Of a DNA stretch of 64,000 nucleotides, positions 1-64,000 are shown in pieces. The notes under the pieces are model-generated. The model did no database searches. It saw only the letters and a list, made by a program, of their open reading frames with translations, and had not been told where the DNA came from. The first letter of the stretch is position 1. Each line of letters starts with the position of its first letter. The DNA comes from an uncultured delta proteobacterium (GTDB taxonomy: Bacteria > Desulfobacterota > Binatia > UBA9968): positions 288,001 to 352,000 of the forward strand of contig CAVUZH010000014.1 of NCBI GenBank assembly GCA_963745835.1. The letters are read 5' to 3'. Made by a program: the position numbers and the translations under genes.

Positions 1-612
1 CGAACGATTCAGGATCTAAAAGGCAAAGTCGTCGGCATTTCGTCACGCGGCGGAGCGGTCGATCTGTTGATGCAATTGCTGCTGCAGAAAAACGGCCTCG
101 CACCGAACAAAGACGTCACCACCATCGTGGTCGGCGCGCAGGAAGAAACGGTTCTCGCCCTCAGGGCCGGGCGTATCGCCGCTGGCCTGTTCACACCGCC
201 GCGGCCATTGATCTTGCAGCGCGAGGGTTTCACCCGGCTCGCTTACAGCGGCGATTACATGCCGACCTATCCAAGCGGTGGAATCGGCGCGACTGACGAG
301 AAAATCAAAACCAATCCGGCGGAGGTGCTTGCGTTCGTCAAAGGAAGCGTGCGCGGGCTGCACTTTGCCAGACAAAACCGCGCCGAGGCGATGAAAATTT
401 TGAGCGATTATTTCAACATCAAAGACCAGGCGCTGGCGGAAGCGTTTTTTGAACTGTACTTGAGCCGGCTTCCAGCCGATGGCGGCGCCGATGAGGCCTG
501 GATGAAAGGCGCCATCGACTTCACTCAGAAGAGCCTGGGCGATAGCGGAAAAGATATCTCTATCAATCAGGTTTTCGATTTCAGCTTCGTCAAGAAAGCG
601 GCGCGACAGTGA
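1..612 (+). CDS. SsuA/NMT1-type solute-binding protein (5'-truncated by window)
   Basis: Frame open from base 1 (RTIQDLKGKVVGISSRGG..., DVTTIV, C-terminal VFDFSFV); paralog of 2254..3201. Confidence 0.85.
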   Translation, partial: RTIQDLKGKVVGISSRGGAVDLLMQLLLQKNGLAPNKDVTTIVVGAQEETVLALRAGRIAAGLFTPPRPLILQREGFTRLAYSGDYMPTYPSGGIGATDEKIKTNPAEVLAFVKGSVRGLHFARQNRAEAMKILSDYFNIKDQALAEAFFELYLSRLPADGGADEAWMKGAIDFTQKSLGDSGKDISINQVFDFSFVKKAARQ

Positions 613-633
613 CACTATGACGAGCAAAATGCG

Positions 634-2244
634 ATGACCCATTATCCCGTGCTCATCGCCGGCGGCGGCCCCGTCGGCATAGCGCTGGCCATCGAATTGG
701 GCTGGCGCGGCATCCCCTGCCTGGTGGTCGAGCAAAGCGACGGCACGGTCGAATTTCCGACCACCAATCTCGCCAACACCCGCACCTGCGAACACTTGCG
801 GCGCTGGGGCATCGCTGATCGCATGCGCTTTGAGTCCGGCTATCCCACCGACTATCCGCGCAATTATGTGTTTGTCACGCGCATGGACGGCTTTGAAATC
901 GCCCGCTTCGATCATCCGGGCAACGGCGCTCCGGAGTCGCGCTCGCCACATAGTCCCGAGGGAAGACTGTGGATTTCAAAACCCTACTTCGACCCGGTGC
1001 TGCATGCTCACGCGAACTCGCTGCCGCAAGTCGAGATTCGATACCAGACTTCTTTCGCATCGTTTGAACAAAACACGGGTGGAGTCTTAGCCGAAATCCT
1101 CGACCAGAAAACCGGACGCAAGGAAACCATCAGCGCGGATTATCTGGTCGGTTGCGATGGTGGGCGCAGCAATATCCGGCGCGCGCTGGATATAAAATAT
1201 CAAGGAGTTTTCTCACAGGGGATGAACGTCGCTGTATTGTTTCGATCGCCGCTATTGCACCACATCAAGTTTGGTCCGGCGGTGCAATATCAAATCATCA
1301 ATTCTCAAATCAACGGCGCCATCGCCGCAGTAGACGGCAAAGAGTTGTGGCGGCTAAACGTGCGCAACATCAAGCAGGAGGACCTGGAATCTTTCAATGC
1401 GCCGGAAAAACTCCGCTATGCCCTGGGCGAAAGTATTCCTTTCGAATTGCTTGCCGTGCGCCCCTGGACCGGTCATTGCGTGGTCGCTGAAAAATATCAA
1501 CACGGCCGGGTTTTTCTCGCCGGTGATGCGGCTCATCTCAACTGGCCGGCGGGCGGCTTCGGCATGAATACCGGTGTCGGCGATGCTGTCGATATCGGAT
1601 GGAAATTGGCGGCGGTGCTCCAAGGTTGGGGCGGCCCTCGTTTGCTCGACAGTTACACAGTGGAGCGCAAGCCCATCGCCATGATCAACGTCAACGAAGC
1701 TGCCGAGATGCGCGCCAGCTTCGACACCCAAACGCCTTTTTCGCCCAAGATTGGGGACGACAGCGATGAAGGAAAACAATTTCGCGAAAAAGCGCGGGCG
1801 GCAATTCTGCAAACCCGAGCCAAGGAATTTCAGCATGATTCAGCCGGCATCGAACTAGGCTACCGGTACGAAAACTCGCCGATTTGCGTTTCAGACAGCA
1901 CCGAGCCGCCGCCACTTGATCACGGTATGTATGTGCCATCGACTTGGCCGGGAGCGCGCGCGCCACACGTAAGGCTGCGGGACGGGCGCTCGACGCTCGA
2001 TCTGTTCGGCAAAGGTTTCACATTGATGAATCTGTCCGGCAGCGACAGCACGATTACCCTGACGGAGGCCGCGAGCCGGTTTCACTTGCCGCTTGTAACG
2101 CTCAAGATCGACGAACCTAAGGTGCGCGATATTTATGAGTGTAATTTAGTTTTGGTTCGTCCCGATGGTCATGTTGCATGGCGCGGCGATATATTGCCGG
2201 AGAACGCCGCGGCGATCATCGACCAGGTGCGCGGTGCAATTTAG
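634..2244 (+). CDS. FAD-dependent monooxygenase (PheA/TfdB/MhpA-like aromatic hydroxylase)
   Basis: GGGPVG Rossmann motif, LVGCDGGRS, GRVFLAGDAAH, GMNTGVGDA, C-terminal LVRPDGHVAW. Confidence 0.93.
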   Translation: MTHYPVLIAGGGPVGIALAIELGWRGIPCLVVEQSDGTVEFPTTNLANTRTCEHLRRWGIADRMRFESGYPTDYPRNYVFVTRMDGFEIARFDHPGNGAPESRSPHSPEGRLWISKPYFDPVLHAHANSLPQVEIRYQTSFASFEQNTGGVLAEILDQKTGRKETISADYLVGCDGGRSNIRRALDIKYQGVFSQGMNVAVLFRSPLLHHIKFGPAVQYQIINSQINGAIAAVDGKELWRLNVRNIKQEDLESFNAPEKLRYALGESIPFELLAVRPWTGHCVVAEKYQHGRVFLAGDAAHLNWPAGGFGMNTGVGDAVDIGWKLAAVLQGWGGPRLLDSYTVERKPIAMINVNEAAEMRASFDTQTPFSPKIGDDSDEGKQFREKARAAILQTRAKEFQHDSAGIELGYRYENSPICVSDSTEPPPLDHGMYVPSTWPGARAPHVRLRDGRSTLDLFGKGFTLMNLSGSDSTITLTEAASRFHLPLVTLKIDEPKVRDIYECNLVLVRPDGHVAWRGDILPENAAAIIDQVRGAI

Positions 2245-2253
2245 AAAGAAGAA

Positions 2254-3201
2254 ATGCTGAACAAACGTTTATTGCTTCTGACAACCCTTGTAGTGTCTTT
2301 AACTGCGAGCGCAGCCTTTGCCCAGCTCAAGAAGGTTCGCCTGGCGATCCCCACCGTTGATATCGTCACCTTGCCCTTGAAGATGGCGCAGGCGAAAGGG
2401 TTTTACCAAAAAGAGGGGTTGGAGGTGGAGATCATCTTGATAGCCGGCGCCTTGGGTGTTCGCGCCGTGCTTGGAAATTCGGTGGAATTCTCCACCGCGT
2501 CCGGATCGATTTTAGCCGCGGCGGCGCGCGGCGTACCGGTGAAACTGGTTTCCGTGATCACGGCCAAACCGACCTTTGATCTGATCTCCGAGCGGCAAAT
2601 TCAGAATTTTCAGCATCTTAAAGGAAAGCAGATCGGCATCTCCACCCGCGGCGGCACATTCGAGCACATCACCCGACTCATCCTCGAACGCAACGGATTA
2701 AGCCCGGACAAGGACGTCACTATTCTGGCGCTCGGCAGGCAGGATGATCTTCATCTCGCCCTTAAAACCGGTAGAATCTCGGCAGCGATCTACAGTCCGC
2801 CGCGCAGCCTTATGCTTTACCGAGATGGTTTTCACAAACTCGCCTTCTCGGGCGATTACTTGCCGCACTATCCCATCGGTGGCATCGGAGTCACGGACGA
2901 TTTAATCAAAAAGCGGCGCGGCGATATTCAAGCTTTCGTAATAGCCACTCTAAGAGGAATAGAATATTATCGCCAACATCGAAGTGATTCGATAAAATTT
3001 ATCGCCTCCGAGCTAAAAATGAGCGATGCATCTTTGGCCGAACAAATGTTCGACTGGCATCGCACCGTGCTTGCCGACGAGCGCCGTCCTAGCCAAGCGT
3101 GGATCAATGGCGTACTCGATTTCACCAGGAAAAGCCTGGAGCTAAGTAGTTCCATCTCGGCCGATCAGGTATTCGATTTCAGTTTTGTCGATACGAAATA
3201 G
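2254..3201 (+). CDS. SsuA/NMT1-type solute-binding protein
   Basis: Signal peptide (..ASAAFA-Q), GFYQKEGLEVE, LKGKQIGIS. Confidence 0.88.
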   Translation: MLNKRLLLLTTLVVSLTASAAFAQLKKVRLAIPTVDIVTLPLKMAQAKGFYQKEGLEVEIILIAGALGVRAVLGNSVEFSTASGSILAAAARGVPVKLVSVITAKPTFDLISERQIQNFQHLKGKQIGISTRGGTFEHITRLILERNGLSPDKDVTILALGRQDDLHLALKTGRISAAIYSPPRSLMLYRDGFHKLAFSGDYLPHYPIGGIGVTDDLIKKRRGDIQAFVIATLRGIEYYRQHRSDSIKFIASELKMSDASLAEQMFDWHRTVLADERRPSQAWINGVLDFTRKSLELSSSISADQVFDFSFVDTK

Positions 3202-3219
3202 TCGGTCTAAACCGGCTTT

Positions 3220-3248
3220 GTTCAAGGTTCAACGGTTCCACGTTCAAC
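3220..3248 (+). repeat. GTTCAA-type degenerate micro-repeat array
   Basis: GTTCAAG GTTCAAC GGTTCCAC GTTCAAC just after the SBP stop. Confidence 0.6.
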
Positions 3249-3376
3249 GTCAGAAACTCACTCGACGAGTATCGTGCTACGTGGGGTATAAATCAAAACC
3301 CCAAAAGATCTCAGAGCCGAGCGATGATCCCAACTCAGCATATGAATCTTTTTTAGCAACCTGCCGAGGACAAAGC

Positions 3377-4504
3377 ATGAAGCACGGATATAAAGCGATG
3401 GATTCCGATATGCACGTCGTTGAGCCGTGCGATCTGTGGCAAGACTACATAGATAAAAAATTCGCCGATCGCGCGCCAATCGGTCTCAACCGGCATAAGC
3501 GAGATCTTGGCGTCCAAGTCGAAGGTAAGATCATGCCCCGCGCTCCGGAAAAGCCAATTCCTGCGCTGCGTCCGATCCGTGAAAAGATTCTAGCGCAGCG
3601 ATACCCTGAGGAAGAGGCGCGCAATTTCGATAACATCGCCCAATTGCGGGCGATGGATAAAGAGGGGCTCGATGTGGCAATTCTGTATCCCAGCCGAGGT
3701 TTGTTCGTGCTTGCGGTGGACGGTTTGGACCCCGAGTTGGCCACGGCCATTGCCAAAGCCTACAACGACTGGATGTCGGATTTCTGCCAAGTGGCGCCGC
3801 AACGAATGTATGGCGCCGCCATCGTCGCACCCCACGATGTCTCTTCGGCGGTCGAGGAAACTCGCCGCATAGTGAAAGAGCTGGGATTTAGAAGCATTCT
3901 CATGCGGCCCAATCATGTAAACGGCCGGAAGTGGAGCGATCCTTATTACGATCCGCTGTGGGCAGAGTGCCAGAGGCTGGCTATTCCCGTCGGCTTTCAT
4001 GAGGCGGGCCGGGTCTTCTTGCCGCAGCCCGCGTTGTCACAGTTCATCCCAAGCTTCACGATGTTCAACACACTATCATTTCCGATGGCCAACATGCTGG
4101 CTTGCGCGGACATGATTTACGGCGGGGTCATGGAACGTTTCCCCAGACTAAAAGTCGCGTTCCTCGAAGGAAACTGCTCCTGGATCCCATGGCTGTTATG
4201 GCGCATGGGCGAATATGCCGAGCTCACCGGCGCGGCCGAGCATCCAGAGCTCAAGCTCGAACCGCTAGAATATTTTCAACGCCAGTGTTGGGGTGCGGTG
4301 GAATGCGACGAAGTGACGGCAAAGAATCTTCCCGATTTCGGCTTGGAAGACAATATCGTTTTCTCAACCGATTATCCGCACCTCGACGTCAAGTATCCGC
4401 ACGCCGTGGAAACTTTCTTGAAGCTGCCGTTCAGCGATCAAACCAAACGGAAGTACCTATGGGAAAATTGCGCGCGGCTTTACGGATTCGATAACGACGG
4501 ATAA
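3377..4504 (+). CDS. Amidohydrolase_2 family metal-dependent hydrolase/decarboxylase
   Basis: DSDMHV, PVGFHE, ERFPRLKVAFLEG, FSTDYPH; GAGGA RBS before ATG 3377. Confidence 0.9.
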   Translation: MKHGYKAMDSDMHVVEPCDLWQDYIDKKFADRAPIGLNRHKRDLGVQVEGKIMPRAPEKPIPALRPIREKILAQRYPEEEARNFDNIAQLRAMDKEGLDVAILYPSRGLFVLAVDGLDPELATAIAKAYNDWMSDFCQVAPQRMYGAAIVAPHDVSSAVEETRRIVKELGFRSILMRPNHVNGRKWSDPYYDPLWAECQRLAIPVGFHEAGRVFLPQPALSQFIPSFTMFNTLSFPMANMLACADMIYGGVMERFPRLKVAFLEGNCSWIPWLLWRMGEYAELTGAAEHPELKLEPLEYFQRQCWGAVECDEVTAKNLPDFGLEDNIVFSTDYPHLDVKYPHAVETFLKLPFSDQTKRKYLWENCARLYGFDNDG

Positions 4505-4569
4505 TTCTGATGGGAAAACAACTGTCAAGGCGCGCCATGTTTAGTAACATCCGGTTGTTTGAAGAACAG

Positions 4570-5850
4570 TCAAGCCGCCTCTTCACTCCTCCGCCCTGGT
4601 ATCGTGAACGCAAACAGCACAATCGTGACCGCCAACAGCGCCATCGCGCTGATGCCCAATGACCAGTGGATACCGATCAAGCCGCCGACCACCCCCACGG
4701 TCACTCCGCTAAACGCCTTGAGGCCATTGCTCGACATATTGAATAGCCCGATCAGTCGGCCGCGCAGTTGCGCCGGAGCCCTGAGCTGCACCAGTGTTTG
4801 CGCCATCGACATGAAAGCCAGATTCAACAGCCCTGCGCAGAACAACAGCATAACGCCCAAGCCATAACTATCGGTAGCGGCGAACCCGATTATGGTGACG
4901 CACCACAGAATCGAGCAGACCGCTGCATTCCACGGGCTGGCTTTGAGTAGGCCTCTTCCTTCGAGCAGCAGGCCGCCGAGAACCGCGCCGGCGGCGTTGG
5001 CGCCAAGCAGTATGCTGTACGCCCAGTCCTGCTTATCATGACCAAAGTCATGCGCGAATCCCGGCATCTGCGCTTGGAAGGCATTGCCGACCAGAAGAGA
5101 CGTGGCGCCGCCCAGAAGGATCATCGAAAAGATCGTGCGATTGGCCGACGTCTCTCGCAGCAACTGAATCGCGCCCTGCACCGTAAGCCGGGGCGCCCTA
5201 CCGCTCATCCCCTCATCCCGATTGTGGCCTGTATAGGGAAAAACAAACATCAAAAACAGCATCGGCAGGAACATCAAAGTGTTGATGAATAGCCCTGCCG
5301 GCGCGCCAAACAGCAACATCGTCGCGCCGCCCACCGCCGGACCGAAGAGAATGCCCAGCTGTCGCGCGGTGGAATTGAGTCTGACCGCGCTCTGCAGGTA
5401 CTCTCGACCGACGATGTCATGAATGATCAACTGGCTGCTCGGTCCACCCAGCACTCCAGCCATGCCGTGGATGACCAGCAACACACAGGCGTGCCAAACC
5501 TCGATGGTATCGGTGAGAAATAGAATAGCCCAGGTCAGCGACACCGTCGCATAGAGGAACTGGGAGGCTTGGATGACCCTCCTGCAATCGTGGCGGTCGG
5601 CCAGCGCGCCAAAGTAGACCGCGAAAAAAAGGAATGGTGTCCAGTGACTGATTACGGCAAACCCGCCGAGAACCGGTGAATGAAATTTTTGAAACAGCAG
5701 CCAGTAACTGATCACGTGCTCGATGTTGTCGCCCATGGTCGAGAACAGGTTAACCAGAAAATATCTCCGGTAGTCGCGATGATGCAACGCCGCAAACGCG
5801 ACTTTCCTGTTTGAATCGACTGATGTCGGGGATTTCTGCGGACTTGTCAT
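4570..5850 (-). CDS. MFS transporter (MFS_3/DHA3-like)
   Basis: About 12 hydrophobic segments, GALADRHDCRR motif A, LRGRLIGLF. Confidence 0.9.
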   Translation of the reverse strand: MTSPQKSPTSVDSNRKVAFAALHHRDYRRYFLVNLFSTMGDNIEHVISYWLLFQKFHSPVLGGFAVISHWTPFLFFAVYFGALADRHDCRRVIQASQFLYATVSLTWAILFLTDTIEVWHACVLLVIHGMAGVLGGPSSQLIIHDIVGREYLQSAVRLNSTARQLGILFGPAVGGATMLLFGAPAGLFINTLMFLPMLFLMFVFPYTGHNRDEGMSGRAPRLTVQGAIQLLRETSANRTIFSMILLGGATSLLVGNAFQAQMPGFAHDFGHDKQDWAYSILLGANAAGAVLGGLLLEGRGLLKASPWNAAVCSILWCVTIIGFAATDSYGLGVMLLFCAGLLNLAFMSMAQTLVQLRAPAQLRGRLIGLFNMSSNGLKAFSGVTVGVVGGLIGIHWSLGISAMALLAVTIVLFAFTIPGRRSEEAA

Positions 5851-5944
5851 TTAACAGGAACTCCAAACGTTGATGTGTTGCACATTCAGTTTAGCGCTTA
5901 GAGTGGGCAGACTTCTCCGCAACGACCATCACTCCACGAAATCT

Positions 5945-7219
5945 TCAGCTGAACTCGCTCCGATGCTGGCCCGGCATGAAAAACGCAAACAGCCCCAACG
6001 TGACCGCCAGCAGGGCCATCGCGCTCAATGCCAGCGACCAGTGAACGCCGATCAATCCGCCGACCACGCCGACTGTGACACCGCTAAATGCGCGCAGGCC
6101 CATACTGGCCATCGAGAACAAACCGATGACCCGGCCACGGAGGTGACCCGGCGCGAGCAGCTGCACGATAGTCTGAGCCATCGAGTAGAAGGCAAGATTG
6201 AGAATGCCGGCGACAAATAACAGCATCAGCGACAGGTTATAGTTGTACGAAAGCGCAAACGCGGTAATGACGAGACACCAGAGAATAGCGCAGACAATCG
6301 CTGTTTTGACCCGCGGCTGAAGCCACCCCTTCCCTTCCAGCAAAAATCCACCGAGAACTGCGCCCGCAGCGTTAGCCGCCAGCAAGGCGCTGTACGCGAA
6401 ATCGGCTTGCTCGGTGCCGAGGTCATGGGCGAATTCCGGCATTTGCGCTTGGAAGGCGCTACCGACGAAAAACGATGCACAGCCGCCGAGTGCTACCATC
6501 GTGATGATCGGTCGGTTGCCTGAGACTTCGCGCAGGGTGTCGAGGGCATCGCGCCACCCAACGCGGCGGCGCGACGGCGCCGCAGCTTCTCGAGAATGGC
6601 CGGTGTAAGATACGGTCAATAACCAAATAGTCAGGGGCAAATAGATCAAGGCATTGACGAACAGCCCCGCCGCCGGTCCGAGCAGCAGCATCAAGGCGCC
6701 GCCCACGGCGGGGCCGAAAAGAACCCCCATCTGCCGGCTCGTGGCATTAAGACGCACAGCGCTTTGTAAGTGCTCGGTGCCAACGATATCGTGGATCAGC
6801 AGCTGACTGCCTGGGCCCCAGAGCACGCCGGCCATTCCGTGGATAGTCAGCAGCACGCAGGCATGCCAAACCTCGATGGTATCGGTCCAGAACAGAAACG
6901 CCCATGCGGCCGACACGCCCATATACATGAGCTGGGCCAGCTGAATCACTTTGCGGCAATCGTAGCGATCCGCCATGGCGCCGAAGTAAACCGAGAATAA
7001 GAGAAACGGCGTCCAGTGAACCAGCACGGCAAAACCGGCCAGGGTCGGTGAGTGAAACTTCTGATACAGCAGCCAATAACTGATGACATGCTCGATATTG
7101 TCAGCCATCATCGCGAGCATGGTGCCGATGAAATAAACCCGGAAGTCCTTGTGATGCAGCGCGGCAAAGGCAACTTTTTTGGGTGCAGCTGAATCCTCCC
7201 GCTCAACGGCGCTCTTCAA
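5945..7219 (-). CDS. MFS transporter, tandem paralog of 4570..5850
   Basis: Shared blocks KVAFAALHH, DNIEHVISYWLL, TDTIEVWHACVLL, GLIG(I/V)HWSL. Confidence 0.9.
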   Translation of the reverse strand: MKSAVEREDSAAPKKVAFAALHHKDFRVYFIGTMLAMMADNIEHVISYWLLYQKFHSPTLAGFAVLVHWTPFLLFSVYFGAMADRYDCRKVIQLAQLMYMGVSAAWAFLFWTDTIEVWHACVLLTIHGMAGVLWGPGSQLLIHDIVGTEHLQSAVRLNATSRQMGVLFGPAVGGALMLLLGPAAGLFVNALIYLPLTIWLLTVSYTGHSREAAAPSRRRVGWRDALDTLREVSGNRPIITMVALGGCASFFVGSAFQAQMPEFAHDLGTEQADFAYSALLAANAAGAVLGGFLLEGKGWLQPRVKTAIVCAILWCLVITAFALSYNYNLSLMLLFVAGILNLAFYSMAQTIVQLLAPGHLRGRVIGLFSMASMGLRAFSGVTVGVVGGLIGVHWSLALSAMALLAVTLGLFAFFMPGQHRSEFS

Positions 7220-7524
7220 ATCAATGGCAACTCCGTAATTGGAAATTATTGACTGGCGCTTGAAAACGCCATCACAGGCAGGTCAAAGAGATCTTAGATG
7301 TGAGTCTTCGCTAAAGTTGGATCCGTAAACAATAAGGTTGCATGGGATGAGCACAACTTGACCGATAGATCACTTTGAGCAGCCTGCTAAATTGGACAGT
7401 AATGGATATCAAAAACCTATGCAAACCGCAGCTCGGTTTCGCTTCGTTCAAAGATGCCGGTCTCATTAGTGATTTCGCTGGAATCAGAATCAACGATCTC
7501 TCACACTAAGATTTTCGATTTGGG

Positions 7525-8163
7525 ATGAAATTTCTTTTCTTTGCTGCTTTACTCCAACTACTGACCGCCTGTTCAGCGCCGATCATGCAATTAGATTCTC
7601 ACGCCGCCGAAAAGAATGCCAAAAGAATTTTTGTCGTCCACAATAACTGGCATGCCGCTCTGGTTGTGCGAAGGGTCGATCTGACCGAAGACCTCGTTCC
7701 CGAACAAGCCGACTTTCCCGAAGCGGAGTATCTCGAAATAGGCTGGGGAGATCGAGATTACTTCCCAGCGCCAGAGGAAAGTGTTGGACTAGCGCTTAGG
7801 GCGGCATTCTGGTCGCGCGGGAGCGTGCTTCATGTCGTCGGCTTCAGGGGCGCCGTTAGAGATTATGTTACCGACGGTGAGATCATCGAACTCGCTCTTT
7901 CGCCCGAAGCTTTCCGGCGGCTGAGCGAGTTTTTATCTGCCAGCTTCTCGAGAGCGGATCCGTCTATCCCAGCGCAGTCGCAGCCCGGCCTGGTTCCATA
8001 CGCTCGGTTTTATCCCGCATCCGGGAGATTCAGCATCCTTAGAACATGCAACACTTGGATAGCGGAAGCCCTAAAAAGCGCCGGGATTGATATCAGTCCC
8101 AGATATGTCATCACAGCTGCAAGCCTGGCTCGCCAGGTCCGAGCGCATCAGGTGAAAAATTAG
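7525..8163 (+). CDS. DUF2459-family lipoprotein
   Basis: LTAC lipobox; WHAALVV, YLEIGWGDRDYF, RTCNTWIAEALK. Confidence 0.8.
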   Translation: MKFLFFAALLQLLTACSAPIMQLDSHAAEKNAKRIFVVHNNWHAALVVRRVDLTEDLVPEQADFPEAEYLEIGWGDRDYFPAPEESVGLALRAAFWSRGSVLHVVGFRGAVRDYVTDGEIIELALSPEAFRRLSEFLSASFSRADPSIPAQSQPGLVPYARFYPASGRFSILRTCNTWIAEALKSAGIDISPRYVITAASLARQVRAHQVKN

Positions 8164-8352
8164 ACTTCTTTCTATTCGCACACCCGTTCGAGTTGTCTGT
8201 GCGCTGGCAGCTCGCCTAGGAAACATCGTGAGCTAATCTCGACCTTGGCAGCTGCAGTCGCCTGGGTTAAGATATAATTAACCTAGGTCGTGGGTGCCCA
8301 TTCAATCCAGCAATTTGTCATGTGAAACCTTGAGAGATTGTCGAACCCCACA

Positions 8353-9378
8353 ATGAAGCCAGCAAGAACTCGTTTACCAGTTGTTTTGTTTCTGATGGTT
8401 GCCTTGATTGGCAGCTGTCGCACCGGTACAGTTCCACAAACACCTCCGGGTTCGGAGCAAACTCCAGAAATCGCAGGCCTCGAATCATCTCACCCCGCCA
8501 CCGACGAACCTGCATCGGAACCGGCAATCACACCGGCAAAGATTCCGCCGGTGACACCGTCGCTAGCACTGCGGCAACTGCCGGAATCGCTTCTTAGCGC
8601 GCCGGAGAAAGAAAGCGTCGCGCCGGCAATCCAGTACGACACGGTTCTGACAAAACGATCAGTTCAGATAGCCGCCCATTCAGGCTGGCAGTATCGGAAC
8701 AACCGCCAAAGGCAAATTGTCGGCTTTGAGTTCTCCAATAGCGGCGGCAATCGAATTCTTCCCCAGCGTCGTGATATTAGCAAGAATCAACTCTACACCA
8801 GGGATTTCCAATTCCGCTTCGATGATCGTGCTAGGCAGGACGTGCACCTATCGGTTACCGACTGGGTCGCTTCCCGCGATAAGCAGTTTAGACTCAGCGA
8901 GCTGATGAACAGCGTGATGCTGTTTTTTCCGAGGAACTATTTACCGGCTGTAGTCACGGTGGGTGATCGAAACATCGTGACCCTGCCCACCGGCGAGGAA
9001 GTCGAGTTCGACGCTCACACGCATGAAGTCAGCGGTGGTGTGTTTTCGGAAGCGGCGGTTGATCCGAATCCGGACAAAAGCTTACGGCAATTTCCCGCTA
9101 TCCGTTATACTGGTTCAGGCGTCATGGTTCGCGCCGATGCCCGAGGATCGGATCCTAGACTTGGAAATATGGCGACTATCACAACCGGATCACCTCCCCC
9201 AGATTGTGTTCAGGGCGAAGCGTGCAAACGATGCGAAGTATCGGCTAAAGAGATTTGGGCACAGAGCGGTGCCGCTCGGTTTAGATTCGCCCATGATGAG
9301 GATTTCCACAATTATCTACTATCGAGGTGCGCCTTCGGCCTTCCAATGAAAACCGCTTCCGTCGTTACGTCCCGCTAG
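8353..9378 (+). CDS. Hypothetical lipoprotein with Pro-rich linker and Cys-containing C-terminal domain
   Basis: LIGSC lipobox, P/E/T-rich linker, globular domain FFPRNYLP...VTLPTGEEVEFD. Confidence 0.7.
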   Translation: MKPARTRLPVVLFLMVALIGSCRTGTVPQTPPGSEQTPEIAGLESSHPATDEPASEPAITPAKIPPVTPSLALRQLPESLLSAPEKESVAPAIQYDTVLTKRSVQIAAHSGWQYRNNRQRQIVGFEFSNSGGNRILPQRRDISKNQLYTRDFQFRFDDRARQDVHLSVTDWVASRDKQFRLSELMNSVMLFFPRNYLPAVVTVGDRNIVTLPTGEEVEFDAHTHEVSGGVFSEAAVDPNPDKSLRQFPAIRYTGSGVMVRADARGSDPRLGNMATITTGSPPPDCVQGEACKRCEVSAKEIWAQSGAARFRFAHDEDFHNYLLSRCAFGLPMKTASVVTSR

Positions 9379-9464
9379 ATCACTGCTTCTCTGCAACCGC
9401 ACGTTGCCTATCCGGCCAGCCTTGGATCGGCTATCCAGCTCTACTCCGATCACAGAACGGAGTT

Positions 9465-11129
9465 TTAGTCCGGCCCTGTGTCCAGCCCAATCTGATTCTC
9501 AACGGATTTTATGCCTTCGACGCTTTGCGCCGCGCGCTGCGCGGCAAGTCGCTGGCGCGTGGTCGGAACACGCCCCCGGAGATAAACCGTGCCATTCTCT
9601 ACCGACACGCTGATTCCTCTCAAAGCGCGATTGTCGATCGCCCTCTCGACTTGCATCTCCAATGCGCGGTCTGTAACGACCGTCTCATTGCGCGGCAAAC
9701 CAGCCGGTGACGGCGTGGGTGAAGGAAGAGATCTTCTCCCGGGAATTGGCTGCCCAGTATCCGGCGGCTTTCGGCCTGTTGTTGAATTCCGCTGTCGTTC
9801 AATAGGAGCGGGAGGTTCGAAATACTGTTCCTGGGGCTGTTCAGCTATGTTAGGCTTTGGGCTTTCTGTCAAGGCTTGCTGCTCGATTGCGGGAAATTGA
9901 GGCGGCGGAGCTTCAGGAGCGCTTTTTTCCTGCCAGGGATCCGCTGTTGATCTGTCGCTAGGCGCCGTCGGCTGCGCCGGCACGGCATCGTTCGTTTGTG
10001 TAGCGGTAAATCCCTTGAAGCCCTCAGTCAGCGCCGCTAAACCTCCCCACATCTGTTGGGAGTAGAACAAAATGGTCGCAAGCCCTAGGACGATGCCCAG
10101 TGAAAAAAAACCGGTTCCATATCCAGCCAGTTTTTTTTCGCTGCGAAGGTGAGCGGGTTTTTCCTCAAGACCAATCATGAAAAAGTCGGATTCGGGCGAT
10201 GCTGGCGTACGAAAGCCGGGGCGGGCCGAGGTGCGTTTCGAACGAAATCCTTCTAGCTTTTCGATCGAAGCTTTTGGTGAACCCAACATAGGCGGAGGCG
10301 CAACCTCCGGGGCCGATCCTTGCTGGTTAAGACGCAAATCGCGAGCGACCTCATCAATCGTAGCGGCAGATACAGTTTTCTTAGAGGCAGCGAAGCCGAT
10401 CAGCAAAGCGTTATCGCAGATGATATTTATAATCCTGGGGATACCTCTGGAGTGCGCGGCGATTTTCTCTACCGCCGAAGCATGGAACAGGTCTTTACGC
10501 GAGTACCCGACCGCTTTGAGTCTGGCTGAAATGTACTCACCGACCTCATTACTGGGAAGTGGATCGAGCCGGCAACGTAGCGCAACGCGCTGTTTTAGTT
10601 GCCGGAGTTCAGGCTGGTCGAGCTTGCGCTCGAGCTCAGGCTGCCCCATCAAGACAATCTGGAGAAGCTTCTGAGTGTCGGTCTCGAGATTGGAAAGAAG
10701 CCTGACTTCCTCGAGCATTTCAATGCTGAGTTCTTGGGCCTCGTCGATCAAGAGCGTAACAATATTACGCTCTTTTAACTGCTTAATAAGGTATTCATTC
10801 AACTGCGCGATCATCGCCAAGCGATCGTTGGTACGGTTGGTCAACCCGAGATCGCTTAGGATAAGACGCAGCAGCTCTGAGAGACTAACATGCGGGTTAT
10901 AGATATATGCGGTTTGCACGTGTCGGCCAAAGCTCTGCATCAAACGCCTAAGGAGGGTCGTTTTACCGGTCCCAGCTTCTCCCGTAATGACGATAAAACC
11001 TTTGCGCGCCTCGATGCCGTAGCGCAAAGTAGCGAATGCTTCCTGATAAAGCTCGTTGGTATAATTAAACCGCGGATCCGGTGTGAGGCTAAATGGGGCT
11101 TCGGTGAAGCCAAAATATTCGTTATACAT
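9465..11129 (-). CDS. ExeA/GspA-family AAA ATPase with TM helix and C-terminal BON domain
   Basis: FGFTEAPFSLTPDP, GEAGTGKTT, LLIDEAQ, GQPEL, GIPRIIN; BON: ISVSVENGTVYLRGRV...VEGIKSVENQI. Confidence 0.9.
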   Translation of the reverse strand: MYNEYFGFTEAPFSLTPDPRFNYTNELYQEAFATLRYGIEARKGFIVITGEAGTGKTTLLRRLMQSFGRHVQTAYIYNPHVSLSELLRLILSDLGLTNRTNDRLAMIAQLNEYLIKQLKERNIVTLLIDEAQELSIEMLEEVRLLSNLETDTQKLLQIVLMGQPELERKLDQPELRQLKQRVALRCRLDPLPSNEVGEYISARLKAVGYSRKDLFHASAVEKIAAHSRGIPRIINIICDNALLIGFAASKKTVSAATIDEVARDLRLNQQGSAPEVAPPPMLGSPKASIEKLEGFRSKRTSARPGFRTPASPESDFFMIGLEEKPAHLRSEKKLAGYGTGFFSLGIVLGLATILFYSQQMWGGLAALTEGFKGFTATQTNDAVPAQPTAPSDRSTADPWQEKSAPEAPPPQFPAIEQQALTESPKPNIAEQPQEQYFEPPAPIERQRNSTTGRKPPDTGQPIPGRRSLPSPTPSPAGLPRNETVVTDRALEMQVERAIDNRALRGISVSVENGTVYLRGRVPTTRQRLAAQRAAQSVEGIKSVENQIGLDTGPD

Positions 11130-11502
11130 AAACCACTGCCATGTTTAGACTAACAAGCCTAACCCGCCGGGCAACCCACCACAAGCACGGTCCCCAGAAC
11201 AGCTTAGCAGTATAAGCTATCGGCTTTTGTATCATATCAAAACGGCCTCAGGTTAGTTTTATTCTTAAAACTTAGCCTGATAATCAATGGGCGCCACCGC
11301 TGGCATAATCGGGATCGCAGTCTAAGCAATCTGCCTGAGAATTAGACGCAGCCGACAACAATCAGTGGTATTGGTGAGCCACAACTTTTTCGACTTTGCG
11401 GGCCGCGTAGAATGTTCACGAGAAAAAGCGATCGCTTATTGCATTGGGGAGTCAGCGGATCATTATTGGCACGGCATCATGCAACAACTTAGTTTTACGA
11501 TT

Positions 11503-13968
11503 TCACTGGAGCTCGCCCAATCCCCACTGGCTCGCAAAATTGGGATCACGAACATGCCAGACCTGTCGGTGAAGAAGCATCATGCTTTCTGAATCTCGCA
11601 GCAGATGCGTTCTATTGGACCGGCTGAGAGCCGCCGGCCCGTCCCTCAGAGCGAAATCACGCAGATTTCGATTTCGCTCGATGGTTTCCCTTGCCTTGGG
11701 TTTTTTGCCGCGCAACAGGCCAACGTGGACGGCATTGGCGTAGGGATCAACCACCGCCTGAACAAAGCTATCCATCTGCTGGTTCTCTCGCCGTTTTTCT
11801 AGATACGTCTGAAGATATTTTAAAACCCGCGGCGAATTAATTTCCTCCGGGATCAGAAAGAGCCGCCAGCGGCGCATCAGCCGCCCCACGGAAAGACGGC
11901 TGGAGTAGACTGATAACGGTACTGCGAAGAGCAGCGAGATACCGACCGGCAAGAGCCAGACCGAAACTGCTGGATTTAGCCAGTACATACCGAATACCCA
12001 GCTAAACGCCAATAGCGTTGCGAGACCATGTAGTCGAGACGCGTCGCGCCAGCGGGTTTCATTATCGGTGCGAAATTGCGGCCCCCATTTTATCTGTCTG
12101 CCCATCAGAGTCACGACAACGAATTGGCTGTGAAACCACATTCGGATGGGTGCGAGTAAAGTGGACACCATAATCTCTAGACATACGCTGATACACAACG
12201 GCAGAAGGCCGCCAAACAGATGCGTCTGGCGATCTTTGACAATCACCAGGAGACTCAAAAGCTTAGGTAGAAACAGTAGTACGGCAGTGGTCGTCAGCAA
12301 GGCTACCGCCCAATCGGGATTCCAACGCGGCCAAAGCGGAAATAGGCTGGGTTCACTTGAAAAGTAGACCAGAGGCAGAACCGTCTGGGCCGCAAGCTCT
12401 ACCGTATTGAGGATCAAAAACACAAACCAGAGCAAAGCCGAAGCATAAGCCATGACGCCCATTGCCAGAATGGCGCGGTGCCCGCCGCGGATCCCATCCG
12501 CCAGCAGTAAGCGCAAGTGTTGCAGATTGCCTTGACACCAGCGCCGATCGCGCTTGAGTTCGTCGGCAAGCGTCGGCGGCGACTCCTCATAACTGCCGCC
12601 TAGATCATAAACCACCCAAACTTCCCAACCGGCCCGGCCCATTAGCGCAGCCTCGACAAAATCATGACTGAGAATTTCTCCGCCTAGTGGAGCGTGACCC
12701 GGCAGACGAGAAAGGCCGCAATGTTTGATGAATGGCGCCGTGCGAATAATGGCATTATGGCCCCAATAATAACCCTCACCCAGTTGCCAAAAACGCTGGC
12801 CTGCCGTGAGCATGGGGCCATACGCCCGGCTCGCGAACTGCTGCAATCGTCCAAAGAGGGAATCACAGTTAACCGTGGTCGGAGCCGTTTGAATGATTCC
12901 TGCTTGAGGGTACTGCTCCATCATTTGAGCCAGCCGGACAACTGTTTCGCCGGCCATGATGCTGTCGGCGTCGAAGACGATCATGTGATCATAGTTTCGT
13001 CCCCAGCGGCGCAGGAATTCGGCGATGTTGCCGCTCTTACGCTTAACGTTATTGCGCCTGTGCCGATAAAAAATTCTGCCAAAGCCCTGCACCGAGGCGC
13101 AGAGTTGTGCCCACGCGATCTCCTCTTCGGCTTGCCTGACCGAATCACCGGTATCGCTCAGCACAAAAAAATCAAAACTTGCAAATTGCCTTGTCTCGGC
13201 AAGTGAGCGATAACTCGCCTCCAGACCGGCAAATACACGCGTGACATCTTCGTTGCAGATGGGCATGAGCACGGCAGTGCGCGAGCGCAAAGGTTGCCGC
13301 TCGTCGATCGGCAAATCAGCGCGGGTAAATTCGTTTTTGCGCGTCCAGAGCATCCAGAATCCGGCCACTGCGCTCCAAAAGCCCAGCGAAATCCACGAAA
13401 ACAGGATCGCGAAGAGCACCAAAATAGCGATCTCAGATGCCTTGAGCCATGGGTACGGAAAGGTATGGCTTAGAGACCAGGTGGCAATCGCTGTCTGTAT
13501 TATGATCAAAGCAATCAACACCATACGCCGAGATGCAGCGGCGGCGCGCCACCCTACCATAGTTCCTTCGGTAGACGCTGAGCCAGTCCTCTCCCGATCA
13601 TCGTTGCTGGTTGTGCCGCGCAGCCTGCGCCACAGAGTCACCAGCGGATTGCGTTCTACCCGATTCGGTAACATCGACAAGCGCTTGATCTCGGGCATCG
13701 CCAGGGCATGAATATTCCGCCGAAGCGCGTTCAAATCGGTTAGAGTGACGCCGCGGTCGCGTCCATCTTTAGCCCATCTGTGATGGAACCGTCTTCGCCT
13801 GTTCAGCTCGCGTATTCCCCCACGCGAATCGTGCTCCTTTTGCCTGCTGATAACCCCGTCGCCGTTTGCCGCGATGTTTACTTCGCGAATCCCATTCGCC
13901 GGCGCGGCAATCTCAGACAATGATTCGTTCGCCGTTGAAAAACTGGGCTGATAAATATTCTTGCTCAT
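11503..13968 (-). CDS. mdoH: Osmoregulated periplasmic glucan glucosyltransferase OpgH/MdoH
   Basis: MPICNED, RKSGNIAEF, DADSIM, YWGHNAIIR, LSHDFVEA, RDRRWCQGNLQH; ATG overlaps mdoG stop (ATGA). Confidence 0.95.
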   Translation of the reverse strand: MSKNIYQPSFSTANESLSEIAAPANGIREVNIAANGDGVISRQKEHDSRGGIRELNRRRRFHHRWAKDGRDRGVTLTDLNALRRNIHALAMPEIKRLSMLPNRVERNPLVTLWRRLRGTTSNDDRERTGSASTEGTMVGWRAAAASRRMVLIALIIIQTAIATWSLSHTFPYPWLKASEIAILVLFAILFSWISLGFWSAVAGFWMLWTRKNEFTRADLPIDERQPLRSRTAVLMPICNEDVTRVFAGLEASYRSLAETRQFASFDFFVLSDTGDSVRQAEEEIAWAQLCASVQGFGRIFYRHRRNNVKRKSGNIAEFLRRWGRNYDHMIVFDADSIMAGETVVRLAQMMEQYPQAGIIQTAPTTVNCDSLFGRLQQFASRAYGPMLTAGQRFWQLGEGYYWGHNAIIRTAPFIKHCGLSRLPGHAPLGGEILSHDFVEAALMGRAGWEVWVVYDLGGSYEESPPTLADELKRDRRWCQGNLQHLRLLLADGIRGGHRAILAMGVMAYASALLWFVFLILNTVELAAQTVLPLVYFSSEPSLFPLWPRWNPDWAVALLTTTAVLLFLPKLLSLLVIVKDRQTHLFGGLLPLCISVCLEIMVSTLLAPIRMWFHSQFVVVTLMGRQIKWGPQFRTDNETRWRDASRLHGLATLLAFSWVFGMYWLNPAVSVWLLPVGISLLFAVPLSVYSSRLSVGRLMRRWRLFLIPEEINSPRVLKYLQTYLEKRRENQQMDSFVQAVVDPYANAVHVGLLRGKKPKARETIERNRNLRDFALRDGPAALSRSNRTHLLRDSESMMLLHRQVWHVRDPNFASQWGLGELQ

Positions 13969-15494
13969 GGCTCTAACAAATAGCTCCAAGTCTCGGTAAG
14001 CGTGTCATTTTCGTTCCGTAGAAATGCCCGGAGCTGTAGCGCTTTGTCCTTAGGCGGCTTAACCTGAAAGGCAGCGCGCCAGCCGCCGGTGATCGGATTT
14101 CTGACAGTACTCTGCTGAACTAATTGAGCATCGGCGCCAACGGTGAGCACCGCCTTTACCGGAGCAGTGTCCGGCAAACTTTTTAGCTTAGCACCTTCAA
14201 AATCCAAGATGATCCTTTTTAGATCATCTTTATCTCCGACTCCGACACGGGTGGCCGTTACTCGGCCCGACGCCGCATCGAGGGGTTCTTCGGTTTGGAA
14301 GTTAATCCGGTACGCAAGATCCAGCGGTTGACCCACTGCCGGCATGCTCCGTGGAACCCAGTAAGCTACGATGTTGTCGTTAGTCTCTTTCTGGCTTGGG
14401 ATTTCCACAAGCTTTATTTGCCCTTTGGGCCAGGTGCCTTTAGGAGTGATCCAGGCGTTGGGGCGCATCTCATGACGCGTTTCCAAATCTTCGTAGTTCG
14501 AATAACTGCGATCTCTTTGCAGCAGGCCAAAGCCTCGCAGGTTGTCGACATCGAAATAGCTGACCTGTAGTCTCATCGGATTGATGAGTGGCCGCCAAAT
14601 CCATTCTCCGCCAGCCGAAACCATCATGAGTCCATCGGAATCATGCACCTCTGGCCGCCAGTCGTTGTTCGGACGCGGCTTCTCCTCACCGTACAAAAAC
14701 ATACTGGTGAGAGGCGCAACTCCCAACTCTTTGACCCTCTTTCTTTCGAACAGCCGAGCTTTCACATCGACCGCGGTCCGATCTCCCGGGCGAACGACAA
14801 ACTCGTAGGCGCCGGTTAAGCTTTGACTATCGAGCAAAGCTAAAACTTTAACTGCGCGCGCCTGCGGTGTCGGTCGCTCGAGCCAGAATTCTCTAAACGT
14901 CGGAAATTCCTCACCCGTCGACAAGGCGGTGTCAATGGCCAGCCCGCGCGACGAAAGACCGAACACCTGCTTCTTCGCCACCGCGCGAAAATAACTGGCG
15001 CCGGCGAAGACTATGACGTGATTGTATTCGTTCCTTTTATAAAGCGGGTAAGCGATGCGGAATCCGGCGAAGCCGAGTTCAGGCGGGATCTTCTCGGCAA
15101 ACTTATTCTTCCCATAAGTGAATTGTTTCGGCGAGAAAGCGACTTTGCGGACGCCCTGCGAATCAAATGTATTCACCGTAACACTATGGGTGTAAAAAAG
15201 TCCGGGATGTATAAACTGTACTTGGAAGTTGCCACTGTCCTTCCACAGGCTTTGCGCAGTATCGAAACGAATGTCGCGATATTCGTCGTAACTTATTTGC
15301 TTGAGAAAATCCGGTACCGGCGGGGGTGGCTTGAAGGGCTCCGCGGCGAGCTTACGCGCGGTCTCGGCTACCTGCTCAAATTCGAATACACCGTTAGCAG
15401 CGGCTAAGGAGCAATTCAACAGAAAAGCCAGCGATATAAAAAGACTGCAGCACAGGATCTGACGTCGGTGACGAAACGAACGTGGCGGCATCAT
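13965..15494 (-). CDS. mdoG: Periplasmic glucan biosynthesis protein OpgG/MdoG
   Basis: YDEYRDIRF, GASYFRA, GLSSRGLAIDT, RPEVHDSDGL, NDNIVAYW, ETWSY. Confidence 0.95.
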   Translation of the reverse strand: MMPPRSFRHRRQILCCSLFISLAFLLNCSLAAANGVFEFEQVAETARKLAAEPFKPPPPVPDFLKQISYDEYRDIRFDTAQSLWKDSGNFQVQFIHPGLFYTHSVTVNTFDSQGVRKVAFSPKQFTYGKNKFAEKIPPELGFAGFRIAYPLYKRNEYNHVIVFAGASYFRAVAKKQVFGLSSRGLAIDTALSTGEEFPTFREFWLERPTPQARAVKVLALLDSQSLTGAYEFVVRPGDRTAVDVKARLFERKRVKELGVAPLTSMFLYGEEKPRPNNDWRPEVHDSDGLMMVSAGGEWIWRPLINPMRLQVSYFDVDNLRGFGLLQRDRSYSNYEDLETRHEMRPNAWITPKGTWPKGQIKLVEIPSQKETNDNIVAYWVPRSMPAVGQPLDLAYRINFQTEEPLDAASGRVTATRVGVGDKDDLKRIILDFEGAKLKSLPDTAPVKAVLTVGADAQLVQQSTVRNPITGGWRAAFQVKPPKDKALQLRAFLRNENDTLTETWSYLLEP

Positions 15495-15688
15495 CTTGGT
15501 TCTATATACACTCCATCGGCTGCGTGGCAGGCATAAACGCCAGCGCGCCCATCTGACAGTCGATCTAAGACAGCGATTTAGATTGGGAAAAAGTTTTGGT
15601 CTGTAGGCTTCCCTACCGCTTCAAAGGCAGAACCCCAGCTCAGAGCCGCCAGCGCAGCATCACAAGCTCTCGGCACCCCAAAGTTTCC

Positions 15689-16120
15689 TCACGATGCAAG
15701 CCGGATGAGATCAGCATACTGCTCGCCGCGGTCATTCTTTATTACCTTGATCAAAATAAGGTCGCCGTAGCGTAAATCATCGACCGGCATCTCGCGCTCG
15801 CGATTATAGACGACGGTCGCGGGATCGTATTTGATGACCGTCATGCGGCCCTCGGTTGTACGGAGTTGGATTTCGCGGCGATTCTGATCAACCTTTTGCA
15901 CGGTCCCTGTCATTTCGTCGGCGGCTCGCGGCCGCGCGATCTCAGGATGGCTTTCCGGCCGGCGGTCTAACTCCCGACGATCCAAGTCCCGGCGGCTAAC
16001 ATCGCCGGGATCATCGATCGCACGCCGTGGTAAAAGCGCGATGCTCTCGCATCCAGCCGACGTCAACACAAACATCAGCGGCACAACTGCTATTACCTTT
16101 GCTCTAAACTTCTGCTTCAT
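15689..16120 (-). CDS. Hypothetical lipoprotein (small beta-barrel/OB-like C-terminus)
   Basis: SAGC lipobox; GTVQKVD..REIQLRT...DDLRYGDLI; start placed downstream of the sigma54 motif. Confidence 0.7.
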   Translation of the reverse strand: MKQKFRAKVIAVVPLMFVLTSAGCESIALLPRRAIDDPGDVSRRDLDRRELDRRPESHPEIARPRAADEMTGTVQKVDQNRREIQLRTTEGRMTVIKYDPATVVYNREREMPVDDLRYGDLILIKVIKNDRGEQYADLIRLAS

Positions 16121-16144
16121 ATCGATATCCCCGACGATCAGTCG

Positions 16145-16160
16145 AGCAATTAGAATGCCA
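16145..16160 (-). promoter_or_regulatory. sigma54 (-24/-12) promoter motif
   Basis: TGGCATTCTAATTGCT (GG-N10-GC), about 25 nt before ATG 16120. Confidence 0.7.
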
Positions 16161-16409
16161 GCATCAGACATCGCAATTTGCGGCGCTTGTGTATGTCGCC
16201 TGAAACAGCGCGCCAGTTGGCAGCAGCAACTTGACCCAAAGCTGAGACACTAAGTTGATTGACTGCCGCGAAAACAGCCGGACTGTGAATGGTAGCGAGC
16301 CTCCACCTGAAGACAAATCCAGTCACTACTAAATTAACGCTGAGTAGTTTGCGCAGACGAATCCACGCTCCCTAGTTTAGATATTTAAAATTGGAACTCA
16401 GGCGGGGCT

Positions 16410-16679
16410 TTAATCAATCTTTTGCAGCTCTTTCTCTTCGAGGATTTGAGTGGAATCGTCGGCAAGCTTAACTTCGTACAGCGTTATACCTCGCGGATGG
16501 ATATCGCCGGCAACATGCTTCGGGAACTCGCCAATGTAAACGCCGTCGCTGACTTTGCCGCGCAACGAGTTTTGCCCTTTCAGTACAACTGCATCGCCTT
16601 TTCTCAATTGAAACATAAATGCAAAACTCTCGTCGAGTCGCGGATCATCGATCTTAATCGTTTCCATGTAAGTTATCAT
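16410..16679 (-). CDS. Small hypothetical protein, possible SH3/KOW-like fold
   Basis: LRKGDAVVL..GKV...LYEVKL...EEKEL pattern. Confidence 0.6.
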   Translation of the reverse strand: MITYMETIKIDDPRLDESFAFMFQLRKGDAVVLKGQNSLRGKVSDGVYIGEFPKHVAGDIHPRGITLYEVKLADDSTQILEEKELQKID

Positions 16680-16753
16680 CGCTGGTTTTTACCTTTTTTC
16701 AAGATGTGCAAATGCAGATCGATCGAGCTCACCGTGTGCAGCACGCAGGCAAG

Positions 16754-16769
16754 TGGCATATAGATTGCG
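16754..16769 (+). promoter_or_regulatory. sigma54 promoter motif
   Basis: TGGCATATAGATTGCG upstream of SDR gene. Confidence 0.65.
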
Positions 16770-16890
16770 TTTTTTGAATGGTTTCCCGAGTCCTGCGCAT
16801 AATTAAGCAGGTGATGTCTGTGCAACGATTGCGGAATGTTAGTTTCGCGTCCGATCCATACTGTTATCGGTCGTCGTCATGGAGGAGATC

Positions 16891-18000
16891 ATGAGAGTCA
16901 CTTCGCAGAACAGGCTCCCGCTACCATTGAGAATTGCCGCAGTCGGAGTCGCCGCAGCCGGTTTCTCCTACGCTTTGGGCCGCTACCGTAGAATCGATTT
17001 CTCCCGGAAGACTGTGCTGATCTCGGGAGCATCACGCGGGCTTGGTTTAGAACTGGCTCGCCGTTTTGCAGCGCAACGCGCCAACGTCGTGTTACTGGCC
17101 CGCGATCAGGGCCGGCTAACAGAAGCCGCTCAAGAACTCAGAAGATACGGCGTTGACATATCGACCCGACAGTGTGATGTGACGCAAGCCGATGAAGCGC
17201 GGCGCGCCATTACGTCCGTCATCGATGAGTTCAAAACAATCGATGTACTGGTTAATAACGCCGGTATCATCCAGGTCGGGCCTGCGGAAAACATGAACCG
17301 AGACGATTACGCCGACGCGTTGGCAGTGCATTTCTGGGCTCCGCTCAACCTGACAACTGAAGTGCTTCCGTATATGAAGGGGCAAGGCAGTGGCCGCATC
17401 GTCAATATTACCTCAATCGGCGGCAAGGTCGCGGTGCCTCATCTGGCGCCTTATGTCGCCAGTAAATTCGCTTTTGTCGGCTTCTCCGAGGCGATGCGGG
17501 TAGAGCTGATAAAAGACGGCATTTACGTGACCACAGTGGTTCCTGGTTTGATGCGCACCGGCTCTCACATCAACGCGTTTTTTAAGGGGCAGCATCAAAA
17601 AGAGTTCGCACTCTTCAGTATCGCCAACGCGTCACCGTTGTTCTCTACAGCTTCGGAACGAGCGGCCCGGCAGATCGTGGAAGCGTGCCGGTACGGCAAA
17701 GCCGAATTGATTATTACGCCTCAGGCGCGCCTTCTTCATCTCGCCAATTCTTTATTCCCAAACATTACCGCGGAAGTTCTAGGATTGATTTCACGAGGCC
17801 TGCCAAGCACCCGGCCCGGCGAAGGCAACGCTTTGAAACGGGGCTGGCAAAGCCACTCTTTTATGGCACCATCAGTACTTACCCGCACGGCCGATCGGGT
17901 CATCCGCCGCAACCAAGAAGAGCCGCGCTCTGCATCGCATACGAATGCGTCAAACGGATTTCTCAAAGTCTCCGGGCCAGAACGCGACAGAAGCGGCTAG
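16891..18000 (+). CDS. Short-chain dehydrogenase/reductase
   Basis: SGASRGLG, NNAG, YVASK; GGAGG RBS. Confidence 0.92.
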   Translation: MRVTSQNRLPLPLRIAAVGVAAAGFSYALGRYRRIDFSRKTVLISGASRGLGLELARRFAAQRANVVLLARDQGRLTEAAQELRRYGVDISTRQCDVTQADEARRAITSVIDEFKTIDVLVNNAGIIQVGPAENMNRDDYADALAVHFWAPLNLTTEVLPYMKGQGSGRIVNITSIGGKVAVPHLAPYVASKFAFVGFSEAMRVELIKDGIYVTTVVPGLMRTGSHINAFFKGQHQKEFALFSIANASPLFSTASERAARQIVEACRYGKAELIITPQARLLHLANSLFPNITAEVLGLISRGLPSTRPGEGNALKRGWQSHSFMAPSVLTRTADRVIRRNQEEPRSASHTNASNGFLKVSGPERDRSG

Positions 18001-18119
18001 GATCGGATGTATCTCGGGAGAAACTTTATTAAGAACTGCGCGATCACCTGCAACAAAGGAGTCATGCCCCCATGAAGTAAAAACTCCCACGGACCAGGCG
18101 GCTATGACGGCTTTGAACG

Positions 18120-18371
18120 ATGAGGCTGGAGAATAAATCTAAGAAGCCAAAAGCAGAGAAGACACCTCTATGCGCCTGCACTCACGCCACCCATTTTCTC
18201 AGCCGGTGCCGCAAGCGGGTAAAACCCCCGGCGAAACAATGCACGGAGTGCCTGCAGGATCATAGCCGTTACCCGGGCCCCTCCTTGATCCAGCTAAAAA
18301 CAATCTCGCAACGCCTGCCGAGCGGCAAAGTAACCGCACATTCCGTGCACGCCGCCGCCGGGTGGGGTTGA
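18120..18371 (+). CDS. Cys/His microprotein A (CxCxHxxH-x4-C-x10-CxxC-x3-H)
   Basis: CACTHATHFLSRC-RKRVKPPAKQ-CTEC-LQDH; same spacing as 19813..19977; 3' end overlaps the convergent gene. Confidence 0.6.
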   Translation: MRLENKSKKPKAEKTPLCACTHATHFLSRCRKRVKPPAKQCTECLQDHSRYPGPSLIQLKTISQRLPSGKVTAHSVHAAAGWG

Positions 18372-19715
18372 TGCCGAGCAGAGATAGAGTCCGCGTGCTG
18401 AAGTCGAATACAGCTTCAAGGTGGGCCGTAAAAACAATTGACCTAGAGTGGGGGCGCCCCCGTTAATGTCGCCACCGATCAAGTTAGGGTTGCGCCGTTC
18501 TAGATCGGCGGGCGCAGCAACGCTGCGCGCAAGAACGGTATCGCGAAACCCCGGCGCGAAGCGCTCAATCTGAGCTTCGATGCGCGCGGTCATATCGAAT
18601 GCGGATCCGTTTGGCACGTGACAATACGTCCATAGAGTATGCTTTGATTCCGGCGCCCGCGATGAATCGAACAACGACGGTTGTACCGCCAAGACAAACG
18701 GATGCGCTGTGTGATCGCCTCGCCAAGCGGCGCGCTCCGAAACTGCTATCTCCTGCAATGTGCCGCCCAGATGAACCGTTGCCGCCCGCGCGCACGCCTG
18801 CGCTTTCCAAGGAACCGGGGCGGAAAGCGCCCAGTCGATTTTAAAAGCACCCATGCCGTAACGATAACGCTCAAGCCTTCGTCGATAGCTCGGCGATAGT
18901 CGATTCCCGGCAAGTCCCAGCAGTTGCTTTGGCGTCATGTCGAATAAAATTACTCTGCAGGAGGGAAGTTCATCCAGCGTTTGCACCGGCGTGTTGGTGT
19001 AGATCTCGCCGCCTTTCGATCGGAGATACAGAACCAGCGCGTCAGCCAGCGCTTGTGCCCCTCGCCGCGCTATGGGCCAGCCGAGCGCATGTGCCGTCGT
19101 CCCCAGCACCAGGCCGAAGGCCGCCGAACCCCACGCTTCTAGCGGCAACATCGAATGCGCAGACAGACCAGCGAGGAGCGCTCTGGCCCGCTGCGCCTCA
19201 AACCAGCTCTCGGCAAAGCTCCGCGCCGGGCGGATTGCTAAGAGGCCGAATCGGGTCATGGCTAGGGGCCTATTTGGCCATCTGAGCGGCGCGAGCAGAT
19301 CGGCGTCGAGGCCGTGCCATGACTCGATCATCGGACGCATCAACCGCTGATAAGCATCCCCATCTCCACCGAGTCCGGCGGCTGTGTCGTGCAACGATCT
19401 TTCAAGCATGACAGCCGAGCCATCGTCGAGAGGATGGGCGAGCGGCGCCGGCGGCTGTACCCATTCCAGGCCGTATTGAACCAGAGGCAATGAACGAAAC
19501 AGCGGTGAGCCGATTGCCAATGGATAAACTGCCGAGCAGACGTCATGGACAAATCCGGGCAAGGTTAATTCTTCCGAACGCATTCCGCCGCCGATCTTGT
19601 CTGCCGCTTCGTACACAGCCACCGATTTACCGCTATCGATCATTGTAATCGCGGCGGCAAGCCCATTTGGGCCGGAGCCTACAACGACGGCATCGTATCG
19701 CTGCGATTGAGCCAT
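18294..19715 (-). CDS. Phytoene desaturase-like FAD-dependent oxidoreductase (COG1233)
   Basis: VGSGPNGL, GFVHDVCSAVYP, GGDINGG, STPPGGGVHGMCG. Confidence 0.9.
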   Translation of the reverse strand: MAQSQRYDAVVVGSGPNGLAAAITMIDSGKSVAVYEAADKIGGGMRSEELTLPGFVHDVCSAVYPLAIGSPLFRSLPLVQYGLEWVQPPAPLAHPLDDGSAVMLERSLHDTAAGLGGDGDAYQRLMRPMIESWHGLDADLLAPLRWPNRPLAMTRFGLLAIRPARSFAESWFEAQRARALLAGLSAHSMLPLEAWGSAAFGLVLGTTAHALGWPIARRGAQALADALVLYLRSKGGEIYTNTPVQTLDELPSCRVILFDMTPKQLLGLAGNRLSPSYRRRLERYRYGMGAFKIDWALSAPVPWKAQACARAATVHLGGTLQEIAVSERAAWRGDHTAHPFVLAVQPSLFDSSRAPESKHTLWTYCHVPNGSAFDMTARIEAQIERFAPGFRDTVLARSVAAPADLERRNPNLIGGDINGGAPTLGQLFLRPTLKLYSTSARGLYLCSASTPPGGGVHGMCGYFAARQALRDCF

Positions 19716-19812
19716 TCAGCTCCGGTGCAGTTCAGCAGGATTAACCGACGGTTGAGAATTCCAGTTGGAGGAATTTTGACGCGTTACATGCGGCGAGGAT
19801 GCAGTGGGGATT

Positions 19813-19977
19813 CTATGGCACGATTGCAGAAGCGATATGATCTTTGCACGCCGGGCATTTCTCTTCTCCGGCGTGCATAAAATTTCCACAACCCTTTGGG
19901 CCATGTGTCGGGTGATCACAAGGGCAAGCCGTTTTGAGTTGATCGGCAGCATCTTTGCCTGTCGGATCGTATTCCAT
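19813..19977 (-). CDS. Cys/His microprotein B, 54 aa (not in ORF track)
   Basis: MEYDPTGKDAADQLKTACPCDHPTHGPKGCGNFMHAGEEKCPACKDHIASAIVP*; ATG 2 nt after the upstream stop. Confidence 0.7.
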   Translation of the reverse strand: MEYDPTGKDAADQLKTACPCDHPTHGPKGCGNFMHAGEEKCPACKDHIASAIVP

Positions 19978-19979
19978 TG

Positions 19980-20438
19980 CTAATGCTGGGTAGCCTTTCT
20001 GAACTCGGTTTTTTCAAGTCCCGAGGAGGCGCGTTCGGCGATGTATCGGACATCTTCCTTCGTATGCTGTAGCGCATCCTCCGGCACTGGTTTTACCTCG
20101 GTAACTTTGCGCTTGCCAATGGTCAACGCAATCGCGCCGGCAACACAGTAGACCAACCCAACTATGCCCAGGCTGCCCCAGAGTGGTATCGGTGTGTAGG
20201 TTGAAACGAGAAATACGATCATGAGAGTCAACAAAATGAATCCCACAACCAGCAAAAAGCCGCCGATCCCGAGCGATACGCCCGCCTTAATGCCCTTGCT
20301 CATCTCTTGCTTAAGCTCAAGCTTGGCTGCAGCAATTTCTTTAGTTATCAAAGTCTGAGCATCCTGGAAAATTCCAGAAATCAATGATCCAAACGACTTG
20401 TTGTCGTTACGACTGCCAGTAGTTTCTAATCGATCCAT
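19980..20438 (-). CDS. Phage_holin_3_6/YhjD-like two-TM membrane protein
   Basis: SFGSLISGIFQDAQTLITKEIAAAKLEL, two TM helices, PVPEDALQHTKEDV; AAGGAG RBS. Confidence 0.85.
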   Translation of the reverse strand: MDRLETTGSRNDNKSFGSLISGIFQDAQTLITKEIAAAKLELKQEMSKGIKAGVSLGIGGFLLVVGFILLTLMIVFLVSTYTPIPLWGSLGIVGLVYCVAGAIALTIGKRKVTEVKPVPEDALQHTKEDVRYIAERASSGLEKTEFRKATQH

Positions 20439-20471
20439 ACACATCTCCTTTTTTTAACTGTCTAATTAACC

Positions 20472-20487
20472 GGCAACTTTTATGCCA
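20472..20487 (-). promoter_or_regulatory. sigma54 promoter motif
   Basis: TGGCATAAAAGTTGCC, about 34 nt upstream of the holin-like gene. Confidence 0.7.
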
Positions 20488-21251
20488 CATCATGGATAAA
20501 TCATCATCAAACGCGCACACGTCGGACGCAGGTAAAGCTGTCACCATCGCGGGACATAGGAAGGTCTTTTGTTTCACAATTGGAGCAAGCTCTTAGCTGA
20601 CCGATCGAACTCTCTTACGTACGTTCCATCAATATGCAAAGACAAGAAGGTTTACCGGAATCCGGATGAATTTGATCAGCGACCGAGAGTATGATGATTC
20701 ATTCTATTACTTGGACCACTCCTAATTGTATAAGATCAAGCATTTTTCTAGAGCAGACAACCGTCTCCGATTGTCCAAACCGATCCACCATCGGTGCAGG
20801 AGATCAGTTTTTCGCCCGAGTTTGTAGCGATACCGCTCAACAACCGAATCGCTGCGATACTCGATCATGAACCAGGCGATGTCCCAGAGCCAACTGAGCG
20901 TTTTCGAGTCACGCGCAATTTCACAATGCCTGGCAGAAAACGCGACAATTCCTGCCCAAGGATTCGCACCAAAGACAAGGCCACATCTGAGCGATTTGCC
21001 AGATCTCAAGCGCTGTTTTGAGACTCATGCACGTTGAGCTGCCGTAAAGCGGGCCTACGACATCGCCAAGAGAATCAACACCTCCGCGGCAACGACCGAC
21101 TCGGCAAAATCAATTCTCTTCGGTCAAGACGGGCGGTCGCAACGTCTGGATCACGCAAGATCCAGCCGAGCCGCGCTACGAGCGGCTTCGAGCCTGGACT
21201 CGTATGAGCACTTGAGCGATTATCGTTCGAACTAGAAGTTGGAGGTCGAAC

Positions 21252-21572
21252 ATGTGGTATATCGTCCTTTCCCGATCTTTGCCCGAAAAAGAAGCAGACA
21301 AGCAGAATCATTACGAGGAGGATCGGCTGTGGTTGGATGATCAACACAGGGCCGGAAGATTACTTTTTTCCGGCCCTACTACAGATGGGGGGTTCGGAAT
21401 TTATATTATGCTTGCATCGAGTCTCAGCGACGCAGAGAAAATCGCAGCTCAGGATCCGCACCATCTTCGAGGTATTCGCAAGATGCAAGTGTTGGAATGG
21501 CGAGCGCATCGCGCCTTCCGGCTAAACGGGCGAACTATCGAGGATCTAGAGCAAATTGCCAAGAACCATTAG
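21252..21572 (+). CDS. YciI-family protein
   Basis: GRLLFSGP..DG..GIYI..ASSLSDAEKIAAQDP; GGAGG RBS. Confidence 0.8.
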   Translation: MWYIVLSRSLPEKEADKQNHYEEDRLWLDDQHRAGRLLFSGPTTDGGFGIYIMLASSLSDAEKIAAQDPHHLRGIRKMQVLEWRAHRAFRLNGRTIEDLEQIAKNH

Positions 21573-21754
21573 CGCAATAGATCACCAAGATCCTCTGAAA
21601 AGCTACGGATACACTAGTCGAGAGACAACCGGTTTGGGCTCCAAGCAGTAAGGCAGGTTGCGAGCCGTTTCAGCAAGCTGTTCCTGGCGAGGCAAGTGCA
21701 TGTGAATCAATGTTCGTAACGCTATCGTTGGGGGAAGGCGGCGTCGAGAGTTTG

Positions 21755-24172
21755 TTAAACTGCACGCAAAGCTATGTTTTCAGCCGCTAAGCTATCGCTA
21801 ACCGCAATTGCAAGCTCGCTGCGCACTTCCATCCAGTCGTGTATGCGATCGGTCCAGGCGCGCAGCTCCAGTCCGAGCGAATCCGGCCCGAGTTTTACAA
21901 CCCATGCCTTGGGAGGAGGGTCGCGGCTAATAAGCGGATGTTCGTTGGCCGCGCGCTCAAGTAAGGCGATGATTCGGCGCGGATCGGCGATTTGTGCCAC
22001 CGCCAATTGCAGCTCAATACTGCGCCGACGATTTGAAAACGTCCAGTTGACGACCCGCTCTGATATCAATTTGCCATTGGGAACGATCACCTCGGCGCCG
22101 GCCGGTGTGCCGATAATGCTCGCGCGAATACCAATCCTTTGAACCACCCCCGAGGCGTCATCGATCTGCACGATATCGCCGACGTTAACCGGCCGCTCAA
22201 ACAACAAAATGAGACCCGAGACAAAATTATTAAAGATGTTCTGCAAGCCAAAGCCGACACCGACGCTGAAAGCGCCGGCAAGTATCGTAACTTTCGTCAT
22301 ATCCACGCCTAACGCCGCTACCCCTGCAAAAAATCCAACCAGCACAATGGCATAGTTGATCATAGTGGAAATCGCATAAGGCAAACCGCGAGTCAGATGA
22401 ACTCGTGGAAATACCTCTTCATCAAGAACAAAACGAACGAAGCGCGAGACCAGAAGAGCTGCCCAAACCGTGGCGCCAAAAACAACTATGTCGCCCAGCG
22501 AAATTCGCAGCGAGCCGACAACTAATCGTTCGGTCATAAAGTCACTGATCGCGCTGAACAAACGGTCGCGTAACAACAGGCGATTGAGGATGTGAAGAAC
22601 CCACAGTAGGACCGCCGTCCATTGTAGAATCCGATAAATTCGACGGCGAAGCAGTGCGCCATGCTTGGAGATGATACGGAGCATTCGGAGCGGTCGCAGA
22701 CTGAACGCGATCATCACGAGGCTATCAATCAACTCGACGATGGCATAAAGAATCAGCGCAAAGTAGCCGCTGCTCAGAAGCGCATTTCCGAGAAGGCTAG
22801 CGAGCGTCATATATCCGGTGGCGTTGGCGATGAAAGCCGCCGCGGCCATTATCAAAGCCAGACTCGCCGCGACCTTGACGATCTTGCTCAGTCGACCAAA
22901 GCTGGTGTTCTGAATACCCAGCCGATCGACAGAGCGAAGCAGCCAAACCAGAAACGCCATCAACCCCAACGTTTCGCCGAGCAAAAGCAGGCGAGCCGCA
23001 AGTTCTTCGGCAACAAGAATCGCGCGGACCTGATCGACAACATAAAATGTTGCGAGACCGAACAGCGCTGGATAAAGATCGCGTGCGATAAGCCTGCGTA
23101 AGATGATTGCGGTGGGGATCAGAGCCAGTGTCCCGAGACACGCCCAGAACAAACGCGGCGCCTGCGGATAGATCCAGCGGCTGAAAAACATTGAAAGGAG
23201 GAAAGCGGCGGCAATCGGTGTTTCACAGACAATGGCTGAACAGCCGATCCCGACATCTTCTAGCCGCGGCTCGACTCGTCGGCGCAACCATAGAAAGCCC
23301 GCGGCTATACCGATAAAAATTCCGGCATGAATCAGAAAGGACGGTGTCTGGCGCGCCGCATAGGCGCTCAGTGCTTGCCATTGGGCCGCAATCGAAGTGC
23401 TACTCTCCGTTCGAAGCTCGTGGGTGCTGTCCAAACCTAGTTCGATGCTCCAAATCGGTTCGCTGTCCGGCGTAAAAAGACGGTCCAGCGCATTTTCGCG
23501 TGCCTTTTCGATCAAAGCTAGGGCGTCGGCGATGCGACCATCTTGAGCAGCCACCCGATTTTGTAAGCTCAAGGCGCGTCCGCTGTAACCCTCAATGTCT
23601 TTGCGCGCCTTTTCAGTTTCAGTGAGAACGGCCTGAATTCGACCGAGAACTTCCGCGGGAACATTTGCGAGCTTAGCCGCCTCGAGAGTTTCTCGCCAAA
23701 CTTTACCAAGTTCGTCGAGTTCGGCTATCTCGCTTTCGAGCCGGCTCAGGTAGCCGGTTAGTTGCCGGTTCCAGGCGGCGAGATTGCGCCGCAACGGTCG
23801 CCATTCCGACTCCAGGTAGCTAAGCGTCTGGATCGACGGTCGCTGCGCCAAGATCCTGCGGGTCTGACGAAGACGCGCATCGATCTCACGAGTCAATAGC
23901 GGAAACTGCTGCACCACCGCCGGCATCGTTCGGCTATCAGGAGCCTCGGCCATCCGTTCACGCACTCGCGCCAGGGCTGCCTCGGCTTCTCTGGCTATGT
24001 CGGGCAATGGAATCGCTGCCGGGCTCGCTACTGCGGTAGCAGAGTCTGTCCCTGCAACAGAGTGCGAAGTGGTAGCTGGCTGGCCGCGTTCAGCAAGAGC
24101 CCCCACCAGTATAGCGGCGACCACGCCGCCTGCCAGCAACTTTCGAAGTTTTCCCCTAGATTGAATTCGCAT
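21755..24172 (-). CDS. MscS/MscK-like mechanosensitive channel with periplasmic coiled coil
   Basis: GVGFGLQNIFNNFVSGLILLFERPVNVGD, VIVPNGKLISERVVNWT. Confidence 0.93.
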   Translation of the reverse strand: MRIQSRGKLRKLLAGGVVAAILVGALAERGQPATTSHSVAGTDSATAVASPAAIPLPDIAREAEAALARVRERMAEAPDSRTMPAVVQQFPLLTREIDARLRQTRRILAQRPSIQTLSYLESEWRPLRRNLAAWNRQLTGYLSRLESEIAELDELGKVWRETLEAAKLANVPAEVLGRIQAVLTETEKARKDIEGYSGRALSLQNRVAAQDGRIADALALIEKARENALDRLFTPDSEPIWSIELGLDSTHELRTESSTSIAAQWQALSAYAARQTPSFLIHAGIFIGIAAGFLWLRRRVEPRLEDVGIGCSAIVCETPIAAAFLLSMFFSRWIYPQAPRLFWACLGTLALIPTAIILRRLIARDLYPALFGLATFYVVDQVRAILVAEELAARLLLLGETLGLMAFLVWLLRSVDRLGIQNTSFGRLSKIVKVAASLALIMAAAAFIANATGYMTLASLLGNALLSSGYFALILYAIVELIDSLVMIAFSLRPLRMLRIISKHGALLRRRIYRILQWTAVLLWVLHILNRLLLRDRLFSAISDFMTERLVVGSLRISLGDIVVFGATVWAALLVSRFVRFVLDEEVFPRVHLTRGLPYAISTMINYAIVLVGFFAGVAALGVDMTKVTILAGAFSVGVGFGLQNIFNNFVSGLILLFERPVNVGDIVQIDDASGVVQRIGIRASIIGTPAGAEVIVPNGKLISERVVNWTFSNRRRSIELQLAVAQIADPRRIIALLERAANEHPLISRDPPPKAWVVKLGPDSLGLELRAWTDRIHDWMEVRSELAIAVSDSLAAENIALRAV

Positions 24173-24255
24173 AGGATGTCGGTCAGCGCATTTGCAACGG
24201 CAGATGCGAGCCTCTCCTTTTACACACGTTTGCTGTTCGGAATTGCGATTACGGA

Positions 24256-25215
24256 TTAATGGTCGCTTCCGATCTGCAAAACGATCTTTCCTCTTCCGTG
24301 ATGTGAATCGAGGCGGTCATGGGCCTTACCGACCTCCTGCAGACGAAGCACCGTGTCGATGACGGCACGAACCTGCTTTCTTTCAAATAGTGGCCGCATC
24401 TCCTCCAAGCGCCGGCGCTCGCGCATCAAGAAGGTGCCGTGCAACGTGATGTTTTTCTGATAAAGCAGAGACAGATCACCTTGCGGCGGCAAGACACAGG
24501 CGACCCGACCGAACGGTCGGACCGCAGGCAAACAACGGGCTACAATATCGATTCCTTCAATGTCAAATGCGGCATCTGCGCCATAGCCATAGGTTTCCCG
24601 AAGCGTCATCTCGGCCGCATCATCTTTGCGATAATCAATGGTCACGTCAGCGCCCAACTCTCTTAGAAAGTTTTGATTGTCAGCGCTCGCGCTGGCCAGA
24701 ACTCTCGCCCCTGCGGCTTTGGCAAATTGAACTGCAAAGGAACCGACCCCTCCCGCGCCGCCATGAATCAGAATGGTTTCGCCGGGCCGAACCGCTAACC
24801 TGCGGACTACCGCCTCCCAAGCCGTCCCCCCGGCAAGCGGAATCGCACTGGCTTCGACAAATGACAAACCGGTCGGTTTGCGCGCGACGATCGCAGCGGA
24901 TGCGACATTGTAATCGGCGTAACTCCCATGTGGGTTGCCAATGATTTCCGGAGTGTAGTAGACCTCGTCGCCTATTTTGAAATCGCTTATGCCGTGTCCA
25001 ACCTCTTCCACGATGCCGGCAACGTCATAGCCTAGAATCACGGGCGGATCTAATTTGGCCCAACCACCATCCGCTCGCAGCTTTGCGTCAACGGGATTGA
25101 CCGCCGAAGCTACAACACGGACCAGAACTTCGCCACAGCCGGGTTCAGGGCGCTCTAATTCGTGCATTTCAAACAGATTCGATCCCCCGAACCGTGGCAG
25201 AACCATTGCGCGCAT
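24256..25215 (-). CDS. MDR-family NADPH:quinone oxidoreductase-like protein
   Basis: VNPVD, ILGYDVAG, HGGAGGVG, GRGKIVL. Confidence 0.9.
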   Translation of the reverse strand: MRAMVLPRFGGSNLFEMHELERPEPGCGEVLVRVVASAVNPVDAKLRADGGWAKLDPPVILGYDVAGIVEEVGHGISDFKIGDEVYYTPEIIGNPHGSYADYNVASAAIVARKPTGLSFVEASAIPLAGGTAWEAVVRRLAVRPGETILIHGGAGGVGSFAVQFAKAAGARVLASASADNQNFLRELGADVTIDYRKDDAAEMTLRETYGYGADAAFDIEGIDIVARCLPAVRPFGRVACVLPPQGDLSLLYQKNITLHGTFLMRERRRLEEMRPLFERKQVRAVIDTVLRLQEVGKAHDRLDSHHGRGKIVLQIGSDH

Positions 25216-25488
25216 GTTCGATCCTTTCAATTGAAGGCGTTGCGAAGCCGATGAACGATGCTTGCTAAAACTGGAGTTGTCTTAATTATAGCAAGAGCAA
25301 TTAGCGCAATCGATGTACCATGCAGCTCAACACGGAGTGCGACCTATTCTTTAGCAATGATTCATCGTCCCAAGGATCTCAATATCGAGACACGACGGGG
25401 CAGTCCTTATCATGTATGGAATCGACGTATTCGCATCAAACGAATCACCACTGCGCGCTTGGTCTATGCTCGTTTAGATAGGTACCCA

Positions 25489-25504
25489 TGGCATGCACGT
25501 TGCT
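25489..25504 (+). promoter_or_regulatory. sigma54 promoter motif
   Basis: TGGCATGCACGTTGCT, about 28 nt before the cytochrome c start. Confidence 0.7.
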
Positions 25505-25531
25505 CAGTCATTGATATAAGGAGGAGGGTAG

Positions 25532-25957
25532 GTGACGAAAATATTTCTAACTTTAGCGTTTAGCTTGATGACTTGGTGGCTGGCAACCGCCGCTGACCGC
25601 AACAACAAGGCCGGCAACATCGAGGATGGAATCTCCCGCGGGAAATACCTCGTCGAGCGGGTGGCGATGTGCATTCAGTGTCACACGCCTCGTAATCAGA
25701 CGGGGGAGTTGCTTGAAACCCGATATCTACAGGGCGGGCCGGTTCCGGTTTCAGCGCCGCCCAACTTCAGGATCGATTGGGCGTATAAGGCTCCAGCGAT
25801 AGCCGGACTACCCGGCTATACGATTCAAGATGGTATCAAATTATTAACTGAAGGAATTACACCGGACGGGAGAGTCCCCAAAGCCCCTATGCCCAGGTTT
25901 CGATTAACGCGAGCCGACGCTGAAGCTATCGTCACCTATTTGAAATCGCTTTCCTAA
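25532..25957 (+). CDS. Monoheme c-type cytochrome
   Basis: Signal peptide, RGKYLV, CIQCH, PMP axial Met; GGAGG RBS, GTG start. Confidence 0.9.
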   Translation: MTKIFLTLAFSLMTWWLATAADRNNKAGNIEDGISRGKYLVERVAMCIQCHTPRNQTGELLETRYLQGGPVPVSAPPNFRIDWAYKAPAIAGLPGYTIQDGIKLLTEGITPDGRVPKAPMPRFRLTRADAEAIVTYLKSLS

Positions 25958-26270
25958 ACATATCCCGTTCCTGTCGTGTGTCTACTCTTATACATTCCCG
26001 TATTAGAAAAGGCAGCGCGATTCGAGATCGGCGTCCGACTTTCGTTGAAAATTTCGCGGTTAATCGACATGTGCACCCATACCAGCGGGAACACCGGCTA
26101 CCTGGTTCGCCCAGATTAAACGGCGAGATCGCGGTATTTGACTATAAACCGGCTACGATCGGCGAGTTCGTGTTTAAAGCCAGAGGCCGGCGGATTAAAC
26201 CGGTAAGTGGTCGCCGACACCTTGTGGTGAGCAGAGGGTTTTCCGGAATAGTCCAATGCGCGGGATCGTT

Positions 26271-26504
26271 CTAGCTACGCCCGGGCAGCTGCTGTACCAT
26301 CAAGCCGAGTTCGGCGGTCTCGAGTCCGATCCTTCGCGCTTCCAAATAACAAGCATGGCATACCACCATGTCGAGTAGCCTCATGCCATCCTCTTCGCTT
26401 AGTACGCGATAAGCATTGCCCGTCAGAGGCCCTTCACAATGGTCACAGAGTATTTCGTTCACGGATAATCGCTCGCTTGTGATATCCCACAGTTGGGAAG
26501 TCAT
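26271..26504 (-). CDS. Small CxxC-x25-CxxC zinc-ribbon-like protein
   Basis: CDHC...CHAC; sigma54-like TGGAGGACCAATTGCT at 26520-26535. Confidence 0.6.
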   Translation of the reverse strand: MTSQLWDITSERLSVNEILCDHCEGPLTGNAYRVLSEEDGMRLLDMVVCHACYLEARRIGLETAELGLMVQQLPGRS

Positions 26505-26659
26505 GCATGAATACTAGGAAGCAATTGGTCCTCCACTAGTGACGTGCTTGTTTCAAAATCCTAGAGAGACTTTAGTAATTACATTGACGCAACTAACGTT
26601 GATCTCATTCCTGCAATATCAATGATTCGTAATGAGGCTAACCAACGATCAAGGATCAG

Positions 26660-26923
26660 TCACGTCTCAACGCCTGTATCAGCAGTTTTAGCCTTACCGG
26701 CATTCTCCCGAAGTCTATTGTCAACCCATTTTTTCGCTTCTTGGATGATATGGGTTTCGGCGCGCTTCTGGGTTTTGAACGTGTCCTTCGGACCGGTGAT
26801 GAGAACGTCACGAAAGGTTATGTGTTGGTTGAATTGGATATGCGCTCTTACATTCCAGAAGCGCGACTCAGAGTCAAAGTCAGCTTTTACAAGAATCAGG
26901 TGATTGCGGTAACGTGCGGCCAT
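26660..26923 (-). CDS. Small hypothetical protein
   Basis: AAGGA RBS; beta-beta-beta-alpha pattern ending FKTQKRAE...AKKWVD. Confidence 0.65.
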   Translation of the reverse strand: MAARYRNHLILVKADFDSESRFWNVRAHIQFNQHITFRDVLITGPKDTFKTQKRAETHIIQEAKKWVDNRLRENAGKAKTADTGVET

Positions 26924-27475
26924 GCTTATCCTTTCGTGATCGCTCGTGGCTAGAATAGCTTCTATCTACACTATTAGCTACTTCCCGGCTACAGAAAAGC
27001 AGAACGTACAAACCCTAATAATGTGAAAACCCAATGAGCCAATGACTTGCCACGATAAACACGGCGGACTTGCTCTAGTGTTGATGGACGCCATAGCCAT
27101 CTGCTTATCCCCGTATCAAGCTTATCGACGTATAAACCCGATAAATCCGTTCTACCAGCGTGAGCAGGCGAGATTGCCGCTTGGCGGCCGCAGGAGGAGT
27201 GCCTGCTGCTCGAAATACTAACAATAGAGCGCTACAAAGCAGGCACAAAGGTTGCACCCCTGTAACCTTGCTCAGTGTCTCTAGACGCAATAAAGAGACT
27301 GCAATCCGGTTCGTACATCGGAGTCGTTCTGTGCTCAGTGCCAGCCGACGTCTGCTTTGTATTCTGGTTCAGCGGTCCTGATTGACGTAGGCCCCAGTAG
27401 AGGCCGAGCTGAGTTGTTCCATTAGGAGATTTCAACGAGAAGCATCGGTCATCGCTAATCACCTAAGCTAACGGC

Positions 27476-29134
27476 ATGTACGAACAGCACTTTGGATTTC
27501 GCGAATCGCCCTTCAGCATAACTCCTGATCCACGATTTTTTTACGCCAATTCCGTTTATCTGGAGGCGTATGCAAACCTTCGCTATGGTATCGAAGCAAA
27601 AAAGGGGTTCATTGCGGTTACCGGGGAGGTAGGAACCGGAAAAACAACGCTGTTACGTAAGCTGATGCTCAGCTTAGACAAGACGATCCAGACGGTGCTG
27701 GTTTTCAATACTGATGTTACTTTCAATGAGCTGCTCCGGGTAATTTCGCGTGAGCTCGGCTTACAAACGGCCGGAAAAGACCGGCTTGGCATGATAGAGG
27801 CACTAAACGACTATCTGATCGAACAACTTGAGCATGGCCGAACCGTCTGCATGCTCATAGATGAAGTTCAGAATTTGAGCGACGAATCGTTGGAGGGATT
27901 GCGGCTGCTGTCGAATCTCGAAACAGATCGCCAAAAGCTTCTTCAGATCGTCCTAATGGGTCAACCTGAACTTCAGGCCAAACTCGATCAGTCACACCTG
28001 AGGCAGCTCAAACAGCGAATCGCAATTCGGTCGGAACTCGCTCGGTTGCGAGATGACGAGGTAGGTTCTTACATCAATTTTCGGATCCGGGTGGCCGGCT
28101 GTGACAATCCTGAGCTATTCCACAGTGACGCCGTTGAGAAAATTGCGTTCTATTCAAAGGGCATTCCACGGCTAATCAATGTAATTTGTGATAATGCTTT
28201 AGTGATAGCGTTTGCTGGTTCGGAGAAATATGTTTCTCCAGAGGTTATCGGCGAAGTGGTTCGCGATCTACGGATCGCCCCGGAGAACCAGCTTATCGAT
28301 GACCAAACCAACCAGCTTATCCCTAACCAAACCGACCGCGCCCGGGGCGTTGCAGAACCAGCTGCGAGCGCCGAAATACCCTCGAGCGAAACGACAGTTC
28401 CGATCTCCAAGCGCAAGCCGATAGGTACGTTAGCAGCCGCTGCCGCCGCTTCTTTAGCGATCGCCATCCTACTCGGATTTGCTTCCTTCACCGATCCTGG
28501 AAAGTTTTTCACAGGCGCTAGTGAGTCTCTAAACGGATATCAGAAAAATTTAGCCGAGTGGGCTTTACTGGTAACCGGCCAACATGCCAACCAGCCTAAA
28601 AGGATGAACGTGAAAATAGCCGATACGCGACAGCAAACCGCCGAAATTAGTGGCAAATCGAATGATCATCGGCTAACGATTCAAAACGGCTCGACGGTTT
28701 TTCAAATCGCCACTGACGCATATGGCAGTAGGAGCGCGATACTGGGTATTGACCTTATTAAAGAGTTCAACCCGGACATTGCCAATCTAAACTGGATTAA
28801 TGCCGGACAGGACCTTTTACTACCTGCGCTGAATGAGGAAACATTGTTGCGTCAGCAGCCGGACGGTTCTTTCCGTCTCATCGTGGCATCGTTTCTGTCC
28901 CGCAGAGAAGCCGAGGAATTCGCTGAGCGGATTGTGCGGGATGGTTTTCCAGTGGTCGTCACAGTTCGACCGGTCTCGAATAACCTGGTGTTGCACCGGC
29001 TCGAGATAAATGGATTGAAGAATCGCGAAGACGCTAAGCAACCCATCCAGATCGGCTTCACAAACCGTTGGCTACGATTCACTCCAACACCGACAATCGA
29101 AACTCAAGCAAATCAAACAATATCGGGCTATTAG
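27476..29134 (+). CDS. ExeA-family AAA ATPase with TM, LysM-like and SPOR domains
   Basis: GEVGTGKTT, MLIDEVQ; LysM-like TIQNGSTVFQIA...FNPDIANLNWINAGQDLLLP; SPOR FRLIVASFLSRREAEEFAERI. Confidence 0.88.
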   Translation: MYEQHFGFRESPFSITPDPRFFYANSVYLEAYANLRYGIEAKKGFIAVTGEVGTGKTTLLRKLMLSLDKTIQTVLVFNTDVTFNELLRVISRELGLQTAGKDRLGMIEALNDYLIEQLEHGRTVCMLIDEVQNLSDESLEGLRLLSNLETDRQKLLQIVLMGQPELQAKLDQSHLRQLKQRIAIRSELARLRDDEVGSYINFRIRVAGCDNPELFHSDAVEKIAFYSKGIPRLINVICDNALVIAFAGSEKYVSPEVIGEVVRDLRIAPENQLIDDQTNQLIPNQTDRARGVAEPAASAEIPSSETTVPISKRKPIGTLAAAAAASLAIAILLGFASFTDPGKFFTGASESLNGYQKNLAEWALLVTGQHANQPKRMNVKIADTRQQTAEISGKSNDHRLTIQNGSTVFQIATDAYGSRSAILGIDLIKEFNPDIANLNWINAGQDLLLPALNEETLLRQQPDGSFRLIVASFLSRREAEEFAERIVRDGFPVVVTVRPVSNNLVLHRLEINGLKNREDAKQPIQIGFTNRWLRFTPTPTIETQANQTISGY

Positions 29135-29684
29135 CCTGCGGCTGCCGAGGATTCTCCGTAGCCACCCTTCTCGCCAATCACCCAGTTCTGTCACATCCCC
29201 AGGGTTCTAAACCACAAAACACGAACCACCTCTCAACGATCATCCTGGTTGCCTCAATACCTCGTAGCTGTGCTTCCACGCACGGTATTAACACACCGAC
29301 ATGAATCCGGCATAACGGCGAGTTGCTGATCGCCGATGCTCATCAATTGTTACGAGTGAGTCCAGGTAGACGCTGAGGCGTTTGAACTGTGGGCCTACTG
29401 CACCTGCATGCACCTCGGGCTTTTGAATCTCAGGTGAAGGCTCCCAAAAACATTCTTGACAACCGTCGCAACAGTGTGCGAACAATGTCTTGCTGTTTTA
29501 TTACGACCCCGATTGCGCCGAGATTATAAAATGATATTAAACCTCTAAGCCGACGAAGAGAGCATTCGCTTGTCGATCGGCGAGCAGATCGCTGAAAAAT
29601 GTTAGCGCAGCTCCGATTATCAGTATAAAGGCCCTGAGCGCTTAGGTCTTAAAGTCACCGTACCGGATTGGCATCGGCCTTTTT

Positions 29685-31196
29685 ATGTACAACGAACACT
29701 TTGGCTTCCTAGCGCCACCGTTTAGCGCCACGCCGGATTCACGAATATTTTACGATAACGAATTGTATCGCGAGGCCTTTGCCAATCTGCGTTACGGCAT
29801 TGAATGGAGAAAAGGTTTAATCCTGCTGACCGGCGACGTCGGCACAGGAAAGACCACCCTGCTCGATAAGATCATTCGCGATTTGGGCTCGACCATTCAG
29901 GTTATCTTCATCTCTTACGATCAACTCAATTCAACCGAGCTGATCCAGCTAGTTTCCCGTGAGCTAGGCCTGGTGGGCGATCCTCAGGACCGGGTTTCGA
30001 GCATTGAGCAGCTTCGCCACTACTTGATCGCACAGTTTCGCAAGTGCCGCATCGTTGCGCTACTCATCGATGAAGCGCAGAACTTGAGCGATGAGACATT
30101 CGAATCGATTCGTTTTCTTTCAAACTTTCAATATGGCGGCGAAAAATTACTACAGATCGTATTGACCGGCCAACCTGAGCTTCAAATCCGACTGAAACAC
30201 CCCAAGCTACACCACCTCAAGCAACGCATCGTCATTCACAGCCGTCTTACTCCTCTCACCAATGACGAGGTCAGTCGTTATATTAGCTTCAGAGTTCGTG
30301 GCGCAGGATTTCGCGGTAAAGATTTATTCGATGCGGAGGTACTTGCAGATGTCAGCTTGTTTTCCGGCGGTATTCCTCGATTGATTAACATTATCTCCGA
30401 TAACGCACTACTTCTTGCCTATGCCGACGGCAAGAAAACAGTCACCACCGAAATAGTTCAAGAGGTTGCCCGCGACCTTGGATTAGCGAATCGTCCCGAG
30501 CCAAACCGTGGCGCTGCTTTCACGGCACCGGACATACGCCACTTCACCCTTCAAACCACCCCGGCTACATCGTCCAGTCATACCGCTGTTATCCAACCGC
30601 CACGGCGCAGAAGTTTAGCATGGGTACCCATGGGCTTAGTCCTGGCTTTGCTTGCCCTTGGTGGTGCCGGCGGAGCCTTGTATTCTCAGCAGATTAAAGG
30701 GTATCTCGGGCAAGTGCCGCCCCCCGACAATCGTGCGGCGGCAACGCTTGCTGAATATCAAAATCGTCCAGTGAGGTCTCGAACCAGCGAGCCAGAGCTT
30801 GCTTTGGCCCTGCGCGAAGGTGTAACCGTGGTGCGCGCGAAGCCGGAGGATCTTCCGAAAGATCATGCTGCACCGTCCTCGGCCCCCAACTCCGAGCAAC
30901 CCCCACCACAAGAAAGCTCGCCCAAGAAGAGAGATTCGCGTTTGGGAACCTTTGAAGTTGTTGGACAATCATCGTTTGTCCGCGGTAGCCCTCGGGCAGA
31001 CGCCAAGATTATAGCTACGCTCGAACCGTCGACACGGATAAAGGTAGTCAGCGCCAAAGGAGACTATCTTCAGGTACAGACGGTTTTCGAAGGCAAGACA
31101 ATTCGCGGTTATGTTCATCGCGAAGATGCTTTTTTTGAACGGCCAACCAAAGATAAGCGGCCACCGAATGGGAATGTCGTTTCCGGTGTGAATTAA
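29685..31196 (+). CDS. ExeA-family AAA ATPase with TM and C-terminal bacterial SH3 domain
   Basis: GDVGTGKTT, LLIDEAQ; SH3b VRGSPRADAKIIATLEPSTRIKV...YLQV...GYVH. Confidence 0.88.
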   Translation: MYNEHFGFLAPPFSATPDSRIFYDNELYREAFANLRYGIEWRKGLILLTGDVGTGKTTLLDKIIRDLGSTIQVIFISYDQLNSTELIQLVSRELGLVGDPQDRVSSIEQLRHYLIAQFRKCRIVALLIDEAQNLSDETFESIRFLSNFQYGGEKLLQIVLTGQPELQIRLKHPKLHHLKQRIVIHSRLTPLTNDEVSRYISFRVRGAGFRGKDLFDAEVLADVSLFSGGIPRLINIISDNALLLAYADGKKTVTTEIVQEVARDLGLANRPEPNRGAAFTAPDIRHFTLQTTPATSSSHTAVIQPPRRRSLAWVPMGLVLALLALGGAGGALYSQQIKGYLGQVPPPDNRAAATLAEYQNRPVRSRTSEPELALALREGVTVVRAKPEDLPKDHAAPSSAPNSEQPPPQESSPKKRDSRLGTFEVVGQSSFVRGSPRADAKIIATLEPSTRIKVVSAKGDYLQVQTVFEGKTIRGYVHREDAFFERPTKDKRPPNGNVVSGVN

Positions 31197-31330
31197 GACC
31201 ATCCTAACGCGCCTGTTCACCGATCACAGGATTAACAAATACCCACTGTTAACGCACCACCAGTTCGATCGAACCTTTACGAATACGGATCTGCCCAACT
31301 TGACGTTTTTGTCCTTCGTACCTGTTGAGC

Positions 31331-32773
31331 TCACTTGTCCGCGACTGGACTCATAAACGTCTTAAAGAGCCGGACCGCCAGGTCTGGGCTATCCTCACCA
31401 AGCAACCCAACCGCATAGAGAATATAGGAGGTATCCAAATAGACCTGCGGGCGCTCCGGACGGAGGACTGTCGCATCCAGCTGCCCTTTCCCGGAACCGC
31501 GCAGGATCATTGAACCATAAGGGTTGTGTACGAATACGCCGCCAGTTGCGATGAGCCGTGGCGTATTGCGCAAGTCTTTGCCGTAGTGTACCCAGGCCTC
31601 ACCCGCGGAAGTCACAATCCTTTCTCGTTTGCCCACATGACGCTCCACAGCAATATCTACGGCGAGGCGCGCCAATACAGCGTCGGCAACCGTGTGCCAC
31701 TTTTCCTCGGGAATACGAGCGGTTTTTTCGCTAATCTCGTTGATGTAGCGGCCGATCTGATCGCGCGAGACTTGTAACTGAGGAAACATTGAACGCCATT
31801 CCGCACCGAAGCGATCCGGACCGACCTGCTCCAGAAGAGTGGCGGCGTTAAAACGAATGCCCAGATCTCCTTCCACGGTTCTCTTGGCGTACGGCTCCGG
31901 GAGTCCTTGGGTTATCACATTTTCGCCGGCGGGATAGCCGTAGCCGATCGAGTGCACATCCGTGGTCGCGCCACCTACGTCAACCACGACCATCTCGCCA
32001 CAGCCTTCTTCTTGATCGGTTCCAACGGCGCCGAGCCTCACTCCGTTGAGCACCGCCATAGGCGTCGGCAGCACAACTGAAATAAGTTCAGTGATCGCCG
32101 ACATGCCCGGTGCATGCGTGATTCGCTCGATGAACAGTTTGCGTATCTCATCGCGCGTGGAATCTACTGCGATTACCCCGGAGCTCGGCATCACATTGCC
32201 GGTCAGACGAACTTCTTTGCCGGCGGCTTGTAAAATCTCGCGCACTTGCGGCCGGACTGCTTGGTTTCCGGCGACGATGATCGGCACGGATACCGAAGAG
32301 TTCGCAAGCAGGCGGGCGTTGTGCAGAATCGTTGCACTATCTCCGCGGTCGGTGCCGCCGGTAAGAAGCACCATATCCGCCCGTAATCGGACGATTTCGT
32401 CGATCGCTTTGCTGGCTAGCTTAAATGCAAATGCGCCGACAACTTTGGCGCCGGCTCCCAGGGCTGCCTGGCTGGCTGCAAGAAGCGTCAAACCAGGTAC
32501 GAGACCGATCACCGCCATACGCAAGCCGCCCGCGGCGCTGCTCGAAGCAAGAGCTAGGTGCCCGCTCAAGACTTCTAGACTCTCGGGTGGATGGGCAAAT
32601 AGTGAGTAGCGTTCGTGGAGTACGGAGAGTGCCTGGAGCAATCCCTCACGCACATCGGTGTGGATGGTGGTGGGAGCCTGGCTCCTACCGACCACCAGAG
32701 ATTTATCGAGGTCAACGGCAACGACTTTGGTGAAGGTGCTGCCGAAGTCGATAAGGAAAGCAAGGGATAACAT
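31331..32773 (-). CDS. glmL: Glutamate/methylaspartate mutase accessory ATPase GlmL (MutL)
   Basis: IDFGSTFTK, SSSAAGGLRM, AALGAGAKV, PTPMAV, VDVGGATTDVHS, KRTVEGDLG. Confidence 0.9.
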   Translation of the reverse strand: MLSLAFLIDFGSTFTKVVAVDLDKSLVVGRSQAPTTIHTDVREGLLQALSVLHERYSLFAHPPESLEVLSGHLALASSSAAGGLRMAVIGLVPGLTLLAASQAALGAGAKVVGAFAFKLASKAIDEIVRLRADMVLLTGGTDRGDSATILHNARLLANSSVSVPIIVAGNQAVRPQVREILQAAGKEVRLTGNVMPSSGVIAVDSTRDEIRKLFIERITHAPGMSAITELISVVLPTPMAVLNGVRLGAVGTDQEEGCGEMVVVDVGGATTDVHSIGYGYPAGENVITQGLPEPYAKRTVEGDLGIRFNAATLLEQVGPDRFGAEWRSMFPQLQVSRDQIGRYINEISEKTARIPEEKWHTVADAVLARLAVDIAVERHVGKRERIVTSAGEAWVHYGKDLRNTPRLIATGGVFVHNPYGSMILRGSGKGQLDATVLRPERPQVYLDTSYILYAVGLLGEDSPDLAVRLFKTFMSPVADK

Positions 32774-32876
32774 CTAAAAACAAGCAAGCAAGGTTAAGAT
32801 ACGAGCAGCGAACATCAGGGCTCAGAGTTCGGCAGAAAATGAAAGGTGAGATCGGACCGGGAAGGCTGCCGACTGT

Positions 32877-33953
32877 TTACTTCGCCGTTGCGATCGTCCG
32901 ATATAGATCCATCAGCCGTTTATCGCCCAGTGTGCCTTCGATATCGCGGTTCATGTCCTCGCCGCGTATCAAATCTACTTCCAAACCCAACTTTTCAGAT
33001 TCCTTTAGAAAAAGTTCGTCTTGGGTCATCGAGGCAAAAGCGTCGCGCAGGATTTTCACCCGATCAGCGGGCACTCCCGGCGGCAAGACCACGGAGCGCG
33101 CGAGATTCTGCCCGGCATACAATGCCTGCAACAAGCCTTTGCTACCCGCCGGCGCTAGCTCCTCCATCGTCGCTATATCCGGAATGCGCGGATCGCGGCG
33201 CTTCTTCGAAGTCGCCAAAATTTTGATGTAGCCATTTTTGATCCAATCGCGTCGGGTCGCCATCAAAGAACCGATTCCCTGGGCGCGGCCGTCGAGAGCG
33301 CCGCGCTCGATATCGAGCAGTATCTGCGGCGTGCCCGGATATCCCGGGATGACTTGGAAGTCGAGATCAAAAATTTGTTCGGCGATCTTGACCACGACGT
33401 TGCTGGTGTGATCGAGCGCTTGGGCGCCCATTTTGGGCTGTTTTCCTGCGCGATTGACCTTCCGAATCGCATCAAAACTCGTATACGGCGTCGAAGTTTT
33501 TAGATAGAGCACCTGCGCGTCATCGAATGCCTGGCCGACCCAGATAAACTTTTGCAAGTCGAATTTGATCGCTTCATTGCCAGTGGCCGTAGCGAACAGG
33601 CTGCCGGTATTGAGTGTGCTGATGCTTAGGCCATCGGGCTTTTTCAAGTTATAGAGCTCATTGGCGGCGATCATGCCGCCCGCGCCCGGCTTGTTGGCGA
33701 CGTCGATGCGCGGTTTGCCTGGGATGTAACGTTCGATATGCCGAGCGATCACACGCGCGGTCAGATCGGTACCGCCGCCGGCCGAAGAGCCGACCAGAAA
33801 TGTGATGGTCTTGCCCTCGTAGAAGTTCTTGGACGTCTGCGCGTGCAAAGGCAAAGCCACTGCAAGCGCGACCACCGTTACATATAGCCCGATCGTTGTT
33901 CGATACGAGCGCGCCTTCTCGATTAGAGGTTCTCCTGATGTAATGTGTTTCAC
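32877..33953 (-). CDS. Bug/TctC-family solute-binding protein
   Basis: YEGKTITFLVGSSAGGGTDLTAR, NKPGAGG, PPGVPADRV. Confidence 0.9.
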   Translation of the reverse strand: MKHITSGEPLIEKARSYRTTIGLYVTVVALAVALPLHAQTSKNFYEGKTITFLVGSSAGGGTDLTARVIARHIERYIPGKPRIDVANKPGAGGMIAANELYNLKKPDGLSISTLNTGSLFATATGNEAIKFDLQKFIWVGQAFDDAQVLYLKTSTPYTSFDAIRKVNRAGKQPKMGAQALDHTSNVVVKIAEQIFDLDFQVIPGYPGTPQILLDIERGALDGRAQGIGSLMATRRDWIKNGYIKILATSKKRRDPRIPDIATMEELAPAGSKGLLQALYAGQNLARSVVLPPGVPADRVKILRDAFASMTQDELFLKESEKLGLEVDLIRGEDMNRDIEGTLGDKRLMDLYRTIATAK

Positions 33954-34079
33954 TCGTTACCGATCCTTATCAGATTGTGCCGGCCAGAAGATCCAAAACT
34001 CTGCAAGTTGGCGATTTAACGAGTTGAACGATTGTAACGTTTGGAATTTATTGGAACCGCGCTAAAGCTTCGATCTTGG

Positions 34080-35120
34080 TTAATACCCCCAGCGCTGCTC
34101 GACTTTACTGACTCGTTCGTACTCTTCCGCGAGCTCTTTTCGTCCGCGCAATTCTTCATACGCCTCATCAACCAGATCCTGCGCCGCCACCTCTTGGATC
34201 GGCGGAACCTGGTAATTCAGCTCGCCGAGCCGTTCTTCTTCTTTGAGCATATCCTCGAAGCCTGTCGCCCGTCCGTTCAGGGGAAACGGCATTGCTTCCA
34301 GATCCCGCGGAGTTCGGAGATGCGTCACGATCCGTTCTTCCGGATCCGCACTCTTGAGCCGCAGCCGCTTTTCCAAATTATTTACGTATTCATAATTCTT
34401 CGGCATGTCTCGAATAAACCAGTAGCTGCGGATAATTCCCCGCAGAAAACTCTTGACCAAGTCTGGCCGCTCTTCGAGAACTCGGCCGGTGACGGCGATG
34501 ATGCGTTCGGGACGCCCATTGGGATACTGATCCGCCGGCGAAACCAGCGCATTGCAGCCCTCTTTTTTGAGATCTTCGGCGCTCCAAGGCGGCACCGGCG
34601 CGCATTCGACTTTGCCATTGCGGATAGCATCAACGTGGAATCGCGAATTGACGCCGAGCCTCACCCACTCGATATCGCGCTCCAGATCCAATCCGGCCTT
34701 CTTCAACTGAATCTGGATTGCCCAATGGCGAATGCTATTAAAGTCGCTGATCCCGACCCGCTTGCCTTTCAACTCTTGTAGCGTCCTGATATGCGGCGGC
34801 GCGATCCACACGTTGGTATGCTGGTTGCGCCAGCCGCACAAGATGTACAGATCGGCGCCGCGCGCCCGTTGATAGAAAACTGTGCGCGACTGAACGTCCA
34901 GCGCGATGTCAATGGATTTTTCCTTCATCGCTTGCGAGATGCCGAGCTTTTCAAGCCCGAACGGCACCATCGATTCGGTTAAGATCTCGTACCCCAGGGT
35001 TCCATGCGGTGTAATCAGGCCTTCGTCGTAAAAGAAATTCATCTCATGCGCCGTCATCACCGGCACTTGATGCAGCATATGATAACAAGTGGGCCCGATT
35101 CTCAATTTTCCATCGAGCAT
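34080..35120 (-). CDS. SsuA/NMT1-fold protein lacking a signal peptide
   Basis: Starts directly at beta1 (KLRIGPTCYH); LKGKRVGIS, AGLDLERDIEWV. Confidence 0.75.
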   Translation of the reverse strand: MLDGKLRIGPTCYHMLHQVPVMTAHEMNFFYDEGLITPHGTLGYEILTESMVPFGLEKLGISQAMKEKSIDIALDVQSRTVFYQRARGADLYILCGWRNQHTNVWIAPPHIRTLQELKGKRVGISDFNSIRHWAIQIQLKKAGLDLERDIEWVRLGVNSRFHVDAIRNGKVECAPVPPWSAEDLKKEGCNALVSPADQYPNGRPERIIAVTGRVLEERPDLVKSFLRGIIRSYWFIRDMPKNYEYVNNLEKRLRLKSADPEERIVTHLRTPRDLEAMPFPLNGRATGFEDMLKEEERLGELNYQVPPIQEVAAQDLVDEAYEELRGRKELAEEYERVSKVEQRWGY

Positions 35121-35201
35121 GACGGTTCTCGCTTTCTGTACGGACGCGAATAAATGGCGAGCGATGTAGGCGACTGGAGGATTGAACGGCTTGACTATAA
35201 C

Positions 35202-36206
35202 TTATCTCTTATCCAGCGCCCGAACAAAGCCGCTCTCCTCGATGCGCTTCATAAACGCCGGCTCGATAACCAGACTCGCATCGGTTTGTTTCGCCTGCGG
35301 ATATTGCAGCGATAACATTTCCAATCCTGCCTTGACAACTTGCAGAGACGGATAAGGCGCATCATCGATGGTGCCACGAGTGTGTTGATAAGACTCTTCT
35401 AAAATTCCTTCATCGGCACCTTTCATATAGAGCCTCAACGCCGCCAGTGACTTTGCTTTATCGGTCTTGAAGATATGAATTCCCTCGACGATGCACTTGA
35501 TAACTCGCTCTACGAGATCCGGGCTCTTGGCCGCCGTTTGCCGCAACACCACCACGCTAGTATAGGGATACTCGACACCGAGTTTGTCGAAACTTACCAA
35601 TTCTTTAAAGCCCGCTTTGCGTGCGATGAACAAGTGCGGAATGGACATCGCAGCGCCATCGACGATGCCGCGTTCGAGCGCTTGCAGACCGAGATACGGT
35701 TCGCCAGTCGGCAATAACTTCACGTCGCGATCCGGGATAAGCCCAAACTTGCTGCGCAGCACATATCTTACCGTTGCGTCCAAAAAAGCCGCAGGGCGGC
35801 CGGTCGCGATCGTCTTACCCTTCAATTCTTCGACACTCTTAATCTCTGGCTTCGCAAAGAGCGATGTGCCGATTTTACTGGTAATTGTTGCGACCAACAC
35901 TTGGTCCTTGACCCCGACAATATGCGAGGTCATGGTGCCGGTCCCGGAAGCAATGACTACCGGCACATCACCGGTGGCGAGCAACTGCTGCGGTCGTACT
36001 CGGCCGGCATAAATCGCCTTCAAGTCCAACCCATACTTAAGTCCGACACGTTCCTCGACGGCGATCCAGAGTGGAGCGTAGGTCGCAGTGATGTTGGAAT
36101 AACCCACTGTTAGCGGTTCAAGCCGTGTGGCGCCAAACACTTGGCCGCTTGAAAGCAGCCCAGTGACTATCAAAGATCGGACAACAAAATTGATTGCTTG
36201 TAACAT
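35202..36206 (-). CDS. SsuA/NMT1-type solute-binding protein
   Basis: Signal peptide, APLWIA...KYGLDL, ELKGKTIA, GLIPDRDV. Confidence 0.88.
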   Translation of the reverse strand: MLQAINFVVRSLIVTGLLSSGQVFGATRLEPLTVGYSNITATYAPLWIAVEERVGLKYGLDLKAIYAGRVRPQQLLATGDVPVVIASGTGTMTSHIVGVKDQVLVATITSKIGTSLFAKPEIKSVEELKGKTIATGRPAAFLDATVRYVLRSKFGLIPDRDVKLLPTGEPYLGLQALERGIVDGAAMSIPHLFIARKAGFKELVSFDKLGVEYPYTSVVVLRQTAAKSPDLVERVIKCIVEGIHIFKTDKAKSLAALRLYMKGADEGILEESYQHTRGTIDDAPYPSLQVVKAGLEMLSLQYPQAKQTDASLVIEPAFMKRIEESGFVRALDKR

Positions 36207-36284
36207 AGGGTGATTCCGGATGAAAAAGGATTAGCCTTGCCGGTTATCACCGTGGCGGTTTTATGTCAATGGAGTTACCCGCGA

Positions 36285-36308
36285 AACATTGAACGAACAG
36301 TCAATGTT
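36285..36308. promoter_or_regulatory. Putative operator palindrome in divergent intergenic region
   Basis: AACATTGA-N8-TCAATGTT perfect 8-bp inverted repeat. Confidence 0.45.
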
Positions 36309-36436
36309 AGCTAACGCCGCTTACCACTAAAACGGTTATCAGTCAGGGAGGAAAAATCTGAGCGCTGCTTGACAGTGTTCCCTCATCCGCAGTAACTGTA
36401 GCGATTGTCGCACATCGTTATTTTGTAGGAAACTTC

Positions 36437-37648
36437 ATGACTGAATTTAATCAGCAACCGCCGCTCGCGGGTTGTCGAGTTCTCGACATCGGCGGACCCT
36501 TGGCGCTCCACTGCACTAAACTTTTAGCCGATATGGGTGCGGACGTCATCAAGATCGAGCAACCCTCGGGCGATCCGTCACGGCGCGTTCCACCATTCAA
36601 AGATGATTCGCCCCATCCGGAGAAGAGTCTTTATTTTCTGCACTTCAATACCAATAAACGAGGCATCACACTCGACATCGAGAAAGCCGATGGTCGCGCG
36701 ATCTTGCTGGAGTTAGCTGCCAAAGCCGATGTCGTCATTGAAACGTTTCGTCCTTCGCATGCCAAAGAGCTGCGCCTTACATACCAGGATCTCACGGCAA
36801 GCAATCCCGGATTGATCGTCGCCTCGATCACTCCCTTCGGCCAGTCCGGCCCTTGGCGCGACTACAAGGCGGACGACATAGCCGGATTAGCTCTGGGTAA
36901 TTTGTTGTATCTGGCAGGCGAACCCGGCGAGCCGCCGCTGCAACCGCCGGGCGAAATCGCTTATGGCATGGCATCCACCTATGGCGCATTCGGCATTGCC
37001 ACCGCGCTCTATCATCGGTTGGAGAGCGGCCGCGGCCAGCACATCGATGTATCGATGCACGAATGTTCCGGCCACATCGCCGGCTATTTCATCCCCAATT
37101 ACGGTTACACGGGCGCGAAACCGGCGCGCGCTTCACGCAAAGGCGAAGAAACCGACCTCTACGATCCCTACGCTACAAAGAACGGCTACGCGCGCATTTT
37201 CATTATCCCGGTCGAACAATGGCGCCGGCTGGTAGATTGGATGGGGCGCCCACCTGCGATCTCCGGACCGGAATTCGAGAAGATGTCTTATCGCAGGCAA
37301 CACCCGGAAGTGGTGGTGGGCGCGATCGCGAAATTTTGTGCGCGGCATACCAAAGAGGAACTCTACGAGGAAGGCCAGAAGCGCCGGATCGCGGTTACTC
37401 CGATCAATACAGCCGGGGAGTTCATCAATAGCGAACAAGTCAAGGAACGGCAGACCTTCCTTAAGTTGGAGCATCCCATTATCGGCAAGTACGCGCACTT
37501 CGGCCCAGTGCCGAGACTGAGCGAATCGGCCGGCAGAGTAGACCGCACCGCGCCGCTGCTCGGCCAGCACAACCAAGAAATCTACTGCGGCGAACTGGGC
37601 ATGAGTAACGACGATCTCGTGGCGCTGCGCGCCAGCGGCGTCATTTGA
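36437..37648 (+). CDS. Class III CoA-transferase, BbsE-like (probably non-catalytic) subunit
   Basis: LADMGADVIKIE, NTNKRGITLD, GRGQHIDVS; catalytic Asp position reads EIAYG. Confidence 0.88.
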   Translation: MTEFNQQPPLAGCRVLDIGGPLALHCTKLLADMGADVIKIEQPSGDPSRRVPPFKDDSPHPEKSLYFLHFNTNKRGITLDIEKADGRAILLELAAKADVVIETFRPSHAKELRLTYQDLTASNPGLIVASITPFGQSGPWRDYKADDIAGLALGNLLYLAGEPGEPPLQPPGEIAYGMASTYGAFGIATALYHRLESGRGQHIDVSMHECSGHIAGYFIPNYGYTGAKPARASRKGEETDLYDPYATKNGYARIFIIPVEQWRRLVDWMGRPPAISGPEFEKMSYRRQHPEVVVGAIAKFCARHTKEELYEEGQKRRIAVTPINTAGEFINSEQVKERQTFLKLEHPIIGKYAHFGPVPRLSESAGRVDRTAPLLGQHNQEIYCGELGMSNDDLVALRASGVI

Positions 37649-37853
37649 TACGCAAGGTTTTCACCGGCAAGCACACGGCCACGAGGTGTTAGCAGGTTAG
37701 TTTGACAACTCTGAACTCCGTGCCATCGTGATCTGCGTGTCAACTCTTTTGGTCGCGGCTTTGATGCACGAGCCTCTTCATGGTGAAAGGTTTTTTGGCG
37801 CTGGCGTCGATGCGCAGATAAATTTTTGCTGGAGATGTTAAAAGAAGGATTCT

Positions 37854-39062
37854 ATGGCCAAGTTACCTCTTGAAGGCATTCGGGTTATCGAGCTAACCAC
37901 GGGCGCGGCGGGTCCGACGGTCGCGCGGGTATTGTGCGAATTCGGCGCGGAAGTAATTCGCTGTGAAACGCGCTTGCGCGGTGACGGCCACCGTGGTGAG
38001 GACCCGAAGTTGTGGAACAAGAAGCCGGATTTCATGAAGCTTCAGCGCGGCAAAAAGTCTTTCACCGTCAATATGCAGACGCCGAAGGGTCGCGAGGTAG
38101 TTAAAGAATTGGTGAAGAAATCCGACGTGCTGGTGGAAAACTTCGGCCTGGGTATCCTGGAGAAGTGGGGCTTGGATTGGCCGCAACTGAAAGAGATCAA
38201 TCCGCGCTGCATTCTGATTCGCGTCAAAGGCATGGGCTGCAGCGGTCCCCACGCGGCTGATCTAACCTATGGGCCCAATGTCGGCAACACTATGGGTACG
38301 ACTTATCTGTGGAACTATCCCGGTGCGACAACAGCCACCGCCGAGCCGCGCACGCAGCATCCCGATTTCATGGGTGGAGTCACCGGTGCATTCGCCGTAG
38401 TCCTCGCACTGATTCACCGCAAGAAAACCGGCCGCGGGCAGTGGATCGATAGCGCCCAGGTAGAGATTGGTGCATCGCTGCTCGGGCCCAAGTACCTGGA
38501 ATACTCGGTTAACCAGCGCGAGCCGCAACCACACGGTAACCGCAGTCTAGTGGCCGCTCCGTATGGTCCCTACCAATGTAGCGGCAATGACCGTTGGTGC
38601 GTGATCTCAGTTTATAGCGATGAGGAGTGGGAGCGCCTCGCGGGTTTGCTGGAAAAATCCGGCCTCCGGCGCGATGCGAAATTTGCCACCCACTTGCAGC
38701 GGGTGCGCCATAAGGCAGAGTTGGACAACTGGATTACCAGTTGGACGAAACAGCATGATCCGTACGAGGTCATGGAGAAATTGCAGAGCATCGGCGTAAG
38801 CGCAGCTGTCGTTCAGGACGTCGAAGATCAATTCAAACGAGATAAACAGTACGCCGCGACCGGATTTCTGGTGAATATGACCGAGCCGGAAGCCGGCGAT
38901 GTCGTCACCGAAGGAGTGCCGATCAGGCTATCGTCGACGCCAGGCAAAGTGCGCGGGCTGGCGCCGTTAATGGGCGAGCACACATACGAAATTGCCCGCG
39001 AACTCCTCGGTCTCAGTGACGAGGAGATCAAGAAGCTGGACGAAGAGAAGGTGTTGTACTAA
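37854..39062 (+). CDS. Class III CoA-transferase, BbsF-like catalytic subunit
   Basis: AGP..ARVLCEFGAEVI, DVLVENF, HPDFMGG (Asp present), APLMGEHT. Confidence 0.9.
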   Translation: MAKLPLEGIRVIELTTGAAGPTVARVLCEFGAEVIRCETRLRGDGHRGEDPKLWNKKPDFMKLQRGKKSFTVNMQTPKGREVVKELVKKSDVLVENFGLGILEKWGLDWPQLKEINPRCILIRVKGMGCSGPHAADLTYGPNVGNTMGTTYLWNYPGATTATAEPRTQHPDFMGGVTGAFAVVLALIHRKKTGRGQWIDSAQVEIGASLLGPKYLEYSVNQREPQPHGNRSLVAAPYGPYQCSGNDRWCVISVYSDEEWERLAGLLEKSGLRRDAKFATHLQRVRHKAELDNWITSWTKQHDPYEVMEKLQSIGVSAAVVQDVEDQFKRDKQYAATGFLVNMTEPEAGDVVTEGVPIRLSSTPGKVRGLAPLMGEHTYEIARELLGLSDEEIKKLDEEKVLY

Positions 39063-39122
39063 TACGCGGATCAAGAGACATAACAGAGTTTATCTAAATC
39101 GAAACTACTCAACGGAGGACTG

Positions 39123-39959
39123 ATGTCAGAACCACAACCGCTTGTTGTTTATGAGAAACGCGCTCCACATATCGCGATTATTCGTCTGAACAGACCGGAA
39201 AAGAAGAATTCTATCAGCCGCGATCTCTACTGGGCGCTCGATGAAGCGTGGCATAAAGCCAAGGACGATGACGACGTCTGGTCGATCATACTCACCGGCA
39301 CGGCCGACGCCTTTTGCGTCGGCGGCGATCTGAAGGAGAATCTCGCGTTTGCCAAGGGTGAAATGACCGGGCCAAGATCAGGCCCGCGTCAGTACAGCAA
39401 TTTGCGCGCGCTGCAGATGCACAAGCCTATCATCGCCGCAATCAATGGCTTCGCCGTTGGCGGCGGCTTCAATCTGGCGCTGGCATGTCACATACGTTAT
39501 TGCGTACCCGCCGCTAAGTTTGGTTGCTCCGAAGTGCGCTGGTCCCACATGGCCGCCTGGCCGAGTTACGTTTGCCAGCTACCGACAGGCTGGGCCTACT
39601 GGTTCGCGCTTACCGGGCAAATGGTTGATGCCGACACGGCGTTTCGGTTAGGGCTGGTGCAGAAAATTTGCGATCCCGACAAGCTCATCGATGACTGCGT
39701 CGAGTTGTGTACGACGATTAACCGCAATGGCCGGCTGATCGCCGCCCACACGACGGAGTATATCGAAGATAGACTGCTCTACGAAATTCAGGGGTACGAA
39801 AAAGGATTCGAAGTGCACCGAGAATACTACGCCCACCTGCGCCAGAGCAAAGACTACGATGAAGGGTCGGCGGCGTTTACCGAGAGACGCAAACCTGAGT
39901 TTAGCCAGGAATACTACGATAGAAGCAGTAAACTGCCGGGAGTGCCGGAAACCAAGTAG
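39123..39959 (+). CDS. Enoyl-CoA hydratase/isomerase (crotonase) family
   Basis: LNRPEKKNSI, AFCVGGDL, KPIIAAINGFAVGGG, AFTERRKPEF. Confidence 0.92.
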   Translation: MSEPQPLVVYEKRAPHIAIIRLNRPEKKNSISRDLYWALDEAWHKAKDDDDVWSIILTGTADAFCVGGDLKENLAFAKGEMTGPRSGPRQYSNLRALQMHKPIIAAINGFAVGGGFNLALACHIRYCVPAAKFGCSEVRWSHMAAWPSYVCQLPTGWAYWFALTGQMVDADTAFRLGLVQKICDPDKLIDDCVELCTTINRNGRLIAAHTTEYIEDRLLYEIQGYEKGFEVHREYYAHLRQSKDYDEGSAAFTERRKPEFSQEYYDRSSKLPGVPETK

Positions 39960-40010
39960 CTGCAACTCAACCATCTTCAGGGCCGGCTTGAGCGATTTGG
40001 CAGAGTTAAG

Positions 40011-40217
40011 GTTCAAATCGTTCAAGCCGTTCCGAACTTTCGCTCATTTCTATCTCGCTTGCCGAGGCGACGTTGACACTCATCCTCTTTTTCTTCGCTC
40101 TTCAGGTTCCCGCTCGACTTTAAAAGCTTCTCTCTACTCTTACGCCCAATAAACTCTCATCAAGACAGTCCGCCCTTGACGTTTTTAACGACTTGAACTG
40201 TTTGACCCGCTTGAACC
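40011..40217. repeat. Two oppositely oriented GTTCAA micro-arrays between convergent genes
   Basis: GTTCAAATC GTTCAAGCC GTTCCGAAC (40011-40037) and TTGAC..TTTAAC..TTGAAC..TTGACC..TTGAACC (40176-40217). Confidence 0.6.
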
Positions 40218-40226
40218 AAACCGCGA

Positions 40227-40664
40227 TTACGAGCGTACGACGTCTTCGAAACTAGGTTCCGGCATGCCGGCCTTCCACGTCGGATCGCGCAACTCGAGAC
40301 GATTGCCGCTGGGATCGAAGAAATAAAGTTCCCTTCCCGGGAAATAACCTTTTGCGCGATAATACAGGCGATCGATGGCGACCTTCTTTTCCGCAAATAA
40401 CTTGCACGCCTGATCGAGAGTTTCGGGGCTCACCGTAAAAGAGTGGTGCACGTTCTCCTCCTCGACATGGGATTTGTCGACGTTCTCCGCGCGCTGGCAC
40501 AGTAGAATATGTTGATCGCCGACATTGAAGCAGGACATGCCGGAATTGCCGAGCCGCCCCAGCGGCTTTAACCCGAGAAGATCGCCGTAAAATTTTTCCG
40601 ACTCCTCCAGATCGTTAACTGGAATGGACCAGTGCGTGATTCCCTCGATTTTGAGTGATCCCAT
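40227..40664 (-). CDS. VOC/glyoxalase family protein
   Basis: GITHWSIPVNDLEESEKFY..LLG, HHSF, LYFFDPSGNRLE. Confidence 0.92.
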   Translation of the reverse strand: MGSLKIEGITHWSIPVNDLEESEKFYGDLLGLKPLGRLGNSGMSCFNVGDQHILLCQRAENVDKSHVEEENVHHSFTVSPETLDQACKLFAEKKVAIDRLYYRAKGYFPGRELYFFDPSGNRLELRDPTWKAGMPEPSFEDVVRS

Positions 40665-40963
40665 AGAAGACCTCCCATTTACGTTATAGTTTTCTTAAGC
40701 GACATCCGATGCCAGAATAATCCGCTTCTATCGCCGACAAGGGCTTGCTGTCAATCAGCAAACAAGCTGGCCGCAAACATGCGCACGAACAGATCGATCG
40801 GGGACCGGTGCTTGCTCGCAGTTTCGCCGTCGCTGTGATCATGGTAACAAGCGGCGAAGGGAACGACTTAATCTGACCGGAAGGTTTGCGCTTGCTGTTG
40901 CTTGCGGCTCAAGCGGTCCGATGATGTCTCTCCTGACTTCAGACAAGGAAGGTAATTTTCCAC

Positions 40964-41872
40964 ATGAGTTATTTGCCAAAAAAAGGTGTCAGCTTTGAAC
41001 TGATTGAATTTACAAGCGACGGCACGACTGTGCAGGGGGGCATCTTCGGCCCAGACCCAAAGCTTTTCCAGGAGCCCGACACTGCTGTGGTGTTGGTGCA
41101 CGGTGTCGAAGGGTACTGGTATGCCGGACCGACGATGTTTCTCGGATGCTATCTAGCGGAGTACGGTTATGCGGCGCTCGCCTACAACGGTGTCCACTCT
41201 GGAGAGAGCTTTCGAACCTCGAAATTCGAGTGCGCGGTGGAGGAAGTTGATGCTGCCATTGCTTTTGCTCGAACTCGCGGATTCAAGAACATCTTTCTCG
41301 CCGGACATAGCCTGGGCACTCCGATCATCGAGTATTATCAAGGAGACAATCCCAGTCCTTTCGTTAAAGCCCTAGGCGTTTACGGCCCGCACATCGATAT
41401 TCCAAGCGTCACAAAGGAGTCCCTGCTCGGTGCCGATCTGTACGAGAAGTTTGCTGCGGAGTGCCGCAGCTTGGTTGCAAGCGGCAAGGGCGACGAGATT
41501 AAATTTCTGCCATTCCGGGAAGGCAAATTGATCATCACCTCTGCCAAAACATTTCTCAGCTACCGCGACGTCGAGACCAGCAAAGCCGCGGTGGAACAGA
41601 TGATTGCGCATATCAAGGTTCCGCTGTTGATCGTTTATGATCGCGCCGACAACATTCAGGGAAAAGGCACTATCACTCGACGGGAAACTATCGCCGCCCG
41701 GATCAAAGAAAGTGCGGTAAATTGCCCTAGAGCCAATATCGTCGTGATTCCTTCTCACCCCGGCAACTCCCCTTTCCAGGCTCATCTGTTCGTGAACAAT
41801 GAGCGCACGGTCACACAAGAGACGGTGAAGTGGCTGACAAGTGTCGGTCTCGCACCTGCCCGGGCACTATGA
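40964..41872 (+). CDS. Alpha/beta hydrolase
   Basis: VLVHG, LAGHSLG nucleophile elbow, late His (AHLF). Confidence 0.85.
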   Translation: MSYLPKKGVSFELIEFTSDGTTVQGGIFGPDPKLFQEPDTAVVLVHGVEGYWYAGPTMFLGCYLAEYGYAALAYNGVHSGESFRTSKFECAVEEVDAAIAFARTRGFKNIFLAGHSLGTPIIEYYQGDNPSPFVKALGVYGPHIDIPSVTKESLLGADLYEKFAAECRSLVASGKGDEIKFLPFREGKLIITSAKTFLSYRDVETSKAAVEQMIAHIKVPLLIVYDRADNIQGKGTITRRETIAARIKESAVNCPRANIVVIPSHPGNSPFQAHLFVNNERTVTQETVKWLTSVGLAPARAL

Positions 41873-42294
41873 GCGGACATCGTAAGACCGCCATCGAGAA
41901 GCTCCGTCCTGCTAAACGTGCTGTTGTGACTACGCGCACAATTTAAAAGCGGTCGAACTTGTTCGTCAACTGAATCCTGCCGATAGCGAACTGTCTTTTC
42001 GCGAGCGTTGTCGAGCCCAATCATTGCGACTGACTTTTTATCCCCGAATTTGGAAGAGAACTCAGATCAGCGGACCACATTAGCATTTTACAACCCGCCA
42101 AATTTGTCCCGTCCGGCTTTTTTTGGTTAGCCGAGCAGGGATCCGTGCATCGTCTGTAAACCGGAAAGCTATTTGAAAAGAACCGTTTGGCTCGTCTGGC
42201 ATGAAGCTTGCCGTAAATGGGCTCGCGGCCAGCCCGCTTCATGTCGACGGCAAAGCCAGGGTTGCCGAACGGATTTGCTTCTGGATCGAGAATC

Positions 42295-43689
42295 ATGCTT
42301 TCACTGCTTCGCACCTTTGTCTACTGTTGGCTCGCGGCCGCCCTGCTGGGCTGCTCGCTCCCACATCCTCTTCCGATCGATCCACCTGGCTTCGGTGAAA
42401 CCGACGTCCATTCGTCCACGGCCATTAGAACGACTCCAGTTATCGAAATTGAAGCCGCGGCCGCGCCAACGATCCAAGCGCAAAAGAAAGACTTGCCGCA
42501 GAATGGCGAATTCAGTTCCGCCGGGTTGGCAAAAAAAACCACAGAGAAAACTGTCACTCTCAAAGATGCGCACAAAGCTGCGGACGAAATCAGCAGTATC
42601 GTCGAACATCCGAATGCTGCTTCCGACGATGACTTGATCGAACTGTGGCGCAGCGACATGGACCGAGCGATGCAGCAACCACCCGATCAACGCATTCTTC
42701 AGATTTCCCCGGCGGTTGAGGCACACCATCGAGTTCGCTTTTTCGTTGAGGGGTTTTGCGGCCGCATGAGAGATTTTTTTGAGCGCGCTTTGGCACGCTC
42801 AGGCAAGTATCGTTCGATGATGGCGGACATTCTGCGGAGAGAAGGTCTCCCGGACAAGCTTGTCTATCTCGCCTTGATCGAAAGCGGCTTTTCCACTCAC
42901 GCCTATTCACGCGCGCAAGCCTTGGGCCCTTGGCAGTTCATGCGCGGCACCGCGCTTCAGTATGGCCTGACGATCAACCCCTGGCTGGATGAGCGCCGTG
43001 ATCCGGTGCTCTCTACCCGCGCTGCCGCGGCCTACCTCAAGGATTTGCATGAGAAGTTCGGCGAATGGTTTTTGGCGGCAGCAGCATACAACGCAGGGGA
43101 AGGCAGGGTTGGAACGGCCCTGCAACGTTCCAAGACAAATGATTACTGGCTCTTGCGGCAGGAGCGAAAACATCTAAAGCTCGAAACACGCGACTATGTG
43201 CCCAAGTTCATCGCCGCCGCTCTCATCGCGCGGCAACCTGAGCGATATGGTTTCGAAGAGATCTCCTATGAAACGCCCATGGAGTATGACGAGGTGATCG
43301 TCAATCAGCCATTGAGACTCGAAACCGTCGCGCGTCTTGCGAACACCGAGGTAGATAATATCAAAGAACTCAATCCGGCGTTGCTCCGCGATTTCACACC
43401 GCCCACGGAGGGCGGCTTCACTCTTCGACTGCCGGCGGGAAGCCAGGCAGATTTTCTAGCTGGCTATGAACAGTTGGCGGGTTCGGATAAAATAAAAGTG
43501 AGTCTTCATAGAGTAAAAAAGGGTGAGTTACTCGCGCGCATCGCAAAAAAATACAATGTGACGCCTAAGCAACTAGTGGAAGAGAACAGCCTCAAGAGCG
43601 TGCGCCTCCGTCCTGGACAAGAACTCATCATCGTTTCGAACGACGCTGGCGCCGCTCCGCTGGCTTCGAACACCCCTCGCCTTCCATAA
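42295..43689 (+). CDS. mltD: MltD-like lytic transglycosylase lipoprotein (SLT + LysM)
   Basis: LLGC lipobox, LALIESGF, GPWQFM, DERRDP, AAYNAGEG, ETRDYVPKF, LysM HRVKKGE. Confidence 0.9.
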   Translation: MLSLLRTFVYCWLAAALLGCSLPHPLPIDPPGFGETDVHSSTAIRTTPVIEIEAAAAPTIQAQKKDLPQNGEFSSAGLAKKTTEKTVTLKDAHKAADEISSIVEHPNAASDDDLIELWRSDMDRAMQQPPDQRILQISPAVEAHHRVRFFVEGFCGRMRDFFERALARSGKYRSMMADILRREGLPDKLVYLALIESGFSTHAYSRAQALGPWQFMRGTALQYGLTINPWLDERRDPVLSTRAAAAYLKDLHEKFGEWFLAAAAYNAGEGRVGTALQRSKTNDYWLLRQERKHLKLETRDYVPKFIAAALIARQPERYGFEEISYETPMEYDEVIVNQPLRLETVARLANTEVDNIKELNPALLRDFTPPTEGGFTLRLPAGSQADFLAGYEQLAGSDKIKVSLHRVKKGELLARIAKKYNVTPKQLVEENSLKSVRLRPGQELIIVSNDAGAAPLASNTPRLP

Positions 43690-43871
43690 GGCGCCTTAAT
43701 CTGACGCACATCGGCGTTCCGGCAAAATAGTCATCGCAAGATATCCGGTGATTTTTCTCACCGAAAATCTTCACCGCCATTTCAAGCCGACTAGTGCCCT
43801 CGGCGATTTCGTCGATAAAGAACCCGTGGTGCATGGCGTAATAGCCGGCTCTGATGAGCTTCTCGATGTTT

Positions 43872-44657
43872 TTAAAGAACACCCCACGCGTTCAGAATGA
43901 ACGTCGCGATATTGCGGCCACGAGTCAATACCAGTTGTTTTCCGGTCTCCGCGCTTGCCGCTCGCGGCCAGCCGAAATAGCCGCGGCCGCCGCTAAGAGT
44001 GCCATAATCTTCGGTTTCGTTATGAAATGCTTCGACATCATAATCGAAGTTTGGTTCGAGCTGCTCGATCAATTCTTTTCTTACCAAGTCGGGAAAACAA
44101 TGCAGCGCGACTGAGGTCTCCGATTCGCCGCCGTGCCCTTCGCGATCGGGCCTCGGACTGCGGTAAAACTGCTTAACCCCTTCTCGGTAGCAAGCCGCCG
44201 TTACCGCCGGATCACTGGTAAAACCAGTACAAAGAACCTGCGAGATTTTCTCATCGACAAGAACACTGCGGGCCGCCTCCAAAGTTCTCATATGCTCCAG
44301 ATCGCGATGGCCATTGAGAATCACCAGGCGATTGAATCCATGCTTCGCCAGAGAGCGGCCAATATCGACAACTAGAGACTTGAGGGTTTCCGGTTGCAAC
44401 GTCAGCGTTCCGGCAAAATTCAAAGCTTGATGCGCCACGCCATAATTGATGGTCGGCGCCACGATGATCTCATAGCCTTGCTCCTCGAGGTGCGGTGCCG
44501 TCGCCATCGCGTAAGCTTCGGCGGCAAAAGAATCCACTCCCAACGGCAAGTGCGCTCCATGTTCTTCAACTACGCCCACCGGGAGGATAACCAGCGCTTT
44601 GCCGGCGCGAGCAAGACGTTCAACTTCCGGGAAAGGAATCTTGGCTAAATGCTGCAT
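43872..44657 (-). CDS. Creatininase/MftE-family amidohydrolase
   Basis: PVGVVEEHGAHLPLGVD, NGH, GHGGESETS, ASAETGK. Confidence 0.9.
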   Translation of the reverse strand: MQHLAKIPFPEVERLARAGKALVILPVGVVEEHGAHLPLGVDSFAAEAYAMATAPHLEEQGYEIIVAPTINYGVAHQALNFAGTLTLQPETLKSLVVDIGRSLAKHGFNRLVILNGHRDLEHMRTLEAARSVLVDEKISQVLCTGFTSDPAVTAACYREGVKQFYRSPRPDREGHGGESETSVALHCFPDLVRKELIEQLEPNFDYDVEAFHNETEDYGTLSGGRGYFGWPRAASAETGKQLVLTRGRNIATFILNAWGVL

Positions 44658-44780
44658 GATTTACCTCGTTAAACATTGAGCCTTAATGAATTAAAGAGTA
44701 CCGGGCCGCAGCGCAAGGTTCACATTCCGCCCGCATACCTGCACCGCCGTGCTGCTCATTCCCACCAACAAAACAAACAA

Positions 44781-45407
44781 CTACGGTTTCTGTCTCGAAT
44801 CCTTTTCAGGCTTGGCGCGTAAAGTCCGCATCATAATCGCGTAGCGAAGCTCCTTCACCGGCGGAATTGAATGCTGCCAGATCTCTCGCGAAGCTCCGCT
44901 CATCAGATAGACTGAGCGCGGTTCTAGTTCGAGTGATAATACTTCATCACGATTTAATTTCTTCGATCGGACGCGGCTATATTTTCGAAACCTCATCCGG
45001 CATGCCGCGCCAAGGGAGACTCCAACCACAATGCCAAAATACGGAATATCCCGATGCCATCCGATTGGCGAACCAGTAGAATATTCGATGATTGATATTT
45101 GGATCAAACTAGCCGGATCAATCTTAAAGACTTTACCGGCGCGTGCCCGCACCGGTAAAAGAAATAGCGGCATCTCTGGAGCTGCTGTGATTTCACTCGC
45201 GCCGAATTCGTATTGCCAGCCGAAACTAGCTGTTCGCCGCTTGCCAGTAAATTGATAGTACTTAAATGGCTCAAGCTGAAGCTTCTGAATCTCCCGGATA
45301 AGCTCCTGCTCTTCAGCCTCTGAAACGAAGTTTTGTCGATAAATAAATCCACCCGGAACTTGCGCCGAGCCGTCAAATAGAGTCGGGTCGCCATTTGCTT
45401 TGGGCAT
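44781..45407 (-). CDS. AlkB-like 2OG-Fe(II) dioxygenase
   Basis: IGWHRD, VSLG, WQHSI, RYAIMMR. Confidence 0.88.
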   Translation of the reverse strand: MPKANGDPTLFDGSAQVPGGFIYRQNFVSEAEEQELIREIQKLQLEPFKYYQFTGKRRTASFGWQYEFGASEITAAPEMPLFLLPVRARAGKVFKIDPASLIQISIIEYSTGSPIGWHRDIPYFGIVVGVSLGAACRMRFRKYSRVRSKKLNRDEVLSLELEPRSVYLMSGASREIWQHSIPPVKELRYAIMMRTLRAKPEKDSRQKP

Positions 45408-45919
45408 AACATCATCATGCCATTAAGCACCAAAGATTTAACCGGGCCGGCTAAAATTTCTGGCGCCGGGCAAAAGGATCCAGCTTATCGTATGTCAACC
45501 TTCGGTTCACATCTGCGACGAGGCAGATTAGCTAACGCTTCATCGAAGCTGAATGCGGCGGTGGACGTCAGCGTAGCAGTGACAAGGAAGCGTTTTTCTC
45601 GGGCTTAAACACCAGCGGAAGTACCGTAGCGGGCTGGCGCATTAGAAGTCTCAAGAAAAATTTGCGAAGGGCAGCTTTGATGACTCTAGGAGGAAATAAA
45701 AGTGAGGAGAGCGGGGACACATGAGAGATAACACCGGAAACGTGATCAACGAGAGGGATTGCCGTGCCATTAGTCTTTCCCGATCAAGGCTCCCACTCAC
45801 GAGCCGCCGCCGAAGTAATTCGTGATCGCCGGCAATACCCGGAAGGGCGACAGCTCGTTATCGTTGATGAAAGGTTTGCCTCGAGCGGTTTGCAGTGTGC
45901 CGCCGTCATTGCCCGTAAA

Positions 45920-46033
45920 CTACTTTGCGATGCCTTGAACAGCTAGATCTTCATGCGGCGTCCCTTCGGTATTCGACCAGAGTTCGAATAGGACTCCAAT
46001 AATTACTCCAATTACAATTTCTGCGCCGGTCAT
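45920..46033 (-). CDS. 37-aa single-TM small protein, or 5' stub of a pseudogene
   Basis: AAGGAGAAAGGT-ATG; MTGAEIVIGVIIGVLFELW...; frame stays open for about 40 codons beyond the TAG. Confidence 0.45.
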   Translation of the reverse strand: MTGAEIVIGVIIGVLFELWSNTEGTPHEDLAVQGIAK

Positions 46034-46858
46034 ACCTTTCTCCTTAGTGGTAGTGATTAAATCCATGGCTGAGCTGAAGCCCGGGCTCAGCAGCGACAAG
46101 ACGCCTCGTTGCCACCGCAAGAGCGAGGCCAGCAGCGGCTACAGTTCGGTATTGCGAAGCTAGCAATGCAAAGCTTTTGTTTTCGTGGCCTTATTGGTTG
46201 CTACAGCCCTAGATCTAACCAGCAGCAAAGCGATTCCGAGGGAGGCATTGACGAATTTGTTATCTCCGGGTGTATCCGTGGACAAGAATCGAAATCTTCT
46301 TACGCGCGTCGCTCGTAAGGCAAGGCCGTCATCTGTGAATGCCCGGTCCCGGCAGATTTCAGGTAAGCGGTGTGGGTTGGCAACCCGAGATTTAGTTGCT
46401 CGCTTAACGGCACGCATTATTGGCTGCGGAATAGACTAGCTGCTGACGAGCAATTTAGAGGCTGCTCCTGCATGCGAGCAGGCAGCTAGTCGAGACCATC
46501 GATCTCGCCCGGCTGATTTGTTTCGAGCTTTACAAATTATTCACCTTCATTATAGAAACGACTTCGAAGTGAAATCTGATCGTCAGCGAAGCTGACCAGT
46601 CGAGACGGCAGATTTCTCCAGAAATCGTATCTGGCAAAAAAGGAATCAAACTTATTAACGATCAGAGCGCTGCCTATTGTGCAGGGATAACTTCGATCGC
46701 GAGACACAAGTTAACGGCCCAAGCTTCGTACGAATTCGCGAATAGACCCACACAGCGATGCAGTAGCTAAAGCAACATAGAGACCGAGATTTTTCACTTT
46801 CCGTAGGAGGCCCCTGCAGGAATCAAAGTTCGATAGAATCAAAAAGGAGAGTTGCAAC

Positions 46859-47815
46859 ATGTACAAAGGAAAGTTTGAGTGGCCCAACGGAGCCTATATC
46901 GCGGTTGTCTTCAACATGTCGTGGGAAATTCCTCCTAAGACGCTGGGCACCACGGTGGATCAAAACCGCGGACGTGGAGCTTCCTCTGCGGCGAAATACA
47001 CTCGCCTCATGCGCCCGGTTTATGAAACGGCGTTCGCTGAGACAGGCGGTATGCAGCGGCTGCTTGATCTGTGGAAACGATACGAGATTCAGACCAGTAC
47101 CTATGCGGACGGACTGAACGTAAGTCTGTTCCCTCAGCTAGCCCGCGAAGTCGCGGCAAACGGTCATGAATTTCTCGTTCAGGGCTGGGATCATGAATTT
47201 TTATGTGACATGACGGCGCAAGAACAAGCCGAGGGAATCGCGCGGGCCAACAAAGCGTTTGAAAACGTGCTTGGCAAAAAAGCTTCGGGTTTCAGTTCTC
47301 CAGGCGGGCATCTTACGCCGGAAACTTTCTCCATCCTCGCCGAGCAAGGGTTCAAATATACCTGCGGTATGCGCAACGCCGAAGTTCCGTTCATCATCCG
47401 GGTCAACGGTAAGAAGCTGGTCGGGATGACAAGTTATGCAGTGTCCGATACCAACTCCAGTAAGGGCATGAATGTGCGCGAGATCGTCGAGATGTGGCGC
47501 GATTATTTCGATGCCCTCTACGATGAGGGCAAACGTGGCTTCCCGAAGATGCTCGCCTATGGCACTCATCCCGTCCTGGCCCATGGTTTTCGCACAAGAC
47601 CTCTCGAAGAAGTAATTCGTCACGTTAGAGCAAAATCTAACGTGTGGATTACCACCCGCGATCAGATCGCCGATTGGGTCCTGCAAAACTATCCCGAAAG
47701 GGATCTCGCCAGCTTTTATCCAGAGGCCGTCGCATCCGACAAACATTACGGACTTGGCATGGGTCTCGGTGGTGAGGAGGCAATCAGCGAGGCGCTACGC
47801 TACCGCCGAGAATAG
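46859..47815 (+). CDS. Polysaccharide deacetylase (PuuE/CE4-like) family protein
   Basis: WPNGAYIAVVFN, GMQRLLDL, GHEFLVQGWDH, GFSSPG, YGTHP, VWITTRDQIA. Confidence 0.85.
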   Translation: MYKGKFEWPNGAYIAVVFNMSWEIPPKTLGTTVDQNRGRGASSAAKYTRLMRPVYETAFAETGGMQRLLDLWKRYEIQTSTYADGLNVSLFPQLAREVAANGHEFLVQGWDHEFLCDMTAQEQAEGIARANKAFENVLGKKASGFSSPGGHLTPETFSILAEQGFKYTCGMRNAEVPFIIRVNGKKLVGMTSYAVSDTNSSKGMNVREIVEMWRDYFDALYDEGKRGFPKMLAYGTHPVLAHGFRTRPLEEVIRHVRAKSNVWITTRDQIADWVLQNYPERDLASFYPEAVASDKHYGLGMGLGGEEAISEALRYRRE

Positions 47816-47866
47816 ATAAGATTCAGAAACCGATCGACACGGCCCGGTAGGTTCTAGGAGGATGAA

Positions 47867-49543
47867 ATGGCGACAGTTGCCGAGATCGTTGCAGAGACGT
47901 TGGTGAAGTATGAGACGGAGTATTTTTTCTGCTTCATGGGCGGCGACCATGAGCTTTGGTATGCACTCCACGATGCAGGCATACGCATCATCAACTGCCG
48001 CAGCGAGCCAGGCGCCGTCTATATGGCCGACGGATACGCGCGAATCTCAGGCAAGCCTGGTTTCGTTTACGGACAACGCGGACCCGGTGTAGCGAACGTC
48101 GCCGGCGCCATGGCCGATCCACTTTGGGCCGGCAGCCCTTTAATCTCGCTTACCAGCTCCATCGGTATGCCTTCTCGAGACCGTTATGAGTATCAGGAAC
48201 TCGACGGCTTGAAGATGCACACCGCGGTTGCCGGTTGGAACAAGACGGTGTCGGTACCCGAGCGCGCGGCGGCCATGGTACGAGCTGCGATACGCGTGGC
48301 GACCGGGCCGGCTCCGGCTCCTGTACATCTGGAAATCCCGGCAGAGATGTTCGGCGCTGACGCAGGATCAGAAACGGCTTACCGCGAGGAGAATCTCGGC
48401 AAAGTCACATCGAGGCGGATTCCGCCGCCTTTAGGTGCAATGCAGGCGGTGATCGACGAGTTGCGCAGAGCAAACCGCCCATTGATCGTAGCCGGCAAAG
48501 GCATAGTCATTTCCGAGGCGTGGGACGAGCTTACGCGATTCGCAGAAGCGCTGAGCGTGCCGGTGGTAACTTCTCTCGGCGGCAAGGGCGCGATCTCTGA
48601 AGACCACGACCTGGCGGTGGGAACTATCGGCCGCAACTCGCGCAAGGTGGGCAATGATACCGTGCGCGACGCCGATCTCATACTTGCCATCGGCACCCGG
48701 CTCGGTGGTTTAGCAACCCATCGCTGGACACTGCCCTTCGACAAGAAACCACTCATTCAGATTGACACGAATCACGAGATTCTCGGCCACAACTTCCGCG
48801 CCATCTTGACCATTCTGGCCGACGCCAAGTTGGCGTTAGAAAGCGGGCTCGCCGCGATTGAATCTGGAAAGCTCTACAGGGAGCGCACGCACTGGGCAAA
48901 GCAGGTATCGTCCAATGTGGCCATCTGGCAAAAACACGCCAAGTCCATGGCGGAAGAAAAGCTGAAGGATGGAATTCATCCGGCGGAAGTCGTGGCGTGC
49001 CTGCGTGAAATCATGGGGCCAAACGATTTAATCGGGGCCGATACGGGCGCCATCGGCTCATGGGTAGGCTCCCTGTTTTCGGTAAAACCAGGCAAGACCA
49101 TGGTTCGAGCCAACGGTTCGCTCGGCTGGGTCGTGCCGGGCGTGATGGGCGGGGCGCTAGCACGGCCAAATCATCGGGCTGTGGCGGTCTCAGGCGACGG
49201 CGGCATCCTTTATCATATCGGCGAATTGGAAACGGCGCTCCGTTGCAATATTCCGGTGGTTGTAGTCGTGTTAAACAATAGTTGTCTAGCCTCTGAGTAC
49301 CATACTGAAAAGCGCCTAAAAGGAGGCCGCGTTGTTTCGGAAGTGCTCGACTTTAACAATACAGACTTCGCCGCCATTGCCAAAGCGTTCGGCGCCCACG
49401 GAGCGCGGGTTAATGACAGCAAGAACCTCAAGCAGGCTGTCGGCGATGCCTTAGCCTCAGAGATGCCCGCGCTTGTCGATGTCGTCGTGAGCAAGGAAGC
49501 AGTTGCCCCTTCTGCCGGCCAGGATCGTACACGCAAGGTTTAG
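47867..49543 (+). CDS. ThDP-dependent enzyme (acetolactate synthase-like superfamily)
   Basis: RSEPGAVYMADGYAR, GPGVAN, YQELD, GDGG...NN. Confidence 0.92.
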   Translation: MATVAEIVAETLVKYETEYFFCFMGGDHELWYALHDAGIRIINCRSEPGAVYMADGYARISGKPGFVYGQRGPGVANVAGAMADPLWAGSPLISLTSSIGMPSRDRYEYQELDGLKMHTAVAGWNKTVSVPERAAAMVRAAIRVATGPAPAPVHLEIPAEMFGADAGSETAYREENLGKVTSRRIPPPLGAMQAVIDELRRANRPLIVAGKGIVISEAWDELTRFAEALSVPVVTSLGGKGAISEDHDLAVGTIGRNSRKVGNDTVRDADLILAIGTRLGGLATHRWTLPFDKKPLIQIDTNHEILGHNFRAILTILADAKLALESGLAAIESGKLYRERTHWAKQVSSNVAIWQKHAKSMAEEKLKDGIHPAEVVACLREIMGPNDLIGADTGAIGSWVGSLFSVKPGKTMVRANGSLGWVVPGVMGGALARPNHRAVAVSGDGGILYHIGELETALRCNIPVVVVVLNNSCLASEYHTEKRLKGGRVVSEVLDFNNTDFAAIAKAFGAHGARVNDSKNLKQAVGDALASEMPALVDVVVSKEAVAPSAGQDRTRKV

Positions 49544-49604
49544 ATCGAAGAGAATCGGTGCGTGGCCGCAAGGGTGCGCAGAAGTAGTCGCGAGGAGATT
49601 TTAG

Positions 49605-50441
49605 ATGAGCAACTATGAAGTGGCCGGATCTTTAGGTTTGCAAGGCAAGACGGTGGCCGTCGTAGGCGGCGGCGGTGCAAACAACGGCATCGGCCGCGCC
49701 ACCGCGATTTTATTCGCTAAGCTCGGGGCGAAAGTCGCGGTTCTGGATATCAACAGCGAAGCGGCTGCCGAAACAGCAAGGGGGATTAACGCAGTCGCAG
49801 AGAACGCTGCCTCGGTCTGGCAGCTCGACGCACTGAATGCGGAGCAGGTTGATAAAACTTTAAAAGAGATTTTGGAAAAGTATAAGCGCATCGATGTTTG
49901 GGTCCATATCGTCGGTGGGCATAAGGGAAGAACTCTTATTGAAGAGATTCCTCTGGATGTGTGGAAACTGAACATAGAAATCAATCTGACGAGCGCGTTC
50001 ATCGGCTCACGCGCAATCCTCCCTATCATGAAGCGGCAGAGAAACGGCAAGATCGTCCTGGTAAGTTCGTTCGCCGCGCGCTCTATCTCTGTTTCCGGCG
50101 CTGACTACGCCGTAGCAAAAGCAGCGATTATCACCTTTATGAAGCAGCTCGCCTATGAAGGCGGTTTTTTCAACATCAATGTCAATGCGATTGTCCCGGG
50201 GCCGACCCATGAGCCAAACCCGGAGAAAGATCGCACAGACGGCCGTTTACCGAGAGTTCCTTTGGGGCGTTTCGCACGGCCCGAGGACCAGGCGAAGGCG
50301 ATTGTATTTTTGGCTTCCGCATGGTCGGAAATGATCACGGGTGTAGCATTGGATGTTGACGCCGGTATGCAGCTTGGATTTGTCGATTGGGAGACATATC
50401 TATCGAAACACCAGAGTCCTACAAATATAAGAGAGGGGTAA
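49605..50441 (+). CDS. SDR oxidoreductase
   Basis: GGGGANNGIG, YAVAK, INVNAIVPG, PLGRFARPED. Confidence 0.9.
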   Translation: MSNYEVAGSLGLQGKTVAVVGGGGANNGIGRATAILFAKLGAKVAVLDINSEAAAETARGINAVAENAASVWQLDALNAEQVDKTLKEILEKYKRIDVWVHIVGGHKGRTLIEEIPLDVWKLNIEINLTSAFIGSRAILPIMKRQRNGKIVLVSSFAARSISVSGADYAVAKAAIITFMKQLAYEGGFFNINVNAIVPGPTHEPNPEKDRTDGRLPRVPLGRFARPEDQAKAIVFLASAWSEMITGVALDVDAGMQLGFVDWETYLSKHQSPTNIREG

Positions 50442-50449
50442 TCATTGAT

Positions 50450-51469
50450 ATGCGTGTTGGTAATCTTAAGCACCCCAATGCCACCTATGACTGCCGTGTC
50501 AGCAGCGCTTCCGCTCTATTGATCAGTTTTTTTATAGTCTTCGCAATCGGCAGCTTCAATGAAATCCTGGCGGCGCAAACAGAAGCTTGGAAACCGAGCA
50601 GACCAATCAGAATATTACTAAGCGGTCGGGGCGCCTACGATTTGATCGCTCGACAATTGGCTCTGGTACTTCCCGACTATTTGGGACACAAAGTGACTGT
50701 ACAGTTGGTCACAGGTGCTCAGGGCTTCAACGCCATGGATGTGCTCCAGGGATCCAAGCCCGACGGTCATACAATAAGTTTACTAGGTGTGGCCACGTAC
50801 GTTGGATTGGCAACAACCAAAACGCAATACTCCTGGGATGTTCGGAATATACCCGTGATTATGGCACTTGACACTCCTCCTTACGGGATCTTTAGTTCTC
50901 CAAAGTCGCCCTATAAAAGTTATCAGGACATTCTGAAAACAAAAACTCAAGTACGTGTCGCGTTGGCAGGAGCAACCTTTGTCGTTATCCCGCTGGCCGT
51001 GGATTTTGAGCAGAAAAAAATTTCTTATACAATGGCCCGTTTCAAAGACGTAGCGGATGCGAAATTAGCCGTTCTGGCAGGCAATGCCGATCTGACATCT
51101 GGTGCTCTGACCGGAATCAACACCACACAAATCAAGGCAGGTGATATGACTTTGCTCTGGATATACAGCTCGAAACGTTATCCAGAGTTTCCGGACGCGC
51201 CCACTCATGTTGAGCTGGGAATGCCTAAAGAGTGGTCTGATTATGCCCTGACACGCCTGATCCAGGTGCCGCCCGGCACACCTGGGCATATTCAGAGCGC
51301 GCTAAGGGAAGGCTTGATCAAAGCTTTCAAGGATAAGCGAACGGTAGAATGGAGCGAAAAAGCAGATACTCCGGTGGATCTCTTACCAGAGCCTGAGCTT
51401 AAGCAGCGGATCAACTTCCTGATCAAGTCATTCAATGAGAACAAGAAGATTGTGGACACCTACTATTAG
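50450..51469 (+). CDS. tctC: TctC/Bug solute-binding protein
   Basis: WKPSRPIRILL..GAYDLIAR, KPDGHTI, PDAPTHVELG, VPPGTP. Confidence 0.85.
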   Translation: MRVGNLKHPNATYDCRVSSASALLISFFIVFAIGSFNEILAAQTEAWKPSRPIRILLSGRGAYDLIARQLALVLPDYLGHKVTVQLVTGAQGFNAMDVLQGSKPDGHTISLLGVATYVGLATTKTQYSWDVRNIPVIMALDTPPYGIFSSPKSPYKSYQDILKTKTQVRVALAGATFVVIPLAVDFEQKKISYTMARFKDVADAKLAVLAGNADLTSGALTGINTTQIKAGDMTLLWIYSSKRYPEFPDAPTHVELGMPKEWSDYALTRLIQVPPGTPGHIQSALREGLIKAFKDKRTVEWSEKADTPVDLLPEPELKQRINFLIKSFNENKKIVDTYY

Positions 51470-51852
51470 TAGACCCCGATATGAATTGCGCAATCGCCGT
51501 AACCTCTTCATTAAAGCAGAGTTCTTTACGCCTTGGTGGGACGGTAAAGAAATCAGGTTGATAAAGTCTCGATGGCTCTTTGAGCCGCCCGAGGCGAGCA
51601 GCCTCGTCGCACCGGCTTCGGGGCTCACGGATTTTTTGTTAGCGGCTGCTACCGCTTAATTGTTCGGGATCGTTCAAAGCTTTTAGGCACTGTTGTTTGC
51701 TCGATCTCGTTCGCGTTACGGGACAGCATTTTGAATTGCTCTCTCATTGGTGCGCGGTGACCAGTATTCCGTAGGATTATAGCTCAAGAGAAAACACACC
51801 CATCCTCTACTGACATACCTGCGAGTATTCTAGATGTTACGGGAGATACAGT

Positions 51853-53382
51853 ATGGATTCTTTCTGGGGTGCTTTTGTCGGAATTTTATCTTGGCCGTGC
51901 GTCGGGTTTCTTGTTGGCGGAACACTTTTAGGATTAATACTGGGAGTGATCCCGGGTCTTGGTGGAATTACGATTTTAGCTCTCCTATTGCCGCTTACCT
52001 ACACCATCGATTTCCAATATTCGATCGTGTTGATGACTGCAATCCTGGCGGTCACTATCACGAGTGATACCATCCCTACTATATTGATCGGCGTTCCGCC
52101 CACTGCGGGCGCTTCGGCAACACTTCTAGACGGCCACGCGATGGCGCTTAATGGAGAAGCCGCGCGCGCGCTGGGCGCTTCTTACACAAGTTCGATCATC
52201 GGCGGGGTGCTGGGTGCCATTTGCCTCTGGTTGTCGATTCCCATTCTGCGTCCATTTGTCTTGGCTTTCGGGCCGCCTGAGATCTTTGTAGTAGCATTGT
52301 GGGGACTAAGCATGCTGGGAGCGCTTAGCAGTGGAAACATGCTCAAAGGGTTGGCTGCCGGATTCGTTGGGATTCTTCTAGGCACCATTGGACGATCTCC
52401 CAACAGTGGTATCTACCGGTACAGCTTCGATATCCCGTACTTAATCGATGGCCTGAAGATTGTCACCGTATCTCTCGGACTATTTGCGATTCCAGAAGTG
52501 ATAAAAATGGCGACGGCAAAGGGATCAATTCCGGGAGGCAAAATTCGCGGCAATCTCTTACGTGGACAATTGCAGGGAATGGCAGATGTCTTTCGCCATT
52601 GGGCCTTGCTGATCCGCGGCAGCCTGATCGGCGTATGGATAGGAGTAGTACCAGGCGTTGGTGCTGTGACTGCCGACTGGTTTGCCTATGCCCATGCTGT
52701 GCAGTCGGCAAAAGACAAGAGCCGTTTTGGCAAAGGCGATGTTCGCGGAGTCATTGCACCGGAAGCGTCAAACAACTCGTGCAAAGGCGGCGACTTTATA
52801 CCTACCTTAGCATTTGGCGTACCCGGTAGTGCCAGTATGTCGCTCGTTCTTGGAGCGTTTCTAATTGCCGGCATCCACCCGGGCCCCAATATGCTTACGA
52901 CGGACATTGGAATAACCTATACGATTATTTGGGCCTTGGCTCTGGCTAATATCGTCGGCGGCGGTATTTGCCTGCTCGCCACTTCGCAAATTGCTAAACT
53001 GCTCTACCTGCCCCAACACTATCTTATTGCCGTCATCACGACTTTTCTTATTCTAGCGGTTTACATCGGAGCCAAGGACATTGGTGACATATTGGTCATG
53101 ATCATATTCGGCGTCCTTGGTTTTGCTATGAAACAGTATGGCTGGGCACGGCCGCCACTTATCGTGGGCTTTGTACTTTCGAACATCGCCGAATGGAACT
53201 TCGTGATATCCATCACATTAATGGGCATCTCCTGGATCTGGCGGCCCATGGTGCTGGGAATGATTGCTATCTTTGTTTTGAATCAGATTTGGACTTTCCT
53301 AAAGGAGCGGCAAATCGCCAGAAATGAAGCCGTAAAACGGCTGGCCCCGAGTCCTATGAAGGAGGACAACGATGAAAATTAA
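51853..53382 (+). CDS. tctA: Tripartite tricarboxylate transporter large subunit TctA
   Basis: GVIPGLG..ALLLP, DGHAMA..GEA.RAL, GVIAPEASNN, PTLAFGVPG. Confidence 0.93.
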   Translation: MDSFWGAFVGILSWPCVGFLVGGTLLGLILGVIPGLGGITILALLLPLTYTIDFQYSIVLMTAILAVTITSDTIPTILIGVPPTAGASATLLDGHAMALNGEAARALGASYTSSIIGGVLGAICLWLSIPILRPFVLAFGPPEIFVVALWGLSMLGALSSGNMLKGLAAGFVGILLGTIGRSPNSGIYRYSFDIPYLIDGLKIVTVSLGLFAIPEVIKMATAKGSIPGGKIRGNLLRGQLQGMADVFRHWALLIRGSLIGVWIGVVPGVGAVTADWFAYAHAVQSAKDKSRFGKGDVRGVIAPEASNNSCKGGDFIPTLAFGVPGSASMSLVLGAFLIAGIHPGPNMLTTDIGITYTIIWALALANIVGGGICLLATSQIAKLLYLPQHYLIAVITTFLILAVYIGAKDIGDILVMIIFGVLGFAMKQYGWARPPLIVGFVLSNIAEWNFVISITLMGISWIWRPMVLGMIAIFVLNQIWTFLKERQIARNEAVKRLAPSPMKEDNDEN

Positions 53383-53851
53383 TCATGAGAGCTACTTTAC
53401 GATATTCATGATGGTAATCTCCTTTGCCGCTGCCGCATATGCATTTACTCAATGGGAATTTAAAACGGCGGTGGTTCCGGCGCTCTGTGGTGGGGGAGCA
53501 TTTATTTTGTGTTCTTTCCAGCTTTTAAGAGAGCTGAGAGGAAAGAAAACTAAAACCGCGCGGATAATGGATACAGGTTTTGATAAAGACAAAACTACAG
53601 AGCGAGAGAATATGGTCGGTGCAATAAAGTACTTTGGAATCTTGGTCGGGTTGTATATCAGCATCTATATCATCGGAATTTACCCGAGCATCGGACTTTT
53701 TGTGGTTCTATACCTGCTGGCATCCGGCGAGGTCGGCGCGGCAAAATCTATACTGGTTGCCGCCTCCATTGTAGGGGTGGTTTATTTTATCATCAGTGAA
53801 GTTGCCCAGGAGGCGCTACCAGACCCACTGGTTTACAGACTTCTCTCCTAA
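53372..53851 (+). CDS. tctB: TctB small membrane subunit
   Basis: Four to five TM segments, overlaps tctA, C-terminal LP. Confidence 0.8.
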   Translation: MKINHESYFTIFMMVISFAAAAYAFTQWEFKTAVVPALCGGGAFILCSFQLLRELRGKKTKTARIMDTGFDKDKTTERENMVGAIKYFGILVGLYISIYIIGIYPSIGLFVVLYLLASGEVGAAKSILVAASIVGVVYFIISEVAQEALPDPLVYRLLS

Positions 53852-53968
53852 AATTTGTGTGATTTTGCTTTGAACTTCTAAGTGCCTCAAGAAAAAACTG
53901 ATGGCGCACGTAGAGGCGACTCTTCTCTTCGGACGATCATGCTAATCAGACATGTCTAGAATTCCATT

Positions 53969-54364
53969 ATGGCAATTATCTCCGTCACCCGGCTTCACTT
54001 GCGTTCCTTGCGCTTTTTCCCCGGATTCTTTTGGTACACCAGGCGCTCGATGTGGCAAGCGAAAAGAACCCCGGGTAATCTTGGCGTTAGCGTGAGAAAA
54101 ACAAAGGGGCTGGCCTTCTGGACGTTGGCAATGTGGCGCGACAATCAAGCGATCAGAGCGTTTGTGCCGGCTTCGCCTCATAGAGAAGCCATGCAGAAGT
54201 TGCCGCACTGGTGCGATGAAGCCGCCTTTGCCGATTGGGAACAAGATACGGCTGATTGGCCGTCCTGGGAAACCGCTAGGGGAAAATTGGCTGCTACGGG
54301 ACGATTGGTTGACGTGCTGCATCCATCAAAGCAACACAAGGCAGGCAAAATCGAGACTTCTTAG
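53969..54364 (+). CDS. DUF3291-like (dimeric alpha-beta barrel) protein
   Basis: SVTRLHLRS, FWTLAMW, PHREAMQKLPHWCDEA, WPSWE. Confidence 0.75.
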   Translation: MAIISVTRLHLRSLRFFPGFFWYTRRSMWQAKRTPGNLGVSVRKTKGLAFWTLAMWRDNQAIRAFVPASPHREAMQKLPHWCDEAAFADWEQDTADWPSWETARGKLAATGRLVDVLHPSKQHKAGKIETS

Positions 54365-54555
54365 GACCAGCTCCTGCAGAGAAGATCGATCGCCGAAAAA
54401 GTGGACTAACTCCCCCATTGCACGTCTCAGGATATTGCCGTCTGATTGTTAAGCGCAGGTTAATAACCGGCAAAGTTCTCCAAAAAGGATTGACTGAGAC
54501 CCGTACACGCGATAGCTGTATCCCAGTAAAAACTATTAGGAAAGGAGAATAATTT

Positions 54556-55212
54556 ATGGCGGTTCGAATTAACGATATTGCGCCGGATTTTACGGCGGAG
54601 ACGACCCAAGGCAAAATCAATTTTCATGAGTGGATCGGCGATAACTGGGCGATCCTATTTTCCCATCCGAAGGATTTTACGCCGGTCTGCACCACCGAGC
54701 TCGGCTATATGGCCAGACTCAAGCCTGAATTCGATAAGCGCAACTGCAAGATTATCGGACTGAGCGCCGATCCGCTTAGCGATCACCAGGGTTGGTCCAA
54801 GGACATTCAGGAAACACAGGGGCACGCACCGAACTACCCGATGATCGCCGACCCGGAGTTAAACGTCGCCAAGCTCTACGACATGCTCCCGGCCAGCGAA
54901 ACCCCCGGCAAGCGCACTGCTGCAGACAATCAAACTGTGCGCACGGTATTTCTCATCGGGCCGGACAAGAAGGTTAAGGCGATGCTGATCTATCCGATGG
55001 CCAGCGGCCGCAATTTCGACGAAGTGCTGCGTCTGCTTGACTCGCTGCAACTCAGCGCCAAGCACACGGTGGCGACGCCGGTCAATTGGAAGCCGGGCGA
55101 TGACGTTATCATTCCGACATCTGTTTCCGATGATGACGCCAAGAAGAAATACCCGCAGGGCTTCAAAACGCACAAACCCTATCTGCGCACAGTATCGCAG
55201 CCGGGCAAGTAA
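54556..55212 (+). CDS. 1-Cys peroxiredoxin (Prx6)
   Basis: FSHPKDFTPVCTTE, GRNFDEVLR, ATPVNWKPG. Confidence 0.95.
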   Translation: MAVRINDIAPDFTAETTQGKINFHEWIGDNWAILFSHPKDFTPVCTTELGYMARLKPEFDKRNCKIIGLSADPLSDHQGWSKDIQETQGHAPNYPMIADPELNVAKLYDMLPASETPGKRTAADNQTVRTVFLIGPDKKVKAMLIYPMASGRNFDEVLRLLDSLQLSAKHTVATPVNWKPGDDVIIPTSVSDDDAKKKYPQGFKTHKPYLRTVSQPGK

Positions 55213-55267
55213 TGTCTTTCGTAACCCGGAGAAGCTGAAATCGTGGATGGCGTGGTAAAGCGAGACA

Positions 55268-55317
55268 GGAAAGCTGAAACGTGAGGAAGCAAACGAGATC
55301 CTCTGTTTCAGCTTTCC
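55268..55317. terminator. Inverted repeat between convergent prx and GST genes
   Basis: GGAAAGCTGAAAC...GTTTCAGCTTTCC, 13-bp perfect arms. Confidence 0.5.
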
Positions 55318-55341
55318 GCTTTCCTAATTCGTCCTTTCCTT

Positions 55342-56007
55342 TCATCGCCAATGCGGCGGATAGGTGCGCTCGTAACCCGTTAGCGCTTCGATCCGTTTCA
55401 CCCATGCCGAGAGATTCGGGAACGTATCGGCCAGCGGCAGAAGTTCCAGCTTCAGCGATTTTGCCGCGTCTTTGCCTGCCGCTCGCAGGATAGTTTGAAC
55501 CAACGGGAACAAGCTAATGTCGGCGGCCGAAATCTGTTTGCCAACCAGCCACGCCGAACCGGATAGCTCTCGATCGATGCGCTGCAATTCCTGGCGGACA
55601 GCTTGCGCCGCTTGTTGAATTTTTTCGGTCTCATCAAGCCCTTTGCCGAAGAAAACCGGCCGGATCACTTTATCTCCCGCGCTGAGCAAATAAGCTTCGG
55701 TCTCCATGACGGCCCGCCAGATGAGGCCGGTCTCTTGTGGCGAGGTGCCAAACAGCGGCGGCTCGGGACATTTTTTATCCAGATAGGCCATGATCGCAAG
55801 CGATTCATTCAGCACGAAATCGTCGTCTTTCAGCAGCGGCACTTTACCGCGCGGGTTGAGCTTGAGAAACCCGGCAGCTTTATGATCGCCCTTTGAGAAT
55901 TCCAAAAGTGTCGATTGGTATGCCAGACCTTTCACTTCCAACGTCAACATGACGCGCCAGGCAAACGGACTGCCGCTGCCCCAGTAGAGTTCCAAAGCCA
56001 CTCGCAC
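55342..56007 (-). CDS. Glutathione S-transferase
   Basis: SPFAWRV, LNPRGKVP, ESLAI, ISAADI, PNLSAW. Confidence 0.93.
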   Translation of the reverse strand: MRVALELYWGSGSPFAWRVMLTLEVKGLAYQSTLLEFSKGDHKAAGFLKLNPRGKVPLLKDDDFVLNESLAIMAYLDKKCPEPPLFGTSPQETGLIWRAVMETEAYLLSAGDKVIRPVFFGKGLDETEKIQQAAQAVRQELQRIDRELSGSAWLVGKQISAADISLFPLVQTILRAAGKDAAKSLKLELLPLADTFPNLSAWVKRIEALTGYERTYPPHWR

Positions 56008-56031
56008 CTCCAGATTATAGATTTGGACAGT

Positions 56032-57054
56032 TTAGTTCTTATATAGCGCTTGCAAAAACCCCTCTTTGTCCAGTTCATCGAGGATCGTAAAATCGATGAA
56101 CCGGCGCGGATCAGCGGTTTTAGCCGCGGGCATTTTATCCAGGCCCTCTAGGATCGTCTTGACTCCTTCTACGGACGTGCGCGGAATGCGCAGCATGTTC
56201 TTGGCCTGTAACGCATAGGCCTCCTTCACTTCATCTCTATTTTTTGCGCGCGTCCATTTCTGAATCACCTTGACGGTGAACTCTTCGTCTTCCTGATAGG
56301 TCTTCATGCCTTCGAGGAAGCCGCGCATGAATCGCTTGGCAAGGTCGCGCTGCCCATCGAGGAAACGTTTTCTCGTGACCACCGTGCCGGTGATATAGGT
56401 TTTACTGATCTTGGTCATGTCGAATAACTCGACGAATCCGAGATTTTTCGCTCGGATGTTATTGGGAATCGATATCGGCGCGGCATCGATGACGCCATTG
56501 ACCAGGCCTTGAACCAACAGGCCCATTTCATTGAGTTGAATCATCGAAACATCCGTGGATGGGTCTAACCCCCACATTTTGAGCGTGGCCCGCGCCAGAG
56601 CATCCGGTGTCGCGCCGAACCGGGTGACGCCAACTCTCTTGCCCTTGAGATCCTGCGGCGATTTGATCTTGGAGTTGACGATAAAGCTGTAGAGCGGCTT
56701 GTCGAGAATTGCGCCCATGAAAACGGTATCGGCGCCGCTAAGATTGGAGCTCACGGCCCCATCCGTCGCAGATTGCACGATCGCCACCTCCCCCGCCAGC
56801 AGCGCCTGCAGCGCGGTGATACTGCTGGCGTGAATCAGTTCGACATCGACGCCGTGCTTTTTGAAATGGCCCGCCTCTAAACTGATCCATGGAATCGCTT
56901 GGTTAACCGTGATGGCGCTGTAGGCAAGCCGCAGGGGCGTGAGCTTCGCTGATTCAGCGGCGTTGCCGCTAGCCATCGGATTTAAACCCAACAGCCAGAT
57001 GACCGACCAAAAGAGCAGAAATCTACTTTTCATCGTTACAAGAAATGTCGGCAT
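56032..57054 (-). CDS. SsuA/NMT1-type solute-binding protein
   Basis: Signal peptide, GHFKKHGVDVEL, DLKGKRVGVTRFG, GLDPSTDV. Confidence 0.88.
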   Translation of the reverse strand: MPTFLVTMKSRFLLFWSVIWLLGLNPMASGNAAESAKLTPLRLAYSAITVNQAIPWISLEAGHFKKHGVDVELIHASSITALQALLAGEVAIVQSATDGAVSSNLSGADTVFMGAILDKPLYSFIVNSKIKSPQDLKGKRVGVTRFGATPDALARATLKMWGLDPSTDVSMIQLNEMGLLVQGLVNGVIDAAPISIPNNIRAKNLGFVELFDMTKISKTYITGTVVTRKRFLDGQRDLAKRFMRGFLEGMKTYQEDEEFTVKVIQKWTRAKNRDEVKEAYALQAKNMLRIPRTSVEGVKTILEGLDKMPAAKTADPRRFIDFTILDELDKEGFLQALYKN

Positions 57055-57431
57055 ACACCCTCCCACCGTTCACCTTTAGCAATATTCGACTTCTGCGCCT
57101 CGGATCAAGAGGGTTTTGTCTTACAGACGTACATCTTAAACTCGAAGTACGCCGGACAGCAGGGCGGTGTCAGAACGTAATCACAGCGCCATGAGAAGAC
57201 GTCGAACCGGATTTCGACCGATTTAGTTTAACCCGCTAGATGTCCAATTGAGACCTCGGGAAGTCACGGACCGAAGTCTAGGGACATTTTTTTGACGATA
57301 TGGCAGCAGGATCAAACGCACCATCATCGAACATTCATTCGAAAAATGGGTTGCCAAATGATCGCGCTATGGGAGATAGTGCCGGTCTACCCCTTTCAAA
57401 CGCGATAATCTCTACAAGGAGAGCTACGTTG

Positions 57432-59213
57432 ATGGCAGACTCAATTTCCCACGATGCCCGCTGGAGCGAATATCCCGGCGACGAATGGTCTGACGCCATG
57501 GTCCAGGCGATGAAGCTTGGCGGAATCGATCATCTGTTCTTTGTTTCCGGTTCCGAGATCGCTTTCTGGCAGGAAAGCATCGCCAAAGCGCAGGAGAGAG
57601 ATTGGCCCGCGCCCAAATTAGTTACGGTGCCGCACGAGAGCGTGGCGCTGAACGCTGCTCTCGGCAGCGCGATGATCAGAAACCAGCCAGCAGCCACTGC
57701 AGTGCACGTCGATGTTGGAACATTGAATTATGGCGGCGCGATCCATACCGCCTGGCGCGGTAATTACCCGGTGCTGATCACCGCCGGAACCGGACCGCGG
57801 GCGTATGCCGGCTCGATGACCGGCGCGCGCAACAGTCCCGTGCAATGGGTCCAGGAGCCACGCGATCAGGGCGGCATCGTCAGGCAATACACTAAGATCG
57901 ATCATCGCCTGGAGCATCAGGACAATCCAGGATTTATGATCAGCCGCTTATTGCAGGTCGCCATGAGCGAGCCCAAAGGCCCGGTCTATCTTGCCGCGCC
58001 GCGCGAAACGGCAATGATGAAGATTCCTGGCAAGACATACTTCCCGACGCGCGATGAGCTTGGCGTTGCGCGACCGGTGTGGCCCGATCCCACCGATGCC
58101 AGACGGGCGGCGCAGTGGCTCATTGAGGCGCGCAATCCGCTCATCTGCTGCGCTACTGGCGGACGCAATCCTGAAGCAGTTGCCGAAACTGTTCGGCTCG
58201 CCGAGTTACTCGCATTGCCGGTAGTGGATTGCGACCGCATAGACCGGCTGAACTTCCCGAGCACTCACCCGCTTTACGGCACCGGACCGGAGATCAAAGA
58301 TGCCGATGCGTTGCTGATGCTCGAAGCGCTGGTGGCTTACACCACGCCCAATAGCGCGCCACGACCCGGCACTAAAGTTATCTGGGCCGATGCCGATCCG
58401 GTGATGTCGGCGTATAAGACCATGGACTTCCAGGCCGATCTCTGGCTTCCGGTGACCGCAACGACCGCGGCCCGCGCCATCTATGAAGCGGCGACTGCTC
58501 TCCTTTCGAAAAGCGACATGAGCCGAATCGCCGAACGACGCGAGCGATTAGAGGCAAGCAAGCGCGAAATCAACCACAACAATGAGCAAGCCGCCATTGC
58601 AGCCGGACGGCGCAAACCGACGCACCCGCTCTGGGTCGCCTATCAACTCGGAAAGATTCTCGAACCGAACGCCATCGTGCTCGATGATTCCATCAGCAAC
58701 TCGGATTTCGTCTGCGCGCATCACCGGAGAACTCAAGCCGGCACCTACTTCGCGAGCGGCGGATCATCCGGCGGCTGGGGCGCCGGCGCGGCGTTGGGAG
58801 CCAAGCTCGCCGCACCGGAACGTGATGTCATCCTGGCAACCGGCGACGGATACTTTATGTTTGGCACGCCGATGCCGGCATTGTGGACTGCCGCCCATTA
58901 CAAAGCGCCTTTTCTCACACTGATATTCGTCAACCGCTCCTACAGCACGGGAACCAACGGCCTCCGCAGAACCTATCCGAGCGGCGTCGCAGTGCGCACG
59001 GAGAATTTTGAAGGCGGCGTATTTGATCCGCCGCCGGACTTTTCCAAACTCGCCGAGTCCGCCAACTGTTACGGCGAGACTGTGCGTGAACCGGATGAAA
59101 TAGGCACGGCGCTCAAACGAGGATTGGAACAGGTGCGCAAGGGAACGCCCGCGTTGGTCGCGGCGTATTTACCGACTTTGGTCGAGGAGATGTCGTTGGT
59201 GGCGCGGAAGTGA
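57432..59213 (+). CDS. ThDP-dependent enzyme (benzoylformate decarboxylase/ALS-like)
   Basis: PHESVA, VHVDVGT, EPKGPVYL, TGDG...VN; AAGGAG RBS. Confidence 0.9.
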   Translation: MADSISHDARWSEYPGDEWSDAMVQAMKLGGIDHLFFVSGSEIAFWQESIAKAQERDWPAPKLVTVPHESVALNAALGSAMIRNQPAATAVHVDVGTLNYGGAIHTAWRGNYPVLITAGTGPRAYAGSMTGARNSPVQWVQEPRDQGGIVRQYTKIDHRLEHQDNPGFMISRLLQVAMSEPKGPVYLAAPRETAMMKIPGKTYFPTRDELGVARPVWPDPTDARRAAQWLIEARNPLICCATGGRNPEAVAETVRLAELLALPVVDCDRIDRLNFPSTHPLYGTGPEIKDADALLMLEALVAYTTPNSAPRPGTKVIWADADPVMSAYKTMDFQADLWLPVTATTAARAIYEAATALLSKSDMSRIAERRERLEASKREINHNNEQAAIAAGRRKPTHPLWVAYQLGKILEPNAIVLDDSISNSDFVCAHHRRTQAGTYFASGGSSGGWGAGAALGAKLAAPERDVILATGDGYFMFGTPMPALWTAAHYKAPFLTLIFVNRSYSTGTNGLRRTYPSGVAVRTENFEGGVFDPPPDFSKLAESANCYGETVREPDEIGTALKRGLEQVRKGTPALVAAYLPTLVEEMSLVARK

Positions 59214-59410
59214 GAATACGTTCGGGGTCAGCAGTAGAAAAATCGGGGCCACTCTTACTATGCCGAAAAAGTCGTCAGGCAACCGCCGCGATCTACTATG
59301 TTGCGTCATTAATAATAGCCATCGTAAGCCTCGGGCAAAAACGCGCTACGAAAGCGAGCTGTGATAACTGCATCGCGCGTGGTCCCGAGCGCTAAAGTTG
59401 CTCGAACTTT

Positions 59411-59614
59411 TCAGTGGCGTGTTGTCACTACCTCCGTGAGCCGAGGGTCACAAGTCACGCACAGAATAGAATACGAATTACCGTTCGGATCTAAGAACAT
59501 ACGAACATCGTGCCCTCCCACCAGGTGGCTGTCGATGAACTTCTGAAACGCTTCAAAAGCATAAGAACTATGACGTTCATTGGATTGCGATTGCTCTAAT
59601 TTGTCCTTGCTCAT
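59411..59614 (-). CDS. 67-aa protein with His-x4-His...CxxC (putative Zn-binding)
   Basis: AGGAGG RBS; HLVGGH...CVTC. Confidence 0.6.
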   Translation of the reverse strand: MSKDKLEQSQSNERHSSYAFEAFQKFIDSHLVGGHDVRMFLDPNGNSYSILCVTCDPRLTEVVTTRH

Positions 59615-59947
59615 TTTGCCTCCTGGATGCTGTACGAGTAAAAATGCGCGGGGTATATAGCATAGCTTTTTACGTGAGTCACGCACCCGGTATTTCGAGC
59701 AAGGTACGGTAGCAATTGGTGAGCTTCAATCGGAATCATCACAGCTAAATGGCGTTGCATCCTCATTCAGAGCCCAATCAAGTGAGCGGTCGGGCAATTG
59801 TACGTCTTGTACAGCGCGGACCAGTACCAGGGGTTTTTACCGCAAGCCAAAAATCGAATATGGCTGGAACAAACTTCAACGCTGTTGACTTCCCAGCGTT
59901 TCGACATTAACAACGGATCGAGTAAGGAAAGCCACTCGAAAATCGGC

Positions 59948-59971
59948 CAATGAGATCGCGAGATCTCATTG
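59948..59971. promoter_or_regulatory. Operator-like palindrome upstream of metallothionein
   Basis: CAATGAGATC-GCGA-GATCTCATTG, perfect 10-4-10, just before the RBS. Confidence 0.6.
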
Positions 59972-59990
59972 TGAAAAAAGGAGCAAGACT

Positions 59991-60167
59991 ATGGCAGACC
60001 AGAACTGCGCGCACGCTGGCTGCGTTTGTAAGATCGAGCACGGACACGGCGTCTCACGAGGAAATGAAAATTACTGCAGTGATCACTGTGCACAGGCTGG
60101 CACGGGACGGTCTGGCCAGTGTGTGTGCGGCCATCCGGATTGCGAGACAGCAGGGATGACCCGCTGA
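59991..60167 (+). CDS. Bacterial metallothionein (SmtA/BmtA-like), 58 aa, not in ORF track
   Basis: AAGGAG RBS; MADQNCAHAGCVCKIEHGHGVSRGNENYCSDHCAQAGTGRSGQCVCGHPDCETAGMTR*: CxxxxCxC, YCSxxCA, CxCGHxxC. Confidence 0.9.
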   Translation: MADQNCAHAGCVCKIEHGHGVSRGNENYCSDHCAQAGTGRSGQCVCGHPDCETAGMTR

Positions 60168-60193
60168 GCAATCCCTTGTTGGTCGAAAGTCGG

Positions 60194-60218
60194 TCAGGAG
60201 CTAAAGAGTAGCTCCTGA
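60194..60218 (+). terminator. Hairpin after metallothionein
   Basis: TCAGGAGCTA-AAGAG-TAGCTCCTGA; no clear U-tract. Confidence 0.5.
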
Positions 60219-60272
60219 AGTGCCTTAGAGATTGCGGCAACAGAGCACTTTCATTTCTCATCCAAAGCATCC

Positions 60273-60428
60273 GATGTCTTTCGACGTTCGCTTGAAAATC
60301 GGCCTCCCGGAGAGCTTGCGAAAATTTCTCGTGCTCGATACGTGCAATGCCTAATTCCCTTTCCGTATCACTTCCGTGTAATCAGGGAAGTCACCATCGA
60401 TGAGCCGCAGCCAGATCGTCTGCTGCTT
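60273..60428 (-). pseudogene. dnaN: Decayed internal fragment of DNA polymerase III beta clamp
   Basis: IWLRLIDGDFPDYTEVIRKGN*, then frameshifted IARIEHEKFSQALR and SSER, colinear with the DnaN domain II/III junction. Confidence 0.75.
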
Positions 60429-60523
60429 TCATAGCGCATTCTAGGCTGAACAGTCTTCTAAAGTTCGTTTGTCATCACGAAACGCTTGCCTTTGTCGAAT
60501 TCTGTCATGCGAGTCGCTGGTGG

Positions 60524-60559
60524 CTTTCCTGCATGGGCCTACTTTCCTGCATGGGCCTA
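60524..60559. repeat. Perfect 18-bp tandem duplication
   Basis: CTTTCCTGCATGGGCCTA x2. Confidence 0.9.
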
Positions 60560-60575
60560 ATTGGTGGGATCTCAC

Positions 60576-60591
60576 TGGTGCATTTATTGCA
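60576..60591 (+). promoter_or_regulatory. sigma54 promoter motif
   Basis: TGGTGCATTTATTGCA (GG-N10-GC). Confidence 0.55.
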
Positions 60592-60665
60592 CAATCACGT
60601 GGAAGCGCCGCTAAAGCGCAATCCCTATTTATCACAAATCGTAAAAAGGAGCCGTCCTAGGAAGC

Positions 60666-61028
60666 ATGAAGACATCTAAACCAATCACAGGTCGCAATTC
60701 ATTGCTGTTCGTAATTGGCCTAGTCGTATTGTTTGGTCTAAACGGTTGTGCTGGCGGATCGCTCACTACCCGGGAAAAAGGTGCAGGAATTGGCGCTGTG
60801 GGAGGCGCAGGCGCCGGAGCGCTTATCGGAAGTGCGGTTGGACGAACCGGTGCTGGAGCAGCAATTGGCGGAGTTCTGGGGCTAGGTGCGGGAGCCTTGG
60901 TCGGCGATCAGCTCCAAGCTCAAGAAAATATCAACCAGCAGCAACAGCAACAAATCCAAGCGAATCAGGCTGAAGTCGAGCGTCAACGATTAGAGCTTCA
61001 CCGCATGAAGCAGCAGCGAGAATATTAA
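60666..61028 (+). CDS. Glycine-zipper lipoprotein (OsmB/YMGG-like)
   Basis: LNGC lipobox, GAGIGAVGGAGAGALIG..GAAIGG, Gln-rich coiled coil. Confidence 0.9.
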   Translation: MKTSKPITGRNSLLFVIGLVVLFGLNGCAGGSLTTREKGAGIGAVGGAGAGALIGSAVGRTGAGAAIGGVLGLGAGALVGDQLQAQENINQQQQQQIQANQAEVERQRLELHRMKQQREY

Positions 61029-61475
61029 CCCCTAGAACGGATAAGAGTAGCCCTCATTTCACATAGGTCGATTCAGCACCGGCACCAGCCTCTTTCCGCT
61101 GTGGCACGTGAGTCCAGATCACTGGTCGTGGCCCACTCACATTACCTGCTGAGATCTCCAGCAGCGACACACGCGTCCTCACTCAAGCCAGTGATTCTAG
61201 CCGCCCACTGCCGCGGTGTTCCCCCGTGCCAATGGCTACGCCCATCTCTTCGGAATCAATCAGTGAAATGTTCGCTCGCAGTAACGACAGCGATCACCGC
61301 AGCCGAATCCTTTCGAGCAACGCAACGCTTGCTGTCGAACTTAATCAGAGAGCTAGTCCTTACCGCCAGATAGCTGCTGGACGGAGTGCGCGTATATATC
61401 GGTTCGCAAACTGGACCCGGCTGCGCCTGCCGCCGGGGTATGTTTCGAGATTCCACCCGGCGGTAGTACACTAAC

Positions 61476-61871
61476 CTATGACTGGTTGATTACAGTGCTG
61501 CGCACGAGGAGCAGGCTAGCTACTGATTTCGTATGCACCAAACGGATGAAGCTATCAGAGTGATAATTGCTGCCTGAGATGATTAACGCCTCTTCCTTAT
61601 GGTTGGACCCAATGTGGCGAAGAAGTGCGGACCACTTTAAGCTTCCAACTCTTCGGCGCGCAGCTAAATGGTCAAGGTTTCGCCCAGCATACGAGTAAGG
61701 TCGCACGATTTCTCTAAAGCGATGGCGTGAAAGAATCATGGAGCCGGGAAAAGGTAGGAATCGCCAGCGCGGCTTCTTCAACCAGGTGAGAACGTGCTTC
61801 ACAGAGAAACAAGCAAGGACCGCCACAGATACAACAACGAACGACGCTGCAATCATCACGTCCCATACCAT
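61476..61871 (-). CDS. Hypothetical protein with N-terminal TM helix (possibly degenerate)
   Basis: GGAGGAGG RBS; hydrophobic N-terminus followed by basic residues. Confidence 0.5.
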   Translation of the reverse strand: MVWDVMIAASFVVVSVAVLACFSVKHVLTWLKKPRWRFLPFPGSMILSRHRFREIVRPYSYAGRNLDHLAARRRVGSLKWSALLRHIGSNHKEEALIISGSNYHSDSFIRLVHTKSVASLLLVRSTVINQS

Positions 61872-61944
61872 TGGAGCAACCTCCTCCTGACTGACACCCG
61901 TAGGCGAACGAAAGAGACGCTTTTGATCACAAATTCCTATCCTA

Positions 61945-62085
61945 TCAAGGTGTAATCGATATGTTCGACTTTTCAGTTTTCATAAATCGCCTATCGATTA
62001 AATTCGCTAGGAAATAGCCGATGAGCGCCGAAGCCGCGACGCCTAGGACCGCTGCAATGAGGAAATAGCTCAACAGTACCGTCAT
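61945..62085 (-). CDS. 46-aa single-TM small protein (not in ORF track)
   Basis: AGGAG RBS; MTVLLSYFLIAAVLGVAASALIGYFLANLIDRRFMKTEKSNISITP*. Confidence 0.65.
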   Translation of the reverse strand: MTVLLSYFLIAAVLGVAASALIGYFLANLIDRRFMKTEKSNISITP

Positions 62086-62312
62086 ATGTTCTTCTCCTGG
62101 CCCAAAGTTTTGGGCCTCGCCGGCGCAGCGCCCTTTGATAGCTTCTCAAAGATGGGCACAACGCTGTCGCTGCGCAGCGAGGGCGCGGTTAATAGCACAA
62201 CGGCTACGGGTGAATCAAGTGCCAGCAACCCAGTGTGCAGCTCTAGGGTCTCAGCTTGCCGTAGTAACGCCGCGTCATATATCATCACTGAAGAAATCAG
62301 GAGAGAACAACT

Positions 62313-62696
62313 ATGCGTGGAAAGCCATTTCAAGTAGGCGGAGTTATAAACTTTGCAAACGGCGAAGAGACAAAAGACATTCAGTTACCGAAGATAGCTA
62401 AGGATAGGCTGTTTGTTGTGGAGTTTGTCGGCATAAACGGTTTTGTGCAGCAGAATCAAACTCTCTTTGTGTCGCTTGAAGTCTACACGAACTTCGTTCC
62501 AGGTATTTACCCAATCGTCACAAGCGGAACCTCGACTATTTCAGATCCTGCTTTTCCAGGTAGAAGATTTGGAGGTCAACGGGTACTGCTTTATGCAGAC
62601 CCCGATAGCCAAATTATAGTCACTGCAGCCCGACACAATGGTAATGCGGAAGCTCGGATTTTCGTGGACATCTCTGGGAGGCTCATCAAACCTTAA
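62313..62696 (+). CDS. Hypothetical beta-rich protein
   Basis: AGGAGA RBS, alternating hydrophobic pattern, 127 aa. Confidence 0.7.
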   Translation: MRGKPFQVGGVINFANGEETKDIQLPKIAKDRLFVVEFVGINGFVQQNQTLFVSLEVYTNFVPGIYPIVTSGTSTISDPAFPGRRFGGQRVLLYADPDSQIIVTAARHNGNAEARIFVDISGRLIKP

Positions 62697-62924
62697 TCGT
62701 CACACCGAAGCGCGCAAAACTTGCACGTTGAGTCAGTACAAGCTCACTAATCTTTGGCAGCTCACCCGATGTTTATGTCAGGGTGTGAGTTGCTTGGAGC
62801 TGTTTAATGGAAGAGCTCAGCGGTTCGACATTGAGGTTCGCGATTTCCGGTGAGATATTCAAGACGAAGTAGGCCGAGTTCTGCAGCTAGCTAGGGAGTG
62901 CACAACGCACGAGCCTTGAACCGT

Positions 62925-63015
62925 GTGAAGGATCAGGTAGACCATAGCTCAACTAACATGACAGTGGACATCTCTAGGCATTTGGTACAGGGCGGCAATC
63001 GTCAATAAGTTGGAC
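62925..63015 (+). pseudogene. C-terminal remnant of tyrosine integrase
   Basis: VKDQVDHSSTNMTVDISRHLVQGGNRQ* / VNKLD resembles box II (VKxQLGHSSIxxTVDxYGHL); catalytic Tyr reads Ser. Confidence 0.75.
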
Positions 63016-63115
63016 TACGCGCTACCGGCACCCGCCAGAAACAAGATTGGAACCCAATAGGGGGAGACAACTGTAAAGAAGATTAGACTTTCGGGAAGTA
63101 AGTTTTTGAAAACGA

Positions 63116-63160
63116 TGGCGCGCCCGGAGGGATTCGAACCCCCAGCCCTCAGATCCGAAG
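63116..63160 (-). mobile_element. att site: 3' half of tRNA-Arg (anticodon TCG)
   Basis: CTTCGGA TCTGA GGGCT GGGGG TTCGAAT CCCTC CGGGCGC G CCA; no 5' half (anticodon stem partner and D-arm missing). Confidence 0.85.
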
Positions 63161-63563
63161 AATGGCGCAAGACAGAACAGGATGGATTCAGGCGAGGAAT
63201 TACGCCGCGAAATGCCGGTCCACCCCACTTTCTTTGCACCTGAGTTCATGCCGTTGCATCCAGATTTGGAGACAAGTTGGAGACAATTACAGATCGAGGA
63301 GAGCGCAGCCGCGGCGCGAGGTCTAACGACACGACTTATGCTCAGGTTAACCACTGCTCAGCGCAGCCCCTTGCTTTATTCGCTGGGGGTCGTCAACTGC
63401 CGGGAAAGACGCACGTGAAAAAAGGAAAAATGTCGTTGGGGTTGCGCAAAGGAACCGGAACCCGAAGCGAGATTCGTGGGAACTGCTGGCGCAATTGGAA
63501 TCGAATCTATGCCGATCGGAAGCAAAAAGAGGCAGCTGCAGAGAAGAAGCCGTTGAGTTTAGC

Positions 63564-63979
63564 TGTATAAGTCAATACCTGATCTGACAGTCGATTGGAT
63601 GAGTTCCTCGTCGTCAGTCATGTTTTCATTCCTCCACTCACGCCGCAATCATTTTTTCTTTGGCCAAAGGTATGCTATTGCTAATGTTTGCATTGGAGTT
63701 TCTCCGTAGCACCACCTGCCCTGGGTGGGGACGTTCTTCGTTGTAGAGCTTCAGCCATGAATCCAGATCGGCTTGAAGTTCATCAAGTGTCCTATAGATC
63801 TTCTTGCGAAACGCTACCCGGTAGAACTCATTGAGAACGTTCTTGTGAAAGCGTTCACAGATGCCATTGGTCTGGGGGCTCTTGATCTTGGTTCGCGTGT
63901 GATCGATATTTTCCACCGCCAGGTACAATTCATATTCGTGACCATCTGTTCCGCAGTACTCTGTTCCCCGATCTGTTAG
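63564..63979 (-). mobile_element. IS481-family transposase 3' remnant with terminal repeat
   Basis: LTDRGTEYCG...SPQTNGICERFH; compensating frameshifts around HQGRWCYG; upstream in-frame stop; end TGTATAAGTCAATACCTGATCTGACAG. Confidence 0.88.
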
Positions 63980-64000
63980 CTAGAGCTTGGCCATGGAGAC

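What the first reader, a model, noticed from the sequence alone, without database searches (positions are those of the whole stretch)
18120..19977. Two microproteins share a Cys/His motif I do not recognise, each downstream of a sigma54 motif
Seen: 18120..18371(+) has C18-A-C-T-H-A-T-H-FLSR-C-x10-C-TE-C-LQD-H. The 54-aa ORF 19813..19977(-), missing from the ORF track, has C18-P-C-D-H-P-T-H-GPKG-C-x10-C-PA-C-KD-H. Ligand spacing is identical except the last His, and the first Cys is residue 18 in both, while intervening residues differ. That pattern suggests selection on metal ligands. The two copies converge on either side of a phytoene-desaturase-like gene. One follows the SDR; the other starts 2 nt after the holin-like stop. 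Inference: a small two-metal (5 Cys + 3 His) zinc-binding family in a stress regulon.
Basis: partly seen in the sequence, partly recalled or inferred. Interest (0 to 1): 0.8.

Follow-up and report, generated by a model that had tools for sequence, protein, structure and literature searches.

The report
New Cys/His metal-binding microprotein family
Two tiny genes in an uncultured soil bacterium (Binatia) belong to a real, so far unnamed family of cysteine/histidine-rich, probably zinc-binding mini-proteins that sit behind stress-type membrane-protein and dehydrogenase genes and are fused to that dehydrogenase in some relatives.

Summary
ORF A (18120..18371 +) and ORF B (19813..19977 -) carry C-x-C-x-H-x2-H-x4-C-x10-C-x2-C-x2/3-H exactly as described. 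Chance expects about 1e-5 such matches per genome. A looser pattern finds a third copy on another contig.

The ORFs are real genes of a small family:
- 61 distinct domain sequences were collected.
- There are 20 hits (one of them false) among 1.84 billion representative proteins.
- Within the order it was found only in one GTDB family of Candidatus Binatia.
- It has no Pfam, NCBIfam, PDB-sequence or Foldseek match.

Five Cys and the last His never vary. The other two His are replaced in 6 and 4 of the 61 sequences, so two-metal stoichiometry is unproven.

The A type follows a membrane-anchored SDR and is fused in frame to that SDR's C-terminus in several relatives. The B and C types trail membrane or stress genes (PF07332, BrkB, PspC, DUF2382). 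These operons start at conserved sigma-54-type promoters.

The window's A copy has a 2-nt deficit that creates its long tail. B is broken or degraded in some close relatives.

Best reading: a new zinc-type mini-domain acting as an accessory to its operon partner. Metal binding and function remain untested.

The parts
18120..18371 (+). ORF A, an A-type Cys/His microprotein. It is 83 aa as it stands; orthologues are 54-56 aa.
   Evidence: Orthologues in G003-G007 and in metagenome loci.
18171..18263 (+). Conserved Cys/His domain of A (C18 C20 H22 H25 C30 C41 C44 H48), with the A-type signature TH.THFL.RC
18264..18270 (.). Site where the window lacks 2 nt relative to G004, G005 and G006. This shifts the frame after the last His, so the conserved TGA at 18286-18288 is missed.
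   Evidence: Contigs from RNA libraries X16 and X17 carry +C at 18264 and +C at 18270 (table 4).
19813..19977 (-). ORF B, a B-type Cys/His microprotein of 54 aa. It starts 2 nt after the stop of the PF07332 gene.
19837..19926 (-). Conserved Cys/His domain of B (C18 C20 H22 H25 C30 C41 C44 H47), with the B-type signature CPC.HP.HG..GC
16879..18000 (+). SDR with an N-terminal hydrophobic segment and a C-terminal extension of about 120 aa. It is the upstream gene of A and is fused to the A-type domain in some relatives.
   Evidence: adh_short 2.1e-54; fusions
18294..19715 (-). FAD-dependent oxidoreductase of the CrtI/CrtO-like superfamily, well below every equivalog cut-off. It lies 97 nt downstream of B on the same strand.
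   Evidence: CrtO model 117.7 bits against a cut-off of 1000
19980..20444 (-). PF07332 (Phage_holin_3_6) small membrane protein, the upstream gene of B
   Evidence: 7.6e-25
16754..16768 (+). Sigma-54-type -24/-12 motif TGGCATATAGATTGC upstream of the SDR-A pair
   Evidence: The same position holds a motif in G004, G005, G006 and in L041, L042, L043, L053, L054.
20473..20487 (-). Sigma-54-type motif TGGCATAAAAGTTGC upstream of the PF07332-B(-FAD oxidoreductase) genes
   Evidence: It is the best-conserved block of the upstream region in five genomes.
16146..16160 (-). Sigma-54-type motif TGGCATTCTAATTGC upstream of the lipoprotein gene 15689..16120(-), a neighbour in the same putative regulon

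Best explanation
ORF A and ORF B are translated genes of a previously undescribed, lineage-restricted family. The family is defined by a roughly 30-residue Cys/His mini-domain, C-x-C-x-[H]-x2-[H]-x4-C-x10-12-C-x2-C-x2-3-H.

Shown:
- The family is real and under purifying selection.
- This genome holds three paralogues (A, B and C types).
- The domain occurs as a free 41-56-aa protein, as a tandem two-domain protein, and as the extreme C-terminal domain of a membrane-anchored SDR.
- The free forms are usually the distal gene behind a membrane or stress-type gene: the SDR for A; PF07332, BrkB or PspC for B; DUF2382/YflT for C.
- These gene pairs start at conserved sigma-54-type promoters.

Inferred:
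- The invariant Cys (a CxC knuckle plus CxxC at a helix start, with C30 and the final His) bind metal, most likely structural Zn(II). One site is obligatory. A second site, built partly from the variable His22 and His25, is likely in most members.
- The folded mini-domain acts as a cytoplasmic accessory or docking module for its operon partner at the membrane. For the A type that partner is the SDR, whose C-terminal domain it is in other genomes.
- The zinc-thiolate centre may give thiol or redox sensitivity during the sigma-54-driven envelope or osmotic stress response.
For: Not chance:
- The motif is expected about 1e-5 times per genome, is seen twice in strict form and three times in loose form, and gives 0 matches in 5 shuffles.

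Homology and selection:
- The A and B subfamily profiles align at 95.3% probability, E 2.2e-8.
- C18, C20, C30, C41, C44 and the last His are invariant in alignments of 17, 49 and 12 sequences whose identity to the first sequence falls to 21-33%.
- dN/dS is 0.21-0.50 in 9 orthologue pairs.
- In G005 the A coding stretch stays alignable while the upstream spacer does not.

Fusions:
- P0013 is 70% identical to SDR residues 206-347 and then runs into the domain.
- P0030 is a full 419-aa SDR-domain protein.
- L058, L059, L060 and L061 are in-frame fusions. G497 is fused but frameshifted.
- The domain is adjacent to or fused with the SDR orthologue in 8 of the 35 genomes that hold that orthologue.

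Partner genes:
- PF07332, BrkB (9-nt gap), PspC and DUF2382. Neighbours include YflT, MdoG and an MscS-type channel.

Sigma-54:
- TGG[CT]A[CT]N5TTGC occurs 146 times in the genome against 30-57 for six control patterns, and 7 times in the window.
- The motif sits at conserved positions before the SDR, PF07332, lipoprotein, DUF2382 and BrkB genes in relatives.
- The genome has one rpoN and at least 24 full-length activator domains.

RNA libraries:
- Contigs of four studies cover all of B plus part of the PF07332 gene (records 7, 16, 24). Contigs of two studies cover all of A (records 12, 20).

Ligand plasticity:
- One member replaces H22 and H25 by E22, a new C23, and R25.
Against: - No metal content, structure or interaction has been measured.
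- The AF2 models are only moderately confident: pLDDT 70.4 and 71.5, pTM 0.43 and 0.45. They match no solved fold.
- H22 is replaced in 6 of 61 distinct domains and H25 in 4 of 61.
- P0002 has C20Y, H25Q and C44Y. P0020 has Ser at C30.
- G005's B copy is broken by two 1-nt deletions. G003 has no B at E<=1e-4, only a possible relic. B is therefore dispensable in close relatives.
- 24 of the 35 genomes with the SDR orthologue show no A-type domain at E<=1e-4, and in 3 it lies elsewhere. The SDR does not need the domain.
- A has no clear Shine-Dalgarno sequence.
- RNA-library contigs cannot prove transcription, strand or translation.
- The 61-domain tally used a regex that fixes C18, C30, C41 and the last His, so their invariance in that tally is partly built in. 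The three alignments are the independent support.
Confidence: 0.6

Rival explanations
1. Metal buffer or metallochaperone (metallothionein-like). The peptides sequester or hand over Zn, Cu or Cd during metal or oxidative stress rather than acting as a structural module for a partner.
For: Eight potential ligands lie within about 30 residues, and the genome holds three paralogues. The setting is stress-related. In G019 the B type lies directly upstream of a membrane-fusion protein (HlyD_D23, the CusB/HlyD type) and an RND-sized pump gene. A His-rich methyltransferase lies 3.4 kb from the C type.
Against: The spacing is rigid: 57 of 61 domains have a C30-C41 gap of exactly 10. Non-ligand core residues are conserved (F26, L27, G28 and P37 in the A type). 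Both features are typical of a folded finger, not of a metallothionein. The domain occurs as the C-terminal domain of an enzyme. No metallothionein family appears among Pfam matches at E<=1. No dedicated metal-resistance genes lie next to A or B in the window.
Confidence: 0.14
2. Redox-active iron or iron-sulfur microprotein (rubredoxin-like or CDGSH-like) that shuttles electrons to the neighbouring SDR, FAD oxidoreductase or fatty-acid desaturase.
For: A and B flank two oxidoreductases and A is fused to one of them. The C type lies 1.9 kb from a sigma-54-preceded fatty-acid desaturase. From recalled knowledge, not a call: four Cys arranged as CxC plus CxxC, and CxC-x9-C, resemble Fe(Cys)4 and 3Cys-1His 2Fe-2S ligand sets.
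Against: No rubredoxin, CDGSH or ferredoxin family appears at E<=1 in Pfam for any of 17 members. No PDB sequence relative was found. B and C types also sit behind non-redox membrane proteins such as PspC, BrkB and DUF2382. 24 of 35 SDR orthologues lack the domain.
Confidence: 0.12
3. Small nucleic-acid-binding regulator (a zinc-finger transcription or RNA factor, in the manner of haloarchaeal Brz).
For: The window's A domain is strongly basic (net +4, RCRKRVKPPAKQ). Small zinc-finger regulators exist (PMC2253796; search listing only).
Against: Basicity is not conserved. The net charge of A-type domains runs from +6 to -3, and B-type domains are mostly acidic. The domain is fused to a membrane-anchored enzyme.
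Confidence: 0.07
4. Precursors of ribosomally made, post-translationally modified peptides processed by the neighbouring SDR and FAD oxidoreductase.
For: Short Cys-rich ORFs lie beside two oxidoreductases.
Against: The same domain is the C-terminus of a 419-aa enzyme. It also sits in unrelated contexts without those enzymes. The loci examined show no leader/core split, protease, transporter or known maturase.
Confidence: 0.03
5. Not genes: conserved non-coding or chance ORFs.
For: The ORFs are short. A lacks a clear ribosome-binding site. The window's exact sequences are not in the 15-billion-protein collection.
Against: The motif statistics argue against chance. The family is conserved across contexts with only the ligands kept. 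In-frame fusions exist. dN/dS is below 1. Independent gene calls exist in public collections.
Confidence: 0.02

Closest known systems
Haloarchaeal C(P)XCG zinc-finger micro-proteins (Haloferax volcanii HVO_0758 and relatives; PMC10716476, PMC11241148 - search listing with start of abstract only)
   Same: Free-standing proteins under 70 aa whose only conserved feature is a set of Cys ligands, and which are predicted or shown to bind one zinc.
   Different: Those are defined by two C(P)XCG motifs. Here the first pair is CxC and the only CxxC is not followed by Gly. His residues take part. The lineage is bacterial (Binatia). The domain also exists fused to an enzyme. No sequence relationship was detected.
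Hsp33-type CXC...CXXC zinc centre (recalled from general knowledge; not fetched)
   Same: One CxC pair and one CxxC pair could form a Cys4 zinc site. Stress context; a possible thiol switch.
   Different: No Hsp33 family match at E<=1. The spacer is 20 residues, whereas the recalled Hsp33 spacer is about 30. There is no chaperone domain. An extra Cys and extra His residues are present.
Cross-brace two-zinc fingers (RING / B-box)
   Same: Eight Cys/His ligands in about 30-45 residues. The weak sub-threshold Pfam hit is zf-RING_4 (4 of 17 members, best E 0.007). The top, insignificant, Foldseek hit is PML B-box2 (E 7.1).
   Different: The scores are far below the cut-off (11.3 against 27 bits). 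The ligand order and spacing differ. Two of the eight ligands are not invariant.
Zinc ribbons (Pfam Zn_ribbon_11 and similar)
   Same: A CxxC knuckle near the C-terminus and a small size. Sub-threshold hit in 4 of 17 members, best E 0.019.
   Different: 13.5 bits against a cut-off of 24. Only the second half aligns. A zinc ribbon has two CxxC knuckles, whereas this domain has CxC-x-H-x2-H.
Bacterial metallothioneins (SmtA/BmtA; recalled)
   Same: Cys- and His-rich small bacterial proteins that bind zinc.
   Different: No Pfam match at E<=1. Ligand density is lower, the spacing is fixed, and hydrophobic core residues are conserved.

Membership tests
Pfam Zn_ribbon_11 (PF11682) | Score at or above the gathering cut-off (24 bits) | tested here: not met
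   B scores 13.5 bits, E 0.058. A has no hit. 4 of 17 family members hit, best E 0.019.
Pfam zf-RING_4 / RING cross-brace | Score at or above the gathering cut-off (27 bits) | tested here: not met
   B scores 11.3 bits, E 0.3. 4 of 17 members hit, best E 0.007.
Haloarchaeal C(P)XCG zinc-finger micro-proteins | [quoted passage not shown] | tested here: not met
   A and B each have one CxxC (CTEC, CPAC), followed by L or K rather than G. The other pair is CxC.
Metallothionein, rubredoxin, CDGSH, Hsp33 and ZAS-type families in Pfam | Any Pfam match at E<=1 | tested here: not met
   None of these is among the families listed for A, B or for the 17 members scanned one by one. HMMER filters drop most matches above E of about 0.1.
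Any protein of solved structure | Sequence-profile match to a PDB chain, or a fold match to the model | tested here: not met
Sigma-54-dependent promoter | GG at -24 and GC at -12 in a TGGCAC-N5-TTGC-like element upstream of the gene, conserved in relatives | tested here: met
   One-mismatch sites lie at 16754-16768(+) and 20473-20487(-). They are conserved in position in G003-G006 and in metagenome loci. Genome-wide excess: 146 against 30-57 for controls.
Sigma-54-dependent promoter | The organism encodes sigma-54 and enhancer-binding activators | tested here: met
   One Sigma54_DBD match at 210.5 bits. 33 Sigma54_activat matches, 24 of them near full length.
Sigma-54-dependent promoter | Transcription starts there and depends on rpoN and an activator | not testable with these tools
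   The organism is uncultured. The RNA data are contigs without ends or strand.
Zinc-binding protein (generic) | Stoichiometric metal bound through the conserved Cys/His | not testable with these tools
   Only the conservation pattern is available.

The most novel reading that the evidence does not exclude
The domain is a new two-metal (or metal plus redox-active) fold with no counterpart among solved structures. It works as a detachable subunit: the same module is either the covalent C-terminal domain of a membrane SDR or a separately translated microprotein that docks in trans. Its paralogues do the same for PF07332, PspC, BrkB and DUF2382 membrane stress proteins. Together they would form a sigma-54-controlled set of thiol/zinc-switch adaptors specific to Binatia.
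Probability: 0.2. Interest if true: 0.65.

Novelty: new variant of a known kind. Interest (0 to 1): 0.45.

Why it matters
It adds a well-supported, unannotated microprotein family. All named members are labelled 'hypothetical protein', and several copies are missing from gene calls. The family has an unrecognised Cys/His ligand pattern and comes from a phylum known only from metagenomes.

The fused and split forms with the SDR give a concrete, testable partner for a bacterial microprotein, which is rare. The conserved sigma-54 promoters tie the microproteins, a PF07332 protein, a DUF2382/YflT protein, a lipoprotein and oxidoreductases into one candidate stress regulon in Binatia.

Its narrow taxonomic range and the lack of any functional data limit its wider importance for now.

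Tried and rejected
- Complex prediction of the SDR (residues 36-373, 9-row alignment) with A (residues 12-50, 12-row alignment) and 2 Zn gave no verdict: score 0.00 in both runs, controls not run, partner fold uncertain. This is no evidence either way.
- ESM Atlas look-alikes for B and for a G004 A orthologue scored at most 0.89 and 0.77, below the level at which a hit counts as more than a lead.
- The word-index homologue search with B found only 2 close relatives.
- The search for related loci with the mixed alignment A2 was not possible because no stretch was conserved enough. It was repeated with the A-type alignment A3, so the collection scans sampled A-type loci only.
- A search for a shared upstream activator site among nine sigma-54-type promoters gave only a weak similarity between the PF07332 upstream region and the DUF2382/desaturase spacer. 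It was not pursued.
- All sigma-54-like sites with up to 2 mismatches in the window number 68, against 67.4 expected. Only the near-consensus, position-conserved sites carry weight.
- Earlier findings of this scan returned nothing, by place or by sequence.
- Full-text searches for the motif strings HFLGRC, CXCXHXXH, CPCDHPTH and CxCxHx2H found 0 papers. The searches 'Binatia / sigma-54' and 'DUF2382 / general stress / holin / cysteine-rich' listed nothing relevant. Only listings were read, and supplementary files were not consulted.
- RNA-library contigs leave parts of the stretch uncovered. That says nothing about expression.
The tally was recomputed from the stored files.
Full report
**The observation.**
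- A has C18-A-C-T-H-A-T-H-FLSR-C-x10-C-TE-C-LQD-H.
- B has C18-P-C-D-H-P-T-H-GPKG-C-x10-C-PA-C-KD-H.

B's ATG lies 2 nt after the TAG of the upstream gene 19980..20444(-). A follows the SDR gene 16879..18000(+) after a 119-nt spacer. The two small ORFs converge on the FAD oxidoreductase gene 18294..19715(-).

From the six-frame Cys and His frequencies of the 7.28-Mb genome, the strict motif is expected about 1e-5 times and occurs twice. A looser pattern is expected 3e-4 times and occurs three times. Five whole-genome shuffles gave none. The third copy (C type, 41 aa) is on another contig, at G000:C16:358794-358919.

**A real family.**
Pfam and NCBIfam give nothing for A. For B they give only sub-threshold zinc-ribbon and RING-like hits. 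The same holds when 17 members are scanned one by one.

A six-frame profile search of relatives found strong matches in the same genus and the same GTDB family.
- Within the order, 19 of 123 genomes (G000 included) have a match at E<=1e-4. By family this is f1 18/89, f2 0/5 and f3 0/28.
- An even sample of the phylum gave 0 of 400 other genomes. Only 16 candidates per genome were scored there.
- These tallies include the unpublished genomes G018 and G475. No claim here rests on them.

Record titles name Candidatus Binatia MAGs for 3 of 6 loci. The other three carry delta-proteobacterial or Acidiferrales labels.

A profile search of 1.84 billion representative proteins found 20 hits at E<=1e-3 and 7 at E<=1e-10. 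I judge one of the 20, P0014, to be a low-complexity false hit. A metagenome scan with the A-type alignment found 24 loci. Named members are all labelled 'hypothetical protein', and the window's own three sequences are not in the 15-billion-protein collection.

**What is conserved.**
C18, C20, C30, C41, C44 and the last His are invariant in alignments of 17, 49 and 12 sequences, although identity to the first sequence falls to 21-33%. A-type and B-type profiles align with 95.3% probability and E 2.2e-8.

I also tallied 61 distinct domain sequences collected with a loose regex. That regex fixes C18, C30, C41 and the last His, so their invariance in this tally is built in.
- Position 22 is His in 55 of 61. 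The others are Y (2), D, E, N and S.
- Position 25 is His in 57 of 61. The others are Q (2), R and D.
- The C30-C41 gap is 10 residues in 57 of 61.
- One member (G517) has E22, a new C23, and R25.
- P0002 has C20Y, H25Q and C44Y. P0020 has Ser at position 30.

So five Cys plus one His form the core. The two other His are usual but replaceable, and a fixed two-metal stoichiometry is not established.

**Coding evidence.**
- dN/dS is 0.21-0.50 in nine orthologue pairs, though each rests on few substitutions.
- In G005 the A coding stretch aligns while the spacer upstream does not.
- In-frame fusions and independent gene calls exist (see the A-type section below).
- Six metatranscriptome runs hold 14-17% of the sampled words of 16700-20500.
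- Contigs of four of those runs, from four studies and 90-99% alike, were laid on the stretch. Records 7, 16 and 24 span all of B plus part of the PF07332 gene. Records 12 and 20 span all of A.
- Contigs from RNA libraries can contain DNA and show neither strand nor ends. This is consistent with transcription but does not prove it.

**State of the window's copies.**
Relative to G004, G005 and G006, the window lacks 2 nt immediately after the last His codon of A. As a result the conserved TGA at 18286-18288 is missed and the ORF runs on for 83 aa, antisense to the end of the FAD oxidoreductase gene. The RNA-library contigs of X16 and X17 carry +C at 18264 and +C at 18270, which is the relatives' frame. 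All eight Cys/His of A are upstream of the shift. Whether the deficit is real or an assembly error is open.

B is intact in the window. In close relatives it is less stable:
- It has H25Q in G004.
- It is broken by two 1-nt deletions in G005.
- It is not found in G003, where the spacer holds at most a relic.

**The A type and the SDR.**
Several sequences show the domain fused in frame to the SDR's C-terminus.
- P0013 is 70% identical to SDR residues 206-347 and continues in frame into an A-type domain.
- P0015 and P0017 begin inside the SDR tail.
- P0030 is a complete 419-aa protein: hydrophobic N-terminus, SDR, extension, then the domain at the very C-terminus.
- Metagenome loci L058-L061 are in-frame fusions. 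G497 is fused but frameshifted after C41.

In the window's genus, and in L041-L043, L045 and L053-L055, A is a separate gene right after the SDR. L060 keeps the convergent FAD oxidoreductase.

The link is not obligatory. The SDR orthologue, searched with its C-terminal extension, is found in 35 of 123 genomes of the order.
- In 8 of those 35 the A-type domain is adjacent or fused.
- In 3 it lies elsewhere.
- In 24 it was not found at E<=1e-4.

Other A-type loci stand alone, some about 2 kb from a DUF2382-like gene.

**The B and C types.**
- B follows the PF07332 gene in the window's genus.
- B follows a BrkB-family gene with a 9-nt gap in G036, and a PspC-domain gene in G019.
- C follows a DUF2382 gene that has a YflT-domain ORF at its start.

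All of these are membrane or general-stress-type proteins. Window neighbours include MdoG and an MscS-type channel. The FAD oxidoreductase lies 97 nt downstream of B on the same strand and may be the third gene of that operon.

**Sigma-54.**
Counted with up to 2 mismatches, sigma-54-like sites in the window equal chance: 68 against 67.4. The near-consensus pattern TGG[CT]A[CT]N5TTGC behaves differently. It occurs 146 times in the genome against 30-57 for six control patterns, and 7 times in the window.

The sites at 16754-16768(+), 20473-20487(-) and 16146-16160(-) keep their position in relatives:
- before the SDR genes in G004-G006 and in L041-L043, L053 and L054;
- before the PF07332 genes in G003-G006;
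- before the lipoprotein genes in G004-G006 and G024.

Such sites also precede the DUF2382 gene upstream of C, the neighbouring desaturase, and the BrkB-B pair of G036. In the PF07332 upstream region the motif is the best-conserved block across five genomes. The genome has one rpoN and at least 24 full-length activator domains.

**Structure.**
- AF2 with 17 and 49 rows gave pLDDT 70.4 and 71.5, and pTM 0.43 and 0.45.
- In both models C41-x-x-C44 opens a short helix.
- PDB sequence profiles found nothing.

The fold is thus unassigned. A knuckle (CxC) plus a helix-start CxxC is the treble-clef logic known from zinc fingers. That comparison is my inference, not a tool result.

**Mechanism.**
I take the domain to be a structural metal site, most likely Zn(II). 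It would have one obligatory Cys-based centre and, in most members, a second centre that uses His22 and His25. I take its role to be a cytoplasmic accessory that docks on its operon partner at the membrane. For the A type that partner is the SDR, which carries the domain covalently in other genomes.

Thiol or redox sensing is possible but untested.

Net charge of the A domain ranges from +6 to -3, which argues against a general nucleic-acid-binding role. The rivals are a metal buffer, an iron or Fe-S electron carrier, a regulator, a RiPP precursor and a non-gene. Each is weighed in its own section.

**Novelty.**
No described family, structure or paper matches. The kind of thing, a small Cys/His metal-binding microprotein, is well known. 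The closest described examples are the haloarchaeal C(P)XCG micro-proteins (listing only), and this family fails their defining motif. I rate it a new variant of a known kind. It is of moderate interest because of the split/fused relation to an enzyme and the conserved sigma-54 setting.

Noticed in passing
L031:6671-6790 (-) (G036:C366): A 40-aa C2H2-type zinc-finger ORF (DUF7128, 26.2 bits against a cut-off of 25.7; zf-C2H2 below its cut-off). It has a Shine-Dalgarno sequence and a sigma-54-type motif at L031:6821-6835(-), and it converges on a B-type microprotein gene. This is a second kind of zinc-finger microprotein under a sigma-54-type promoter in the same lineage.
   Followed up: partly
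window 25306-25320 (-) and 25489-25503 (+): A divergent pair of sigma-54-type motifs lies before a zinc-type alcohol dehydrogenase gene (24256..25230 -) and a cytochrome c gene (25532..25957 +). Both motifs are conserved in G004 and G006.
   Followed up: partly
G000 whole genome: The near-consensus sigma-54 promoter pattern occurs 146 times against 30-57 for control patterns, and the genome has at least 24 full-length sigma-54 activator domains. This points to unusually heavy use of sigma-54.
   Followed up: partly
L001:12332-13417 (-) (G000:C16): A methyltransferase with an N-terminal stretch of about 70 residues made almost entirely of His, Asp, Glu, Gly and Ser repeats (His-rich, metal-binding-like). 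It lies 3.4 kb from the C-type microprotein.
   Followed up: no
P0011 (86 aa, ENA metagenome protein): A protein made of two tandem copies of the Cys/His domain. The first copy has Asp in place of His22.
   Followed up: no
L028:860-1160 (G003) and L044: In the PF07332-to-FAD-oxidoreductase spacer, where B sits in the window, G003 and a related metagenome contig show only a short frame ending '...KCPCTF...'. This may be a relic of a lost B gene.
   Followed up: partly
L001:7561-7746 (+) and 7715-8686 (+): The YflT-domain ORF and the DUF2382 ORF upstream of the C type overlap in different frames. This is either one gene with a frameshift or assembly error, or two overlapping genes.
   Followed up: no
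window 16410-16679 (-) and 15689-16120 (-): An 89-aa ORF with no family and a 143-aa lipoprotein with no family are syntenic with the SDR in all close relatives. The lipoprotein has its own conserved sigma-54-type motif. In G024 the lipoprotein homologue, preceded by a sigma-54-type motif, lies divergent from an A-type gene.
   Followed up: partly
G000 (whole assembly): The assembly is a MAG with 97.1% completeness and 9.33% contamination. Copy numbers and single-base indels, such as the one in ORF A, should be read with care.
   Followed up: no
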